A stretch of DNA of 64,000 bases, taken from positions 28,333 through 92,332 of the forward strand of contig CAMBFC010000002.1 of assembly GCA_945865905.1 (NCBI GenBank), in the 5' to 3' direction. Of this stretch, positions 1 to 64,000 are shown piece by piece. Positions within the stretch are counted from its first letter, which is position 1, and each line of letters begins with the position of its first letter. Below the pieces are notes generated by a model. The model had not been told where the DNA came from, ran no database searches, and was given only the letters and a program-made list of their open reading frames with translations. The position numbers and the translations under genes are program-made. Origin of the DNA: Rickettsia typhi. GTDB taxonomy: Bacteria; Pseudomonadota; Alphaproteobacteria; Rickettsiales; UBA1997.

Positions 1-1119
1 AACCACATCACCACCACCAGCAATTGAAAGCAATTTTCCTTCCTTAGTGAGCGAGGCAGCAACCTTTGCAAAACCTTCTGTGCCTAAGTTAAAAGGCTTA
101 ATCTCAAAAGCCCCGAGTGGTCCGTTCCACAATAAAGTTTGATGTTTTTTTAGTGCCTCAGAAAGATCATAAATACTTGCTGAACCAATATCCGCAATGA
201 TTTCATCATCTTGCACATCATCAACTAAAACAGTGCGACAAACTGCATTTTCTTCAAACTTTTTTGTTACCACCACATCCAAAGGCAATAAAATCGAACA
301 TCCGGCCTGTTTTGCTTTTTCAATAATTACCAACACCTCAGGCTTCAAATCCTTCTCGCACAAGGATTTGCCAATGTTTTTTCCCATCGCGTATAAAAAG
401 CTATTAGCCATCCCGCCACCAACCACAAGGCTTTGCGCCTTAAATACCAGCGAGTTCAATAAATCTAATTTAGTAGAAACCTTTGCCCCACCTACAACCG
501 CCATCATCGGCTTCTTGGCGTTTTCTAACAAATTAGTTAAATTATCTAATTCAGCTTCCAGCAAAAACCCGGCGCAAGCTTTGAGAGTAGCAGGAATGCC
601 TACAATTGAAGCATGAGCACGATGCGAACAAGAAAATGCATCATTAACATAAAGATCTCCGAGTCCTGCTAAATCTAGCGCAAAAGCGGGATCATTTTTT
701 GTTTCTTGCTTATAAAAACGCAAATTTTCTAACATTACAACATCGCCATATGCAGCCTCTGATATTGCCGATCTAGGCTTCTCACCAACACAATCATCAA
801 CAAATTTAACTTTTATTGCAGATCCCAAAAGCTCTTGCACCCTTGCCATTAAAGGCTGTAGCGACATTGATTTATCGCCCGATTCAACTCTAGTTTGCGG
901 CGGAAAAGCCCTAATTTGCTCACCCTCCGGCCTGCCAAAATGAGAAATCACAATAATCTTGGCTTTTTGCTCTGCCAAATAGCGCAGCGTAGGAATAATC
1001 GCGCGGATTCGCGTATCATCTTCAATATTACCATTTTGCATCGGCACATTGATATCAACACGCACAATCACATTTTTATTGGCGACAACACAATCTCTTA
1101 ATCTGGTAAAATTTGGCAT
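1..1119 (-). CDS. pgk: phosphoglycerate kinase (3' end runs off the window; first 373 codons present)
   Basis: Absent from the ORF track because there is no stop codon in the window. Hand translation of the reverse strand from the ATG (rc of 1117-1119) gives MPNFTRLRDCVVANKNVIVRVDINVPMQNGNIEDD... and reaches the window edge at ...KEGKLLSIAGGGDVV. These match the PGK N-terminal RVDxNVP and C-terminal GGGD signatures. Confidence 0.9.
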   Translation of the reverse strand, partial: MPNFTRLRDCVVANKNVIVRVDINVPMQNGNIEDDTRIRAIIPTLRYLAEQKAKIIVISHFGRPEGEQIRAFPPQTRVESGDKSMSLQPLMARVQELLGSAIKVKFVDDCVGEKPRSAISEAAYGDVVMLENLRFYKQETKNDPAFALDLAGLGDLYVNDAFSCSHRAHASIVGIPATLKACAGFLLEAELDNLTNLLENAKKPMMAVVGGAKVSTKLDLLNSLVFKAQSLVVGGGMANSFLYAMGKNIGKSLCEKDLKPEVLVIIEKAKQAGCSILLPLDVVVTKKFEENAVCRTVLVDDVQDDEIIADIGSASIYDLSEALKKHQTLLWNGPLGAFEIKPFNLGTEGFAKVAASLTKEGKLLSIAGGGDVV

Positions 1120-1268
1120 TTGTAAAAAAACTTGATTTTTCTAATGATTATTTGTAGAATACACGACCTTCTTTTAGCCACCAACGATTTTTTACTTAAA
1201 AACAATCGTTGCGAGCTAGAGATTGTTGCAATTTCAATTAAAAATTCAACCGAAATTATTCATAAATT

Positions 1269-1463
1269 ATGGGCACGAAGAATAACCCTAAAAATAGAAA
1301 AGCTGTTACAAAAAAACAATATAACGGCAAAGATATTGAGCCAATCCTTTACCAAGGCACCCATGCTGGGCACGGCAGATACATGGCGGCAAAATACGCT
1401 GGCACTGCACAAATCATCGTAAATGCAGCAGGCAAGCCAATGCAATGGGAAGAATTAGTCTAA
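1269..1463 (+). CDS. small hypothetical protein (64 aa, Lys/Gly-rich)
   Basis: ORF whose stop lies 1 nt before the next gene's ATG (TAA-A-ATG), which suggests co-translation. Composition is more G+C-rich than the flanks. I recognise no family. Confidence 0.45.
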   Translation: MGTKNNPKNRKAVTKKQYNGKDIEPILYQGTHAGHGRYMAAKYAGTAQIIVNAAGKPMQWEELV

Positions 1464-1464
1464 A

Positions 1465-2229
1465 ATGCCTGAAGTAATCATCAACGGACCAGCCGGAAGA
1501 ATTGAGGGCAAATATCACCAAAGCACCAACACCAAGGCTCCAGTAGCTTTAGTGTTGCACCCTCACCCACTTCATGGCGGCACCATGAACAACAAAGTTA
1601 CTTACGCAATCTACAAAGCCTTTGTTAATAATGGTTTTTCAGTGTTGCGCGTTAATTCTCGCGGTGTTGGCAAATCACAAGGCAAATTTGATAATGGCGC
1701 GGGAGAGCTTCTTGATGCTACCGCTGTAATGAACTGGCTCCACGATCAAAACATGGAAGCTTCTGATTATTGGGTTGGCGGCTTTTCTTTTGGCGCATGG
1801 ATTGCATTGCAATTAGTTATGCGCAGACCAGAAATTGAAAACTATATTCTAGCCGCACCTCCTGTTACAAAATATGATTTCAATTTTATTGTTCCTTGTA
1901 CTTCATCAGGCCTTGTGGTTCAAGGTGATAAGGATGATATTTCAAAAGAAAGCGATAGCGCAAAATTAGCTGAAAAATTATCCGCTCGCGATGGCGCAGA
2001 AATCACTTACAAAATGATTTCGCAAGCCGATCACTTTTTTAAAGATCAGTTCGAAGAATTTGAAGCACAAATTGATAACTATATTAAAAGCCGCTTAGTG
2101 ATTGATTCGGGCAAAGTTAGAAAAGTTAAGCGGGATAGAAGACGCCGCCGTAAGAAGAAAAATGTTGTGGAGGCGAAGCCAGAACGCAATTATCAACCGG
2201 TGAAATCCCTGTCGTCTTTTGAAAGCTAA
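1465..2229 (+). CDS. alpha/beta hydrolase (COG2945-like) with a poly-basic C-terminal tail
   Basis: N-terminus GRIEGKYH...PVALVLHPHPLHGGTMNNKV, the nucleophile elbow GGFSFGAW, and a late DHFF are typical of this small hydrolase family. A roughly 47-aa tail ([24 protein letters not shown]...) follows the conserved end. Confidence 0.75.
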   Translation: MPEVIINGPAGRIEGKYHQSTNTKAPVALVLHPHPLHGGTMNNKVTYAIYKAFVNNGFSVLRVNSRGVGKSQGKFDNGAGELLDATAVMNWLHDQNMEASDYWVGGFSFGAWIALQLVMRRPEIENYILAAPPVTKYDFNFIVPCTSSGLVVQGDKDDISKESDSAKLAEKLSARDGAEITYKMISQADHFFKDQFEEFEAQIDNYIKSRLVIDSGKVRKVKRDRRRRRKKKNVVEAKPERNYQPVKSLSSFES

Positions 2230-3286
2230 TCGGCAATTTTAGCAATCTTCTAATTGCTAAAAAAGCAAAGGCCTCTGCCTCAATCGCATCACCATTAAAT
2301 CCCAGATCATCAATAGAAAGAACCTCAACATCTACAAGGTATTTTTTCATTTTACCCATTATTGCAACATTTTTTCTGCCGCCACCGCAAACAAAAATTG
2401 CCTTTGGTCTAAATCCAGACTGTTGTGATAAAAATTCGAGATTAATTTGAACAACTTTGGCGTGCATATAAGCAAAAGTTGCCAGAGCGTCTTCAATTTT
2501 TAAACTATTAATTGGGGCCAATAGTTCAGAAAAATCATCACGATCAAACGATTTTGGCGGCTTCTTGCTAAAAATATCATCACACAAAATACGATCAGCG
2601 AGAATCAAATCAACTTTTCCATTCTTAGATAATTCACCATCTCTATCAAAATCTAAATTGAGTTTTTTCTTGATTAAATCATCAAAGGGAGCGTTGCCAA
2701 AGCAAATATCAAAAGCCTCAACATCACTTTCTTGGTCTCCAGCAAAATAAGTTATATTGCTAATACCGCCAATATTTAAAACCATCACTGGCTTTTTTTG
2801 ATTACGCAAAAGATAGAAATGATAAATTGGCACAAGAGGCGCGCCTTGGCCACCAAAAGCAACATCACGATTACGAAAATCAGCAACAATATTAATGCCG
2901 GTTTTTGCTGCTAATAATTCTGGATTGCCAATTTGCCAAGTGCTTTGATGCTCTGGAGCATGTAGAATTGTATGTCCATGAAAAGCAATCGCATCTATTT
3001 CTTTACGATCAATTTTATTTTTTTCCAAAAAGTCATTAACTATTTTTGCATTAAGCAAGGTTAATTCATTTTCTGCAAGCTTGATTTCTTGAAGGGTTGG
3101 GGCGCCATAAATTAGGTGCTGTAGAGATTTTTTAAAAGCTGGCGTATAAGAGGTATAAGAAAAATTTTTACGCTCAATAAAATCGGCACCATCACTGCGA
3201 ATTAAAGCCAGATCAGTTCCATCCATTGATGTTCCGCTCATCAAACCGATTGTGGTATAAATTTTGCGACGCTCTTGACTAGACAT
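2126..3286 (-). CDS. anmK: anhydro-N-acetylmuramic acid kinase
   Basis: [15 protein letters not shown] near the N-terminus, [18 protein letters not shown], and a C-terminal ...TTG...GGVFYPA. I place the start at MSSQERRK (ATG = rc of 3284-3286) rather than at the track's upstream Met at 3346. Confidence 0.85.
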
Positions 3287-4070
3287 TGGCAATTTTTTGA
3301 ATTTTATCAATGAGATTAACAAAAGTATCAGTGGCATAATTATCATGCTGACCTTGTATCAAAGAAGTAACTCGCTCTAAGCCCATCCCCGTATCAATGC
3401 AAGGCTTCGGCAATGGTATCATTTTGCCAGTAGCTGTTTTTTCGAATTGCATAAAAACCAAATTCCATATTTCAATAAAACGATCGCCATCCTGATCTTT
3501 GCTTCCTGGGGGGCCACCAAATATTTTATCTCCATGATCATAGAAAATTTCAGAACAAGGTCCACAAGGACCTGTATCACCCATTGACCAAAAATTATCA
3601 TCGGTAGAAATGCGAATTATTTTTTTATCTGCGAGACCAGCGATTTTTTTCCACAAATTAGCCGCCTCATCATCGTTATGATAGACCGTTACAAGCAGTT
3701 TATCTCTACTGATTTCAAGCTCTTTAGTTAGAAATTCCCATGCAAAAAAAATTGCCTCTTCTTTAAAGTAATCACCAAAAGAAAAATTTCCCAACATTTC
3801 AAAAAATGTATGGTGACGCGCCGTGAAGCCAACATTGTCAAGATCGTTATGCTTGCCACCAGCTCGCACACATTTTTGCGCAGTGACTGCGCGTTTAAAT
3901 TTAGGAACCTCAACGCCGGTGAAATAATTTTTAAATTGATTCATCCCCGCATTGGTGAACATTAGCGTGGGATCGTTGTAGGGAATTAGAGAGCTAGAAG
4001 TGACTATTTCATGACCATTATGGGCGAAATAGTCAAGAAATTTTGCACGAATTTGATTTGTTGTAAGCAC
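3279..4070 (-). CDS. alaS: alanyl-tRNA synthetase, catalytic (aminoacylation) domain only; ORF ends at residue 263
   Basis: GTG start. [23 protein letters not shown]..., [72 protein letters not shown] and DTGMGLERV are all canonical AlaRS N-terminal motifs. The stop (TAG) lies inside ATGTCTAG, which is shared with the anmK start. Confidence 0.85.
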
Positions 4071-4194
4071 AAAGAATACATTAAATGGATACCGATGGCA
4101 AAGTCAACTAAAGGATTACAGTGCGCGAGCAGCGTTGCATAAGTAAAGAAAAAGCAAATTCAGCCGCGTCAGAAGTATATAGTTAATAAAAAAA

Positions 4195-4271
4195 TGGTGG
4201 GTCTGGGAGGACTTGAACCTCCGACCTCGCACTTATCAGGCGCGCACTCTAACCAACTGAGCTACAGACCC
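4195..4271 (-). tRNA. tRNA-Ile (anticodon GAU), CCA encoded
   Basis: rc = GGGTCTGTAGCTCAGTTGGTTAGAGTGCGCGCCTGATAAGTGCGAGGTCGGAGGTTCAAGTCCTCCCAGACCCACCA. Hand-folded cloverleaf: acceptor stem GGGTCTG/CAGACCC, T arm GGAGG-TTCAAGT-CCTCC, anticodon stem CGCGC/GTGCG, anticodon loop CTGATAA. Confidence 0.9.
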
Positions 4272-4281
4272 ATTTTTTTAA

Positions 4282-4818
4282 TTACTCAAATTTAACATCA
4301 ATTTTAGTAACTTTTTTGTTCAATTTTTCCAAAACTTCAGCAGAAATATCAAGGCTATCCGCCGAAAATACAACTTGTGAGGAAGGAATAATCAAATTCA
4401 ATTGTTTTTCTTTGGCAATTTCGCTAATGATATCTTTCATTTTATCGTTAACTTTTGCCATTGAATCAGCTGAAGCTTTTTTCAAACTAGCTTGTCTTTT
4501 TTCAACAAGTTCTTTTAGGGCATCAATTTTTTTCTCGAATGTCTTTTGTTCTTTTTCTAGACCCTCTTTTGAGAAAGTGCTTTTTTTAGCTTCAAGCTTT
4601 TTTTGTTCAGATTCTAGTTTAGCTTGCTCTTTAGTTATTTCTTTTTGAAATTCATCTTGTTTTTTACTAACTTTAGCTTGTATATCATGAACCGCCTTTG
4701 ATTCTTTAGCAATTTTTTCTATATCCAGAACCGCAACATCACCAGCGAAAGACGCAGTTGAATTAAGCATAAAACTTGCAACGGCAGCCAGTAATGTAAT
4801 TTTTAATTTATTTTTCAT
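4282..4818 (-). CDS. skp: OmpH/Skp-family periplasmic chaperone
   Basis: Signal peptide MKNKLKITLLAAVASFMLNSTASFA followed by a long Lys/Glu/Gln-rich coiled-coil body. Size and composition are typical of Skp. Confidence 0.8.
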   Translation of the reverse strand: MKNKLKITLLAAVASFMLNSTASFAGDVAVLDIEKIAKESKAVHDIQAKVSKKQDEFQKEITKEQAKLESEQKKLEAKKSTFSKEGLEKEQKTFEKKIDALKELVEKRQASLKKASADSMAKVNDKMKDIISEIAKEKQLNLIIPSSQVVFSADSLDISAEVLEKLNKKVTKIDVKFE

Positions 4819-5039
4819 ACTCTTGAGTATATTTAGTTAATTGGTGGTGATTCCAGTTATTTATATTTAACCTTCTATAAATTTTTTTTGCCCTCACCAC
4901 TAAAAGTTTGCAACAAAAAAATATAATAACTCATAATTTAATCAGTACTTTTTATTTTACAACTTGTAATTTGATCAAATAGTGTGTAGTTTTATAACAA
5001 TATTATCGCGAATTAACTGCGAATAACCATAGATAAACA

Positions 5040-5630
5040 ATGAAAAAGACAAACCTACAGGCGCGCCCTTCACAAAAACAGGCTGAGGAAGCTGTTAAAA
5101 CATTAATTTCTTGGGCCGGCGATAATCCTGAGCGCGAAGGATTGCTAGATACTCCAAAGCGCGTAGTTGAAGCTTATCGCGAGTTTTTTGCTGGCTATGA
5201 TGTTGATCCTCGTCAAGTTCTAAGCAAAACTTTTGAAGAAGTTGAAAAATATGACGATATCGTTCTACTTAAAAATATGCGCCTAGAATCACACTGCGAG
5301 CATCACATGGTGCCTTTTGTTGGCAAGGCTCATATCGCTTACATTCCTAACAAAAAAGTAGTTGGAATTAGCAAAATAGCGCGCTTACTCGATATTTTTT
5401 CTAAGCGCCTGCAAACACAAGAAACCATGACTTCACAAATTGCTGACATAATGGATGAGGTTCTCAAGCCTAAAGGAGTAGCAATTTTAATAGACGCCGA
5501 ACATCAATGCATGACAACTCGCGGTATTCACAAGTTTGGAACTACGACAATTACTAAAAAAATGACTGGCCTTTTCAAAAGCGACATTGAAATGGAAAGG
5601 CGCTTTTTGACCATGATTTCTCTTGATTAG
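5040..5630 (+). CDS. folE: GTP cyclohydrolase I
   Basis: LLDTPKRVVEAYREFF and SHCEHHMVPFVGKAHIAYIP (the FolE zinc/active-site motif). Confidence 0.92.
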   Translation: MKKTNLQARPSQKQAEEAVKTLISWAGDNPEREGLLDTPKRVVEAYREFFAGYDVDPRQVLSKTFEEVEKYDDIVLLKNMRLESHCEHHMVPFVGKAHIAYIPNKKVVGISKIARLLDIFSKRLQTQETMTSQIADIMDEVLKPKGVAILIDAEHQCMTTRGIHKFGTTTITKKMTGLFKSDIEMERRFLTMISLD

Positions 5631-5642
5631 CTAAATTTAGCG

Positions 5643-6248
5643 ATGCAATTTTTGCAACAAAATAAACATTTTATTCTGGCTTCAACCTCTGCGGTTCGAA
5701 AACAAATTCTTCAAGATGCAATGCTTGATTTTGAAGCAATTGCGCCACTTTTTGATGAAGAGAAAAGCAAGTTAGAAAATTCTCACCTCACCATTGCTCA
5801 GCTTGCGATCTTTCTTGCTGAAGGTAAGGCGCTATCCATTTCACAAATTCATAACAATGCCCTAGTTATAGGTTCCGATCAAATTTGCGAGCTCAATTGC
5901 AAGGCCATCGATAAATCAAAAAATGCTGAAGATGCAATTGCGCAATTAACAAATTTTAGCGGACAAACTCATTATCAAAACAACGCCACAGTTGTTGCAA
6001 AAAATGGTAAAATTATTTTTCGAAAAATCTCGCGCGTTAAATTAAAAATGCGTAAAATTTCTGCTAACGACATTCAATCTTATGTTAGCACAGATAAGCC
6101 ATGGGGATGCGCTGGAAGCTATAAGTATGAATCGCTCGGCAAGCATTTATTTGAAAAAATATCTGGCGATTATCACTCTATTTTAGGATTAAATTTACAA
6201 CCTTTGCTAAACTTTTTGCATCGAAAAAAATATATCAATATATCATAA
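5643..6248 (+). CDS. maf: Maf-like nucleoside triphosphate pyrophosphatase
   Basis: ILASTSAVRKQIL N-terminus, GSDQ motif, WGCAGSYKYES; about 200 aa. Confidence 0.85.
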   Translation: MQFLQQNKHFILASTSAVRKQILQDAMLDFEAIAPLFDEEKSKLENSHLTIAQLAIFLAEGKALSISQIHNNALVIGSDQICELNCKAIDKSKNAEDAIAQLTNFSGQTHYQNNATVVAKNGKIIFRKISRVKLKMRKISANDIQSYVSTDKPWGCAGSYKYESLGKHLFEKISGDYHSILGLNLQPLLNFLHRKKYINIS

Positions 6249-6253
6249 ATTTT

Positions 6254-6976
6254 ATGGAACTTTTTGTTGGTTACGATCTAATTTTTAGCCTTGCAACCCT
6301 TACATTTTTAGAAATTATTCTTGGCATTGATAACCTTATTTTTATTTCACTCGTCACTTATAAATTACCAAAAAAATCTCGCAATAAGGCGCGAATTTTT
6401 GGTTTGTCGTTAGCTTTAGTGATTCGCGTTTTGATGCTGTTGGCATTGTCTTGGATCATGACCCTTACTGATCCTCTTTTTTATTTAGCGGGCCACCCTT
6501 TTTCGTTTAAAAATTTCTTATTAATTTCTGGTGGATTATTTTTAATTGTAAAAAGTTCTTACGAAATCGCTCAGGATGTTTTTTTTCACAAAGATCACGG
6601 CAGCAAGGATCCAAAGAATCATAGCGAAGATAAAAAAACCATTTTTGCCGCTATCTTGCAAATAACCTTGATTGATTTTATTTTTTCTTTTGATTCAGTA
6701 ATCACTGCCGTAGCAATGACCAACAATATTCCGATCATGGTTTCTGCTATCGTAATTGCAATGATTATTATGCTGTTTTCATCCGAAAAAATCAGTGGTT
6801 TTTTAGCAGAATATCCTTCACTAAAAATACTTGCCCTTGCCTTTATTTTTATGGTTGGCGCAATATTGCTAGCGGATGGCTTTAACTTACATATCTCCAA
6901 AACATATCTTTACTTCTCGCTATTTTTTACTTTAACAATTGAAGTTTTAAATATTATTGCGCGAAAAAAGCATTAG
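6254..6976 (+). CDS. TerC-family integral membrane protein
   Basis: Multi-pass membrane protein with LEIILGIDNLIFISL and FSFDSVITAVAMT (the paired TerC DN/DS motifs). Confidence 0.8.
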   Translation: MELFVGYDLIFSLATLTFLEIILGIDNLIFISLVTYKLPKKSRNKARIFGLSLALVIRVLMLLALSWIMTLTDPLFYLAGHPFSFKNFLLISGGLFLIVKSSYEIAQDVFFHKDHGSKDPKNHSEDKKTIFAAILQITLIDFIFSFDSVITAVAMTNNIPIMVSAIVIAMIIMLFSSEKISGFLAEYPSLKILALAFIFMVGAILLADGFNLHISKTYLYFSLFFTLTIEVLNIIARKKH

Positions 6977-7067
6977 GGAAGAACTGTTAAATTTTTTTTT
7001 AACAGCTTCCTAGACTTTATAAAAATCCTCGCCATCATTGCGACATAACTTTAATAAAAATTTAACC

Positions 7068-7637
7068 ATGAAATTAATCTCTAAAATATTAATAACCACG
7101 ATAACTCTGGCCAACCTTACATCTTGCCAGCTTTTGCAGAATATCGGTTCATCTAAAAATAAAACACTTACTCCCGTTGATTATCTTGAAAAAGCACCAA
7201 AACTTGATGTTAAAAGTTTTTTTACTGGAGATTTAGAGGGTTTTGCTATTTTGCTAAATTCACAAGAAAAAATTGATACTAGTTTCACTGCAAAAATTAA
7301 CGGAAAGTGGGAGGAAAGCCGCGGCACCGTACAATATAATTATTTATATAATGGTGGCAAAAAAGATAGTCGTACTTGGCTTATAACAATCGATGATTCA
7401 TCTTCTTATAGCGCTATTGGTCATGATTTTATTGAAACGGCACAAGGTCGCAACCATGGAAATGCATCAATTGTTAATTATGGCCTAAACACAGTTTTTA
7501 AAGAACAAAAACAACGCCTTGATTTTGAGGATCAGTTTTATTTGGTTGATGAAAAATCTGCGATAGTTATTTCTACAATGAGAATTGCCGGAAACATAGT
7601 TGCCAAGGCAATTATTTCTTTGAAAAAAATCAACTAA
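7068..7637 (+). CDS. DUF3833-like lipoprotein
   Basis: Start moved to the ATG at 7068. Lipobox LTSC in MKLISKILITTITLANLTSCQ. The FFTGDLEGFA...W...R.W architecture resembles DUF3833. Confidence 0.6.
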   Translation: MKLISKILITTITLANLTSCQLLQNIGSSKNKTLTPVDYLEKAPKLDVKSFFTGDLEGFAILLNSQEKIDTSFTAKINGKWEESRGTVQYNYLYNGGKKDSRTWLITIDDSSSYSAIGHDFIETAQGRNHGNASIVNYGLNTVFKEQKQRLDFEDQFYLVDEKSAIVISTMRIAGNIVAKAIISLKKIN

Positions 7638-7640
7638 ATC

Positions 7641-8621
7641 ATGCATAAACATATTTTTTTCTCTTACGCTTTTGATAATGAGAGCAACGCACACAAGCTT
7701 CACAATGCAGAAGTGGCACAAGAGTTAAAAAATGATGGCTTAGCATGGATTCATCTTGATGGCAATAGTGCTCTATCTAAAAAATGGCTAGAGCGCGAGG
7801 TTTCTTATCTTGATCACCTTATTATTGATGCGCTTTTTGCTGAAGAGGCTCGCCCAAGAATCATTGAATTTGAAAATGGCCTATTGATAATTTTGCGCGG
7901 GATCAACCTTGATGCAACGCCTGAAGAGTTAGAAGACATGGCATCCATTCGTTTGTGGGTTGATAATTCGCGGATTATTTCTATTCAAAAACGCAATTTT
8001 AGCGCTATTTTTAATGTTGCCAAAAAAATTGATGCTGGCAAAAAAATTAAAACCTCTCCAGAATTTTTGTATAATTTAATTTATGAAAATTTATTACTAA
8101 TTTCACCAGAAATCAACAAACTCAATGATGAAATGGATGTTGTTGAGTCTACAATGCCTCAAAATGACTACGATAACAGATCTTTGCGTGAGTTGGTAAC
8201 TTCTATTAGAAGAAAGGTTGCAATTTTTAAACGCTATATTCTTCCGCAAAAAGATGTTTTATCTCATCTAAAATCGCATGATAGCGATTGGATTAACGAT
8301 TGGGCAAGAAGACATTTTCAAGAAAATCACGATCACATTACTCACATAATAGAAGAGTTAGATGAGGCGCGTGACCGCTCGCAAATTGTGCACGAAGAAA
8401 TTTCTAATGCTATAGCCGACAGACTAAATCGCAGTATGTTTAAAATTTCTTTGATTGCTTCAATCTTTATGCCACTTGGATTTATTGCTGGATTATTTGG
8501 GATGAATGTAGGTGGAGTTCCTGGTGGCGACAATCCTGATGGATTTTATATTACTCTATTTTTTATGATTGTCTCGCTTGGAATAATTTTTCTGATATTT
8601 AAAAGAAAAAAGTGGTTTTAG
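7641..8621 (+). CDS. zntB: CorA-superfamily divalent cation transporter, ZntB-like
   Basis: Two C-terminal TM helices flank GMNVGGVPG (GMN-type signature). Soluble N-terminal domain of about 250 aa. Confidence 0.8.
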   Translation: MHKHIFFSYAFDNESNAHKLHNAEVAQELKNDGLAWIHLDGNSALSKKWLEREVSYLDHLIIDALFAEEARPRIIEFENGLLIILRGINLDATPEELEDMASIRLWVDNSRIISIQKRNFSAIFNVAKKIDAGKKIKTSPEFLYNLIYENLLLISPEINKLNDEMDVVESTMPQNDYDNRSLRELVTSIRRKVAIFKRYILPQKDVLSHLKSHDSDWINDWARRHFQENHDHITHIIEELDEARDRSQIVHEEISNAIADRLNRSMFKISLIASIFMPLGFIAGLFGMNVGGVPGGDNPDGFYITLFFMIVSLGIIFLIFKRKKWF

Positions 8622-8667
8622 ATTTTAGCGAAATTAAAACCCATCAATAACAATCACCTATATTTTA

Positions 8668-9411
8668 TTAACAATTTTTGAGCGCAGCCTCAATGCTGGA
8701 ACGACTTGATGGTCTAAATTTTTTTTCTACAAAAACAAATTTTTCTAAAAAATAGCCGCTTAGCTTTAATCCCTCACGCAAATGCTCATACTCAATATTG
8801 CCGCTATTACTAAAATCTGTAAGCAAAAATGGTGGCAGCTTTAATAAAAGATTTTCATATGGCTTTCCGATATCAAATGAAACGGCTCGCGCTGATTTTG
8901 GTGAAACAAAAACTAAATCAATAGCTGAATTTGTAACCGCACAAGAAGACAGATCGAGTCCATATCCCAGTGTCTTCAAAATTTTTAATTCAATTTTGAT
9001 GTAATCACGAATAAAACATTTTTTACCTTCTTGATCTTGATAAATTTTAAGCAAAAAATCATGAATTTTAACAAAAAGATTAAAATGATTTTCGCGCTCT
9101 AAAAAACAGTTTTCTATTATATAAAATAGTGAACTGCAACAGCTTAGCTTGAGGCGATCAAAAATGATTTGTGCCGCAAAAGATTTAATTAAATCAGGAT
9201 AGTAGAAATGCCCCAACCCCTCTTCATTTCTAGATCGCCATTCAAAAGAAATTAGATTGCCTATTTGAAAAATTGCTTGATTTTTTTTAGATTTTGGCGC
9301 ACTAACAAAACCAGAGTAAATCCCGTGATTTTGTGTAAAAATTTTTACAATCGCAGAATTTTCGCTGTAACTTTTTTGACTAACAATGATTCCAATATCA
9401 GTGAACTTCAT
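8668..9411 (-). CDS. recO: DNA repair protein RecO
   Basis: N-terminal OB-fold-like region (IGIIVSQKSYSENSAIVKIFTQNHGIYSGFV), a size of 247 aa, and a position downstream of miaA. Confidence 0.8.
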   Translation of the reverse strand: MKFTDIGIIVSQKSYSENSAIVKIFTQNHGIYSGFVSAPKSKKNQAIFQIGNLISFEWRSRNEEGLGHFYYPDLIKSFAAQIIFDRLKLSCCSSLFYIIENCFLERENHFNLFVKIHDFLLKIYQDQEGKKCFIRDYIKIELKILKTLGYGLDLSSCAVTNSAIDLVFVSPKSARAVSFDIGKPYENLLLKLPPFLLTDFSNSGNIEYEHLREGLKLSGYFLEKFVFVEKKFRPSSRSSIEAALKNC

Positions 9412-10378
9412 TTTGATTGATATTTATTTTTTTTACAGAATCTTTTAAAAATTCTGACGCTAATTTTACATCATCAAAAATATTTTTTTCTACAAACTGA
9501 TGACGGAACCATGTTAATTGGCGCTTTGCATAGTTTCTGGTTTTTTGTGCCGCAGTTTCAAGCGCTTTTTCGTAAGTGATTTTTTGCTGAAGAAAATCTT
9601 TTATTTCAGCAAATCCTAGTGTTTTAGAAATCTGAGAATTATCATTGAATCCCTCGTTTATCAAGGCTTCAACCTCCTCTATAGCGCCATTTTTTAACAT
9701 GATTTCAAAACGCGAATTACAATTTTTATAAAGCTGCTCACGCGGTATATTTAAATTTATATGAGTAAAAATTTGTGAATCAAAAATCTTTTTTGTTGGC
9801 TGTTTTTGCCACCAAAAAATTGTTTTTCCGGTTTGCTTTAATACCTCATAAGACCTTATTAGGCGCTGTTTATCAAGGTTTTCTAATTTTTTATTATTCT
9901 TTTCTAAAATTTCCGCCCCCACCTCTTCTGAATTTTTTTCTGCACTAAGTAAAATTAAATTCTGAACAAATTCTTCGTGCGATAAATTTTTATAAAGCTC
10001 TATAGCTTCTTCTTTTATAGATCCATCAATAGCAGGAATTTCAGCAATACCATCAAGCAATTTTGAAATATACATTCCTGAACCACCAACAATTAAGGGA
10101 ATTTTATTTTGCCACCACGCCTCTTCTAATGCTGATTTTACTAACTGCAGCCATAATCCAACTGAACAAGATTCTTCTGGCAAAAAATGTGAATATAAAA
10201 AATGAGGGGCAATTTTTATATCTTGCGTAGTGGGTTGCGAAGATAAAATTGGCAAACCTCGATAAATTTGCAAAGCATCAGCGTTAATAATGGCAATATC
10301 GCTATAATCAGCCGCCTGCAAAGCTAGAGATGATTTTCCTGAAGCAGTTGGGCCAGAAATTATTATAGCTTTTTTCAT
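9398..10378 (-). CDS. miaA: tRNA dimethylallyltransferase
   Basis: P-loop IIISGPTASGKSSLAL, IINADALQIYRGL, GGSGMY, and RNYAKRQLTWFR. Confidence 0.9.
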   Translation of the reverse strand: MKKAIIISGPTASGKSSLALQAADYSDIAIINADALQIYRGLPILSSQPTTQDIKIAPHFLYSHFLPEESCSVGLWLQLVKSALEEAWWQNKIPLIVGGSGMYISKLLDGIAEIPAIDGSIKEEAIELYKNLSHEEFVQNLILLSAEKNSEEVGAEILEKNNKKLENLDKQRLIRSYEVLKQTGKTIFWWQKQPTKKIFDSQIFTHINLNIPREQLYKNCNSRFEIMLKNGAIEEVEALINEGFNDNSQISKTLGFAEIKDFLQQKITYEKALETAAQKTRNYAKRQLTWFRHQFVEKNIFDDVKLASEFLKDSVKKININQNEVH

Positions 10379-11061
10379 AACAATCCCTCTTGCTTAAAAC
10401 TAAAAATACCATTTTTTCCAACAATCAAATGATCGAGAATTGTAATATTTAGCGGCTTTAATGCCGCATTAATTTCGTTGGTTGTTTTTATATCTGAGGC
10501 AGATGCGCGTAAGTCTGAAGTTGGATGATTATGCAATAAAATAATCGAAGAAGAGTGCAGCAATAAAGATTTTTTTACAATTGATTTTACGCTAATTTGC
10601 ACATGATCATTTTCACCGATTCCCAATAGCTCATCTTCAATTAGTTGAAAATTTTTATTTAAAAATAACACACGAAAAACTTCATGATTTAAATTTGTCA
10701 GAGCAGCTGTGGCATGATCTACAACCGCTTGCCAATTATCTAAAACGGGCTTTATTTTAGCGCGACTTTTTAAAACTCGATTAATAATTTCAGCAATAAT
10801 TTTTAGATTTACAATCGCAGAATCGCCCACTCCATCAACAGTTTTTAACATTTCAATATCAGCGTTAATAATTGCCGAAAGATTGCCGAATTTTGCCAAA
10901 AGTTTTTTAGCAATTGGTTTAGCATCTTGCCTTGGGAAGGCAGCAAATAAAAGGATTTCAAGCAATTCATATTCGTGCAATTCTTTACCTAGTGATGCAA
11001 GAAATTTTGCTCGCACTCTTTTGCGATGACCTAAATAATCAATTTTTTCTTCTGATTTCAT
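10375..11061 (-). CDS. radC: RadC-family JAB/MPN domain protein
   Basis: LGHRKRVRAKF N-terminus, HhH region, and the C-terminal JAMM motif LLHNHPTSDLRASASDI. Confidence 0.85.
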   Translation of the reverse strand: MKSEEKIDYLGHRKRVRAKFLASLGKELHEYELLEILLFAAFPRQDAKPIAKKLLAKFGNLSAIINADIEMLKTVDGVGDSAIVNLKIIAEIINRVLKSRAKIKPVLDNWQAVVDHATAALTNLNHEVFRVLFLNKNFQLIEDELLGIGENDHVQISVKSIVKKSLLLHSSSIILLHNHPTSDLRASASDIKTTNEINAALKPLNITILDHLIVGKNGIFSFKQEGLL

Positions 11062-11699
11062 AACATTTGTGGCGTAATTATATCACTTGTAAAATTCTTA
11101 ACACCTATTTTTTGTAGGTCACGAAGCCTCGCCAAATCATTAACTGTCCATGCAAATAAAGTGATATCAGAAAATATTTTAGTAAAATTTTTATCAATTA
11201 TAGTGTGTTGAATTGATAAAAATTTGATATGATTTTTTTGCAAGTTTTGATGATATGTAATAAATTTTTCTGAAGATAAATTCTCACATACAGCCATAAT
11301 CTGCGGATCTTTAAAGCTATTTTGTAAAGCATTATAAACAGGAATTGCTTTATTTAAATCTGTGATAAAAGGCGCAAAAAAAACTTTTTTAATATCGATT
11401 TGCGCCGCCTCAATTTCTTTTGCTAAAATTTTTACAGCTTCAATAGCATTGAGTTCATTAAGGTTTTTAAAATCAATCCAATATTCAAAATCATTTTTAA
11501 AAATAAAATATTCATGCAGCCGTGGCAGATCTTTATTTTTTTCTGGCATATCATGATTTATTACGAGAGAATCGTTGATAAACCACACATCGAACTCGAT
11601 GCCAGAAAAATTTTGCTGACGAGCTTCGCGCAAACTAGCGAGAGAATTTTCTGAGGCTTGTTTTGTTACAAAACCACGATGGGCAAAAATTTTAATCAT
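11058..11699 (-). CDS. glycerophosphodiester phosphodiesterase family protein
   Basis: IFAHRGF...ENSLASLREA...GIEFDVW (GDPD catalytic His/Arg/Glu pattern). Confidence 0.75.
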   Translation of the reverse strand: MIKIFAHRGFVTKQASENSLASLREARQQNFSGIEFDVWFINDSLVINHDMPEKNKDLPRLHEYFIFKNDFEYWIDFKNLNELNAIEAVKILAKEIEAAQIDIKKVFFAPFITDLNKAIPVYNALQNSFKDPQIMAVCENLSSEKFITYHQNLQKNHIKFLSIQHTIIDKNFTKIFSDITLFAWTVNDLARLRDLQKIGVKNFTSDIITPQML

Positions 11700-11702
11700 T
11701 TT

Positions 11703-12020
11703 ATGAAAAAAGAATTTTTAATTATCACAACAACTTATCCCAAATTAAGCGAAGCTAAAAAACTGGCAAAAATTTTGCTAACAAAAAAATTAGCTGCCTG
11801 TGTTCAATTTACAAAAATTGAAAGTTGTTTTAATTGGCAAAATAAAATCTCTAGCGAGAAAGAAATTTTACTTTCAATCAAAACTAAAGCAAATTTTTAT
11901 AAAAAAATCGAAAAAGAAATTTTAACCAACCATCCTTACAAAACCCCGCAAATTATTGCAACTAAGATTGAGCAAGGTTTTTCTGACTATTTCAATTGGA
12001 TTGAATCTTTTGCTAGATAA
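11703..12020 (+). CDS. cutA: divalent-cation tolerance protein CutA
   Basis: Start moved to the ATG at 11703 (MKKEFLIITTTYPKLSEAKKLAKILLTKKLAACVQ...). HPYKTPQII near the C-terminus. About 105 aa. Confidence 0.8.
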   Translation: MKKEFLIITTTYPKLSEAKKLAKILLTKKLAACVQFTKIESCFNWQNKISSEKEILLSIKTKANFYKKIEKEILTNHPYKTPQIIATKIEQGFSDYFNWIESFAR

Positions 12021-12443
12021 ACAAATTTTATAATTATTTTACATCTTACGCTCCCTTATTTAGAGGACTCGCCGCACCAACCCAAAAATCTCAAAAAAGA
12101 CTAGCTTATTTGACTAATTTAAGTTTAAATCTGATTAGATTTTTTAAACTATCTTTGCTTTCGCTGAAAAACCAAAACAAAAAACCGCATTTCGCGCTGT
12201 TTAAAAAGTCGCTGACAAATTTTTAAGCCTGTTAAGATTCTCTCAATTGAGGCTTCTATAAGCAGATTTTACAAGACTTAGATGGAAAAATTATTTTCTT
12301 TAAATGCTTTTATTTTTAAAAGTTAGGTTTATGAATAAAACTACTAACATCCGCCAGATCAATGAATTCGCGGTTTTAACGCTGTTTATTTAAAGAAATA
12401 TTTTTCCTCTGTCTTCATTATTAGACAAATTTTAGAGGAATAA
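12021..12443 (+). promoter_or_regulatory. long (423 nt) non-coding leader/promoter region upstream of rne
   Basis: By far the longest non-coding stretch in a window where most gaps are 0-100 nt. It ends in a good SD (GAGGAATAAATG). In E. coli the rne leader is autoregulatory; no structure was verified here. Confidence 0.35.
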
Positions 12444-14660
12444 ATGACAAATAAAACAATTATAATTGACGCAGCGCATCGCGAAGAAACGCGCGTGGCT
12501 GTGTTAGAAAACGGTATTTTGCAAGATTTTGACCGCGAGGCGGTTGGAGTTAAGCATATCAAAGGCAATATTTATCTTGCCAAAATCACTAGGGTTGAGC
12601 CCTCTCTTCAAGCTGCTTTCATCGATTATGGTGAAGAGCGCCACGGATTTTTACCTTTCGCCGATATCCACCCAGAATATTACAACCTTCCCGAAGCAGA
12701 AAAACAAAAGCTTCGTGAGCTTACCGCTCGTGAAGTTGCTTCTGCTCCTATTGAAGTAGCGGAAGAAGCTGAGGGTGCGCCAATCCTTGCTGCACAAGCT
12801 TCTAGAGATGATGTTAGAACTGCTGATCGCAGAGAAGATCGTCCTGAAAGACGCAGTGATGATCGTGGAGATAGACGCAACAACGATCGCGGCGGTGACA
12901 GACGCGGCGATGACCGCGGTGGACGCGATCGTCGTGATGATTCTCGTGGCAGAGAACCGCGCGAACGCGATGAAGATCCTGAATCTACAATGACTACAGG
13001 CTCATACTCTGTTGAGGATGAAACCGAAAATCACAGCAGCAATATTCACACTATTTACAAGCGCTATAACATTCAAGATGTTATAAAGCCCGGTCAAGCC
13101 TTATTGATTCAGGCCACCAAAGAAGAGCGCGGCAATAAAGGCGCCTCAATGACAACCTATATTTCTTTAGCAGGAAAATATTGCGTTTTAATGTCAAACA
13201 CACCCAATAAAGGCGGAGTTTCACGCAAGGTTGATAATTTTCGCGATCGCAAAATTTTAAAGGCAATTTTAGGTGAACTTACAATTCCCGCAGAAATGTC
13301 TGTTATCATTAGAACCGCAGGCGTTGGCAAAAAACCAGAAGAAATCAAGCGCGATTATGAATATCTCAGCAGATTGTGGGAAAGCATCAACGAAATGGCC
13401 AAAATATCTACAGCGCCAACATTTATCCATGCTGAAGATGATGTTATAAAACGCTGCATTCGTGATGTTTATAATGAACAAGTCAGCGAAGTTGTGATTG
13501 AAGGACAAGTTGCTTTTGATAGCGTGTCAAACTTTATCAAAGCTACAATGCCTTATGGTGAGCACAATATTAAATTGCATGATGAGCGCGTTCCCGTTTT
13601 CAATAAACATCGTGTTGAACAACAAATTGCCGCACTTTATGAAAAAACCATACCACTAAAATCTGGTGGATCAATTGTGGTTGATCACACTGAGGCATTG
13701 GTTGCAATCGATGTGAACTCTGGTCGCTCTACCAAAGAAAGTGGCGTTGAAGAAACCGCTTATACAACAAACCTAGAAGCTGCTCGCGAAATCGCAAGAC
13801 AACTACGCCTGCGCGATTTGGCTGGCCTTATTGTTATCGATTTTATCGATATGTATGACCAAAAACATCGTCGCAATATTGAACGCACTTTGCGCGATGA
13901 ATTACAAAATGATCGCGCTCGCATTCAGCTTGGTCGCATCAGTCTTTTTGGCTTGATGGAAATGTCGCGCCAACGACTTGGTGCCAGCTTATTTGAAACC
14001 ATCACTGAGCCTTGCAAACATTGCAGCGGAACCGGATATATTCGCTCTGTAGAAATTCTTGCGGTTGGCATTCTGCGCTCTATCCGCCACGCTTGCGCTG
14101 ATAAACAAGTTGGAGTGATTTATGTTTATACTTCTCACGAAGTGATTTCATACATCGCAAACTACAAAAAACGCGACATCATTGCGGCAGAACAAAACTA
14201 TAATGTGCACATCTTTATGCATCACAGCGACGATGTTGGCAATGGCGGCTTCACAATCAAAAAACGCAAAGGCCTTTCTGATGATGAAAGACGCGAGCTA
14301 GAAATGGAAGTCACTACTGGCAAAGTTAATCAGCTTGGATTAGAGCGCCTCTTTATTGAAAGCGATGCAGCTGAAAAGCCGATGGGAGAAGAAAACATTA
14401 CCGAAGATAGGCTTCCTCGTGATCGCGATGATCGCAGAGATAATAGAGATAGTAGAGATAGTAGAGGAGATCGCGGCAGTGATAACAGGGGTGGTGATAG
14501 AAGAAATGGTGGTCGCAATAATAACCAGCGCTTCAATAACAAAAGACCTCGCAGCAGTGATAATAGAAGGTTTGACGATAGAGGAGATCGCGGTGGCTCA
14601 CAAAATAGAAGCAACTCATCTTCATCAATTCTTGGATCATTTTTGAAGATTTTTAAATAG
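12444..14660 (+). CDS. rne: ribonuclease E/G family endoribonuclease (RNase E) with Arg/Asp-rich insertions
   Basis: S1 domain GNIYLAKITRVEPSLQAAFIDYG, catalytic core VAIDVNSG...LAGLIVIDFIDM, Zn-link CKHCSGTGY. Arg/Asp-rich low-complexity segments lie after the S1 region and at the C-terminus. Confidence 0.9.
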   Translation: MTNKTIIIDAAHREETRVAVLENGILQDFDREAVGVKHIKGNIYLAKITRVEPSLQAAFIDYGEERHGFLPFADIHPEYYNLPEAEKQKLRELTAREVASAPIEVAEEAEGAPILAAQASRDDVRTADRREDRPERRSDDRGDRRNNDRGGDRRGDDRGGRDRRDDSRGREPRERDEDPESTMTTGSYSVEDETENHSSNIHTIYKRYNIQDVIKPGQALLIQATKEERGNKGASMTTYISLAGKYCVLMSNTPNKGGVSRKVDNFRDRKILKAILGELTIPAEMSVIIRTAGVGKKPEEIKRDYEYLSRLWESINEMAKISTAPTFIHAEDDVIKRCIRDVYNEQVSEVVIEGQVAFDSVSNFIKATMPYGEHNIKLHDERVPVFNKHRVEQQIAALYEKTIPLKSGGSIVVDHTEALVAIDVNSGRSTKESGVEETAYTTNLEAAREIARQLRLRDLAGLIVIDFIDMYDQKHRRNIERTLRDELQNDRARIQLGRISLFGLMEMSRQRLGASLFETITEPCKHCSGTGYIRSVEILAVGILRSIRHACADKQVGVIYVYTSHEVISYIANYKKRDIIAAEQNYNVHIFMHHSDDVGNGGFTIKKRKGLSDDERRELEMEVTTGKVNQLGLERLFIESDAAEKPMGEENITEDRLPRDRDDRRDNRDSRDSRGDRGSDNRGGDRRNGGRNNNQRFNNKRPRSSDNRRFDDRGDRGGSQNRSNSSSSILGSFLKIFK

Positions 14661-14672
14661 AATCTTTTTTGT

Positions 14673-14731
14673 AAAAAACCTGCTTATTTTGCGTGAACCT
14701 TATGGGATTTGCAAAAATAAGCAGGTTTTTT
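14673..14731. terminator. bidirectional intrinsic terminator between convergent rne and the ABC ATPase gene
   Basis: A6-AACCTGCTTATTTTGC-(loop)-GCAAAAATAAGCAGGTT-T7. The stem is about 16 bp with one bulged A, flanked by an A-tract and a T-tract, so it should work in both directions. Confidence 0.7.
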
Positions 14732-14766
14732 TATGCGCTTTTTTAAGATTTTGTGCAATAGAAGAA

Positions 14767-15528
14767 TTATACGCCAACTTTGATCGGGCCTTTCGCCTTG
14801 CCATGAATAAACTGATCTAGATATTCATTTTTTGATGAATACATATCTTTTACATCGCCAAACCAAATGATTTTTCCCTCATAAAGCATTGCAATTTTAT
14901 CAGCAATTTTTGCTGCCGAATGCATATCATGAGTGATTGTAACTGTTGTGGCGCCAAGCTGTTTTGAGTTTGAGATTATTAGATCATTAATTACATCGGC
15001 CATAATTGGATCCAATCCAGTGGTGGGCTCATCAAAGAAAATAATTTCTGGATTTGCTGCAATAGCTCGCGCCAAAGCCGCTCTTTTCTGCATTCCGCCC
15101 GATAATTCTGATGGATAAAGATTCATCACCCTCTCTTCTAATCCTACAGCTCTAAGCTTTTGTAGCGCAATTTCTTTTGCATCATTTTTGTTTAATTTTG
15201 CTGCGTGAGTTAAGCGAAATGCAACATTTTCCCAAATCGAAAGAGAGTCAAATAAGGCGCCACCTTGAAACAAAAAACCAAACTTTCCCATTAGTTTATC
15301 GCGCTCAAAAGATGAAATATTTGCAACTTCAGTATCATCAATTTTAATGCCTCCAGAAGTTGGCTGAATAAGTGTTGCAATAATCTTAATCAGAACTGAT
15401 TTGCCGCTGCCAGAACCCCCTAAAATGACCAATGACTCACCTTTTTTTACCTCAAGATTGATTCCTGCCAGAACCTCTTTTGAGCCAAAATTTTTGACTA
15501 AGTTTTTTATGCTAATTTTTGTTGTCAC
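14767..15528 (-). CDS. ABC transporter ATP-binding protein (MlaF-like)
   Basis: Walker A GGSGSGKS, signature LSGGMQKR, Walker B IIFFDEPT, H-loop ITHD. Overall similar to MlaF/Ttg2A-type ATPases. No permease gene is adjacent. Confidence 0.85.
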   Translation of the reverse strand: MTTKISIKNLVKNFGSKEVLAGINLEVKKGESLVILGGSGSGKSVLIKIIATLIQPTSGGIKIDDTEVANISSFERDKLMGKFGFLFQGGALFDSLSIWENVAFRLTHAAKLNKNDAKEIALQKLRAVGLEERVMNLYPSELSGGMQKRAALARAIAANPEIIFFDEPTTGLDPIMADVINDLIISNSKQLGATTVTITHDMHSAAKIADKIAMLYEGKIIWFGDVKDMYSSKNEYLDQFIHGKAKGPIKVGV

Positions 15529-15589
15529 AAGAGAATATTTTATGTTTCATTAAGCTTTTATGGCCTTCTGATAAGAAAATCTTAAAACC

Positions 15590-16351
15590 TTACTTCACCT
15601 CAGATAATTTTTTATCAATTATTTTTTTCAATGTTAAATAATCAACATATCCTTCCAAAATTTCACCATTAACAAAAAAAGTTGGTGTTGAGTGTAATTG
15701 TAGTGACTTAGCAGCTTCCATGCGCCATTGCAAAATTTTATTTTGTAATTTTTGATCTTCAATACATGATTTGAAGCGCTCAGAACTCATACCATCCAAC
15801 TTGGCGATTGATTCTAATTTTTCAGTATATTTGGGATCGAACGCCCAAGAATCTTGGGTTTTAAATAAAGCTTTTACAAGTCCATAATATTTTTCAGCAC
15901 GATTTTCTTTTTCATCAGAAGAGCGACATTCAGCAACCATTGCAGCAACCAAAGCTTGCTGGTTCAAAGGAAAATCACGATAAACAAATTTTAATTTTCC
16001 TGTATCGATATATTCAGTTTTGATTTTTTCAAAAGCCTCGCGATAGAAGATGGCGCAGTGCGGGCAGGAAAGAGAGGCATATTCAATCATAACGACTGCA
16101 GCCTTTTTATCACCAAGAAATAGCTCACTTTCTCTAACTTTTAGTAAAGTTTCGTCGCGCTTAACTACACCTTCTGCAGCCTCTTTATTCACTGCTTCAC
16201 TAACTGCATCTTGAGGGTTTGCCTCCACTGATTGCGGTGGGGTTTTAGAGTATTTAAAAGAAGTTTTAGTGTTATAATTGCGCACTACAAGCGCAATAAA
16301 GCCAATTAAAAGAGCGACTATAATTGTAATTACAAATTTTTTATTCTTCAT
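15590..16351 (-). CDS. DsbA-family thiol:disulfide oxidoreductase (membrane-anchored/periplasmic)
   Basis: N-terminal TM/signal segment and the thioredoxin-fold CxxC motif SCPHC in EYASLSCPHCAIF. Confidence 0.8.
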   Translation of the reverse strand: MKNKKFVITIIVALLIGFIALVVRNYNTKTSFKYSKTPPQSVEANPQDAVSEAVNKEAAEGVVKRDETLLKVRESELFLGDKKAAVVMIEYASLSCPHCAIFYREAFEKIKTEYIDTGKLKFVYRDFPLNQQALVAAMVAECRSSDEKENRAEKYYGLVKALFKTQDSWAFDPKYTEKLESIAKLDGMSSERFKSCIEDQKLQNKILQWRMEAAKSLQLHSTPTFFVNGEILEGYVDYLTLKKIIDKKLSEVK

Positions 16352-16439
16352 AAATTGTTGAATTTTGATTTTATTTAATCATAGACTTTACAAGTCAGCT
16401 CTTAATTTAAAATCTATAATTCAAAATTTCTACATTTTC

Positions 16440-17213
16440 ATGAAAAAAATTCCATTATCGGTCTTTATTATTACCAAAAATGAGGCAGATCGCCTTTTGG
16501 CAGTGATTGAAGCAGTAAAACAAATTGCCGATGAAATTATCGTGATTGATTCTGGCAGCACTGATAAAACCTGCGAAATAGCCACTAATGCTGGCGCTAA
16601 GGTAATTTTTAATCAATGGAGTGGTTATGGCCAGCAGAAAATTTTTGGCGAAAATCAATGTCGCAATAAATGGATTTTAAACATTGATGCTGATGAAGAA
16701 GTCTCTCCAGAGTTGGCTTTGGAGCTTGCAAAACTTTTTCAAAACAATCTTCATCAAAAATTCCATGGCTTTCGCGTTAAAATTGTTAATAAATTTCGTG
16801 GCGAAAAAAAACCCCATCGCTTCGCTTATTATTACAATCAATTAAGGCTCTACAACCGCGATTTTGGTGGCTTTAAGAATAGCGCTATTCATGATTCAGT
16901 TGAAATGAAAGGCTCAGCGCAAATTGGGCAACTAAAAAACATCATCTATCACCAATCCTTCCGCTCTTTTGAACATTGGATCGAGAAGATAAATTCTTAC
17001 TCATCAATGCAGGCAAAAGATAGCTTCGCAAAAGGCAAAAAACCATCCATATTAAAAATGATCTTCGCGCCAATTTTAGCTTTTTTTAAAGCGTATTTTG
17101 TGCGTAGATATTTTATTTATGGCTTCAAGGGAATAGGCTACAGCCTTCTATTCGCCTTCTCCCGCTTCGCCAAAGCAGTTAAAACACGCGAACTATTTCA
17201 AAATAAACTTTAA
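16440..17213 (+). CDS. family 2 glycosyltransferase
   Basis: Start moved to the ATG at 16440. LSVFIITKNEADRL...IIVIDSGSTDKT...NIDADE (GT2 DxD-type motifs). Confidence 0.8.
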   Translation: MKKIPLSVFIITKNEADRLLAVIEAVKQIADEIIVIDSGSTDKTCEIATNAGAKVIFNQWSGYGQQKIFGENQCRNKWILNIDADEEVSPELALELAKLFQNNLHQKFHGFRVKIVNKFRGEKKPHRFAYYYNQLRLYNRDFGGFKNSAIHDSVEMKGSAQIGQLKNIIYHQSFRSFEHWIEKINSYSSMQAKDSFAKGKKPSILKMIFAPILAFFKAYFVRRYFIYGFKGIGYSLLFAFSRFAKAVKTRELFQNKL

Positions 17214-17222
17214 AAATAATCA

Positions 17223-17377
17223 ATTCAAAATGAGAGATTGGGTGGCGGGCGACGCTCCTCTGAATCGAGTTTTGATGGTCTACTAACAATGCAAAAGTTT
17301 AACCAAGATCGCAACTAGACCATCACTGTCTGAGAGGCAGAGGAGCGTCGCCCGCCACCCAATCTCTCATTTTGAAT
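17223..17377. repeat. foldback element A: perfect 40-bp inverted arms plus a 75-nt interior with a conserved core
   Basis: 17223-17262 is the exact reverse complement of 17338-17377 (40/40, checked base by base). Inner 10-bp stem 17273-17282/17316-17325. Core blocks CTCTGAATCGAGTTTTG (17258-17274) and TGTCTGAGAGGCAGAG (17327-17342) recur in element B. Confidence 0.85.
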
Positions 17378-18434
17378 CACCTATTAACAAAGAAGCATCA
17401 CCATAAGAATAAAATCTATATCGCTCAGAAACCGCATGACTGTAAATCTCTCTCGCCCTCTCCTTCCCCACAAAAGCAGAAACCAACATAAATAAAGTAG
17501 ATTTTGGCAAATGAAAATTGGTCATCAAAATATCTACAACCTTAAACCTGTAAGGTGGATAGATGAAAATGCTAGTTTTGGTTTTTGCTTCACGCAAAAT
17601 TCCATCCATATCAGCAACCGATTCCAAAACTCGTAATGATGTCGTTCCAACCGCAACCACCCTGCCTCCAGCCGCTCTAACATCATTAATAGTTTTTGCA
17701 GTTTCCGATGAAATCGAAAAAGATTCTTCATGCATATTATGATCTTGCAATCGCTCCGACCTAACAGGCATAAAGGTTCCTGCCCCAACATTTAATGTTA
17801 CAAAAACTTTTTTTATTTTTTTTGTCTCAAGCATTGCAAAAATTTTATCAGTAAAATGTAGCCCAGCCGTTGGCGCCGCAACCCCCGCACCATCGCGCGC
17901 ATAAATTGTTTGGTAATTTTTTTGATCATCTTCCGCAAATTTTGCATCTCTTTTTATGTAGGGAGGAAGTGGTACGGAGCCATATTTATCAAGCTTCTCA
18001 AGATAATCATCATCACTAAATTCAAGCTCTGCAAAACCATCTTCTAATTTTTTTACAATGCGCGCAAAAAAATCTGGCGCAATTTCTAATAGATCTCCAT
18101 CCTTGATTTTCTTGGATCCCCTTACTATCACCCGCCAAATATTTTTAGCAATTTCTTGATCAAGATTAAAATCAATAATTTTATCATTGCCATTCGCATT
18201 AGATCCTGCAAGGCTCTGCATAATTCGCGCCGACATTTTTGCTTTAATAACTCGCACATCATTAAAAACCAGCACATCGCCCTCTTGCAAAAAATCAATC
18301 AAATTGATAAGCTTGCGATCCAATATTTTGGCGCCATCATAAACCAACATTTTGGTTTCTTCCTTAGGAGAAAAAGGCTGTTGCGCAATTAAGTTTTGCG
18401 GCAAAATAAAATCAAACTCAGATAATAAAGACAT
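17367..18434 (-). CDS. queA: S-adenosylmethionine:tRNA ribosyltransferase-isomerase
   Basis: MSLLSEFDFILPQNLIAQQP N-terminus, GAGVAAPTAGLHFT, VGTTSLRVLES, FYSYGDA C-terminus. Confidence 0.9.
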   Translation of the reverse strand: MSLLSEFDFILPQNLIAQQPFSPKEETKMLVYDGAKILDRKLINLIDFLQEGDVLVFNDVRVIKAKMSARIMQSLAGSNANGNDKIIDFNLDQEIAKNIWRVIVRGSKKIKDGDLLEIAPDFFARIVKKLEDGFAELEFSDDDYLEKLDKYGSVPLPPYIKRDAKFAEDDQKNYQTIYARDGAGVAAPTAGLHFTDKIFAMLETKKIKKVFVTLNVGAGTFMPVRSERLQDHNMHEESFSISSETAKTINDVRAAGGRVVAVGTTSLRVLESVADMDGILREAKTKTSIFIYPPYRFKVVDILMTNFHLPKSTLFMLVSAFVGKERAREIYSHAVSERYRFYSYGDASLLIGDSK

Positions 18435-19224
18435 GTCAGATAATCAAACAGATTTTGGATTTAAACGCGTTAATCGTGACGAAAAAGAGCATCTAGTCAA
18501 AGGAATTTTTTCAAATGTAGCAAAAAAATATGATTTGATGAACGATTTGATGAGTGCTGGCGTGCATCGGCTCTGGAAAAATAAAATGATCGCAGAGATT
18601 AATTTTAATGCCCCTAGCAACCTTTCAACATCTCAAAACCAAGATTCTACCTTAAAATTTATTGATGTTGCTGGTGGCACAGGAGACATCGCCTTTCGCA
18701 TTGCAAAAAAAGCCCAAGAAAAAAACCTTCCTCACAAAATTGAAGTTGTCGATATTAATCAAGAAATGCTCAATTGCGGCAAGAATCGCGCTGTCGATCT
18801 TAATTTATTTTCAAACTTAAATTTTAGCTGCGCCGATGGCGAAAAGCTGCCATTTTCAGATAATAGTTTTGATTTTTTTACCATAGCTTTTGGCATTCGC
18901 AACTTCACCAACATAGATAAGGGGCTAGCTGAAGCCCATCGCGTTTTAAAACCAAACGGCAAATTTATTTGTTTAGAATTCTCAAAAGTGAATAATTATT
19001 TTCTACAAAAATTCTACGATTCTTACTCTTTCAATGTTATTCCGCGCATTGGAGAAATTATTTTGCACGATCGCCAATCATACCAATATTTAGTCGAAAG
19101 TATTCGTAAATTTCCTAGCCAAGAAGCCTTTAAAAAGATGATTGGAGAGGCGGGATTCAAAAACACTTCTTACCAAAATTTAAGCTTTGGCGCAGCGGCA
19201 ATACATGTGGGAGAAAAGATTTAA
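18433..19224 (+). CDS. ubiE: demethylmenaquinone/ubiquinone C-methyltransferase
   Basis: Start set at the ATG at 18433 (MSDNQTDFGFKRV...VFSNVAKKYDLMNDLMSAGVHRLWK), which is the conserved UbiE N-terminus. SAM motif VDVAGGTGDIA. Confidence 0.88.
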   Translation: MSDNQTDFGFKRVNRDEKEHLVKGIFSNVAKKYDLMNDLMSAGVHRLWKNKMIAEINFNAPSNLSTSQNQDSTLKFIDVAGGTGDIAFRIAKKAQEKNLPHKIEVVDINQEMLNCGKNRAVDLNLFSNLNFSCADGEKLPFSDNSFDFFTIAFGIRNFTNIDKGLAEAHRVLKPNGKFICLEFSKVNNYFLQKFYDSYSFNVIPRIGEIILHDRQSYQYLVESIRKFPSQEAFKKMIGEAGFKNTSYQNLSFGAAAIHVGEKI

Positions 19225-19523
19225 ACCGAGAAAAAATTGGTGACAGAAAATAACAATACCAAAACATAAACCAGCGACACCAAAACCACAAACAATCCAA
19301 CATTCTCAAAATTAGCTCGTGCCAATAATTTTAAATTGGCAGAAGAAATATAAAACACTAGCAACCCACTGGCAAATAGCACTAGAGAATATATAAAAGC
19401 AAAAAATCCCGCATCAAAAAAGCCAACGAAAAAAAAGCAGCCATAAAGAAAAATTATCGGTAATAAAAAATTGATTATCGAGGAAAGAACTGGATCATTT
19501 TTCATTGATACAGATTTTGACAT
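19221..19523 (-). CDS. small hypothetical integral membrane protein (100 aa, about 3 TM)
   Basis: Strongly hydrophobic ORF 37 nt downstream of the pilin-like gene on the same strand. No family recognised. Confidence 0.4.
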   Translation of the reverse strand: MSKSVSMKNDPVLSSIINFLLPIIFLYGCFFFVGFFDAGFFAFIYSLVLFASGLLVFYISSANLKLLARANFENVGLFVVLVSLVYVLVLLFSVTNFFSV

Positions 19524-19560
19524 CTAGCCCTTCTGAAAAAGATTGGCTAGATGCGCAAGG

Positions 19561-20310
19561 TTATGAGTTAATATCAACTTGATAAGAAAGCGCACAAGCT
19601 TTTGTTGTTGTGTTTGTAGTGTATGCTGTAGTGCCAAAGCATAAAGCAAGAACACCTCTAACTTTGCCAGCATTAGCAACGCCATCATCAATTTTTGCAT
19701 CGATCGACAATGCATCAGTTGGAGCAATTGCTGCAGTGGATTTAAAGGAGGTGCCATTTACAAGGGTGTCGGTTGTGCTACCAGCAGCTATAGCACCAGT
19801 TAACACAACCACATTTTGCAACGATGTTGTATTATAGTCAAAATCCCATCCAGAGTTTTTAATTTTTGAACTAGGAACATTAGTGCCAAAGGTTGTGATA
19901 GCAGGAACTGTTGCAGCAACAGTTGTGGTAATTGTAGCTGAAATGATGCTTGAATCAAGAGTGCCCGCCCCTTTCATTTGATACCAAGCCGCTCTTCCCT
20001 CGTTAGTAGGAACCGTTGCTGTAGAGCTATAATATTGAATACTGCCATCACCATTACCAGCACTAGATCCGCCAATCGCTGTAGCGTAATCACCCGGAAG
20101 ATAGTTAAATTGGTTATAAAAACCATTAACCGCCGTTGCAAATGAACGAGCTTCGCTCATGATAGCGCGCAATTCAGAGCTTTTGATTAAGCTGGCACCA
20201 CCAGTAACACCAGCAATCAGCAAGCCGATAATGATCAGTACGATCGACAACTCTATTAGTGAAAAGGCTGATTTTTTTTTGTTTTTTCTGCAAAAAAGAG
20301 TCTGTTTCAT
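19561..20310 (-). CDS. type IV pilin-like / pseudopilin protein with a prepilin N-terminal cleavage-methylation motif
   Basis: Leader MKQTLFCRKNKKKSA then FSLIELSIVLIIIGLLIAGV (class III signal: F+1, E+5, hydrophobic helix). C-terminal Cys pair (...LCFG...KACALS...). Confidence 0.75.
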   Translation of the reverse strand: MKQTLFCRKNKKKSAFSLIELSIVLIIIGLLIAGVTGGASLIKSSELRAIMSEARSFATAVNGFYNQFNYLPGDYATAIGGSSAGNGDGSIQYYSSTATVPTNEGRAAWYQMKGAGTLDSSIISATITTTVAATVPAITTFGTNVPSSKIKNSGWDFDYNTTSLQNVVVLTGAIAAGSTTDTLVNGTSFKSTAAIAPTDALSIDAKIDDGVANAGKVRGVLALCFGTTAYTTNTTTKACALSYQVDINS

Positions 20311-20407
20311 ATTATCTATTTTCTAAAAATTGTTAAAATTTAAATCACTTTTTGTAAGAAGCTCAATTAAATAGCTAAAAACATTGACATTTTTTTTTAA
20401 TAAAAAA

Positions 20408-20881
20408 TCAAGCAAATTTTATCGCAATTACTTCATAATTAGCAATACCATTTGGAATTTTTATTTCAACTTCATCGCCAACTTCTTTATTTAATAGTGC
20501 GCGAGCCACTGGCGAAGTGCTTGAAATCAGGCCTTGATCGATGTTTGCTTCAAATTCACTAACAATTTTATAGGTGAATTTTTTGCCATTATCTAGATCT
20601 TCTAGATTAACCGTGGCGCCAAATTTGACTTTATTACCACTTTGTTTAGAAACATCAACAACCTCAGCACGCCCAATTTTATCTTCAAAATCATTGATTT
20701 GCGCCTCAATAAAGCCTTGCTTATCTTTTGCAGAGTGATATTCAGCATTTTCTTTTAAATCACCAAGCTCTCGCGCTGTAGCGATTGCTTGGATAATTTT
20801 TGGCCTTTCTTCATGTTTTAAATGATGCAATTCTAGCCTGAGTCTTTCGTAGCCCTCTTTAGTAATTTGAAATTTTTCCAT
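20408..20881 (-). CDS. greA: transcription elongation factor GreA
   Basis: ITKEGYERLRLEL...ARELGDLKENAEYHSAK and the C-terminal FKBP-like domain; 157 aa. Confidence 0.92.
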   Translation of the reverse strand: MEKFQITKEGYERLRLELHHLKHEERPKIIQAIATARELGDLKENAEYHSAKDKQGFIEAQINDFEDKIGRAEVVDVSKQSGNKVKFGATVNLEDLDNGKKFTYKIVSEFEANIDQGLISSTSPVARALLNKEVGDEVEIKIPNGIANYEVIAIKFA

Positions 20882-20884
20882 AAT

Positions 20885-22186
<1,302 letters not shown>

Positions 22187-22193
22187 TTAAAAA

Positions 22194-22937
22194 TTAAGCT
22201 AAAAATAACCATAAAAAAGGAATAATAATAGAATAGCCAAAGCTAAATCTAATTTTATTATCGGGCACATCAAACAAAAGCATCATGGTGAAAATTATCA
22301 TCACTACTGAAAAATATAAAAGAAAATCTGGAATATTTAAACAAACCGCAACAATTAAAATGAATTTTGTATAATCAAATGATTGTTCTTGAGTAGCAAA
22401 TAAGCGCGGGTTTTTTTTGTAAAAAATTTGATAAAAAATTGTGGCACAAATTATTCCAACCAAGCCCGAATAAACAATATCGGTTATAGAATGATCAACC
22501 AGAACCCTGCTTGCCAAACCAATCGTAACTAAAAAATTTAGTAACTGATATGGAAAAACTTTATGCTTAAAATCAGTTACAATCAAAATAATGCATGGCA
22601 CGGCGATCAGGGCGGCAAGAATAAATTGCTCTGTAAAGCCAAATTTTAAATAGCAAAAAATAAAAAGTGTGGTGGTTGTTAATTCAATAAATAGGTGGGC
22701 GCGCGGAATTTTTGCTTGACATTTGCTGCATTTGCCAAGAGTAAAAATCCAGTTGAGCAGTGGGATTAGCTCTCTTGTTCTGATTGTTGAGCCGCATTTT
22801 GGACATTGCGATTTATTACCAAAATATCTGCCGAAGCAAGATTCTCCGATTGGCAGACGATGCGCGAATAATGTGGCATAAGAGCCAAAAATAGCTCCAA
22901 AAATAGCGGCGATTATTATTCCAAAAGTTTGTTCCAT
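22194..22937 (-). CDS. prepilin peptidase (A24 family), divergent
   Basis: Paired Cys motifs CPKCGS...CSKCQAKI, a polytopic membrane body, and a first catalytic-Asp context IVTDFKHKVFPYQL. The second Asp context (SFDYTKF) deviates from the usual GxGDVKL. Confidence 0.8.
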   Translation of the reverse strand: MEQTFGIIIAAIFGAIFGSYATLFAHRLPIGESCFGRYFGNKSQCPKCGSTIRTRELIPLLNWIFTLGKCSKCQAKIPRAHLFIELTTTTLFIFCYLKFGFTEQFILAALIAVPCIILIVTDFKHKVFPYQLLNFLVTIGLASRVLVDHSITDIVYSGLVGIICATIFYQIFYKKNPRLFATQEQSFDYTKFILIVAVCLNIPDFLLYFSVVMIIFTMMLLFDVPDNKIRFSFGYSIIIPFLWLFLA

Positions 22938-23435
22938 TTAGTGTTTCTCCAAATATAAGATCACATCAGCGCGATCTTGTGGTTTTTTAAGGCCGGCAAA
23001 ACCCATTTTTGTGCCAACAACATAATCTTTTGGCTTAGTTAAAAATAGGTTTAAATCATCGCGAGACCAAGAGCCGCCTTTTTTTATCATAGCCTCCGAA
23101 TATTTAAAACTAGTAATTGCTGCTTTTTTTCTACCAACAACACCAAATAAATTAGGGCCAATTTTATTGCCGCCGCCATTATCTGCATTGTGACAAGTGG
23201 CACATTTTTTAAAGATTTTTGCACCATTATCGAAATTGGCTAATTTTAAAAGAGCAGCAAAATCAACGGGCTTTTCTTCTTTTTTGATCACTTTTCCATC
23301 GGCAGAGATTTGAATTTCGAAGCCTCTTTTTAGCACTGGTTTTGAACGATAAAATAAATCTGCAAAAAGCGTTGCAACGACAACGATGGCGATAGAAATC
23401 AGAAATGCAAAAAATGGAATTTTGAACTTATCCAT
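22938..23435 (-). CDS. membrane-anchored class I cytochrome c (CycM-like)
   Basis: N-terminal TM anchor and the heme motif CATCH in GAKIFKKCATCHNADNGGGNKIGPNLFGV, with a distal Met in GTKMGFAGL. Confidence 0.8.
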   Translation of the reverse strand: MDKFKIPFFAFLISIAIVVVATLFADLFYRSKPVLKRGFEIQISADGKVIKKEEKPVDFAALLKLANFDNGAKIFKKCATCHNADNGGGNKIGPNLFGVVGRKKAAITSFKYSEAMIKKGGSWSRDDLNLFLTKPKDYVVGTKMGFAGLKKPQDRADVILYLEKH

Positions 23436-23445
23436 AGCTAGGCTA

Positions 23446-24375
23446 TTAAAAAAGAATTGAAAGAGATTTTTCTTCAGAAATATTACGAATTGCTTCCCCC
23501 AAAAGATCAGCCATATTTATAATACGAATATTTTTAACTTCTAGAGTTTCTTTTCTTGCTTCAATTGAGTTTGTTATTACTAAATTTTGAAGCTTAGAAT
23601 TAGCAATTTTTTCATTAGCATTTGATGATAAAACGCCGTGCGTAATATAGGCCGAAACAGACTTTGCGCCCTTCTCTATCAAGGCATCTGCAGCATTGCA
23701 TAATGTGCCCCCAGAATCAACAATATCATCAATAATGATACAATTTTTGCCATTAATATCGCCTATGATGTTCATTACTTCGCTTACTCCGGCACGGGGG
23801 CGACGCTTATCAACAATCGCAAGATCAGCTCCAACTCTTTTGGCAATATCGCGTGCGCGCACAAGTCCACCAACATCTGGGGATACTATGACTAAATTAT
23901 CACTGCTAAAATTATTTTTTATATCCGCCGCAAAAACTGGCGACGCATAAAGATTATCAACCGGAATATCAAAAAATCCTTGAATTTGCGAAGCATGCAA
24001 ATCAAGCGTTAGAACGCGATCAGCGCCAGATGAGGTAATTAAGTTTGCCACCAACTTTGCCGAGATTGGAGTGCGTGGAGCGGCTTTACGATCTTGTCTT
24101 GCATAACCGTAATAAGGAATAACAGCGGTGATTCTGTGAGCTGAAGCACGACGCAGAGCGTCAATTGTGATCAGAAGTTCCATGATATTATCGTTAGCCG
24201 GCTTCGAGGTTGATTGTATCACGAATATATCTTCACCGCGTACATTCTCACGAATCTCAACAAATACTTCATGGTCGGAAAATCTTTTGATTTCCGCATC
24301 AACTAAATCTATTTTAAGATATTTAGCGATTTCTTTTGAAAGAGTAATATTGCTATTGCAAGCTAAAAGTTTCAT
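23446..24375 (-). CDS. prs: ribose-phosphate pyrophosphokinase
   Basis: YGYARQDRK and the PRPP-binding loop [13 protein letters not shown]; 309 aa. Confidence 0.95.
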
Positions 24376-24470
24376 ATTTTTAATTTAATCTTTAAAAACA
24401 TTTGATTAAATATTTAAATCAAAGAGGTTTGTGATATTATAAACAAAACAATCAACAATTTCAACACATT

Positions 24471-24908
24471 ATGGAAGAAGTATTTGAGCTATATGAAATT
24501 ATTAAAATTGTGCACATTGTTGCAGCAATATCATGGTTTGCGGGGCTTTTATATTTACCGCGTATTTTTGTTTATCACACCCAAGTTGCAGTTGGATCGG
24601 AAGCTGATAAAATATTTCAAATCATGGAATTGAAGCTTTTGCGCTATATTATGACTCCAGCAATGATTGCGACTTTATCTTTTGGTCTATATTTGTCGAG
24701 TGAAATTGGCTTTGAATTTATATGGCTACATATCAAGATTACTCTGGTGCTTTTGTTGGTTGCTTATCAATATTTTCTTAGCCGATGTCGTAAAAATTTT
24801 GCTCTCGGACAAAATAAACATAGCCATAAATTTTATCGCCTTATCAATGAGATGCCTATTTTGGCGCTAATCGCAATTGTGTCATTAGTAATTTTAAAGC
24901 CATTTTAA
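24471..24908 (+). CDS. hemJ: protoporphyrinogen IX oxidase HemJ family membrane protein
   Basis: KIVHIVAAISWFAGLLYLPRIFVYH (the conserved HemJ N-terminal helix with His); 4 TM, 145 aa. Confidence 0.8.
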   Translation: MEEVFELYEIIKIVHIVAAISWFAGLLYLPRIFVYHTQVAVGSEADKIFQIMELKLLRYIMTPAMIATLSFGLYLSSEIGFEFIWLHIKITLVLLLVAYQYFLSRCRKNFALGQNKHSHKFYRLINEMPILALIAIVSLVILKPF

Positions 24909-25471
24909 TGAATAACTTAGTCAAAATCACCGAAGCAGAATTTAATGTAAAACTTGATCTGCGCTACGCCTCTGCCAATAATGTTTGCGGAATAAAATTA
25001 TATTCTACTCCAGCTTGCTATCTTCATAAAGATGCCTCTGAAGCATTGCTGCGAGCGATTAAAATTGCTGCTAAAAAAAATCTACGCTTCAAAATTTTTG
25101 ATGGATTTCGTCCGATAAAAGTGCAGCAATTTATGTTTGATAAATTTCCTGATGATAGTGAAAGTGGCGGCTTTGTTTCCAATCCAAAAACCGGATCAAC
25201 CCCTCATTGTCGCGGCGTTGCGATTGATTTAACTTTGATTGATTCGAATGATAATGAATTAGAAATGGGTTCTGATTTTGATGAATTTTCTGATTTGGCT
25301 TTTCATAGTTGTGAGAAAATTTCTGAGACAGCAAAAAAAAATCGGCGATTATTATTTGATATTATGAAAGATGCTGGTTGGGATTTTTATAGCAAAGAAT
25401 GGTGGCATTATCAGCTGTTTAATGCTCGCGAGTTTGCAATTATACAAGATGATTTTTTGAGCGAGATTTAA
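24908..25471 (+). CDS. ddpX: D-alanyl-D-alanine dipeptidase (M15D, VanX/DdpX-like)
   Basis: FDGFRP, HCRGVAIDLTL (HxxGxAxD), EWWHY (the zinc and catalytic residues of the VanX family). Confidence 0.8.
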   Translation: MNNLVKITEAEFNVKLDLRYASANNVCGIKLYSTPACYLHKDASEALLRAIKIAAKKNLRFKIFDGFRPIKVQQFMFDKFPDDSESGGFVSNPKTGSTPHCRGVAIDLTLIDSNDNELEMGSDFDEFSDLAFHSCEKISETAKKNRRLLFDIMKDAGWDFYSKEWWHYQLFNAREFAIIQDDFLSEI

Positions 25472-25487
25472 TCTATTTTGAACAAAA

Positions 25488-27653
25488 TTAAGAATAAAAT
25501 TTCTCGCCATTTTGCGCCATTTTTACTAACAATTTGCTGATTTCAAATCTCTTGCCATTTTTCTTTTCAAACTCAGTTAAGCGAGCAACAACTTTATCAA
25601 TTCCTATAAAATCAGCATAGCGCAAAACTCCGCCCCTAAAGGCTGGAAAGCCAGTTCCCATAATCATTGCCATATCTAAATAACGGGCATTTTTTACAAC
25701 ATTTTCTTCTAAACATTTTGCCGCCTCATTAACCATTGTCAAAATACAACGATCAATAATTTCTTCATCAGAAATATAAAAAGTGGTGATTTTTTTCTCT
25801 TGACGCAAATCGCTAACAATCTTTGCCATGGCAGGATTTAGAGATTTATTATTTTCTCCTGAAAAATGCAGATAAAAACCTTTTTGTGATTTTTTTCCGA
25901 GCAATTCTTTGTGATTTTTATAAATATCATCGAGAATATCTGCTACGCGCATGCGTTCTCCATAGGCCTCTTGCAAAGAATGAGCTACTTTACAACCAAC
26001 ATCAATTCCTACCACATCGGCTAGAATAAATGGCCCCATTGGCATGCCAAATTTTTCGATTAAAGCATCAACGCGCACAATATCTGCGCCTTCTTGCAAT
26101 AGATAAGAGGATTCGTTCATGTATGGCAGCAAAATTCTGTTGACCAAAAATCCTGCTACATCTTTTACTACAACTGGGGTTTTGCCAAGTTTTTTTGTTA
26201 ATTTTACCACTGAAGCAATTGTTGCATCAGAGGTTTTTTCACCGCGAATTACTTCAACCAATGGCATGCGATTTACTGGATTGAAAAAATGCATGCCTGC
26301 AAAGCGCTCAGGTTTTTGTAGGCGTTGCGCCATATCACTAATTGATAGAGACGAAGTATTGCTAACAATAATAGTGCTATTTTTTACTTTAGCTTCAACT
26401 TCAGCGAGCAGATTTTTTTTGACCACCATATTTTCTACTACTGCTTCAAGCACAAAATCAACATTGTCAAAACCAATAAAATCAAGGCCTGAAGTGATTT
26501 TCGCCATCTTCATGCTAACTTGCTCAGGTGTGATTTTTTTAATTTTTTTAAGCTGATTAAAAATTTTAAGAACCTGATTATAGCCTAGAGTGATAGCATT
26601 TTGCGTGATATCTTTAATGCGAATATTGATGTTGCTATTGGCAAATAACCAAGCGATTCCGCCTCCCATAACGCCTGCACCAAGCAAGGCAGCATTGCGA
26701 ATATCTGGCGCCGCAGCCACAACTGACGCACCATCATCCTTTTTTAACTCTTCACTGATAAAGAAAATTTCAATCAAATTTTTTGATATTGAGCCAACTG
26801 CTAATTCGCAAAAGGCCTCTAGCTCGACAGCGTATCCACGCTTGCTATATGTGAGTCCGTAGGTTCTTTTGATAACTTCAAGAGCATAAAAAGGTGCTGG
26901 ATATTGACCCTTAGTTTTTTGCCATAAATCTTTTTTTACTAGATAAAAAACTAAATATTTTGTTAACAAAATTGATTCGATGATGAAGCGTTTATTTGCA
27001 GAATCACGACGCGATTTTAAATAGTGATTTTCTTCACCACTTTTGATAATTTCAGTAACAAAATGACTGAGTTTTTCTTCAAGAAATTCTTCACGGATTA
27101 TATCATCAACAAGGCCAATTTTAAAAGCTTTTTTGGCATCAATCGGCTTGCCAGTAAGAATTATTTTTAGTGATTCTTGTAAGCCAACCAACCTAGGCAG
27201 ACGCTGCGTTCCACCAAATCCGGGGATGATACCAAGATTAACTTCTGGCAAGCCCAGCATTGTTTTTGCACTTAAAACTGCAACGCGATATTTGCAAGCA
27301 AGAGCCAACTCTAAACCACCGCCAAGACAGGCTCCGTTTATCACGGCAATAGTTGGAATTTTTAATTCAGCGATTCTGCCAATAACATTTTGACCACGAG
27401 AAACTTTGGCATAAGCATCTTTTTGATCATTGATACCCTTGATTTCGTTGATATCAGCGCCCGCAATAAAAATATCTTTTTTATCAGAAGTGATCAATAA
27501 AATACGAATTGCTTTATTGCCCTCAATTACATTAAGAGCCTTCTCAAGCTCTAATAAAACTGACTCAGAAAGCTTATTTATTTTTTCATTCGGCAAATCA
27601 AAAATTAGATTTGCTACACCACCTCTATCAATCGAAAATTTTAAATTTGACAT
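25488..27653 (-). CDS. fadB: fatty-acid oxidation complex alpha subunit (enoyl-CoA hydratase / 3-hydroxyacyl-CoA dehydrogenase)
   Basis: N-terminal crotonase fold (FIAGADINE...GGGLELALAC) and a central NAD-binding GAGVMGGGIA with HFFNP; 721 aa. No thiolase gene is adjacent. Confidence 0.9.
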   Translation of the reverse strand: MSNLKFSIDRGGVANLIFDLPNEKINKLSESVLLELEKALNVIEGNKAIRILLITSDKKDIFIAGADINEIKGINDQKDAYAKVSRGQNVIGRIAELKIPTIAVINGACLGGGLELALACKYRVAVLSAKTMLGLPEVNLGIIPGFGGTQRLPRLVGLQESLKIILTGKPIDAKKAFKIGLVDDIIREEFLEEKLSHFVTEIIKSGEENHYLKSRRDSANKRFIIESILLTKYLVFYLVKKDLWQKTKGQYPAPFYALEVIKRTYGLTYSKRGYAVELEAFCELAVGSISKNLIEIFFISEELKKDDGASVVAAAPDIRNAALLGAGVMGGGIAWLFANSNINIRIKDITQNAITLGYNQVLKIFNQLKKIKKITPEQVSMKMAKITSGLDFIGFDNVDFVLEAVVENMVVKKNLLAEVEAKVKNSTIIVSNTSSLSISDMAQRLQKPERFAGMHFFNPVNRMPLVEVIRGEKTSDATIASVVKLTKKLGKTPVVVKDVAGFLVNRILLPYMNESSYLLQEGADIVRVDALIEKFGMPMGPFILADVVGIDVGCKVAHSLQEAYGERMRVADILDDIYKNHKELLGKKSQKGFYLHFSGENNKSLNPAMAKIVSDLRQEKKITTFYISDEEIIDRCILTMVNEAAKCLEENVVKNARYLDMAMIMGTGFPAFRGGVLRYADFIGIDKVVARLTEFEKKNGKRFEISKLLVKMAQNGEKFYS

Positions 27654-27665
27654 TTTTTATTTTAA

Positions 27666-28607
27666 TTAATGTGCTAAAAATTTTTCTACTTCTAATGCTG
27701 CCATGCAGCCAGTGCCAGCGGCTGTAACCGCTTGACGATAAATTTTATCTTGGATGTCGCCAGCCGCAAAAACTCCCTCAATATTAGTTGTAGTGGTGCC
27801 TTTTTTGGTAACAATATATCCTTCAGAATCAATATCTAAGACCGTTGCTTTAAATAAATCAGAATTTGGTTTGTGACCAATTGCGATGAAGATTCCATCA
27901 ATTTTTATTTCTTTGATTGAACCATCAACGGTATTTTTTAGGCGCGCGCCCGTAACTGATTTAGGGTTTTCAGATCCCACCACTTCATCTAATGCATGAT
28001 TCCAAATTACTTCGATTTTCGAATTTTTAAATAGTCTGTCTTGTAGAATTTTTTCTGCTTTAAATTTTGCGCCACGATGCACTACAAAAACTTTTGCAGC
28101 GTGATTAGTTAAATACAAAGCCTCTTCAACCGCACTATTACCGCCCCCAACCACAATAACATTTTTATTTTTGAAAAAAAATCCATCGCAAGTTGCGCAA
28201 CCAGAAACACCAAAGCCTTGGAATTTTTTTTCTGATTCAAGCCCAAGCCACTTAGCTTGAGCGCCTGTTGAAATAATTACCGCATCAGCTTCATAAACAT
28301 CATCAGATTCGCCAACCATTGTGAATGGTCGCTTAGAGAAATCTACTGACTTAATATGATCATTTATTAATCGCGTACCAACATGCTCAGCCTGCTTTGC
28401 CATTTGCTCTACAAGCCATGGCCCCTGAATTGAATCAGCAAAACCAGGATAATTTTCAACCTCAGTTGTGATGGTAAGTTGGCCTCCCGGTTGCATTCCA
28501 CTAACTAAAATTGGCTGCAAATTTGCTCGCGCCGCATAAATTGCCGCACTATATCCTGCGGGCCCAGAACCGATTATTATTACTTTTGATTTATGTTTAT
28601 TTGTCAT
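27666..28607 (-). CDS. trxB: thioredoxin-disulfide reductase
   Basis: GSGPAGYSAAIYAAR, redox-active CATCDG, GGGNSAVEEA, AAGD. Confidence 0.92.
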   Translation of the reverse strand: MTNKHKSKVIIIGSGPAGYSAAIYAARANLQPILVSGMQPGGQLTITTEVENYPGFADSIQGPWLVEQMAKQAEHVGTRLINDHIKSVDFSKRPFTMVGESDDVYEADAVIISTGAQAKWLGLESEKKFQGFGVSGCATCDGFFFKNKNVIVVGGGNSAVEEALYLTNHAAKVFVVHRGAKFKAEKILQDRLFKNSKIEVIWNHALDEVVGSENPKSVTGARLKNTVDGSIKEIKIDGIFIAIGHKPNSDLFKATVLDIDSEGYIVTKKGTTTTNIEGVFAAGDIQDKIYRQAVTAAGTGCMAALEVEKFLAH

Positions 28608-28659
28608 TTTATAAGTGATTTCATTTATATAAATAATTTATATAAATTTGTTATATGAT

Positions 28660-29403
28660 TTATATCATCAACATTCCGCCATTAACATGCAGCGTTTGAC
28701 CAGTGATATAACTCGCATCGTCACTCGCTAAAAATGCCACAGCGGCAGCAATTTCTTTAGGTTCACCCATTTTTTGCATTGGGATCGAACCGAGAATTCC
28801 TTGCTTTTGCGTATCATTCAAAATATCAGTCATTGCTGTTTGAATAAAGCCCGGAGCCACACAATTAATAGTGATTCCGCGAGTTGCAACTTCTGCAGCA
28901 AAAGATTTGCTCATGCCGATCATCCCAGCTTTTGAGGCAACATAATTGGCCTGCCCCGGATTGCCCGTAACGCCAACAACTGAGGCGATATTAATGATTC
29001 TGCCAGCTTTGCGACGAATCATTTTTTTAATTGCCGCACGATTTAACATAAAAGTTGATTTTAGATTTATATCCAAAACATGATCCCAATCTTCATTTTT
29101 CATTCTTAAAGCAAGATTGTCTTTGGTGATTCCTGCGTTACAAACTAAAATATCAACAACGCCGCCGGCAAGCTCTTCTGCGCTATCAAATAAAGCTTCT
29201 ACTTGCGCAATATCAGATAAATTGCAGGCTAATATTTTGCATTTATCTTCACCAATTTTTGTCGCTAATTCTTTAAGACGATCTTCTTTGGTGCCTGATA
29301 AAATAAGTTTAGCGCCTTGTTTGGCAAGGCTTTCAGCGATTGCTGCACCAATTCCACCAGTTGCGCCAGTAACTAAAGCTGTTTTTCCTGTAAGTCTGAA
29401 CAT
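28660..29403 (-). CDS. fabG: 3-oxoacyl-[ACP] reductase
   Basis: TGATGGIG, NAGIT, YVASKAG (SDR catalytic YxxxK); 247 aa. Confidence 0.9.
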   Translation of the reverse strand: MFRLTGKTALVTGATGGIGAAIAESLAKQGAKLILSGTKEDRLKELATKIGEDKCKILACNLSDIAQVEALFDSAEELAGGVVDILVCNAGITKDNLALRMKNEDWDHVLDINLKSTFMLNRAAIKKMIRRKAGRIINIASVVGVTGNPGQANYVASKAGMIGMSKSFAAEVATRGITINCVAPGFIQTAMTDILNDTQKQGILGSIPMQKMGEPKEIAAAVAFLASDDASYITGQTLHVNGGMLMI

Positions 29404-29418
29404 AAATAAAAATAAAAA

Positions 29419-30294
29419 TTAATTAACAATTTCGATCAAGCGATTCATTTTTTCGATTTCCTTTTTAGAATAGCCAGTATCATCATATTTTTCACTAGGC
29501 TTTTTCTGATGTAACGTTTTTGCGCTATTTTCAGATTTTTTAGATGAAGCATTTGCTCCGACTCCATCCTTTTCGGATAAAGCCCCCGCACTGCCACCAA
29601 CATCATCACCAACACCATTTTCATCATCTTCGCTCACATCCTCAACCGCATCATCAGAATTTATTTTTGTTGGCTTAATTTCATCCAATAAATTAGTTTC
29701 CATACTATCAATTGCCTTACTCACTAAAGGATTAACTATCTCTCCAGCAAATTTTATAATTGAAAAACATTTAGCTTTATTTAGCCATTCAGGAAGATCT
29801 TGATCGAGATCTTCTTCGCCATCTTTATGTTTTTTATTTTTTGATAATTCGTGATGCTTTTTTGGTTTTGCATCTTCTGCTATTTGGGCATTGCCTAACA
29901 ATATTGAATAAAAATTTATCACAACAGCATAAAATAATCCAAAGATTAGTAGCGATTTAAAAGCTCCATAAAATACACCTAAAATACGATCAAGATTTTC
30001 AGGCATTTTATCTTTCCAATCATGAGCCAAAGATCTTGTAGCAAAGGCCATAATAATAAAGATTACAACAAAAACCATCGAACCACTTGCAACATTAACT
30101 ATAAGTTTATTATGCGAATAAGTCTCAACAAATTTTGCCGCATAAGGCGCCAACAAATATGAGAGAGAAATTGTGACGATCCAATTAAATAACGCAAAAA
30201 GCTCTTTTACAAAACCTCGAAAAAAGGCCACAAGTATAAAAATAAAAGATGCGGCTACAAAAATTAAATCGAACATATTAAAAGTTGTCGACAT
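29419..30294 (-). CDS. cvpA: CvpA-family membrane protein with an acidic/Gly-rich C-terminal extension
   Basis: N-terminus FDLIFVAASFIFILVAFFRGFVKELFALFNWIV is typical of CvpA, with 4 TM. An unusual roughly 130-aa hydrophilic tail follows. Confidence 0.65.
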   Translation of the reverse strand: MSTTFNMFDLIFVAASFIFILVAFFRGFVKELFALFNWIVTISLSYLLAPYAAKFVETYSHNKLIVNVASGSMVFVVIFIIMAFATRSLAHDWKDKMPENLDRILGVFYGAFKSLLIFGLFYAVVINFYSILLGNAQIAEDAKPKKHHELSKNKKHKDGEEDLDQDLPEWLNKAKCFSIIKFAGEIVNPLVSKAIDSMETNLLDEIKPTKINSDDAVEDVSEDDENGVGDDVGGSAGALSEKDGVGANASSKKSENSAKTLHQKKPSEKYDDTGYSKKEIEKMNRLIEIVN

Positions 30295-47516: not shown

Positions 47517-47927
47517 CAAAATTTTAATTTTTTCTGCGATTTTTTTTGGCTTAAAACTTTCAACATCAACACTTACAATCTCAACCTTTAAGCGCGCTAA
47601 CACAACTTTGTTTTTTTGCATTTCTTGCCTCATTACAATTGAAGCGGCGTTAATTTCTTCTGCCACGACCGTAACTTCTACCAAATCATCCAAACGCGCT
47701 GGCCTTAGATAATCAAGCTCGCAACGCCGCACCACAAAAGCAGTTTTTTCTTTTTCGATTAGTTCATGCTGCGAGATTTCTAGATTGCGCAAAAAATCTG
47801 TGCGGGCGCGTTCAAAAAATTTTAGGTAATTTGCGTAATACATTACGCCACCAGCATCGGTATCTTCATAGTAAACACGGTATTGCGCGAAGAAATTTGC
47901 TGCTGATTTTTTGCTTAGATTATTCAT
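47511..47927 (-). CDS. ybgC: YbgC/4HBT-family acyl-CoA thioesterase
   Basis: YRVYYEDTDAGGVMYYANYLKFFERARTDFLR (hotdog-fold catalytic Asp motif); 138 aa. Confidence 0.85.
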   Translation of the reverse strand: MNNLSKKSAANFFAQYRVYYEDTDAGGVMYYANYLKFFERARTDFLRNLEISQHELIEKEKTAFVVRRCELDYLRPARLDDLVEVTVVAEEINAASIVMRQEMQKNKVVLARLKVEIVSVDVESFKPKKIAEKIKILL

Positions 47928-47951
47928 AAATTATTTTTGACAAATTCTGAA

Positions 47952-48374
47952 TTATTTGACTTCAACATAACAATTTGGCGTTTCATAAAGTTTAATCGCC
48001 ACACATTTTACATTTTTGCCCATGAATAATTTTGGACAAACTATTTTTAATAAAAACTTGGCGATGTTTTCGGCCGTAGGGTTTTCATCAAGATAAAAAA
48101 TATTTTGTCCGGTCTCGGCGGCGATTTTTTCTCCTAATTTTTTATCATATTGCGATAGAATTGTATTGTGATCAAAATTATCATCGATCCACGAGCCCAA
48201 TATTTGCCTAATCTCACCAAAGTCGATTACTCTTCCCAAATCATCTAAATCATCAGCTTCAAAACTTGCTTCTAAAGCATAGCGATGCCCGTGCAACATT
48301 TTACATTTGCTCTCGTGATTGAGAATGCGATGCGCGGTGTCAAATTCAATTCTTCTAGTGCAAGTAATATTCAT
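47952..48374 (-). CDS. queD: 6-carboxy-5,6,7,8-tetrahydropterin synthase
   Basis: FDTAHRI...SKCKMLHGHRY (the Cys...HxH zinc/catalytic motif of QueD/PTPS); 140 aa. Confidence 0.88.
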   Translation of the reverse strand: MNITCTRRIEFDTAHRILNHESKCKMLHGHRYALEASFEADDLDDLGRVIDFGEIRQILGSWIDDNFDHNTILSQYDKKLGEKIAAETGQNIFYLDENPTAENIAKFLLKIVCPKLFMGKNVKCVAIKLYETPNCYVEVK

Positions 48375-48445
48375 TGGTAAAATTATTTATTAAAATTTTA
48401 TTTATAACATGGCGCCAATAAGTTATTCTATTGGCCAAATCAGTA

Positions 48446-49405
48446 TTACAATAATCTAAAAATCATACTCGCCGCAAGTTTTGCGGTGCGCAAATCAATA
48501 TCAAATTTTGGATTTAACTCTGCAAAATCAATGCCTATAAATTTTTTCGATTTTGTAATTTGATCAAAAATCGTCATAAAAATATGATCGGGCACAATGC
48601 CATTATATGAAGTAGCACTTACTCCGGGAGCATAAGCAGCCGCAAACGCATCCATGCAAATCGTTAAATAAACATGATCAACTGAATCAATAAATTTTGC
48701 AATTTTATGGGTGTTATTTTGTTTTTCGTCATAGTGAAGCTGGTCACCCAAAATATATTCTACACCAAATTTTTCTGCTTCATCAAATAATAATTTTGTA
48801 TTGCCATATCTTTGAACACCTACAGCCAAGCAGTTAAAATGATGGTTATTTTGTTTTGCTTCAGTGGCAATTTGCCAAACACTTGTGCCAGAAGTTGCGC
48901 CAATATTTTTATCAATTGGACGCAAATCAAAATGTGCATCAACATTTATAATGCCAATTTTTTTGCTTTTGCTCACAAAATTATGCAAGCCCATATAATG
49001 TCCATAAGTTACATCATGACCTCCTCCAAGCACGATTGGCATGCATCCAGCCGCTAGAACTTTTTCTACATAAAAGGCTAATTCTACTTGCGCTTTCTCT
49101 AAATTATTTTCTTCACAAGAAATAACGCCACCATGAAATAATTCAATATTATCAAAATGCACTGGCAAATTTGCCATCACCTGAGCAATTGATTGATTAC
49201 CTTGCGAGGCTCCTACTCTGCCTTGATTTCTACGCACACCTTCATCTGTGGCAAAAGCTAAAAATACAAATCCTTTGTGATTTTTTGTAAGAGAAATTTT
49301 ATCGTTATTGAGATCGATACACTTGATCACTTGATGCCAGCGCAGCACATCAGCACTGGTTCCATCGATACGACCGATAATTGGTAAAAATGTTGCGTAA
49401 GTCAT
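48446..49405 (-). CDS. hutG: formimidoylglutamase (arginase superfamily)
   Basis: ATDEGVRRNQGRVGA, GGGHDVTY, INVDAHFDLR, TICMDAF. Position at the end of the hut operon. Confidence 0.8.
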   Translation of the reverse strand: MTYATFLPIIGRIDGTSADVLRWHQVIKCIDLNNDKISLTKNHKGFVFLAFATDEGVRRNQGRVGASQGNQSIAQVMANLPVHFDNIELFHGGVISCEENNLEKAQVELAFYVEKVLAAGCMPIVLGGGHDVTYGHYMGLHNFVSKSKKIGIINVDAHFDLRPIDKNIGATSGTSVWQIATEAKQNNHHFNCLAVGVQRYGNTKLLFDEAEKFGVEYILGDQLHYDEKQNNTHKIAKFIDSVDHVYLTICMDAFAAAYAPGVSATSYNGIVPDHIFMTIFDQITKSKKFIGIDFAELNPKFDIDLRTAKLAASMIFRLL

Positions 49406-49408
49406 AAA

Positions 49409-50656
49409 TTAATTTTTAAATTTTTCGCCATTTTTATAAACTGCGAACGGTTTTATTTTTCCTTGGTTATATAAAATTTTCTTATAATTATCGAGCGGAT
49501 ATAATTGAAAATCTGCTAATTTTCCTTTTTCAATAATGCCGCGATCGCTTAATTTTAAAGCTTTTGCAGCACGAAATGTTAATGCGGCAAAAACTTCTGC
49601 AGCAGAAAGTTTTTCATAAATTCCAAACATTGCCGCTTGCGTGAGAAGATCTCCCATCGGCGCCGATCCTGGGTTCCAGTCAGATGCGATAGCAAGAATT
49701 GCGCCAGCATCAAGCAATTTTCGCGCTGGCGTCATGTGATAAATTCCGAGTCCATATGATGATCCGGGTAAAGCCACGGCAACGGTATTTGAGCGAGATA
49801 ACGCCGCTATTTCTGCATCAGAAGAAACTTCTAAATGATCGGCAGAAACTGCATTAAATTCAACCGCCAAACTTGATCCACTTGTTGAAAATTGATCAGC
49901 GTGAATTGTAATATCGAAATTCATTGCCTGCGCTTGCGTTAAGTATTCGCGCGCCTCTGCAGCAGAGAATGCACTCTGCTCAACAAAAATATCAACTCTA
50001 TTCGCAAGTTTTTCTGCGAGCAAAATTGGAAATAATTCTTGAGAAATTTGTTGCAAATATTCAACAGCAGAACCGCTGAAATCTTTTGGTTTCATATGTG
50101 CAGCGAGACAAGTAGGAATTAAATCTACTTGCGCATTTTGCTTGCTAGGCTGCCCAGCTAGCTTAATTGCGCGCAACATTTTTATTTCTTCAGCAACGCT
50201 TAAGCCATAACCGCTTTTTACTTCAATGGTTGTAATACCATCTGCAAGATGTCTTGCGGCACGCGAGGCCGTAAGTTTTGCAAGCTCTTCTAATGAAGCT
50301 TCGCGAGTTTTTTGCACCGTGCTCCAAATTCCACCACCACTTTGCGCGATTTCTAAATATGACTTGCCAGAACTGCGCAGGGCGTAGTCGTTGGCACGAT
50401 CTCCTGCAAAACAAATGTGAGTATGTGCGTCGATAAATCCAGGTAGAGCAACGGCTTCTTGCTCAATCAAATTAACAACACTATCTGGATATTTTTTACG
50501 CAAAAAATCAAAATCACCAAAATCAAAAATCAGTGAATCTTTAATAATAATTGCTGCATTCGATAAAATTTCTAATTTTTCATTGGCAATAGAGCCGCGC
50601 AGATCTAGATTGCGCATTGTTACTAATTGCGAAAATGGTCCAATTAATTTCATCAT
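49409..50656 (-). CDS. hutI: imidazolonepropionase
   Basis: [37 protein letters not shown]. Confidence 0.9.
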
Positions 50657-52323
50657 AAATTTAATCCAAATTTATCTGCGCATTTTTCTGCAATTGGATA
50701 AGCTGCATCCTTATGACGAAAAACTCCCATCGCAGGATCATTATATAAAACTCTGCGCAAGCATGATTCTGCACGCTCGGTGCCATCAGCCACCACCACC
50801 ATTCCTGCATGTTGCGAATAGCCAATCCCCACTCCACCACCATGATGAAAAGAAACCCAAGTCGCGCCACCAGCGGTGTTCGACAATAAATTTAACAATG
50901 CCCAATCTGAAACTGCATCCGAACCATCTTTCATTTTTTCTGTTTCGCGATTTGGAGAAGCCACCGAGCCGCAATCCAAGTGATCTCGCCCAATTACAAT
51001 TGGCGCTTTTACTTTTCCAGTTTTCACTAAATCATTAAAAATTAATCCCGCTTTTTCACGATCACCCATGCCAAGCCAGCAAATTCGTGCTGGCAAGCCT
51101 TGGAAGGCAATTTTATTTCTTGCACGAGAAAGCCAATTACACAAATCAACATTGTCGGAGAAGGCTTCCATCAAGGCTCTATCGGTGGTATAAATATCTT
51201 CAGGATCACCAGAAAGTGCCACCCAGCGAAATGGCCCCATGCCCTCACAAAATAAATCGCGAATATATTCTGGCACAAATCCATGAAAATCATAAGCGTT
51301 TTTTTCACCGCCAATTTTTGCAAATTCGCGAATATTGTTACCATAGTCAAACACTACAGCGCCAAGCTTTTTCATCTGTAACATAAAAGTTACATGACGC
51401 GCCATACTCGCAATTGCTAATTCTTTATGCTGCGCAGGATTAGATTTGCGAAGCTCGAGAGACTGCGCCAGAGTAATGCTGTGCGGCACATAGCCACAAA
51501 TCGGATCATGCGCCGAAGTTTGATCGGTAAGAATATCTGGCATGATGCCATCCTTGATCATCCGCTCTAGCACTGTTCCCGCATCACCTACCAAACCAAC
51601 AGAAATTGCTTCGCCCTTGCCTTTCGCATCCAAAATCCACTTCATCGCTTCTTCATAATCAGCGGTCATTTTATCAATATATTTTGTATCGATGCGCTTT
51701 TGAATTGAAGCAGGATTTATATCGATTCCCAAGAAAGTTGCGCCCGCCAAAGTAGCCGCCAATGGCTGCGCGCCACCCATTCCACCCATTCCACCAGAAA
51801 CAATTAATTTGCCTTGCAAATTTCCGCCAAAATGTTTTTTTCCGCAAGCCACAAATGTTTCATAGGTGCCTTGCAAAATGCCCTGCGAACCGATATAAAT
51901 CCAGCTTCCCGCCGTCATTTGTCCATACATCATCAAGCCTTTATCGCGCAAATCGTTAAAGTGCTCGAGCGTTGCCCAGTGCGGCACAAGGTTGCTATTA
52001 GCAATCAAAACTCGCGGCGCTTGATCATGCGTGCGCACGATGCCAACCGGCTTGCCAGACTGCACCAACAAAGATTGATCACTTTCCAATTCCAACAAAA
52101 CTTTAATAATTTTTTGCAGCGATTCTACATTGCGCGCCGCTTGACCATCTCCACCATAAACCACCAATTTCTCAGGATTTTCTGCAACTTCACGATCAAG
52201 ATTATTCAATAACATTCGCAACGGCGCTTCTGTCGCCCAAGATTTTGCGTTTAATTCACTGCCTCGCGGAGCCTTATAATTAGGGTGTGCAGCATATTTA
52301 TTGATAAATTCTTGATAGTTCAT
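50653..52323 (-). CDS. hutU: urocanate hydratase
   Basis: [12 protein letters not shown]..., [46 protein letters not shown]. Confidence 0.95.
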
Positions 52324-52408
52324 AAATTGTGAAATTAAAAAATTCTATTATCAAAAATTTGAAGAAATATTTTTGATAACATAAAGAAAAAAATTTATAA
52401 CAAAAAAA

Positions 52409-53953
52409 TTACAAAATAAAATCTTGGTAATTTTCATTAAATTGTTGTGCTATTTTTTGCAATTTAAATGAAGTCACCAAACCGTGCAAAGCATTGATAT
52501 CATGATATAAAGTGGTATCATGTTTTTTAAATTCAACAAGATCTCTCACCATTTTTTGCGCTTTTTCTAACACTGCAGAAGAACGCTCTGGCCTTCTAAA
52601 TTCAAGCGCTTGCGAGGCATACATTAATTCTATCGCTTGAATATATTCTAAATTATCTAACACCATATTAAACTTGCGCCCACTAATAGAGCCCATCGAG
52701 ACATGATCTTCTTGCCCCAAAGAAGTTGGAATGCTATCAGCGCTCGCAGGAAAACATAAAGATTTATTCTCTGAAACCAGCGCCGCTGTAGTATATTGCG
52801 GAATCATAAAACCAGAATTCAACCCCGCATCTTCTAACAAAAATGCCGGCAAACCATATTTTTTTCCTTCCAACATTAAATAGCAGCGACGATCTGCCAC
52901 ATTACCCAACTCTGCAGCCGCAAGGGTTGCGTAATCTAGCGCCATAGCAATTGGTTGACCATGAAATCCACCGCCACTGATAATTTCATTTTCGTTTAAA
53001 ACAATCGGATTATCGGTTACAGAATTTAATTCGATCTCAATTGTTTCTTTGACATGAAGCCAAGCATTTCTAGATGCGCCATGAATTTGCGGAATGCAAC
53101 GCAGCGAATATGGATCTTGCACTCTTGCGCAATCATGATGCGCAGAATTTATTTTTGAGCCGCGAATTAACGCCGACATTCTCTGCGCCACCAACTTATT
53201 TCCTGCAAAAGGACGAATCTCGTGAAGCCTTGCATCAAAAGGCTTTGTCGAGCTTGCCGTCGCATCTAAAGTCATCGCCGCAATAATATCAGCCTGCTCT
53301 AACAAATGATGAAAACGATATAGACCAAGGGCACCAAAACTCGCCATAAATTGCGTGCCGTTAATCAAAGCAAGACCTTCCTTCGGCCCCAGCGTTAAAG
53401 GCGCGATATTATTTTTCTTGAAAAAATCTGCCGTCTGCCATTTTTTACCTTTCACAATAATTTCACCAAGACCAATCAAAGGTAAAAATAAATGCGACAA
53501 TGGCGCTAAGTCTCCCGAAGCCCCAACAGAGCCCTTTTGCGGCACAATTGGAATTATATCTTCAGCGATATGCCACAAAATTCTTTGCACAGTTTCAACC
53601 GCAACGCCCGAATATCCTTGCGCCAAAGCATGTGCTTTTGTGATTAACATTAACTTAGAAACTTTTTGTGAAATCGCTTCACCAACACCAACAGAGTGAC
53701 TTTTTAATAAATTTGCCTGCAACTCGCTAGTATCTTTTGCCGAAATTATTTTATCACATAACACGCCAAAGCCAGTATTTACGCCATAAACCACGCGCTC
53801 ATCTTTTACAACTTTATCTACACAATTTTTTGATTTTTGAACTTTTGCAACAGCTTCATCTGAAAATTTTAGTGCAATTTCACCGTCTAAAATTTTAAAT
53901 AATTTGCCAATTGATAAATATTCACAGCCGAGTGAAAAAAAAGTTTTTGTCAT
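52409..53953 (-). CDS. hutH: histidine ammonia-lyase
   Basis: YGVNTGFG and the MIO-forming GSVGASGDLAPLSHL, plus QEDHVSMG. Confidence 0.93.
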   Translation of the reverse strand: MTKTFFSLGCEYLSIGKLFKILDGEIALKFSDEAVAKVQKSKNCVDKVVKDERVVYGVNTGFGVLCDKIISAKDTSELQANLLKSHSVGVGEAISQKVSKLMLITKAHALAQGYSGVAVETVQRILWHIAEDIIPIVPQKGSVGASGDLAPLSHLFLPLIGLGEIIVKGKKWQTADFFKKNNIAPLTLGPKEGLALINGTQFMASFGALGLYRFHHLLEQADIIAAMTLDATASSTKPFDARLHEIRPFAGNKLVAQRMSALIRGSKINSAHHDCARVQDPYSLRCIPQIHGASRNAWLHVKETIEIELNSVTDNPIVLNENEIISGGGFHGQPIAMALDYATLAAAELGNVADRRCYLMLEGKKYGLPAFLLEDAGLNSGFMIPQYTTAALVSENKSLCFPASADSIPTSLGQEDHVSMGSISGRKFNMVLDNLEYIQAIELMYASQALEFRRPERSSAVLEKAQKMVRDLVEFKKHDTTLYHDINALHGLVTSFKLQKIAQQFNENYQDFIL

Positions 53954-54031
53954 AATTATTTATGTAAATTTTATCCCAGATTAGTCAATAATTTTTGCCC
54001 AATCCAAGAGATACTACAAAAGAGCTCTCCC

Positions 54032-54772
54032 CTAATAATCCACACCTAAAAAATAAAGTCCACAAGCAGGCGCATTTGGACCAGAATTCTTACGATCACG
54101 ACTTTCCAAAATTATCAACATATCATCGACTGCAATCCTCTTTGAGCCAACCCACGAAAGGGTTCCTATGATATTTCTAACCATGTGGTGCAAAAATGAC
54201 TTGGCCGATATTTCGATAATAACTTGTTCGCCTTTTTGCTCAATAGTAAGCTTGGTGACAGTTTTAATCGGCGATTTTGATTGACATTCCGCATCTCGAA
54301 AAGCTGAAAAATCGAAAGAACCAACAAGATAATTTGCTGCCAATTGCATCGCCACAACATCAAGCGGCAATGGCACATGCCAAGCCCGATTCTTATCTAG
54401 AGCCAATTGCGTTCTGCGGTTAACAATAACATAGCGATAATGACGCATTTTTGCATCAAAACGACTGTTAAAATTATCAGCAACAATCTCACAGCCAAGC
54501 ACCACAACATTAGTTAAAAGCAAGTGATTATTGAGCCCAGCCATCATACGAAAAGCATCAAATTCTTTGCTAATAGCAAAATCTGCAACTTGCGCAATAG
54601 CGTGCACGCCAGCATCAGTGCGCCCAGAGCCAATTATTTTTGTTTGCTCACCCGTCATCTGAAAAATGGCTTTTTCTAAAATTTCTTCAATCGACTTATC
54701 GATCTGATCAGGCTGTTTCTGCCATCCAACATAATTGGTGCCATCATATTCAATCGTAATTTTGTAGCGCAT
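54032..54772 (-). CDS. truA: tRNA pseudouridine(38-40) synthase
   Basis: RYKITIEYDGTNYVGWQKQ and GSGRTDAGVHA (catalytic Asp). Confidence 0.92.
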   Translation of the reverse strand: MRYKITIEYDGTNYVGWQKQPDQIDKSIEEILEKAIFQMTGEQTKIIGSGRTDAGVHAIAQVADFAISKEFDAFRMMAGLNNHLLLTNVVVLGCEIVADNFNSRFDAKMRHYRYVIVNRRTQLALDKNRAWHVPLPLDVVAMQLAANYLVGSFDFSAFRDAECQSKSPIKTVTKLTIEQKGEQVIIEISAKSFLHHMVRNIIGTLSWVGSKRIAVDDMLIILESRDRKNSGPNAPACGLYFLGVDY

Positions 54773-54774
54773 AT

Positions 54775-57681
54775 TTAAAAAATCCTCGCTAAATGTGAAT
54801 ATTCATTTCTAGAATCAAAGTTAGCAAAATAACCATTTTGCTCATCATCAAAATAGTCAAAAAGCCTCTCTAATCCCGCCTTAGCGGCCGCAATCATAGC
54901 AACCACCTCTTCATTATTTTTTGTAATCGATTTAATTTCTGATTCACTAAAGGATGATAATTTCCAATAATTTAAAGCACGAATTTTTTGCTCTGAAATA
55001 TTTTTTATATCACAATTTTCAATCATACCTAAAGATACCATGAGCACAGATATAGCAAGCTGCGGCTGCGCTCCAGAATTTAGTTCACGCGAAGTTGGAA
55101 TTTGCCCAGTTTTATAATCAAATATTTCCACCTCACCATTTTCAAAAAATGAAACACGGTCAATTTTTCCAGTTAATAAAATATCTTTTATCATCATCTT
55201 AACCGGCACCTCAACATAGTTTTTGCAAGCCTCTACAGCATTATTGTCATCAATAAAATTCTTAAAAATATTTTCAAATTTTGGCCACCAAATTAATTTT
55301 GATTCTTCGCTAATAAAATATTGTGCAAAAATTTCTTGTGCTTTTTTTATAAAATTTTCTTGCTGTTGCGGATTTTTAACAAACTCTTCTAGAGCCTTAT
55401 GCACAAAGCTTCCAAACTCTTTATATTCTGGCTCATAATCAATTTTGTTAAGCTCTTGCAACTGCAAGATTTTGCGCGCATAAATTTGATATGGATTAGA
55501 AAGCAATTTAGAAATATCTGTAATCGCAAGTTTTTTTGGACGAAATTTTTGCAGCGGTTTTGGCGCCAAAATATCCTGAGAAGGCCTAAGCTTAGAAGCC
55601 TCTTTGCTATTCAATAATGAGGCATCAGCAGAAACTTTTATAGCAAATTTTTTACACAAAATTTCAAAACGCAAAACAAATGGCGAAGCAATTGCGGGAA
55701 CGCCATTTTTAGTTTTAGAGCGACTTAAAATTACCGATTGATTCGATAAATAATTACAAAAATCATAAGCATTTTGTCCAACTTTTTTTGATACTAAGTC
55801 AATGCCCAAATCGCTCCTGATCTTTCTTCCCAACCAATTTTCACTTTCAATTTGTGGAAAATTTCCATAATTTAGTGAAGCTAAAATCAGCAAATCAAAG
55901 TTGAGCAAACGCGCTTCGATTGGTGATAAAATTTGTATCGGCGCAATCGCATCCGACTTTTCAAAATAACTAATTTGCGCAAATAAATGCTGAAAAAATA
56001 ATAAAGAATCTCTGGTGTTAATTGTAAAATCTTGCACAGATTTTAATTTTTCAAAAAGCTGCAAAAGCTCTTCTGAAGAGCCTTCTAAAGCAACAAGATC
56101 AGAAAAAGTTTTTTTAGTAAAATTCTCCACCGCCTTTATCAATGCAGAAATATAGCTAAATAAATCAACCTCACCTTCAATATTTATAAACCCAGAAATA
56201 TCTTGTAAAAAACCTATAAAAAAGTTTTGCAATTCTTCATTCTGAGATTCAGAATTTTGCAATCCTAATTTTTTATCACGCAATTCTTGCGACTCTTTTT
56301 GTGATTTTAATTTTATTTTAATACCTTCCAAACCATCTTGAGACCTTTGTTCGCGCAATATTTTAATTTCAAAATCTATTACATTTTTATCACCAAGATA
56401 GGATGAATAACCATGCTTTAAAAGCGCCAATAAAGATGCTGATTCAAAATTATTGTCACGCAGCTCAAGCAATAACAAAATTAAATTAGTCAGCTTGCTA
56501 CTAGATAAATCAAGGCTTCGCGCATCATTAAATTCTAAAGAGAATTTTTCTAACTCAACTTTTAATAGCTCAACAAATTTTTTATCACCAGAAATTATCG
56601 CTATTTTTTTATTATCCAAATATGCTTTAGAAGCAATAACAGCAAGACTTCTTGCCTCCTCAACTTCATTTTGCGCCTCAAGATAAGAAAAGTTTTTTTC
56701 AAAATCAGCAGCAATTTTTGGCAACTCTATTTTTGTCGCGAGCCCTTGCCATTGATTGGTTTGCGCACTTGGCAACATCAAAAATGATAAAAAATCTAGC
56801 CGCGATTCATCGCAAATTTTGAATTTTTCAACAGCGATTTCCTTAATCTCGCCCGCACCAACATTCATTGATTTAAGAAGTTCGCGCAAGATTGATTGTG
56901 GATGAGTTTCGTCAGCAACCTCACCAGCCAAATCCCCTCGCCTCAATCCATATAAGACTGCATAGCCATTTTTATCCCCCGCAATAGCCTTAATTAATCG
57001 CTTGCTATAATTCACACTTCCAGTCGATCCCGCAATCACCAAAGGAGACTTTAATCCTTGACTATCAATACTTTCGGCCAATTTATTAATAACAAAATTC
57101 TGATATCCAACATGCGACAAAACATTATTTTTTAACACCGAATTTCGCACTCGCAAATAAAATTTCTTTAAAAAATCGAGTGTAAATTGACGATGCGCCG
57201 CAAGATTAGAATCATCAATTTCATATAATAAACTCAAATCAATTTCTTGCCTTTCAATATCATCAAATAAATTTTTTAACTGCGTGGCAATGCTCAAAGC
57301 CTGACTAAAAGATATATTCTCACCAAAAACTTTTGTCTTAATTATTTCATTGCTTAAGAAAAATAAATAATCAAAACCATCTAGAAGCTTGATTTTAAAG
57401 AGCTCATCAATAATAGAATTTATCTGCTGTCTTGGAAATGAATCTAAAAAATCATCATAAGAAATATCACCCACCGCTTTAACCTTAGGAGCCAGAGCAT
57501 CAGAACCAAACTTATCAACAAAAATATTTTGAAATTCACGACAGGCGCGACGGTTGGGAAACAAAATTTTTATATCACTGATCTTGTTGCCAAAATTAAT
57601 GTTCAGCCAATCAATCAGCGAGTCAAAAAAGTGATAATTTGACGGAATATTAAAAATGTTAGGCTTAAAAGCTTGAGTCAT
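54775..57681 (-). CDS. addB: double-strand break repair protein AddB (alphaproteobacterial type)
   Basis: 968 aa. C-terminal PD-(D/E)xK nuclease motif GKIDRV...EIFDYKTG. Overall layout matches alpha-type AddB. No addA gene is adjacent. Confidence 0.8.
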   Translation of the reverse strand: MTQAFKPNIFNIPSNYHFFDSLIDWLNINFGNKISDIKILFPNRRACREFQNIFVDKFGSDALAPKVKAVGDISYDDFLDSFPRQQINSIIDELFKIKLLDGFDYLFFLSNEIIKTKVFGENISFSQALSIATQLKNLFDDIERQEIDLSLLYEIDDSNLAAHRQFTLDFLKKFYLRVRNSVLKNNVLSHVGYQNFVINKLAESIDSQGLKSPLVIAGSTGSVNYSKRLIKAIAGDKNGYAVLYGLRRGDLAGEVADETHPQSILRELLKSMNVGAGEIKEIAVEKFKICDESRLDFLSFLMLPSAQTNQWQGLATKIELPKIAADFEKNFSYLEAQNEVEEARSLAVIASKAYLDNKKIAIISGDKKFVELLKVELEKFSLEFNDARSLDLSSSKLTNLILLLLELRDNNFESASLLALLKHGYSSYLGDKNVIDFEIKILREQRSQDGLEGIKIKLKSQKESQELRDKKLGLQNSESQNEELQNFFIGFLQDISGFINIEGEVDLFSYISALIKAVENFTKKTFSDLVALEGSSEELLQLFEKLKSVQDFTINTRDSLLFFQHLFAQISYFEKSDAIAPIQILSPIEARLLNFDLLILASLNYGNFPQIESENWLGRKIRSDLGIDLVSKKVGQNAYDFCNYLSNQSVILSRSKTKNGVPAIASPFVLRFEILCKKFAIKVSADASLLNSKEASKLRPSQDILAPKPLQKFRPKKLAITDISKLLSNPYQIYARKILQLQELNKIDYEPEYKEFGSFVHKALEEFVKNPQQQENFIKKAQEIFAQYFISEESKLIWWPKFENIFKNFIDDNNAVEACKNYVEVPVKMMIKDILLTGKIDRVSFFENGEVEIFDYKTGQIPTSRELNSGAQPQLAISVLMVSLGMIENCDIKNISEQKIRALNYWKLSSFSESEIKSITKNNEEVVAMIAAAKAGLERLFDYFDDEQNGYFANFDSRNEYSHLARIF

Positions 57682-57762
57682 TGGATAAATGTTGTAACTT
57701 CATACAAAAAGGCATAAGCTAATGCTATAACATTTATCCACAAATTAACAGATTTTTCGCAA

Positions 57763-59067
57763 ATGAAAATAATAGTCATGGGCGCAGGCGTAGTCGGGGT
57801 TACAACCGCTTATTTCTTAGCAAAATCAGGTCATCAGGTTATAGTTTTAGAAAAAAACGCCGCTTCTGGCCTTGGATGCTCTTACGCCAATGGCGGCCAA
57901 CTTAGCTATTCTCACATTGATCCTTGGGCTTCAAAATCAGCATTAAAAATGATCGCAAAATCGATCATTAATCCCAATTCATTTTTATCGATCAAAAAAT
58001 TTGCCAATAAAGATTTTCTCAAATGGGGTTACTCTTTTTTAAAAAATTGTAACGAAGAAAAATTTCTCACTAACAGCAAAAAATTATTCAGCCTCGGAAA
58101 ATACAGCAGAAAAACATTAGCCGAAATTCTAAGCAACGAACCAAGCATCAAATTCAATTACAACGAAAACGGCATTTTGCATTTTTATCAAAACGCCAAA
58201 GCATTTGAAGTGGCCATAAAAAACGCAGAAGAGCAGCAATCTCTTGGTATTAAGCTTCATATTTTAAATCGCGATGAGTGTCTAAAAAAAGAACCAACCC
58301 TTGTTAAGCTTTACGATGAAAATAAATTGCTTGGTGGAATTTTTTACGATGATGATGCTAGTGGCAACAGTCTTTTGTTCACTAAATCACTCGAAAAAAT
58401 CTGCCAAGAAAAATATGGCGTAATTTTTGAATATAGCGCTGAAATAAAAAATATTTTTACCAATTACAGCAAAATCACCGGCATCAATACTAACCGCGGC
58501 GTTTTTACTGCCGATAAATATATCTATGCCCTAGGAGCCTACGGAGACAAGCTTTTGAAGGGAGTTAAAATTGATCCAAGAATCTATCCGCTTAAAGGTC
58601 ACAGCCTTTCAATTGAAGCAAATGAAGAATTCATCGCCCCTGCAATAGCTCTCACCGATTCTGAAAATAAAATAGTTTATAGCCGAATCGGTGATATCTT
58701 CAGAGCAGCAGGAGCGGTTGAAATTGGTGGCGCCAAAACTAGCAAAAACAATAGCCAAATTAATTTTATTAAATCAAAAATAAAATCAAGTTTTTCTGAT
58801 TTTGGCAATGTCAATAAAGCGCAAGAATGGTTTGGATTTAGACCATTTCGCCCTAATTCAATTCCACTGATTGGTGAAGTAACAAGCTATGGCAATCTCT
58901 TACTAAACACTGGGCACGGACATCTAGGATGGACTCTATCTTTTGGTTCAGCAAAAATTTTATCTGATTTAATTAACGGAGAAGCAGCAAGAGAATTTGC
59001 GTTTTTAGCAGAAGAATTTGATAGCGTTTACTCCGATCAAAACCTTAATTCACAAGGACAGAATTAA
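57763..59067 (+). CDS. dadA: D-amino-acid dehydrogenase-like FAD oxidoreductase
   Basis: MKIIVMGAGVVGVTTAYFLAKSGHQVIVLE, YPLKGHSLSI, FRPFRPNSIPLIG, NTGHGHLGWT. Aligns by eye with E. coli DadA. Confidence 0.8.
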   Translation: MKIIVMGAGVVGVTTAYFLAKSGHQVIVLEKNAASGLGCSYANGGQLSYSHIDPWASKSALKMIAKSIINPNSFLSIKKFANKDFLKWGYSFLKNCNEEKFLTNSKKLFSLGKYSRKTLAEILSNEPSIKFNYNENGILHFYQNAKAFEVAIKNAEEQQSLGIKLHILNRDECLKKEPTLVKLYDENKLLGGIFYDDDASGNSLLFTKSLEKICQEKYGVIFEYSAEIKNIFTNYSKITGINTNRGVFTADKYIYALGAYGDKLLKGVKIDPRIYPLKGHSLSIEANEEFIAPAIALTDSENKIVYSRIGDIFRAAGAVEIGGAKTSKNNSQINFIKSKIKSSFSDFGNVNKAQEWFGFRPFRPNSIPLIGEVTSYGNLLLNTGHGHLGWTLSFGSAKILSDLINGEAAREFAFLAEEFDSVYSDQNLNSQGQN

Positions 59068-59078
59068 AAGCAATAAAA

Positions 59079-60533
59079 CTAAAACTGAAAATAAATAAAT
59101 GGATTATGAGTTGCAAATGAAAGCCTAATAATTGCAAAAATAAATGAGGCCAATAAAAATAAATCGAATATCAATAAATATCCCCCGCCGCGCTTAATCA
59201 TTATTGCTGCAGAATTTTTTACTAAAGGAGAGAGGCCGATTACACTTAGGGCGCCAACAGTCCAAACAAAGTGTGAATTCAATAAACGAGATATTTCACT
59301 CGCAACCACAACATCACTTCCTCCACAAAACATTAACTTTAAATAGTCTATAGCATGTGTCAAATCTGGGCTGCGAAAAAATACCCAACCAACTGCTACC
59401 ACAAGCATCAAATAAATATGCTGCAAAAAATTAGGCATCGCAGCTAAAAATATTTTACCGATCCGCAGTCTTTCAAAAACTAAAAAGAAACCGTGAAACA
59501 AACCCCAAGCCACATAATTCCAACTAGCCCCATGCCACAAACCACATAAGAAAAATACCAAAACTAAATTAAAATATTGCCGCTTCAAGCCAACTTTATT
59601 ACCACCAAGTGGAATATAAACATAATCACGAAACCACGCAGAAAGCGACATATGCCACCTTCTCCAAAATTCTTTAACCGATTTTGCGATGTATGGATAA
59701 TTAAAATTTTCAGGAAATTTAAAGCCAAAGACTCGCGCCAGACCTATCGCCATATCAGAATAGCCAGAAAAATCAAAATAGATTTGCATCGTATAACACA
59801 ACACACCAACCCAAGCTAGCCAACAGTTCAAGCCATCAAGCTGCGATGAAAAAATTGCATCAGCAACTTCACCGAGCGGATTAGCAATAATAACTTTTTT
59901 GCCAAGGCCAATAATAAATCTTCTAATTCCATAAGAAGCCGCAGACCAGCTATGACGCCTCTTTGCAAGATATTTCTCAATCGTATTATATCGAACAATT
60001 GGCCCTGCAATTAATTGTGGAAAAAACGCGATATACAATGCCAACTCCAACAAATTTTTTTGCGCCTTACATTTGCCGCGATAAATATCGATCAAATAAG
60101 AAATTGCATGAAAAGTAAAAAATGAAATCCCAATCGGAAGGCGCGCTGGCAGCAGATTCTGTGCCACTGCAAAATTATATTGTGGAAATAATAAATGAAG
60201 AAGATCAGCTAAATTTGTCGCAAAAAAATTGGCATATTTAAAATAAAACAACAGCGATAAATTAAATGTAAGCGCAAAAAATAATTTGATTTGCCGAGAA
60301 GAGATGAGAGAGCCATGATGAAAAATCCATCGCCCAAAATAATAATTTCCAATAATAGAAAGGCCAAGAAGCCAGATATAGCAAGCCTCTCCCCAAGCAT
60401 AAAAAATTAAACTAGTCGCGAGAAGAGAATAATTTTTATACTTAGCAAATCCAATTTTCTCTAACGGCAAAAAATATAGCGCCAGAGTTAATGGAAGGAA
60501 GAGGAATAAAAAAATGTTCGAACTAAAAACCAT
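59079..60533 (-). CDS. MBOAT-family membrane O-acyltransferase (AlgI/DltB-like)
   Basis: Polytopic. EFWRRWHMSLSAWFRDYVYIPLGGN and GLWHGASW (MBOAT catalytic His region). Confidence 0.85.
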   Translation of the reverse strand: MVFSSNIFLFLFLPLTLALYFLPLEKIGFAKYKNYSLLATSLIFYAWGEACYIWLLGLSIIGNYYFGRWIFHHGSLISSRQIKLFFALTFNLSLLFYFKYANFFATNLADLLHLLFPQYNFAVAQNLLPARLPIGISFFTFHAISYLIDIYRGKCKAQKNLLELALYIAFFPQLIAGPIVRYNTIEKYLAKRRHSWSAASYGIRRFIIGLGKKVIIANPLGEVADAIFSSQLDGLNCWLAWVGVLCYTMQIYFDFSGYSDMAIGLARVFGFKFPENFNYPYIAKSVKEFWRRWHMSLSAWFRDYVYIPLGGNKVGLKRQYFNLVLVFFLCGLWHGASWNYVAWGLFHGFFLVFERLRIGKIFLAAMPNFLQHIYLMLVVAVGWVFFRSPDLTHAIDYLKLMFCGGSDVVVASEISRLLNSHFVWTVGALSVIGLSPLVKNSAAIMIKRGGGYLLIFDLFLLASFIFAIIRLSFATHNPFIYFQF

Positions 60534-60595
60534 TTTTAGTTAACGATCTGAATTCTCAAGAAAATTTATCCGCAAAAAACTGCGGACAAAAAAGC

Positions 60596-62263
60596 CTATT
60601 TTTTATCTTTCGCTCTAGAAACAAGTGATCTACTGCCACCAGCACTTTTTTGGAAAGCATGCAGAATATTTTCTGCATCTTGAAATGGTACGGCAAAGAA
60701 TGAGAAAGAATCAAATACTTTTGCATCGTCAATTTTTCTTTGATCAACGCCAGTTTCTTTTTGGATAAAATCAACCAATTTGCGAGGATCCATTCCATCA
60801 TTGCGACCTTTGGCAATAAAGAGGCGCGCTGTTCCCTTGCGATCAACATAACCACCTTTTCTATCACCACCACGATCTCCACTGCTGCCACGCTCATCGT
60901 AAGAATTGTAATCACGATCGCGTTTTTTAGCAGAACCATCACCGATTGCGCTATAACTACTTTCGCTTAATTCATTTTTAAAGGCGATTTTTAACAAAGC
61001 GGCAAGCGCAACTTTTGGATCAGAATTGCTCGCTAAAATATCAGATGCAATACCTTCTAAATCACTAAATCCACCATCTTCAATTGCTTTAACAATAGAG
61101 GTCATGATACGCGTTTTTTTACTTTCAATCACATCTTTTACATTTGGAACTTTTTGTTTTGTGATTGTTGTATTGGCCATTTTTTGAATCGAAATCAACT
61201 TGCGATACTCAGAAGGAGTGATCAGAGTGATTGCTGTTCCGCTCTTGCCAGCTCTGCCTGTACGGCCGATTCTGTGCATGTAGCTTTCAGGATCTTGTGG
61301 CAATGCATAATTAATAACATGAGTTAAATCATCAACATCCAATCCGCGCGCAGCAACATCGGTCGCCACTAAAATATTAACTTTTTTATTGCGAAATTTT
61401 TGTAGAACTTTTTCTCTTTGACCTTGTGATAAATCACCATGCAAGGTTTCAGCTCTAAAGCCGCGATTAGTCAATTTGCTAGCAATTTCATCAACATCAA
61501 GTTTAGTGCGACAAAAAACCATGCCATAAAAACTTTCTTCAACATCGATGATTCTATGCAAAGCTTCAAATTTATCCGATTGTGGAACTTCAAAATAAAT
61601 TTGCTCAATATTTGGACGACCAGCATTATCGCTCATCACCGAAATTAGCTCATATTCACCCATATATTTTTTTGCCAAACGCTCAATATGTGCAGGCATT
61701 GTCGCAGAAAAAAGCACGGTACGCTTTTGTTTTGGCGCCATTTTTAAAATAGCTTCAATATCCTCAACAAAACCCATATTTAACATTTCATCAGCTTCAT
61801 CAAGAACAATGTAAGAGATTTTTGAAATATCGAGAGTTTTGCGATTCAAGTGATCAATCACGCGACCAGGTGTTCCTACGACAATATCAACGCCGCGTTG
61901 CAAGCGTGAAATTTGACGATCAATCGGTTGACCACCATAAATCGAGATAATTTTAGTTTGAAAAGCACCAGCAAAAGAACTTAATTCTTCAGTAACTTGA
62001 ATAGCCAATTCGCGAGTTGGGGCCAAAATAAGCGCCTGAACTTTTCCTTGGTTAGTAGTGATATTTTCGATTAGTGGAATTCCGAAAGCTGCGGTTTTTC
62101 CTGTTCCTGTTTGAGCTTTGCCGATTAAATCTTTTTTATTTGCAAGCAAGAATGGAATTGTTTTGGCCTGAATTGGTGTGGGCTCTTCGAAACCTTTTTT
62201 GCGCAGGGTTTCGATCATTGTGTCTGAGATTCCTAATTCAATGAATTTTGTTAAAGTCGGCAT
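60596..62263 (-). CDS. DEAD-box ATP-dependent RNA helicase with a DbpA-like C-terminal domain and an RGG/RD-rich linker
   Basis: Q-motif ...GFEEPTPIQ, AQTGTGKT, VLDEADEML, SAT, HRIGRTGRAG. Linker RDRDYNSYDERGSSGDRGGDRKGGY. Confidence 0.9.
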   Translation of the reverse strand: MPTLTKFIELGISDTMIETLRKKGFEEPTPIQAKTIPFLLANKKDLIGKAQTGTGKTAAFGIPLIENITTNQGKVQALILAPTRELAIQVTEELSSFAGAFQTKIISIYGGQPIDRQISRLQRGVDIVVGTPGRVIDHLNRKTLDISKISYIVLDEADEMLNMGFVEDIEAILKMAPKQKRTVLFSATMPAHIERLAKKYMGEYELISVMSDNAGRPNIEQIYFEVPQSDKFEALHRIIDVEESFYGMVFCRTKLDVDEIASKLTNRGFRAETLHGDLSQGQREKVLQKFRNKKVNILVATDVAARGLDVDDLTHVINYALPQDPESYMHRIGRTGRAGKSGTAITLITPSEYRKLISIQKMANTTITKQKVPNVKDVIESKKTRIMTSIVKAIEDGGFSDLEGIASDILASNSDPKVALAALLKIAFKNELSESSYSAIGDGSAKKRDRDYNSYDERGSSGDRGGDRKGGYVDRKGTARLFIAKGRNDGMDPRKLVDFIQKETGVDQRKIDDAKVFDSFSFFAVPFQDAENILHAFQKSAGGSRSLVSRAKDKK

Positions 62264-62349
62264 AACATTTATATATATTAAATTTATCGCAAAGAAAAAA
62301 TCTATGCGTCAAGTCTGCAAAATTGCAAACCATAAATGGCGAACCATTG

Positions 62350-63594
62350 CTATTGCTTATCCAATCCGTAAGCAGTGTGTAGCACGCGAACCGCGAGTTC
62401 ACCATATTCTCTTGCAATCAAAACTGAAATTTTAATTTCAGAAGTAGAAATCACCAAAATGTTGATTCCCTTATCTGCAAGAGTTTTGAACATAGTATGG
62501 GCAACACCAGAGTGCGAAACCATACCAACTCCAATCACTGAAATTTTTGCTACATTTTCATCAATTGAGATTGTTTCGTATTTTACTTGATCTTTAATAG
62601 AATTGAGTGCCAATTTAGCGCGCTCCAACTCTTCTTTAAAAGTTGTAAAAGTGATATCAACTGACTTACCATCAGCACTGGCGTTTTGCACAATCATATC
62701 AATATTGACATCTTTTTCTGCCAACACTCCAAATATCACCGCGGATAACCCTGGATGATCGGGCATGCGCGATAAAGTGATTCTTACATCATTTTTGCTA
62801 TAACTAATACCCGTAATCACTCTTCTTTCCATGATTTCCTCCTCATTATTAACCAAAATTGTTCCCGAATCTTCTGTAGCCTCTTTAAAACTCGAAAGTA
62901 CTCGCACACGAACATTATGCGCCATTGCCATAGCAACAGAGCGAGTTTGTAGCACTTTTGAACCACTATAAGCCATCTCCAACATTTCTTCATAAGCAAT
63001 TTTGTTAAGCTTATTGGCCTTGTCGGTGATCCTTGGATCTGTAGTATAGACGCCATCAACATCAGTATAAATATCACACAAATCAGCCTTAACCGCAGCG
63101 GCAATAGCCACCGCAGAAGTATCTGAGCCACCACGACCTAGCGTGGTAATGCGCTTAGAATCTAGGTGAATCCCCTGAAAGCCAGCGATTACGATAACAT
63201 CGTGAGTTTTGAGAGTTTCAAGCAAAAATTTGCCATCAATTTCATCAATCCGCGCCTTGCTGTGCGCATCATCAGTAACAAGTGGAATTTGCCATCCCAA
63301 AAAAGAGCGCGCTTTATATCCAATGCTTTGCAACTCAAGAGCCAGAAGGCCGCAGGTGATTTGCTCACCACTAGCAACAATAGAATCGTATTCCGCTAAA
63401 GCCGCATCGCTCATTAAAGAGGAAACCTCATTACAATAACTAACAAGCTGATTTGTAACGCCAGACATCGCAGAAACAACAACAATAACCTGATTTTTTT
63501 TATCAAGTTCGGCTTTAACTTTTTTTGCCACATTTTGAATGCGAGCAATATCACCAACTGAGGTGCCGCCAAACTTTTGAACAATAAGAGCCAT
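62350..63594 (-). CDS. lysC: aspartate kinase
   Basis: MALIVQKFGGTSVG, VVVSAMSGVTN, GRGGSDTSAVA, and two C-terminal ACT domains. Confidence 0.93.
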   Translation of the reverse strand: MALIVQKFGGTSVGDIARIQNVAKKVKAELDKKNQVIVVVSAMSGVTNQLVSYCNEVSSLMSDAALAEYDSIVASGEQITCGLLALELQSIGYKARSFLGWQIPLVTDDAHSKARIDEIDGKFLLETLKTHDVIVIAGFQGIHLDSKRITTLGRGGSDTSAVAIAAAVKADLCDIYTDVDGVYTTDPRITDKANKLNKIAYEEMLEMAYSGSKVLQTRSVAMAMAHNVRVRVLSSFKEATEDSGTILVNNEEEIMERRVITGISYSKNDVRITLSRMPDHPGLSAVIFGVLAEKDVNIDMIVQNASADGKSVDITFTTFKEELERAKLALNSIKDQVKYETISIDENVAKISVIGVGMVSHSGVAHTMFKTLADKGINILVISTSEIKISVLIAREYGELAVRVLHTAYGLDKQ

Positions 63595-63734
63595 TTTTAC
63601 TAAGAATTATATTCTATTTAACTAGAAACGCCGTCTATTGTAGCATGGACAGTTCTTTTTTACAAGAAAGAATTGCTAAGAAAGAAAGGTTTGGGTAAGT
63701 TTAGGCAATATTTTTCAACTAATTATTTAAGAAA

Positions 63735-64000
63735 ATGCTAAAAATCAAAAAGCTTGCCCATAATCTTTTTTTCAAACTTTTTATTGGCTTACTCATATTA
63801 TCTTTCACCTTTTTTGGTGTGAGCAATTTTGTTTTAAACAGCTCTGAAACTTGGGCCACAAAGGTTGGAGGCAAATCAATTTCTTACTCAAAATTAACCA
63901 GAGCAATGCAAGTTGATCGCGAGGCAATTTTGCGCTCTAATCCTGAAAATCCGCAAGCAATGCAATATGTTGAATCGCCAAAATTTAAATCTGATGTGCT
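63735..64000 (+). CDS. PpiD/SurA-N-domain-like periplasmic chaperone (5' end only; runs off the window)
   Basis: Absent from the ORF track (no stop in the window). Hand translation from the ATG at 63735: MLKIKKLAHNLFFKLFIGLLILSFTFFGVSNFVLNSSETWATKVGGKSISYSKL... This has the N-terminal TM anchor plus the 'V.G..I....' opening typical of PpiD. Confidence 0.6.
   Translation, partial: MLKIKKLAHNLFFKLFIGLLILSFTFFGVSNFVLNSSETWATKVGGKSISYSKLTRAMQVDREAILRSNPENPQAMQYVESPKFKSDV

Follow-up and report, generated by a model that had tools for sequence, protein, structure and literature searches.

A free-standing, conserved catalytic core of alanyl-tRNA synthetase in uncultured aquatic alphaproteobacteria, a candidate subunit of a split enzyme

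In a group of uncultured aquatic alphaproteobacteria, the catalytic core of alanyl-tRNA synthetase (AlaRS) is encoded on its own by a strongly conserved gene, here called alaS-N. The copy described lies in a 64-kb stretch of DNA (the window, meaning the whole stretch that was analysed), and the features discussed are located in Table 1. On balance we lean towards reading alaS-N as the catalytic subunit of an AlaRS that is divided between two unlinked genes, which would most likely make it a split synthetase new for bacteria, cut at a site new for AlaRS. [quoted passage not shown] Docked non-covalently on alaS-N, the second protein would contribute the reading of G3:U70, proofreading and dimerisation, and the complex could thereby charge tRNA-Ala. 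It is the existence of the second piece and the assembly of the two that we infer.

Table 1. Location of alaS-N, its motifs and other features in the window
Feature	Position	Strand	Remarks
alaS-N, 263 aa	3279–4070	−	GTG start; class II catalytic domain of AlaRS on its own, followed by one helix
Motif 2 core RAGGKHND, residues 69–76	3843–3866	−	Equivalents of E. coli Arg69 and Lys73; read from the sequence
Motif 3 region DTGMGLER, residues 226–233	3372–3395	−	Equivalents of E. coli Asp235 and Gly237; read from the sequence
C-terminal helix, residues 247–261	3288–3332	−	AlphaFold2 model; alaS-N terminates just beyond
anmK, anhydro-N-acetylmuramic acid kinase, 386 aa	2126–3286	−	PF03702, E = 2e-87; downstream neighbour
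ATGTCTAG, alaS-N stop and anmK start, 8-nt overlap	3279–3286	−	TAG stop of alaS-N at 3279–3281, ATG of anmK at 3284–3286; sequence and gene calls
tRNA-Ile(GAU)	4195–4271	−	ARAGORN; Rfam RF00005; 125 nt upstream of alaS-N
Sigma-70-like match TTGCCA-17-TATTCT	4073–4101	−	Weak; just upstream of the GTG start
Subtilase (Peptidase_S8), 827 aa	35794–38277	−	Tandem paralogue of the next
Subtilase (Peptidase_S8), 834 aa	38382–40886	−	Tandem paralogue of the previous
FixP/CcoP-like cbb3 oxidase subunit III	42674–43540	+	Between a glycosyltransferase gene and holB
carB-N, 550 aa	44514–46166	−	68% identical to E. coli CarB 1–548

The extent of alaS-N corresponds to approximately residues 1–273 of E. coli AlaRS, and BLASTP against E. 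coli K-12 aligned it with residues 4–270 of that enzyme at 61% identity. The Pfam profile PF01411 (tRNA-synt_2c) matched over positions 1–259 of 552 (E = 8e-122, 408 bits). TIGR00344 matched over positions 1–250 of 847 with 392.5 bits, short of the cutoff of 457 set for the whole protein, and this solely because the remainder is missing. The best solved-structure match was the E. coli catalytic fragment 3HXU (residues 3–270). An AlphaFold2 model of the protein (pLDDT 79), which has a helix at its end, matched AlaRS catalytic fragments with a TM score of 0.85 in Foldseek, and structures of GlyQ (GlyRS alpha) were the next-best fold matches after AlaRS.

All four signatures on which the sequence-only reading had based its assignment were found in the translation of this ORF. 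The motif 2 core is invariant both among 59 aligned members of the alaS-N family and in full-length AlaRS, and the motif 3 region is invariant across the family as well. The E. coli residues Arg69, Lys73, Trp170, Asn212, Val214, Asp235 and Gly237 all have equivalents in alaS-N when it is aligned pairwise with E. coli AlaRS, and these equivalents are invariant in the family. Judged from its sequence, alaS-N is intact for adenylate chemistry.

A single helix follows motif 3 before the protein terminates, in the loop leading to SHRVIADHLR and 5–10 residues short of SHRVIADH when compared with full-length relatives. The canonical AlaRS tRNA-recognition domain, with the equivalents of Asn303 and Asp400, is absent; the end at around residue 273 precedes both residues, which bears out the earlier view that the fragment lacks the tRNA-recognition part. 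Neither PF07973 nor PF02272 was matched, and no editing domain (HxxxH/CxxxH) or C-Ala was seen in the window or in 45 related loci. In E. coli AlaRS, Asn303 and Asp400 read G3:U70, fragments of fewer than 442 residues cannot charge tRNA, and the 368N fragment makes the adenylate with no charging of tRNA (PMC11392972). Given the absence of Asn303 and Asp400 and the minimum of 442 residues, the 263-aa core is not expected to charge tRNA-Ala alone. Every cell, a free-living bacterium included, nevertheless requires Ala-tRNA, which favours the two-gene reading.

No AlaRS-like sequence follows alaS-N in any frame, as had been read from the letters alone, and two kinds of search agree on this. A tblastn search with E. 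coli AlaRS (E ≤ 10) returned nothing else significant in the 64-kb window, and a C-terminal HMM, built from 92 AlaRS C-terminal parts, had no match at E ≤ 10 in six frames of the window and 45 related loci (517 kb), from which it follows that a partner is never adjacent to alaS-N. A second AlaRS piece was likewise absent within 10 kb of alaS-N in the 45 related loci, and no AlaRS was found one step past each end of the window. An apparent tblastn extension beyond the alaS-N stop in locus L007 was spurious. Readthrough or recoding at the stop codon was rejected because the downstream frame is anmK and holds no AlaRS, and a split intein was rejected because the 8–12 or so residues after the last conserved helix positions are variable and contain no conserved block initiated by Cys or Ser. 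ARAGORN found no tRNA-Ala gene in the window or the related loci.

Alternatively, the core might itself charge tRNA-Ala as a minimal AlaRS, either assisted by a tRNA-binding protein of unrelated origin or alone at low specificity, with editing performed in trans by an AlaX-type protein. We regard this as improbable. N. equitans AlaRS-alpha alone does charge weakly and independently of G3:U70 (PMC11392972), and the absence of a C-terminal homologue from 517 kb of related DNA is consistent with a core acting on its own; however, the charging-deficient E. coli fragment 368N is longer than alaS-N (PMC11392972), and no candidate helper is conserved beside alaS-N across three contexts.

The search for an unlinked partner was made by homology, starting from the nearest full-length lineages. 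These are locus L113 and a loose set of low-GC enzymes assigned to 'Rickettsiales bacterium', whose N-terminal parts are 70–75% identical to the short forms. The queries were the C-terminal part of L113 and a 10-sequence profile (A2) of the C-terminal parts of these lineages. There was no separate C-terminal piece among the best 120 matches of each query, all of which were full-length or were partial at contig ends. Two candidates were rejected: the 611-aa protein P0500, whose gene is cut by the end of its contig, and P0414, which is also a partial. In a calibration, one of 93 full-length alphaproteobacterial AlaRS reached the score of the 120th match to these queries, so an ordinary C-terminal piece would not have been among the matches listed and their blank result is uninformative.

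Other routes to a partner were also followed. A scan of viral contigs returned only full-length AlaRS, contig-end fragments and the mini-AlaRS of giant viruses. A synteny route through recA offered no usable anchor, in that the gene upstream of alaS in L113, which we take from its sequence to be a histidinol-phosphate aminotransferase, was unmatched in the other loci. Two breaks in alaS elsewhere were rejected as splits. In L048, a GTDB representative genome whose contig name suggests a long-read assembly, an apparent split near the alaS-N site (10800–10830) is a one-base homopolymer deletion, ccacggg for ccaccggg. In L076, the complete genome of Jiella pelagia HL-NP1 and also a GTDB representative, an apparent break at around residue 345 (10990–11060) is a single-base frameshift. 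Sequencing error or recent pseudogene formation would seem to account for both.

Free-standing catalytic cores of aminoacyl-tRNA synthetases with other roles, such as EpmA, AsnA, HisZ and the SerRS-like amino acid:carrier-protein ligases, are well established. By analogy, alaS-N could be a stand-alone paralogue in a genome that also has a full-length alaS, using alanyl-adenylate outside tRNA-Ala charging; it may transfer alanine to a carrier protein, a lipid or a small molecule, or have a regulatory role. This is in our view rather unlikely. It is in keeping with the failure to find a second piece, and with a gene that carries a start and a stop of its own and relocates independently from one neighbourhood to another. 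HisZ, EpmA/PoxA, AsnA and the SerRS-like ligases, which like alaS-N are free class II cores without tRNA-binding domains, occur alongside their parent synthetase, from which they have diverged strongly; the divergence of alaS-N, in contrast, is within the normal levels of orthologues, at 61% identity to the E. coli enzyme with no near-universal residue lost. A redundant, nearly unchanged copy would also be unexpected if these low-GC genomes are compact, as an 884-kb contig may hint. Furthermore, the nearest full-length lineages are rare, with about 8–11 clusters among the matches listed vs. more than 120 short-form clusters, and therefore cannot partner the short form in the same genomes.

The comparison of alignment columns between the short forms and 122 full-length AlaRS gave a similar picture. 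Each of the 88 columns conserved to at least 97% among the full-length enzymes is retained in the short forms, as are 135 of the 149 columns conserved at 80% or more, with three switched and 11 mildly relaxed; one group-specific fixed change was seen among the highly conserved columns. No acceleration of the paralogue type and no change of active-site or tRNA-end residues was detected in the short forms by this comparison. Identity of the short forms to E. coli AlaRS is 63% (59–66), compared with 61.5% for the full-length relatives of low GC and 68% for the enzymes of ordinary alphaproteobacteria, and is thus within the range of full-length alphaproteobacterial enzymes. These values show that alaS-N is under the same constraint as the N-terminal part of full-length AlaRS.

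If alaS-N had no homologous partner at all, it would be either the entire alanine-activating part of a radically reduced AlaRS system, in which an unrelated factor reads tRNA-Ala, or a stand-alone enzyme derived from AlaRS with a role outside translation, the first of its kind. We hold this broader outcome to be doubtful, though worth keeping in mind. The two-gene AlaRS proposed above and the free-standing paralogue had both been put forward by the sequence-only reading, and these are the two of its readings that are still live. Its third suggestion, a very recent rearrangement, is refuted by a truncation that is common to more than 120 clusters, about 40 loci and at least three gene contexts.

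The short form is widespread. In a search of 5.8 billion proteins, the best 120 matches of alaS-N were all 253–307 aa long with 75–89% identity, and the form comprises more than 120 protein clusters, several with 60–90 member sequences. A metagenome scan keyed on the group-specific motif QFKNYFTG, which occurs in 74–83% of short forms vs. approximately 0–1% of full-length AlaRS, added some 40 further short loci with 72–89% identity to the window, in which the alaS ORFs stop at 261–266 aa. The GC content of the related loci is 28–40%. Where a source database names the relatives, they are called 'alanyl-tRNA synthetase' (JGI) or 'hypothetical protein' of a Rickettsiales or Proteobacteria bacterium (MAGs at NCBI). 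A scan of GTDB gave, among the matches listed, only ordinary full-length alphaproteobacterial alaS with no more than 74% identity.

Of 119 family members, 101 terminate 28–30 residues beyond motif 3, the last residues being variable, and synonymous sites are saturated among the relatives. The short forms cluster together in neighbour-joining trees with a bootstrap of only 37/100, and their combination of signature motifs occurs in none of the full-length proteins compared.

The gene had been described as unlike a decaying pseudogene, and the rates of substitution agree. Across 128 pairs with dS between 0.05 and 1.5, the median dN/dS (Nei-Gojobori) was 0.11, indicating strong purifying selection, and every near-universal residue is retained. 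In four of the five closest pairs the ratio was 0.04–0.06; the closest pair of all, L102/L109 (dS 0.10), gave 0.41, the maximum of the series. Between the window and locus L092, alaS-N shares 80% amino acid identity, which is above most of its neighbours (58–84%). The hallmarks of a pseudogene were not seen in alaS-N: selection is not relaxed, the end point is fixed and there is no downstream remnant.

An error of assembly or sequencing, such as a frameshift or a chimera, or a non-functional remnant would leave a similarly short ORF, and the broken alaS genes of L048 and L076 illustrate that errors of this type do occur in the data. For alaS-N such an origin is nonetheless hardly credible. The exact protein with the same neighbours was recovered in contigs of five samples made with different assemblers, and the alaS/anmK junction, where a misassembly had been a concern, is identical in these five independent assemblies. 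The conservation of the truncation in more than 120 clusters, the dN/dS of 0.11 and the lack of AlaRS remnants downstream in any frame all argue against it further.

Both the sequence and the gene calls place the alaS-N stop inside ATGTCTAG and give the 8-nt overlap with anmK that had been reported. The coupling to anmK which had been drawn from this overlap holds for this species and its closest relatives but not elsewhere, where there is a gap or no anmK adjoins the gene. In relatives sharing the gene order of the window the gap between alaS-N and anmK is 5 to approximately 210 nt, and in other lineages anmK does not adjoin alaS-N. The overlap is therefore a local feature and no conserved coupling, and a functional link between alaS-N and anmK was rejected because the overlap is unconserved and the neighbours differ in other lineages.

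At least three different gene neighbourhoods were found for alaS-N. In the first, observed in the window and six relatives (one of which, L106, is too short to show anmK), the order is an OmpH-like gene, tRNA-Ile, alaS-N, anmK, a hydrolase gene and pgk. In the second, on an 884-kb contig, alaS-N adjoins trpS and nadA, and in the third it adjoins a gene for class I lysyl-tRNA synthetase. The trpS and nadA genes are adjacent in L208 (2845–4922) and in L006 (3463–5393); the pair lies next to alaS-N in L006 and about 70 kb away in the genome of the window, so either alaS-N or its surroundings have been rearranged between lineages. Downstream of alaS-N, L006 encodes a protein of at least 548 aa that runs off the contig end (6789–8432, minus strand) and L007 a highly acidic repeat protein of 392 aa (7303–8481, minus strand), neither of which has a Pfam match.

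The tRNA-Ile(GAU) gene by alaS-N stands alone, outside any rRNA operon or 16S-23S spacer, and is found upstream of alaS-N in seven related loci (among them L091, L092, L104, L106, L118 and L123). This suggests that the rRNA genes of the lineage are unlinked or that a spacer tRNA has been relocated. The sigma-70-like match upstream of alaS-N is non-significant, with eight such sites seen vs. 9.9 expected by chance.

Among known systems, the split AlaRS of the Nanoarchaeota is similar in that a catalytic N-terminal piece is encoded as its own gene. In N. equitans the two genes lie half a chromosome apart and both products are needed for G3:U70-specific charging, and the split, near the position of E. 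coli residue 368, lies within the tRNA-recognition domain, such that the alpha piece keeps the Asn that reads U70 (PMC11392972). That system is archaeal, whereas the present cut is in a bacterium and at about residue 273 rather than 368; compared with the nanoarchaeal alpha piece, alaS-N is missing the whole recognition domain except for one helix. The nanoarchaeal AlaRS-beta is known, whereas a counterpart of alaS-N was not found in 517 kb.

The bacterial GlyRS (alpha2beta2, GlyQ/GlyS) offers a second precedent for a divided enzyme, having a free class II catalytic subunit of approximately 280–300 aa and a separate large subunit for tRNA recognition. The catalytic domain of GlyQ is the closest relative of that of AlaRS, and the ATL domain is common to both enzymes (bioRxiv 10.1101/2023.05.29.542759). 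Unlike GlyQ, alaS-N is an AlaRS by sequence, with 61% identity to E. coli AlaRS vs. about 12% to GlyQ. Additionally, glyQ and glyS as a rule lie side by side or overlap, whereas alaS-N has no partner within 10 kb.

The mini-AlaRS of Tupanvirus is naturally shortened and departs from the four-domain prototype (PMC10036535). In contrast to alaS-N, which stops about 170–180 residues earlier, it has a complete aminoacylation domain and is active alone. Four contigs from IMG/VR (L202–L205, 90–411 kb) encode AlaRS of approximately 430–445 aa that end after the tRNA-recognition domain and have no editing domain or C-Ala; these proteins, on giant-virus contigs, resemble the published Tupanvirus enzyme.

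Free-standing AlaX editing domains demonstrate that modules of AlaRS can work in trans as separate polypeptides. AlaX corresponds to the editing module, whereas alaS-N is the catalytic one.

A second essential gene of the window is likewise interrupted between domains, and its other half is unlinked. CarB is an internally duplicated protein, and the product of carB-N terminates precisely at the CarB mid-point. The members of the carB-N cluster are all 550 aa long, and neither the second half of carB nor carA is present in the 64-kb window; the neighbours of carB-N are holB and nusB. This indicates that the lineage tolerates fission of the kind proposed for alaS. Elsewhere in the window are a tandem pair of large subtilase paralogues and a FixP/CcoP-like gene that has no ccoN or ccoO nearby (Table 1).

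It has been said that AlaRS retains one prototype domain structure throughout biology (PMC10036535; PMC10485164), and that it is the only synthetase to do so, the exceptions named being the split enzyme of the Nanoarchaeota and the Tupanvirus mini-enzyme (PMC10036535). In a full-text literature search, no account of a bacterial AlaRS that is split or truncated was found. The present data add a group of aquatic bacteria in which the catalytic core is held apart from the parts that read tRNA-Ala and proofread, at a site unlike that of the archaeal split. One practical consequence is that marker-gene sets which rely on TIGR00344 may under-call alaS in these genomes, since alaS-N scores below its cutoff. 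If the partner exists, the two genes would be the natural counterpart, for AlaRS, of the alpha/beta design of bacterial GlyRS, would allow direct tests of how a catalytic module and an acceptor-stem-recognition module work together in trans, and would bear on the common origin that has been proposed for AlaRS and GlyRS.

Follow-up and report, generated by a model that had tools for sequence, protein, structure and literature searches.

MITE-like repeats of bacteria are small, multi-copy, hairpin-forming sequences that are polymorphic between close relatives and often lie at gene ends (review PMC10969869). Among them, the Rickettsia palindromic elements are found in-frame inside ORFs and encode conserved peptides (PMC10969869). 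In REPINs, the replicating unit is a hairpin-forming doublet in which pairing is preserved, and a folded single-stranded DNA stage has been proposed for it (PMC3116915). Finally, template switching during replication is an established one-step source and means of repair of perfect stems, and of multi-base compensatory change (PMC8794818, PMC7202029).

The stretch of DNA analysed here, hereafter called the window, is 64,000 nucleotides long and carries two long hairpins, A and B. We consider it reasonably probable that they are copies of a dispersed, non-autonomous family of foldback insertions with a core that is recognised in folded DNA. We show that this family is multi-copy and insertion-polymorphic, and that its conserved core is under constraint when folded. 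We also show that its arms covary without wobble bias, that outer arm sequence was copied from the flank, and that cores and arms have been shuffled with respect to each other. Element A and its site comprise the following features, in window positions.

17223 to 17377, no strand assigned: foldback element A, 40-nt perfect arms and 75-nt interior, from arm pairing and fold
17223 to 17239, plus strand: outer left arm of A, which repeats the native 3′ end of queA in inverted form, without counterpart in the empty site (window against L014/L015)
17240 to 17360, plus strand: the element proper, made up of the core and GC-rich arms of 23 nt (GGGTGGCGGGCGACGCTCCTCTG and its complement), missing in relatives 90%, ~82% and ~80% identical in DNA
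17258 to 17274, plus strand: 5′ conserved block of A, CTCTG-AAT-CGAG-TTTTG
17273 to 17282, plus strand: 5′ strand of the P2 helix of A, pairing with 17316-17325
17283 to 17315, plus strand: apical region of A, which varies among type-1 copies
17316 to 17325, plus strand: 3′ strand of the P2 helix of A
17327 to 17342, plus strand: 3′ conserved block of A, TGTCTGAG-A-GG-CAGAG
17361 to 17377, minus strand: outer right arm of A, native queA 3′ end (codons ..DSK and stop at 17367-17369), also in the empty site
17218 to 17221, plus strand: AATC, possible 4-nt target duplication, repeated at 17361-17364, a single case
16365 to 17213, plus strand: family-2 glycosyltransferase (GT2) gene, convergent on A
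17367 to 18434, minus strand: queA, convergent on A

The anatomy of A agrees closely with the original prediction. Its arms (17223-17262 and 17338-17377) are exact reverse complements, paired 40/40, and the 75-nt interior holds a second stem, the perfect 10-bp P2 (17273-17282/17316-17325). The folding energy of the element is -99.8 kcal/mol, with z = -13.9 against dinucleotide shuffles. As had been noted, the left arm begins at the 10th base after the GT2 stop (17211-17213), and the right arm supplies the last codons of queA and its stop (17367-17369, TCA on the plus strand). The arms had also been described as G+C-rich, which is true of their inner 23 nt (78% GC) and not of their outer 17 nt (24% GC); an AT-rich outer arm portion is also present in other long-armed copies.

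The comparison of GT2/queA junctions in relatives, proposed with the original prediction, dates the arrival of A. Using QueA homologues to reach syntenic contigs (L012-L015, L020-L023), we found A present in L012/L013, which share 97.3% DNA identity with the window, and the junction empty in L014/L015 (90%, 23-nt spacer), in L020-22 (~82%, 25-nt spacer) and in L023 (~80%, where the two genes overlap). The entire A hairpin entered the 23-nt gap that separates the stop codons of GT2 and queA, and it did so once the lineage had diverged from the 90%-identical relatives. A look-up of the exact protein sequence encoded by queA in the window returned no record. The empty site of L014 reads ...AAAAATAATC|TCTTATTTTGAATTACC..., and QueA ends in ..GNSK there and in ..GDSK in the window. 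This site reveals that the outer 17 nt of the right arm (17361-17377, AATCTCTCATTTTGAAT) are native queA sequence, and that the outer left arm (17223-17239) is an inverted copy of them. The inserted part, 17240-17360, consists of the 23-nt GC-rich arms and the core, an assignment with which the GC contrast between inner and outer arm agrees, and these 121 nt have no local source in the empty site. The total gain over the empty site is 143 nt, which is not a multiple of 3. AATC stands on both sides of A (17218-17221 and 17361-17364) and may be a 4-nt target duplication, in this single case; none could be resolved at B, at L010 or in the second-family cases described below. Another copy, in L010/L024, is missing in L025/L026 (85-86% relatives), where gene content differs and the boundaries cannot be aligned.

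Element B lies at a second convergent junction, with the following features.

47348 to 47516, no strand assigned: foldback element B (type 2), with one mismatch in its 51-nt arms and an interior of 67 nt; homology to L009/L011 covers ~47355-47509
47394 to 47410, plus strand: 5′ conserved block of B
47411 to 47451, plus strand: inner domain of B, with P2 (47411-47419/47444-47451), P3 hairpin GCGAGC-TAC-GCTCGC (47420-47434) and bulge TTTAAATCA
47455 to 47470, plus strand: 3′ conserved block of B
46764 to 47336, plus strand: rimM, convergent on B
47511 to 47927, minus strand: 4HBT thioesterase gene, convergent on B, with its last Leu codon and stop within the right arm

The arms of B (47348-47398 and 47466-47516) are 98% complementary and enclose 67 nt, so that perfect self-complementarity, which had been claimed for both elements, holds for A (40/40) and falls short by one mismatch in the 51 nt of B. 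The folding energy of B is -122.5 kcal/mol (z = -17.7 against dinucleotide shuffles). Its site is empty in L018/L019, an 83% relative with a RimM 81% identical, since the two stops are only 9 nt apart there. The contig of the 98% relative breaks off 6 nt past the stop of rimM, as a repeat would lead one to expect. Two other loci of the same lake sample, L009 and L011, have cores identical to that of B (67/67). The arms of B are homologous to theirs over ~44 nt and similarity stops beyond, which leaves only the outer 7 nt of B as local sequence. Taken together, the two sites qualify the proposal that the arms are copied from the target: it stands for the outer 17 nt of A, as read from the L014 empty site, whereas an inner portion, from 23 nt in A to ~44 nt in B, travels with the element. 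A 355-aa gene of L009 was considered as queA, which would have made that locus syntenic with A; it is not queA.

A and B belong to a family of 19 loci in total, the 17 others coming from two freshwater "Rickettsiales" MAGs and from lake metagenomes. A degenerate pattern scan, which covered one genome per species, returned 10 copies, nine of them in Rickettsiales bacterium Jr-7aug17-213 (the Jr MAG) and one in Baikal-deep-G64; a scan of metagenomes added three, a fuzzy search of the retrieved loci three more diverged ones, and L012/L013 carry the orthologue of A. Two subtypes can be distinguished. In type 1 (A, L012, L010/L024 and L004), P2 is GATGGTCT/AGACCATC and the apex is variable; type 2 (B, L009, L011 and the Jr MAG copies) combines P2 with a GCRAGC-NNN-GCTYGC hairpin and a bulge rich in A. 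A covariance model built from type 2 only recovers every known copy and reaches type 1 at E about 1e-10, with A itself at 42.7 bits (E=4.5e-10), and has no other match in 219 kb. The original suspicion of a repeated element, in which the core is conserved and the self-complementary arms vary, is therefore correct, and the search by pattern and then by covariance model in related genomes links both types.

We found no copy in viral contigs, no match in plasmid and phage collections, and neither further copies nor core-less arm copies in the window. At the gathering threshold of Rfam the window yields tRNA only; at a permissive threshold the sole addition is a plant miRNA-precursor model, at 32.6 against a threshold of 103 bits, a long-hairpin artefact. 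A literature search on the core motif strings gave no matching paper. The family is a previously undescribed one of small hairpin-forming insertions in freshwater alphaproteobacteria; the host clade is AT-rich and gene-dense, and its MAG records are labelled Rickettsiales. We also observed that the copies of Jr-7aug17-213 are often paired, 45-280 nt apart, head-to-head in L006 (4338-4609), L007 (3997-4482) and L008 (2680-3027) and on the same strand in L001 (1362-1756), and that several contigs of this MAG end within a copy.

The two blocks that had been noticed just inside the arms of A do recur at the equivalent positions of B (17258-17274/17327-17342 and 47394-47410/47455-47470). Each is found without mismatch only at A and B in the 64-kb window, where ~0.35-0.39 chance matches per block are expected even at 3 mismatches. 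In all copies the 5′ strand of the core is (CTCTG)-AA-Y-CGAG-TTNTG and the 3′ strand is TGTCTGAG-R-GG-(CAGAG). The core is asymmetric, and between its strands lies a short helix, P2, whose apex varies. Several substitutions bear on its folded state. The Y-R position is always paired, and every full copy has either T-A or C-G there: it is T-A in type 1 and, by an independent switch, in the type-2 copy L003b, and C-G elsewhere. In L008m, the position next to Y-R has swapped from A·G to G·A, and in L007m the CTCTG/CAGAG clamp has covaried to CCCCA/TAGGG. The pairing at Y-R, the swap and the clamp covariation indicate that the two blocks interact in the folded state. Each block also contains one TCTGAR motif (TCTGAA and TCTGAG, as direct repeats); as a lead from the sequence, the two copies may be arranged in the fold around a pseudo-dyad that has the Y-R pair at its centre. 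The loop was examined as a kink-turn and this was rejected, as it has no 3-nt bulge and only tandem G·A pairs could be proposed; hammerhead and other ribozyme cores were ruled out by sequence and Rfam.

The arms evolve very differently from the core. In the type-2 alignment, 24/29 arm pairs have changed on both sides with 93% of cells still paired, a covariation that none of 500 shuffles reaches (0/500) and that no slid register comes close to. Arm mismatches comprise 9 G·T, 11 A·C and 22 others, without wobble bias. The stem is conserved only as Watson-Crick complementarity. Between B and L009, the arms differ at 22/92 positions and the cores at 0/67 (Fisher p=2e-6). Arms are homologous within a subtype and their similarity decays outward from the core, the outer ends differing between all subtypes and even between copies of one subtype. 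The claim that the arms of A and B are unrelated is correct for that pair and does not extend to members of one subtype, as the ~44 nt shared by B, L009 and L011 show; likewise, arms are not wholly locus-specific, since inner arms are homologous within subtypes and those of the Jr MAG form ordinary arm families.

The phylogenies of arm families and of inner-core variants disagree in the Jr MAG. Between L002 and L008p, the arms are 90% and the cores 74% identical, whereas L006m and L008p have arms that are 50% identical around cores that are 94% identical, and the adjacent inverted copies of L006 have identical cores within unrelated arms. This discordance, together with the identical L006 cores, points to conversion between copies. 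The suggestion that the hairpin is maintained by gene conversion gains support, as pairing is maintained in a conversion-like manner, with massive arm covariation and no wobble bias. The comparison of the window with L012 is also informative. The left arm, 40 nt long, holds a cluster of nine differences against an expectation of ~1 (p about 2e-6), the right arm has one and the 75-nt core four; the cluster is unpolarised, as the left flank of L012 also differs from the outgroup. A single templated event would explain this cluster, and no alternative source of the divergent left arm of L012 was found among the compared sequences. In the region of L012 orthologous to window 17200-17262 (L012 1735-1800), the arm changes are mostly G to A, the adjacent flank also differs, and an indel alters the GT2 C-terminus. 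In the core of L012, CGAG in the conserved block has become CAAG.

Other hairpins were noted in the retrieved contigs. A second family (L010 110-221, L011 1492-1576, L018 303-410, L020 13469-13564, L023 3308-3373 and L025 2707-2810) consists of long, perfect hairpins with 23-47-nt locus-specific AT-rich arms and short GC-rich loops. The loops share motifs (CGCCGAAGC and AGACGGC), most clearly between L018 and the reverse complement of L023, and the architecture, a conserved centre with a variable stem, is that of the A/B family. Two unrelated long hairpins occupy the convergent parA-like/queF junction in L010 (~105-225) and L025 (2700-2815), and in L026 (~1210-1220) the parA-like and queF stop codons overlap (CTAG). 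The junction inserts of L010 and L025 begin with GTAA and end with TTAC, so that each arm supplies a stop codon. When L023 (3285-3400) is set against L020 (2520-2545), the outer 9 nt of the left arm (GTAATTATC) prove to have been copied, in inverted orientation, from the right flank GATAATTAC, which is native and present in the empty site of L020. In the L023 hairpin, too, the stem has grown from the flank, independently of A.

Within the window, the spacer that separates the genes for RNase E and an ABC ATPase holds an ordinary bidirectional terminator-like hairpin (14673-14731), with an 18-bp perfect stem, an A-tract before it and a T-tract after it; L012 and L014 keep this hairpin, and two long perfect hairpins stand in its place in L020. 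The intergenic spacer at 28616-28667 holds an AT-rich imperfect palindrome with overlapping 30-nt arms that are 80% complementary. Finally, genomes that are 85%-related share a highly conserved region immediately upstream of a tRNA gene, made up of a promoter-like TTGACT-17-TATAAT and the ~150 nt that follow it (L010 885-1065, L024 130-310, L025 3690-3860, L026 2100-2270). This region has no Rfam match and may be an unannotated small RNA or leader.

The genomic setting of the copies could suggest a role at the RNA level, in which the hairpin would serve the host as a bidirectional terminator, 3′-end stabiliser or RNase III site with a loop that binds protein on RNA. About 9/14 loci are at gene 3′ ends, all copies are intergenic or overlap stop-proximal codons only, and both window copies lie between convergent genes whose spacers are 9-23 nt in relatives. 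Moreover, at the rne/ABC junction L020 has long hairpins in place of the ordinary bidirectional terminator found in the window lineage, and the pairing covariation of the internal loop also fits an RNA motif with tandem G·A pairs. However, the core is asymmetric and yet its orientation to transcription is mixed: it is antisense in L009, L005 and L011, sense in L004, and L003 and L010 lie between divergent genes. G·U is not in excess over A·C among the mismatches, and strong covariation without G·U bias, combined with mixed orientation, argues for complementarity at the DNA level rather than selection at the RNA level. Promoter and terminator scans at the A and B loci gave nothing above shuffles, and these loci, with stems of 40-51 bp, lack the short GC-rich stem and U-tract of an intrinsic terminator, a function for which a conserved core is in any case unneeded. 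With no Rfam family match either, the structured RNA or RNase III substrate put forward in the original prediction is disfavoured, and we hold a host-useful RNA element to be unlikely. That A and B are no element at all, and that two hairpins made by local template switching share their blocks by chance, deserves hardly any credence. Template switching alone can create perfect stems (PMC8794818), but the combined two-block pattern is expected 0.00 times by chance, 17 further loci carry it, the covariance model links both types, and A brought 121 nt without local source into a formerly empty site; chance similarity is refuted on these grounds, and the concern that no further copies might exist falls with it.

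Another rival to the reading of A and B as foldback insertions is that of a REPIN-like or IS200/IS605-type element, in which the core would be the single-stranded DNA hairpin substrate of an HUH/Y1 (RAYT-like) transposase encoded once elsewhere, the direct TCTGAR motifs on either side of the inner domain would serve as cleavage sites, and the inner core could in this way pass from one hairpin to another. The constraint on the folded state fits this scheme, as do the TCTGAA and TCTGAG repeats, one per block about the pseudo-dyad, the shuffling of inner cores against arms and the identical cores within diverged arms, and a RAYT dimer has been proposed to recognise REPIN hairpin DNA (PMC3116915). 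However, no Y1/HUH gene was seen beside any copy, REPIN arms are conserved where those of the A/B family are variable, whole hairpins and not just cores appear at formerly empty sites, and gene conversion between copies can explain the shuffling. We rate it as somewhat less likely still than the RNA element. More generally, no partner or transposase gene was seen beside the copies: the examined neighbours are all housekeeping genes, such as dnaA, leuS, recQ and pyrD, and the window is syntenic with its relatives throughout.

For the foldback insertion family that we favour, the following mechanism can be proposed. Fold-back template switching during replication would keep the stem perfect and also lengthen it, at the DNA level. 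The core, in folded single-stranded or cruciform DNA, would be a recognition module for a putative trans-acting protein that mobilises or converts the element, although a function at the RNA level, or gene conversion by itself, could also account for the conservation of the core. A hairpin lodged between convergent genes probably blocks transcription in both directions, which would make its persistence in a compact genome understandable. A bolder proposal, which we regard as doubtful, is that of a new class of mobile hairpin, in which nothing but an asymmetric core of ~80 nt is inherited faithfully and exchanged between copies, the stem is re-templated at each locus by fold-back synthesis on adjacent host DNA, landing between convergent stops is precise, and at least two unrelated core families of the clade live in this way. 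Such an element would need no conserved termini and its stem would record insertion sites.

If our reading holds, the usual logic of miniature mobile DNA is reversed, with the centre conserved and the ends free, and these loci provide clean natural cases of template switching building and perfecting stems of 40-60 bp, for which the empty sites serve to polarise the events. This bears on the origin and persistence of long perfect hairpins where genomes are streamlined, and on the acquisition of transcription barriers by convergent genes that have hardly any spacer. The conserved, covarying internal loop is also a concrete handle for finding the interacting protein.

Among known systems, the A/B family resembles MITE-like repeats (Correia/NEMIS, ERIC, RUP, BOX, SPRITE and the Rickettsia palindromic elements) in being 120-180 bp long, non-coding, multi-copy, hairpin-forming, scattered among housekeeping genes and polymorphic in presence between close relatives. 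Conserved terminal inverted repeats and target duplications are what defines MITEs, whereas here the termini are the least and the centre the most conserved part. The predicted inversion of MITE organisation is thus upheld, the outer arm ends being variable and similarity decaying outward, and an ordinary MITE subfamily of many copies with conserved arms does not describe the family. While Rickettsia palindromic elements lie in ORFs, the A/B family is intergenic, and for this reason not RPE-like; the insertion at A does not preserve a reading frame. The inverted copies of adjacent sequence that template switching or quasipalindrome correction leaves as mutation clusters (PMC8794818, PMC7202029) correspond to the pattern at the outer arm of A and at L023. 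As a mutational process, template switching leaves the inserted conserved core unexplained. REPINs and the A/B family are alike in their preserved pairing and in clusters formed by insertion next to existing copies (PMC3116915). In REPINs, however, the arms (REPs) are conserved, the spacer is variable and a RAYT gene is near, whereas the A/B family has variable arms and housekeeping neighbours. The integron attC site is a recombination site conserved as a folded single-stranded structure, with variable length and stem sequence, and the A/B family is like it in that folded structure rather than sequence is conserved. attC sites carry conserved outer R′′/R′ boxes (GTTRRRY) and extrahelical bases and lie in cassette arrays near an integrase, and none of these features was seen for the A/B family; its copies are isolated between housekeeping genes, and their arm ends (ATTCAAAAT.../...ATTTTGAAT and TTATAAAC.../...GTTTATAA) lack the attC boxes (RYYYAAC...GTTRRRY). 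Altogether, we would file the A/B family as bacterial foldback or miniature mobile DNA that departs from both MITEs and REPINs in its unconserved termini and arms and, among the neighbours examined, in having no RAYT gene close by.
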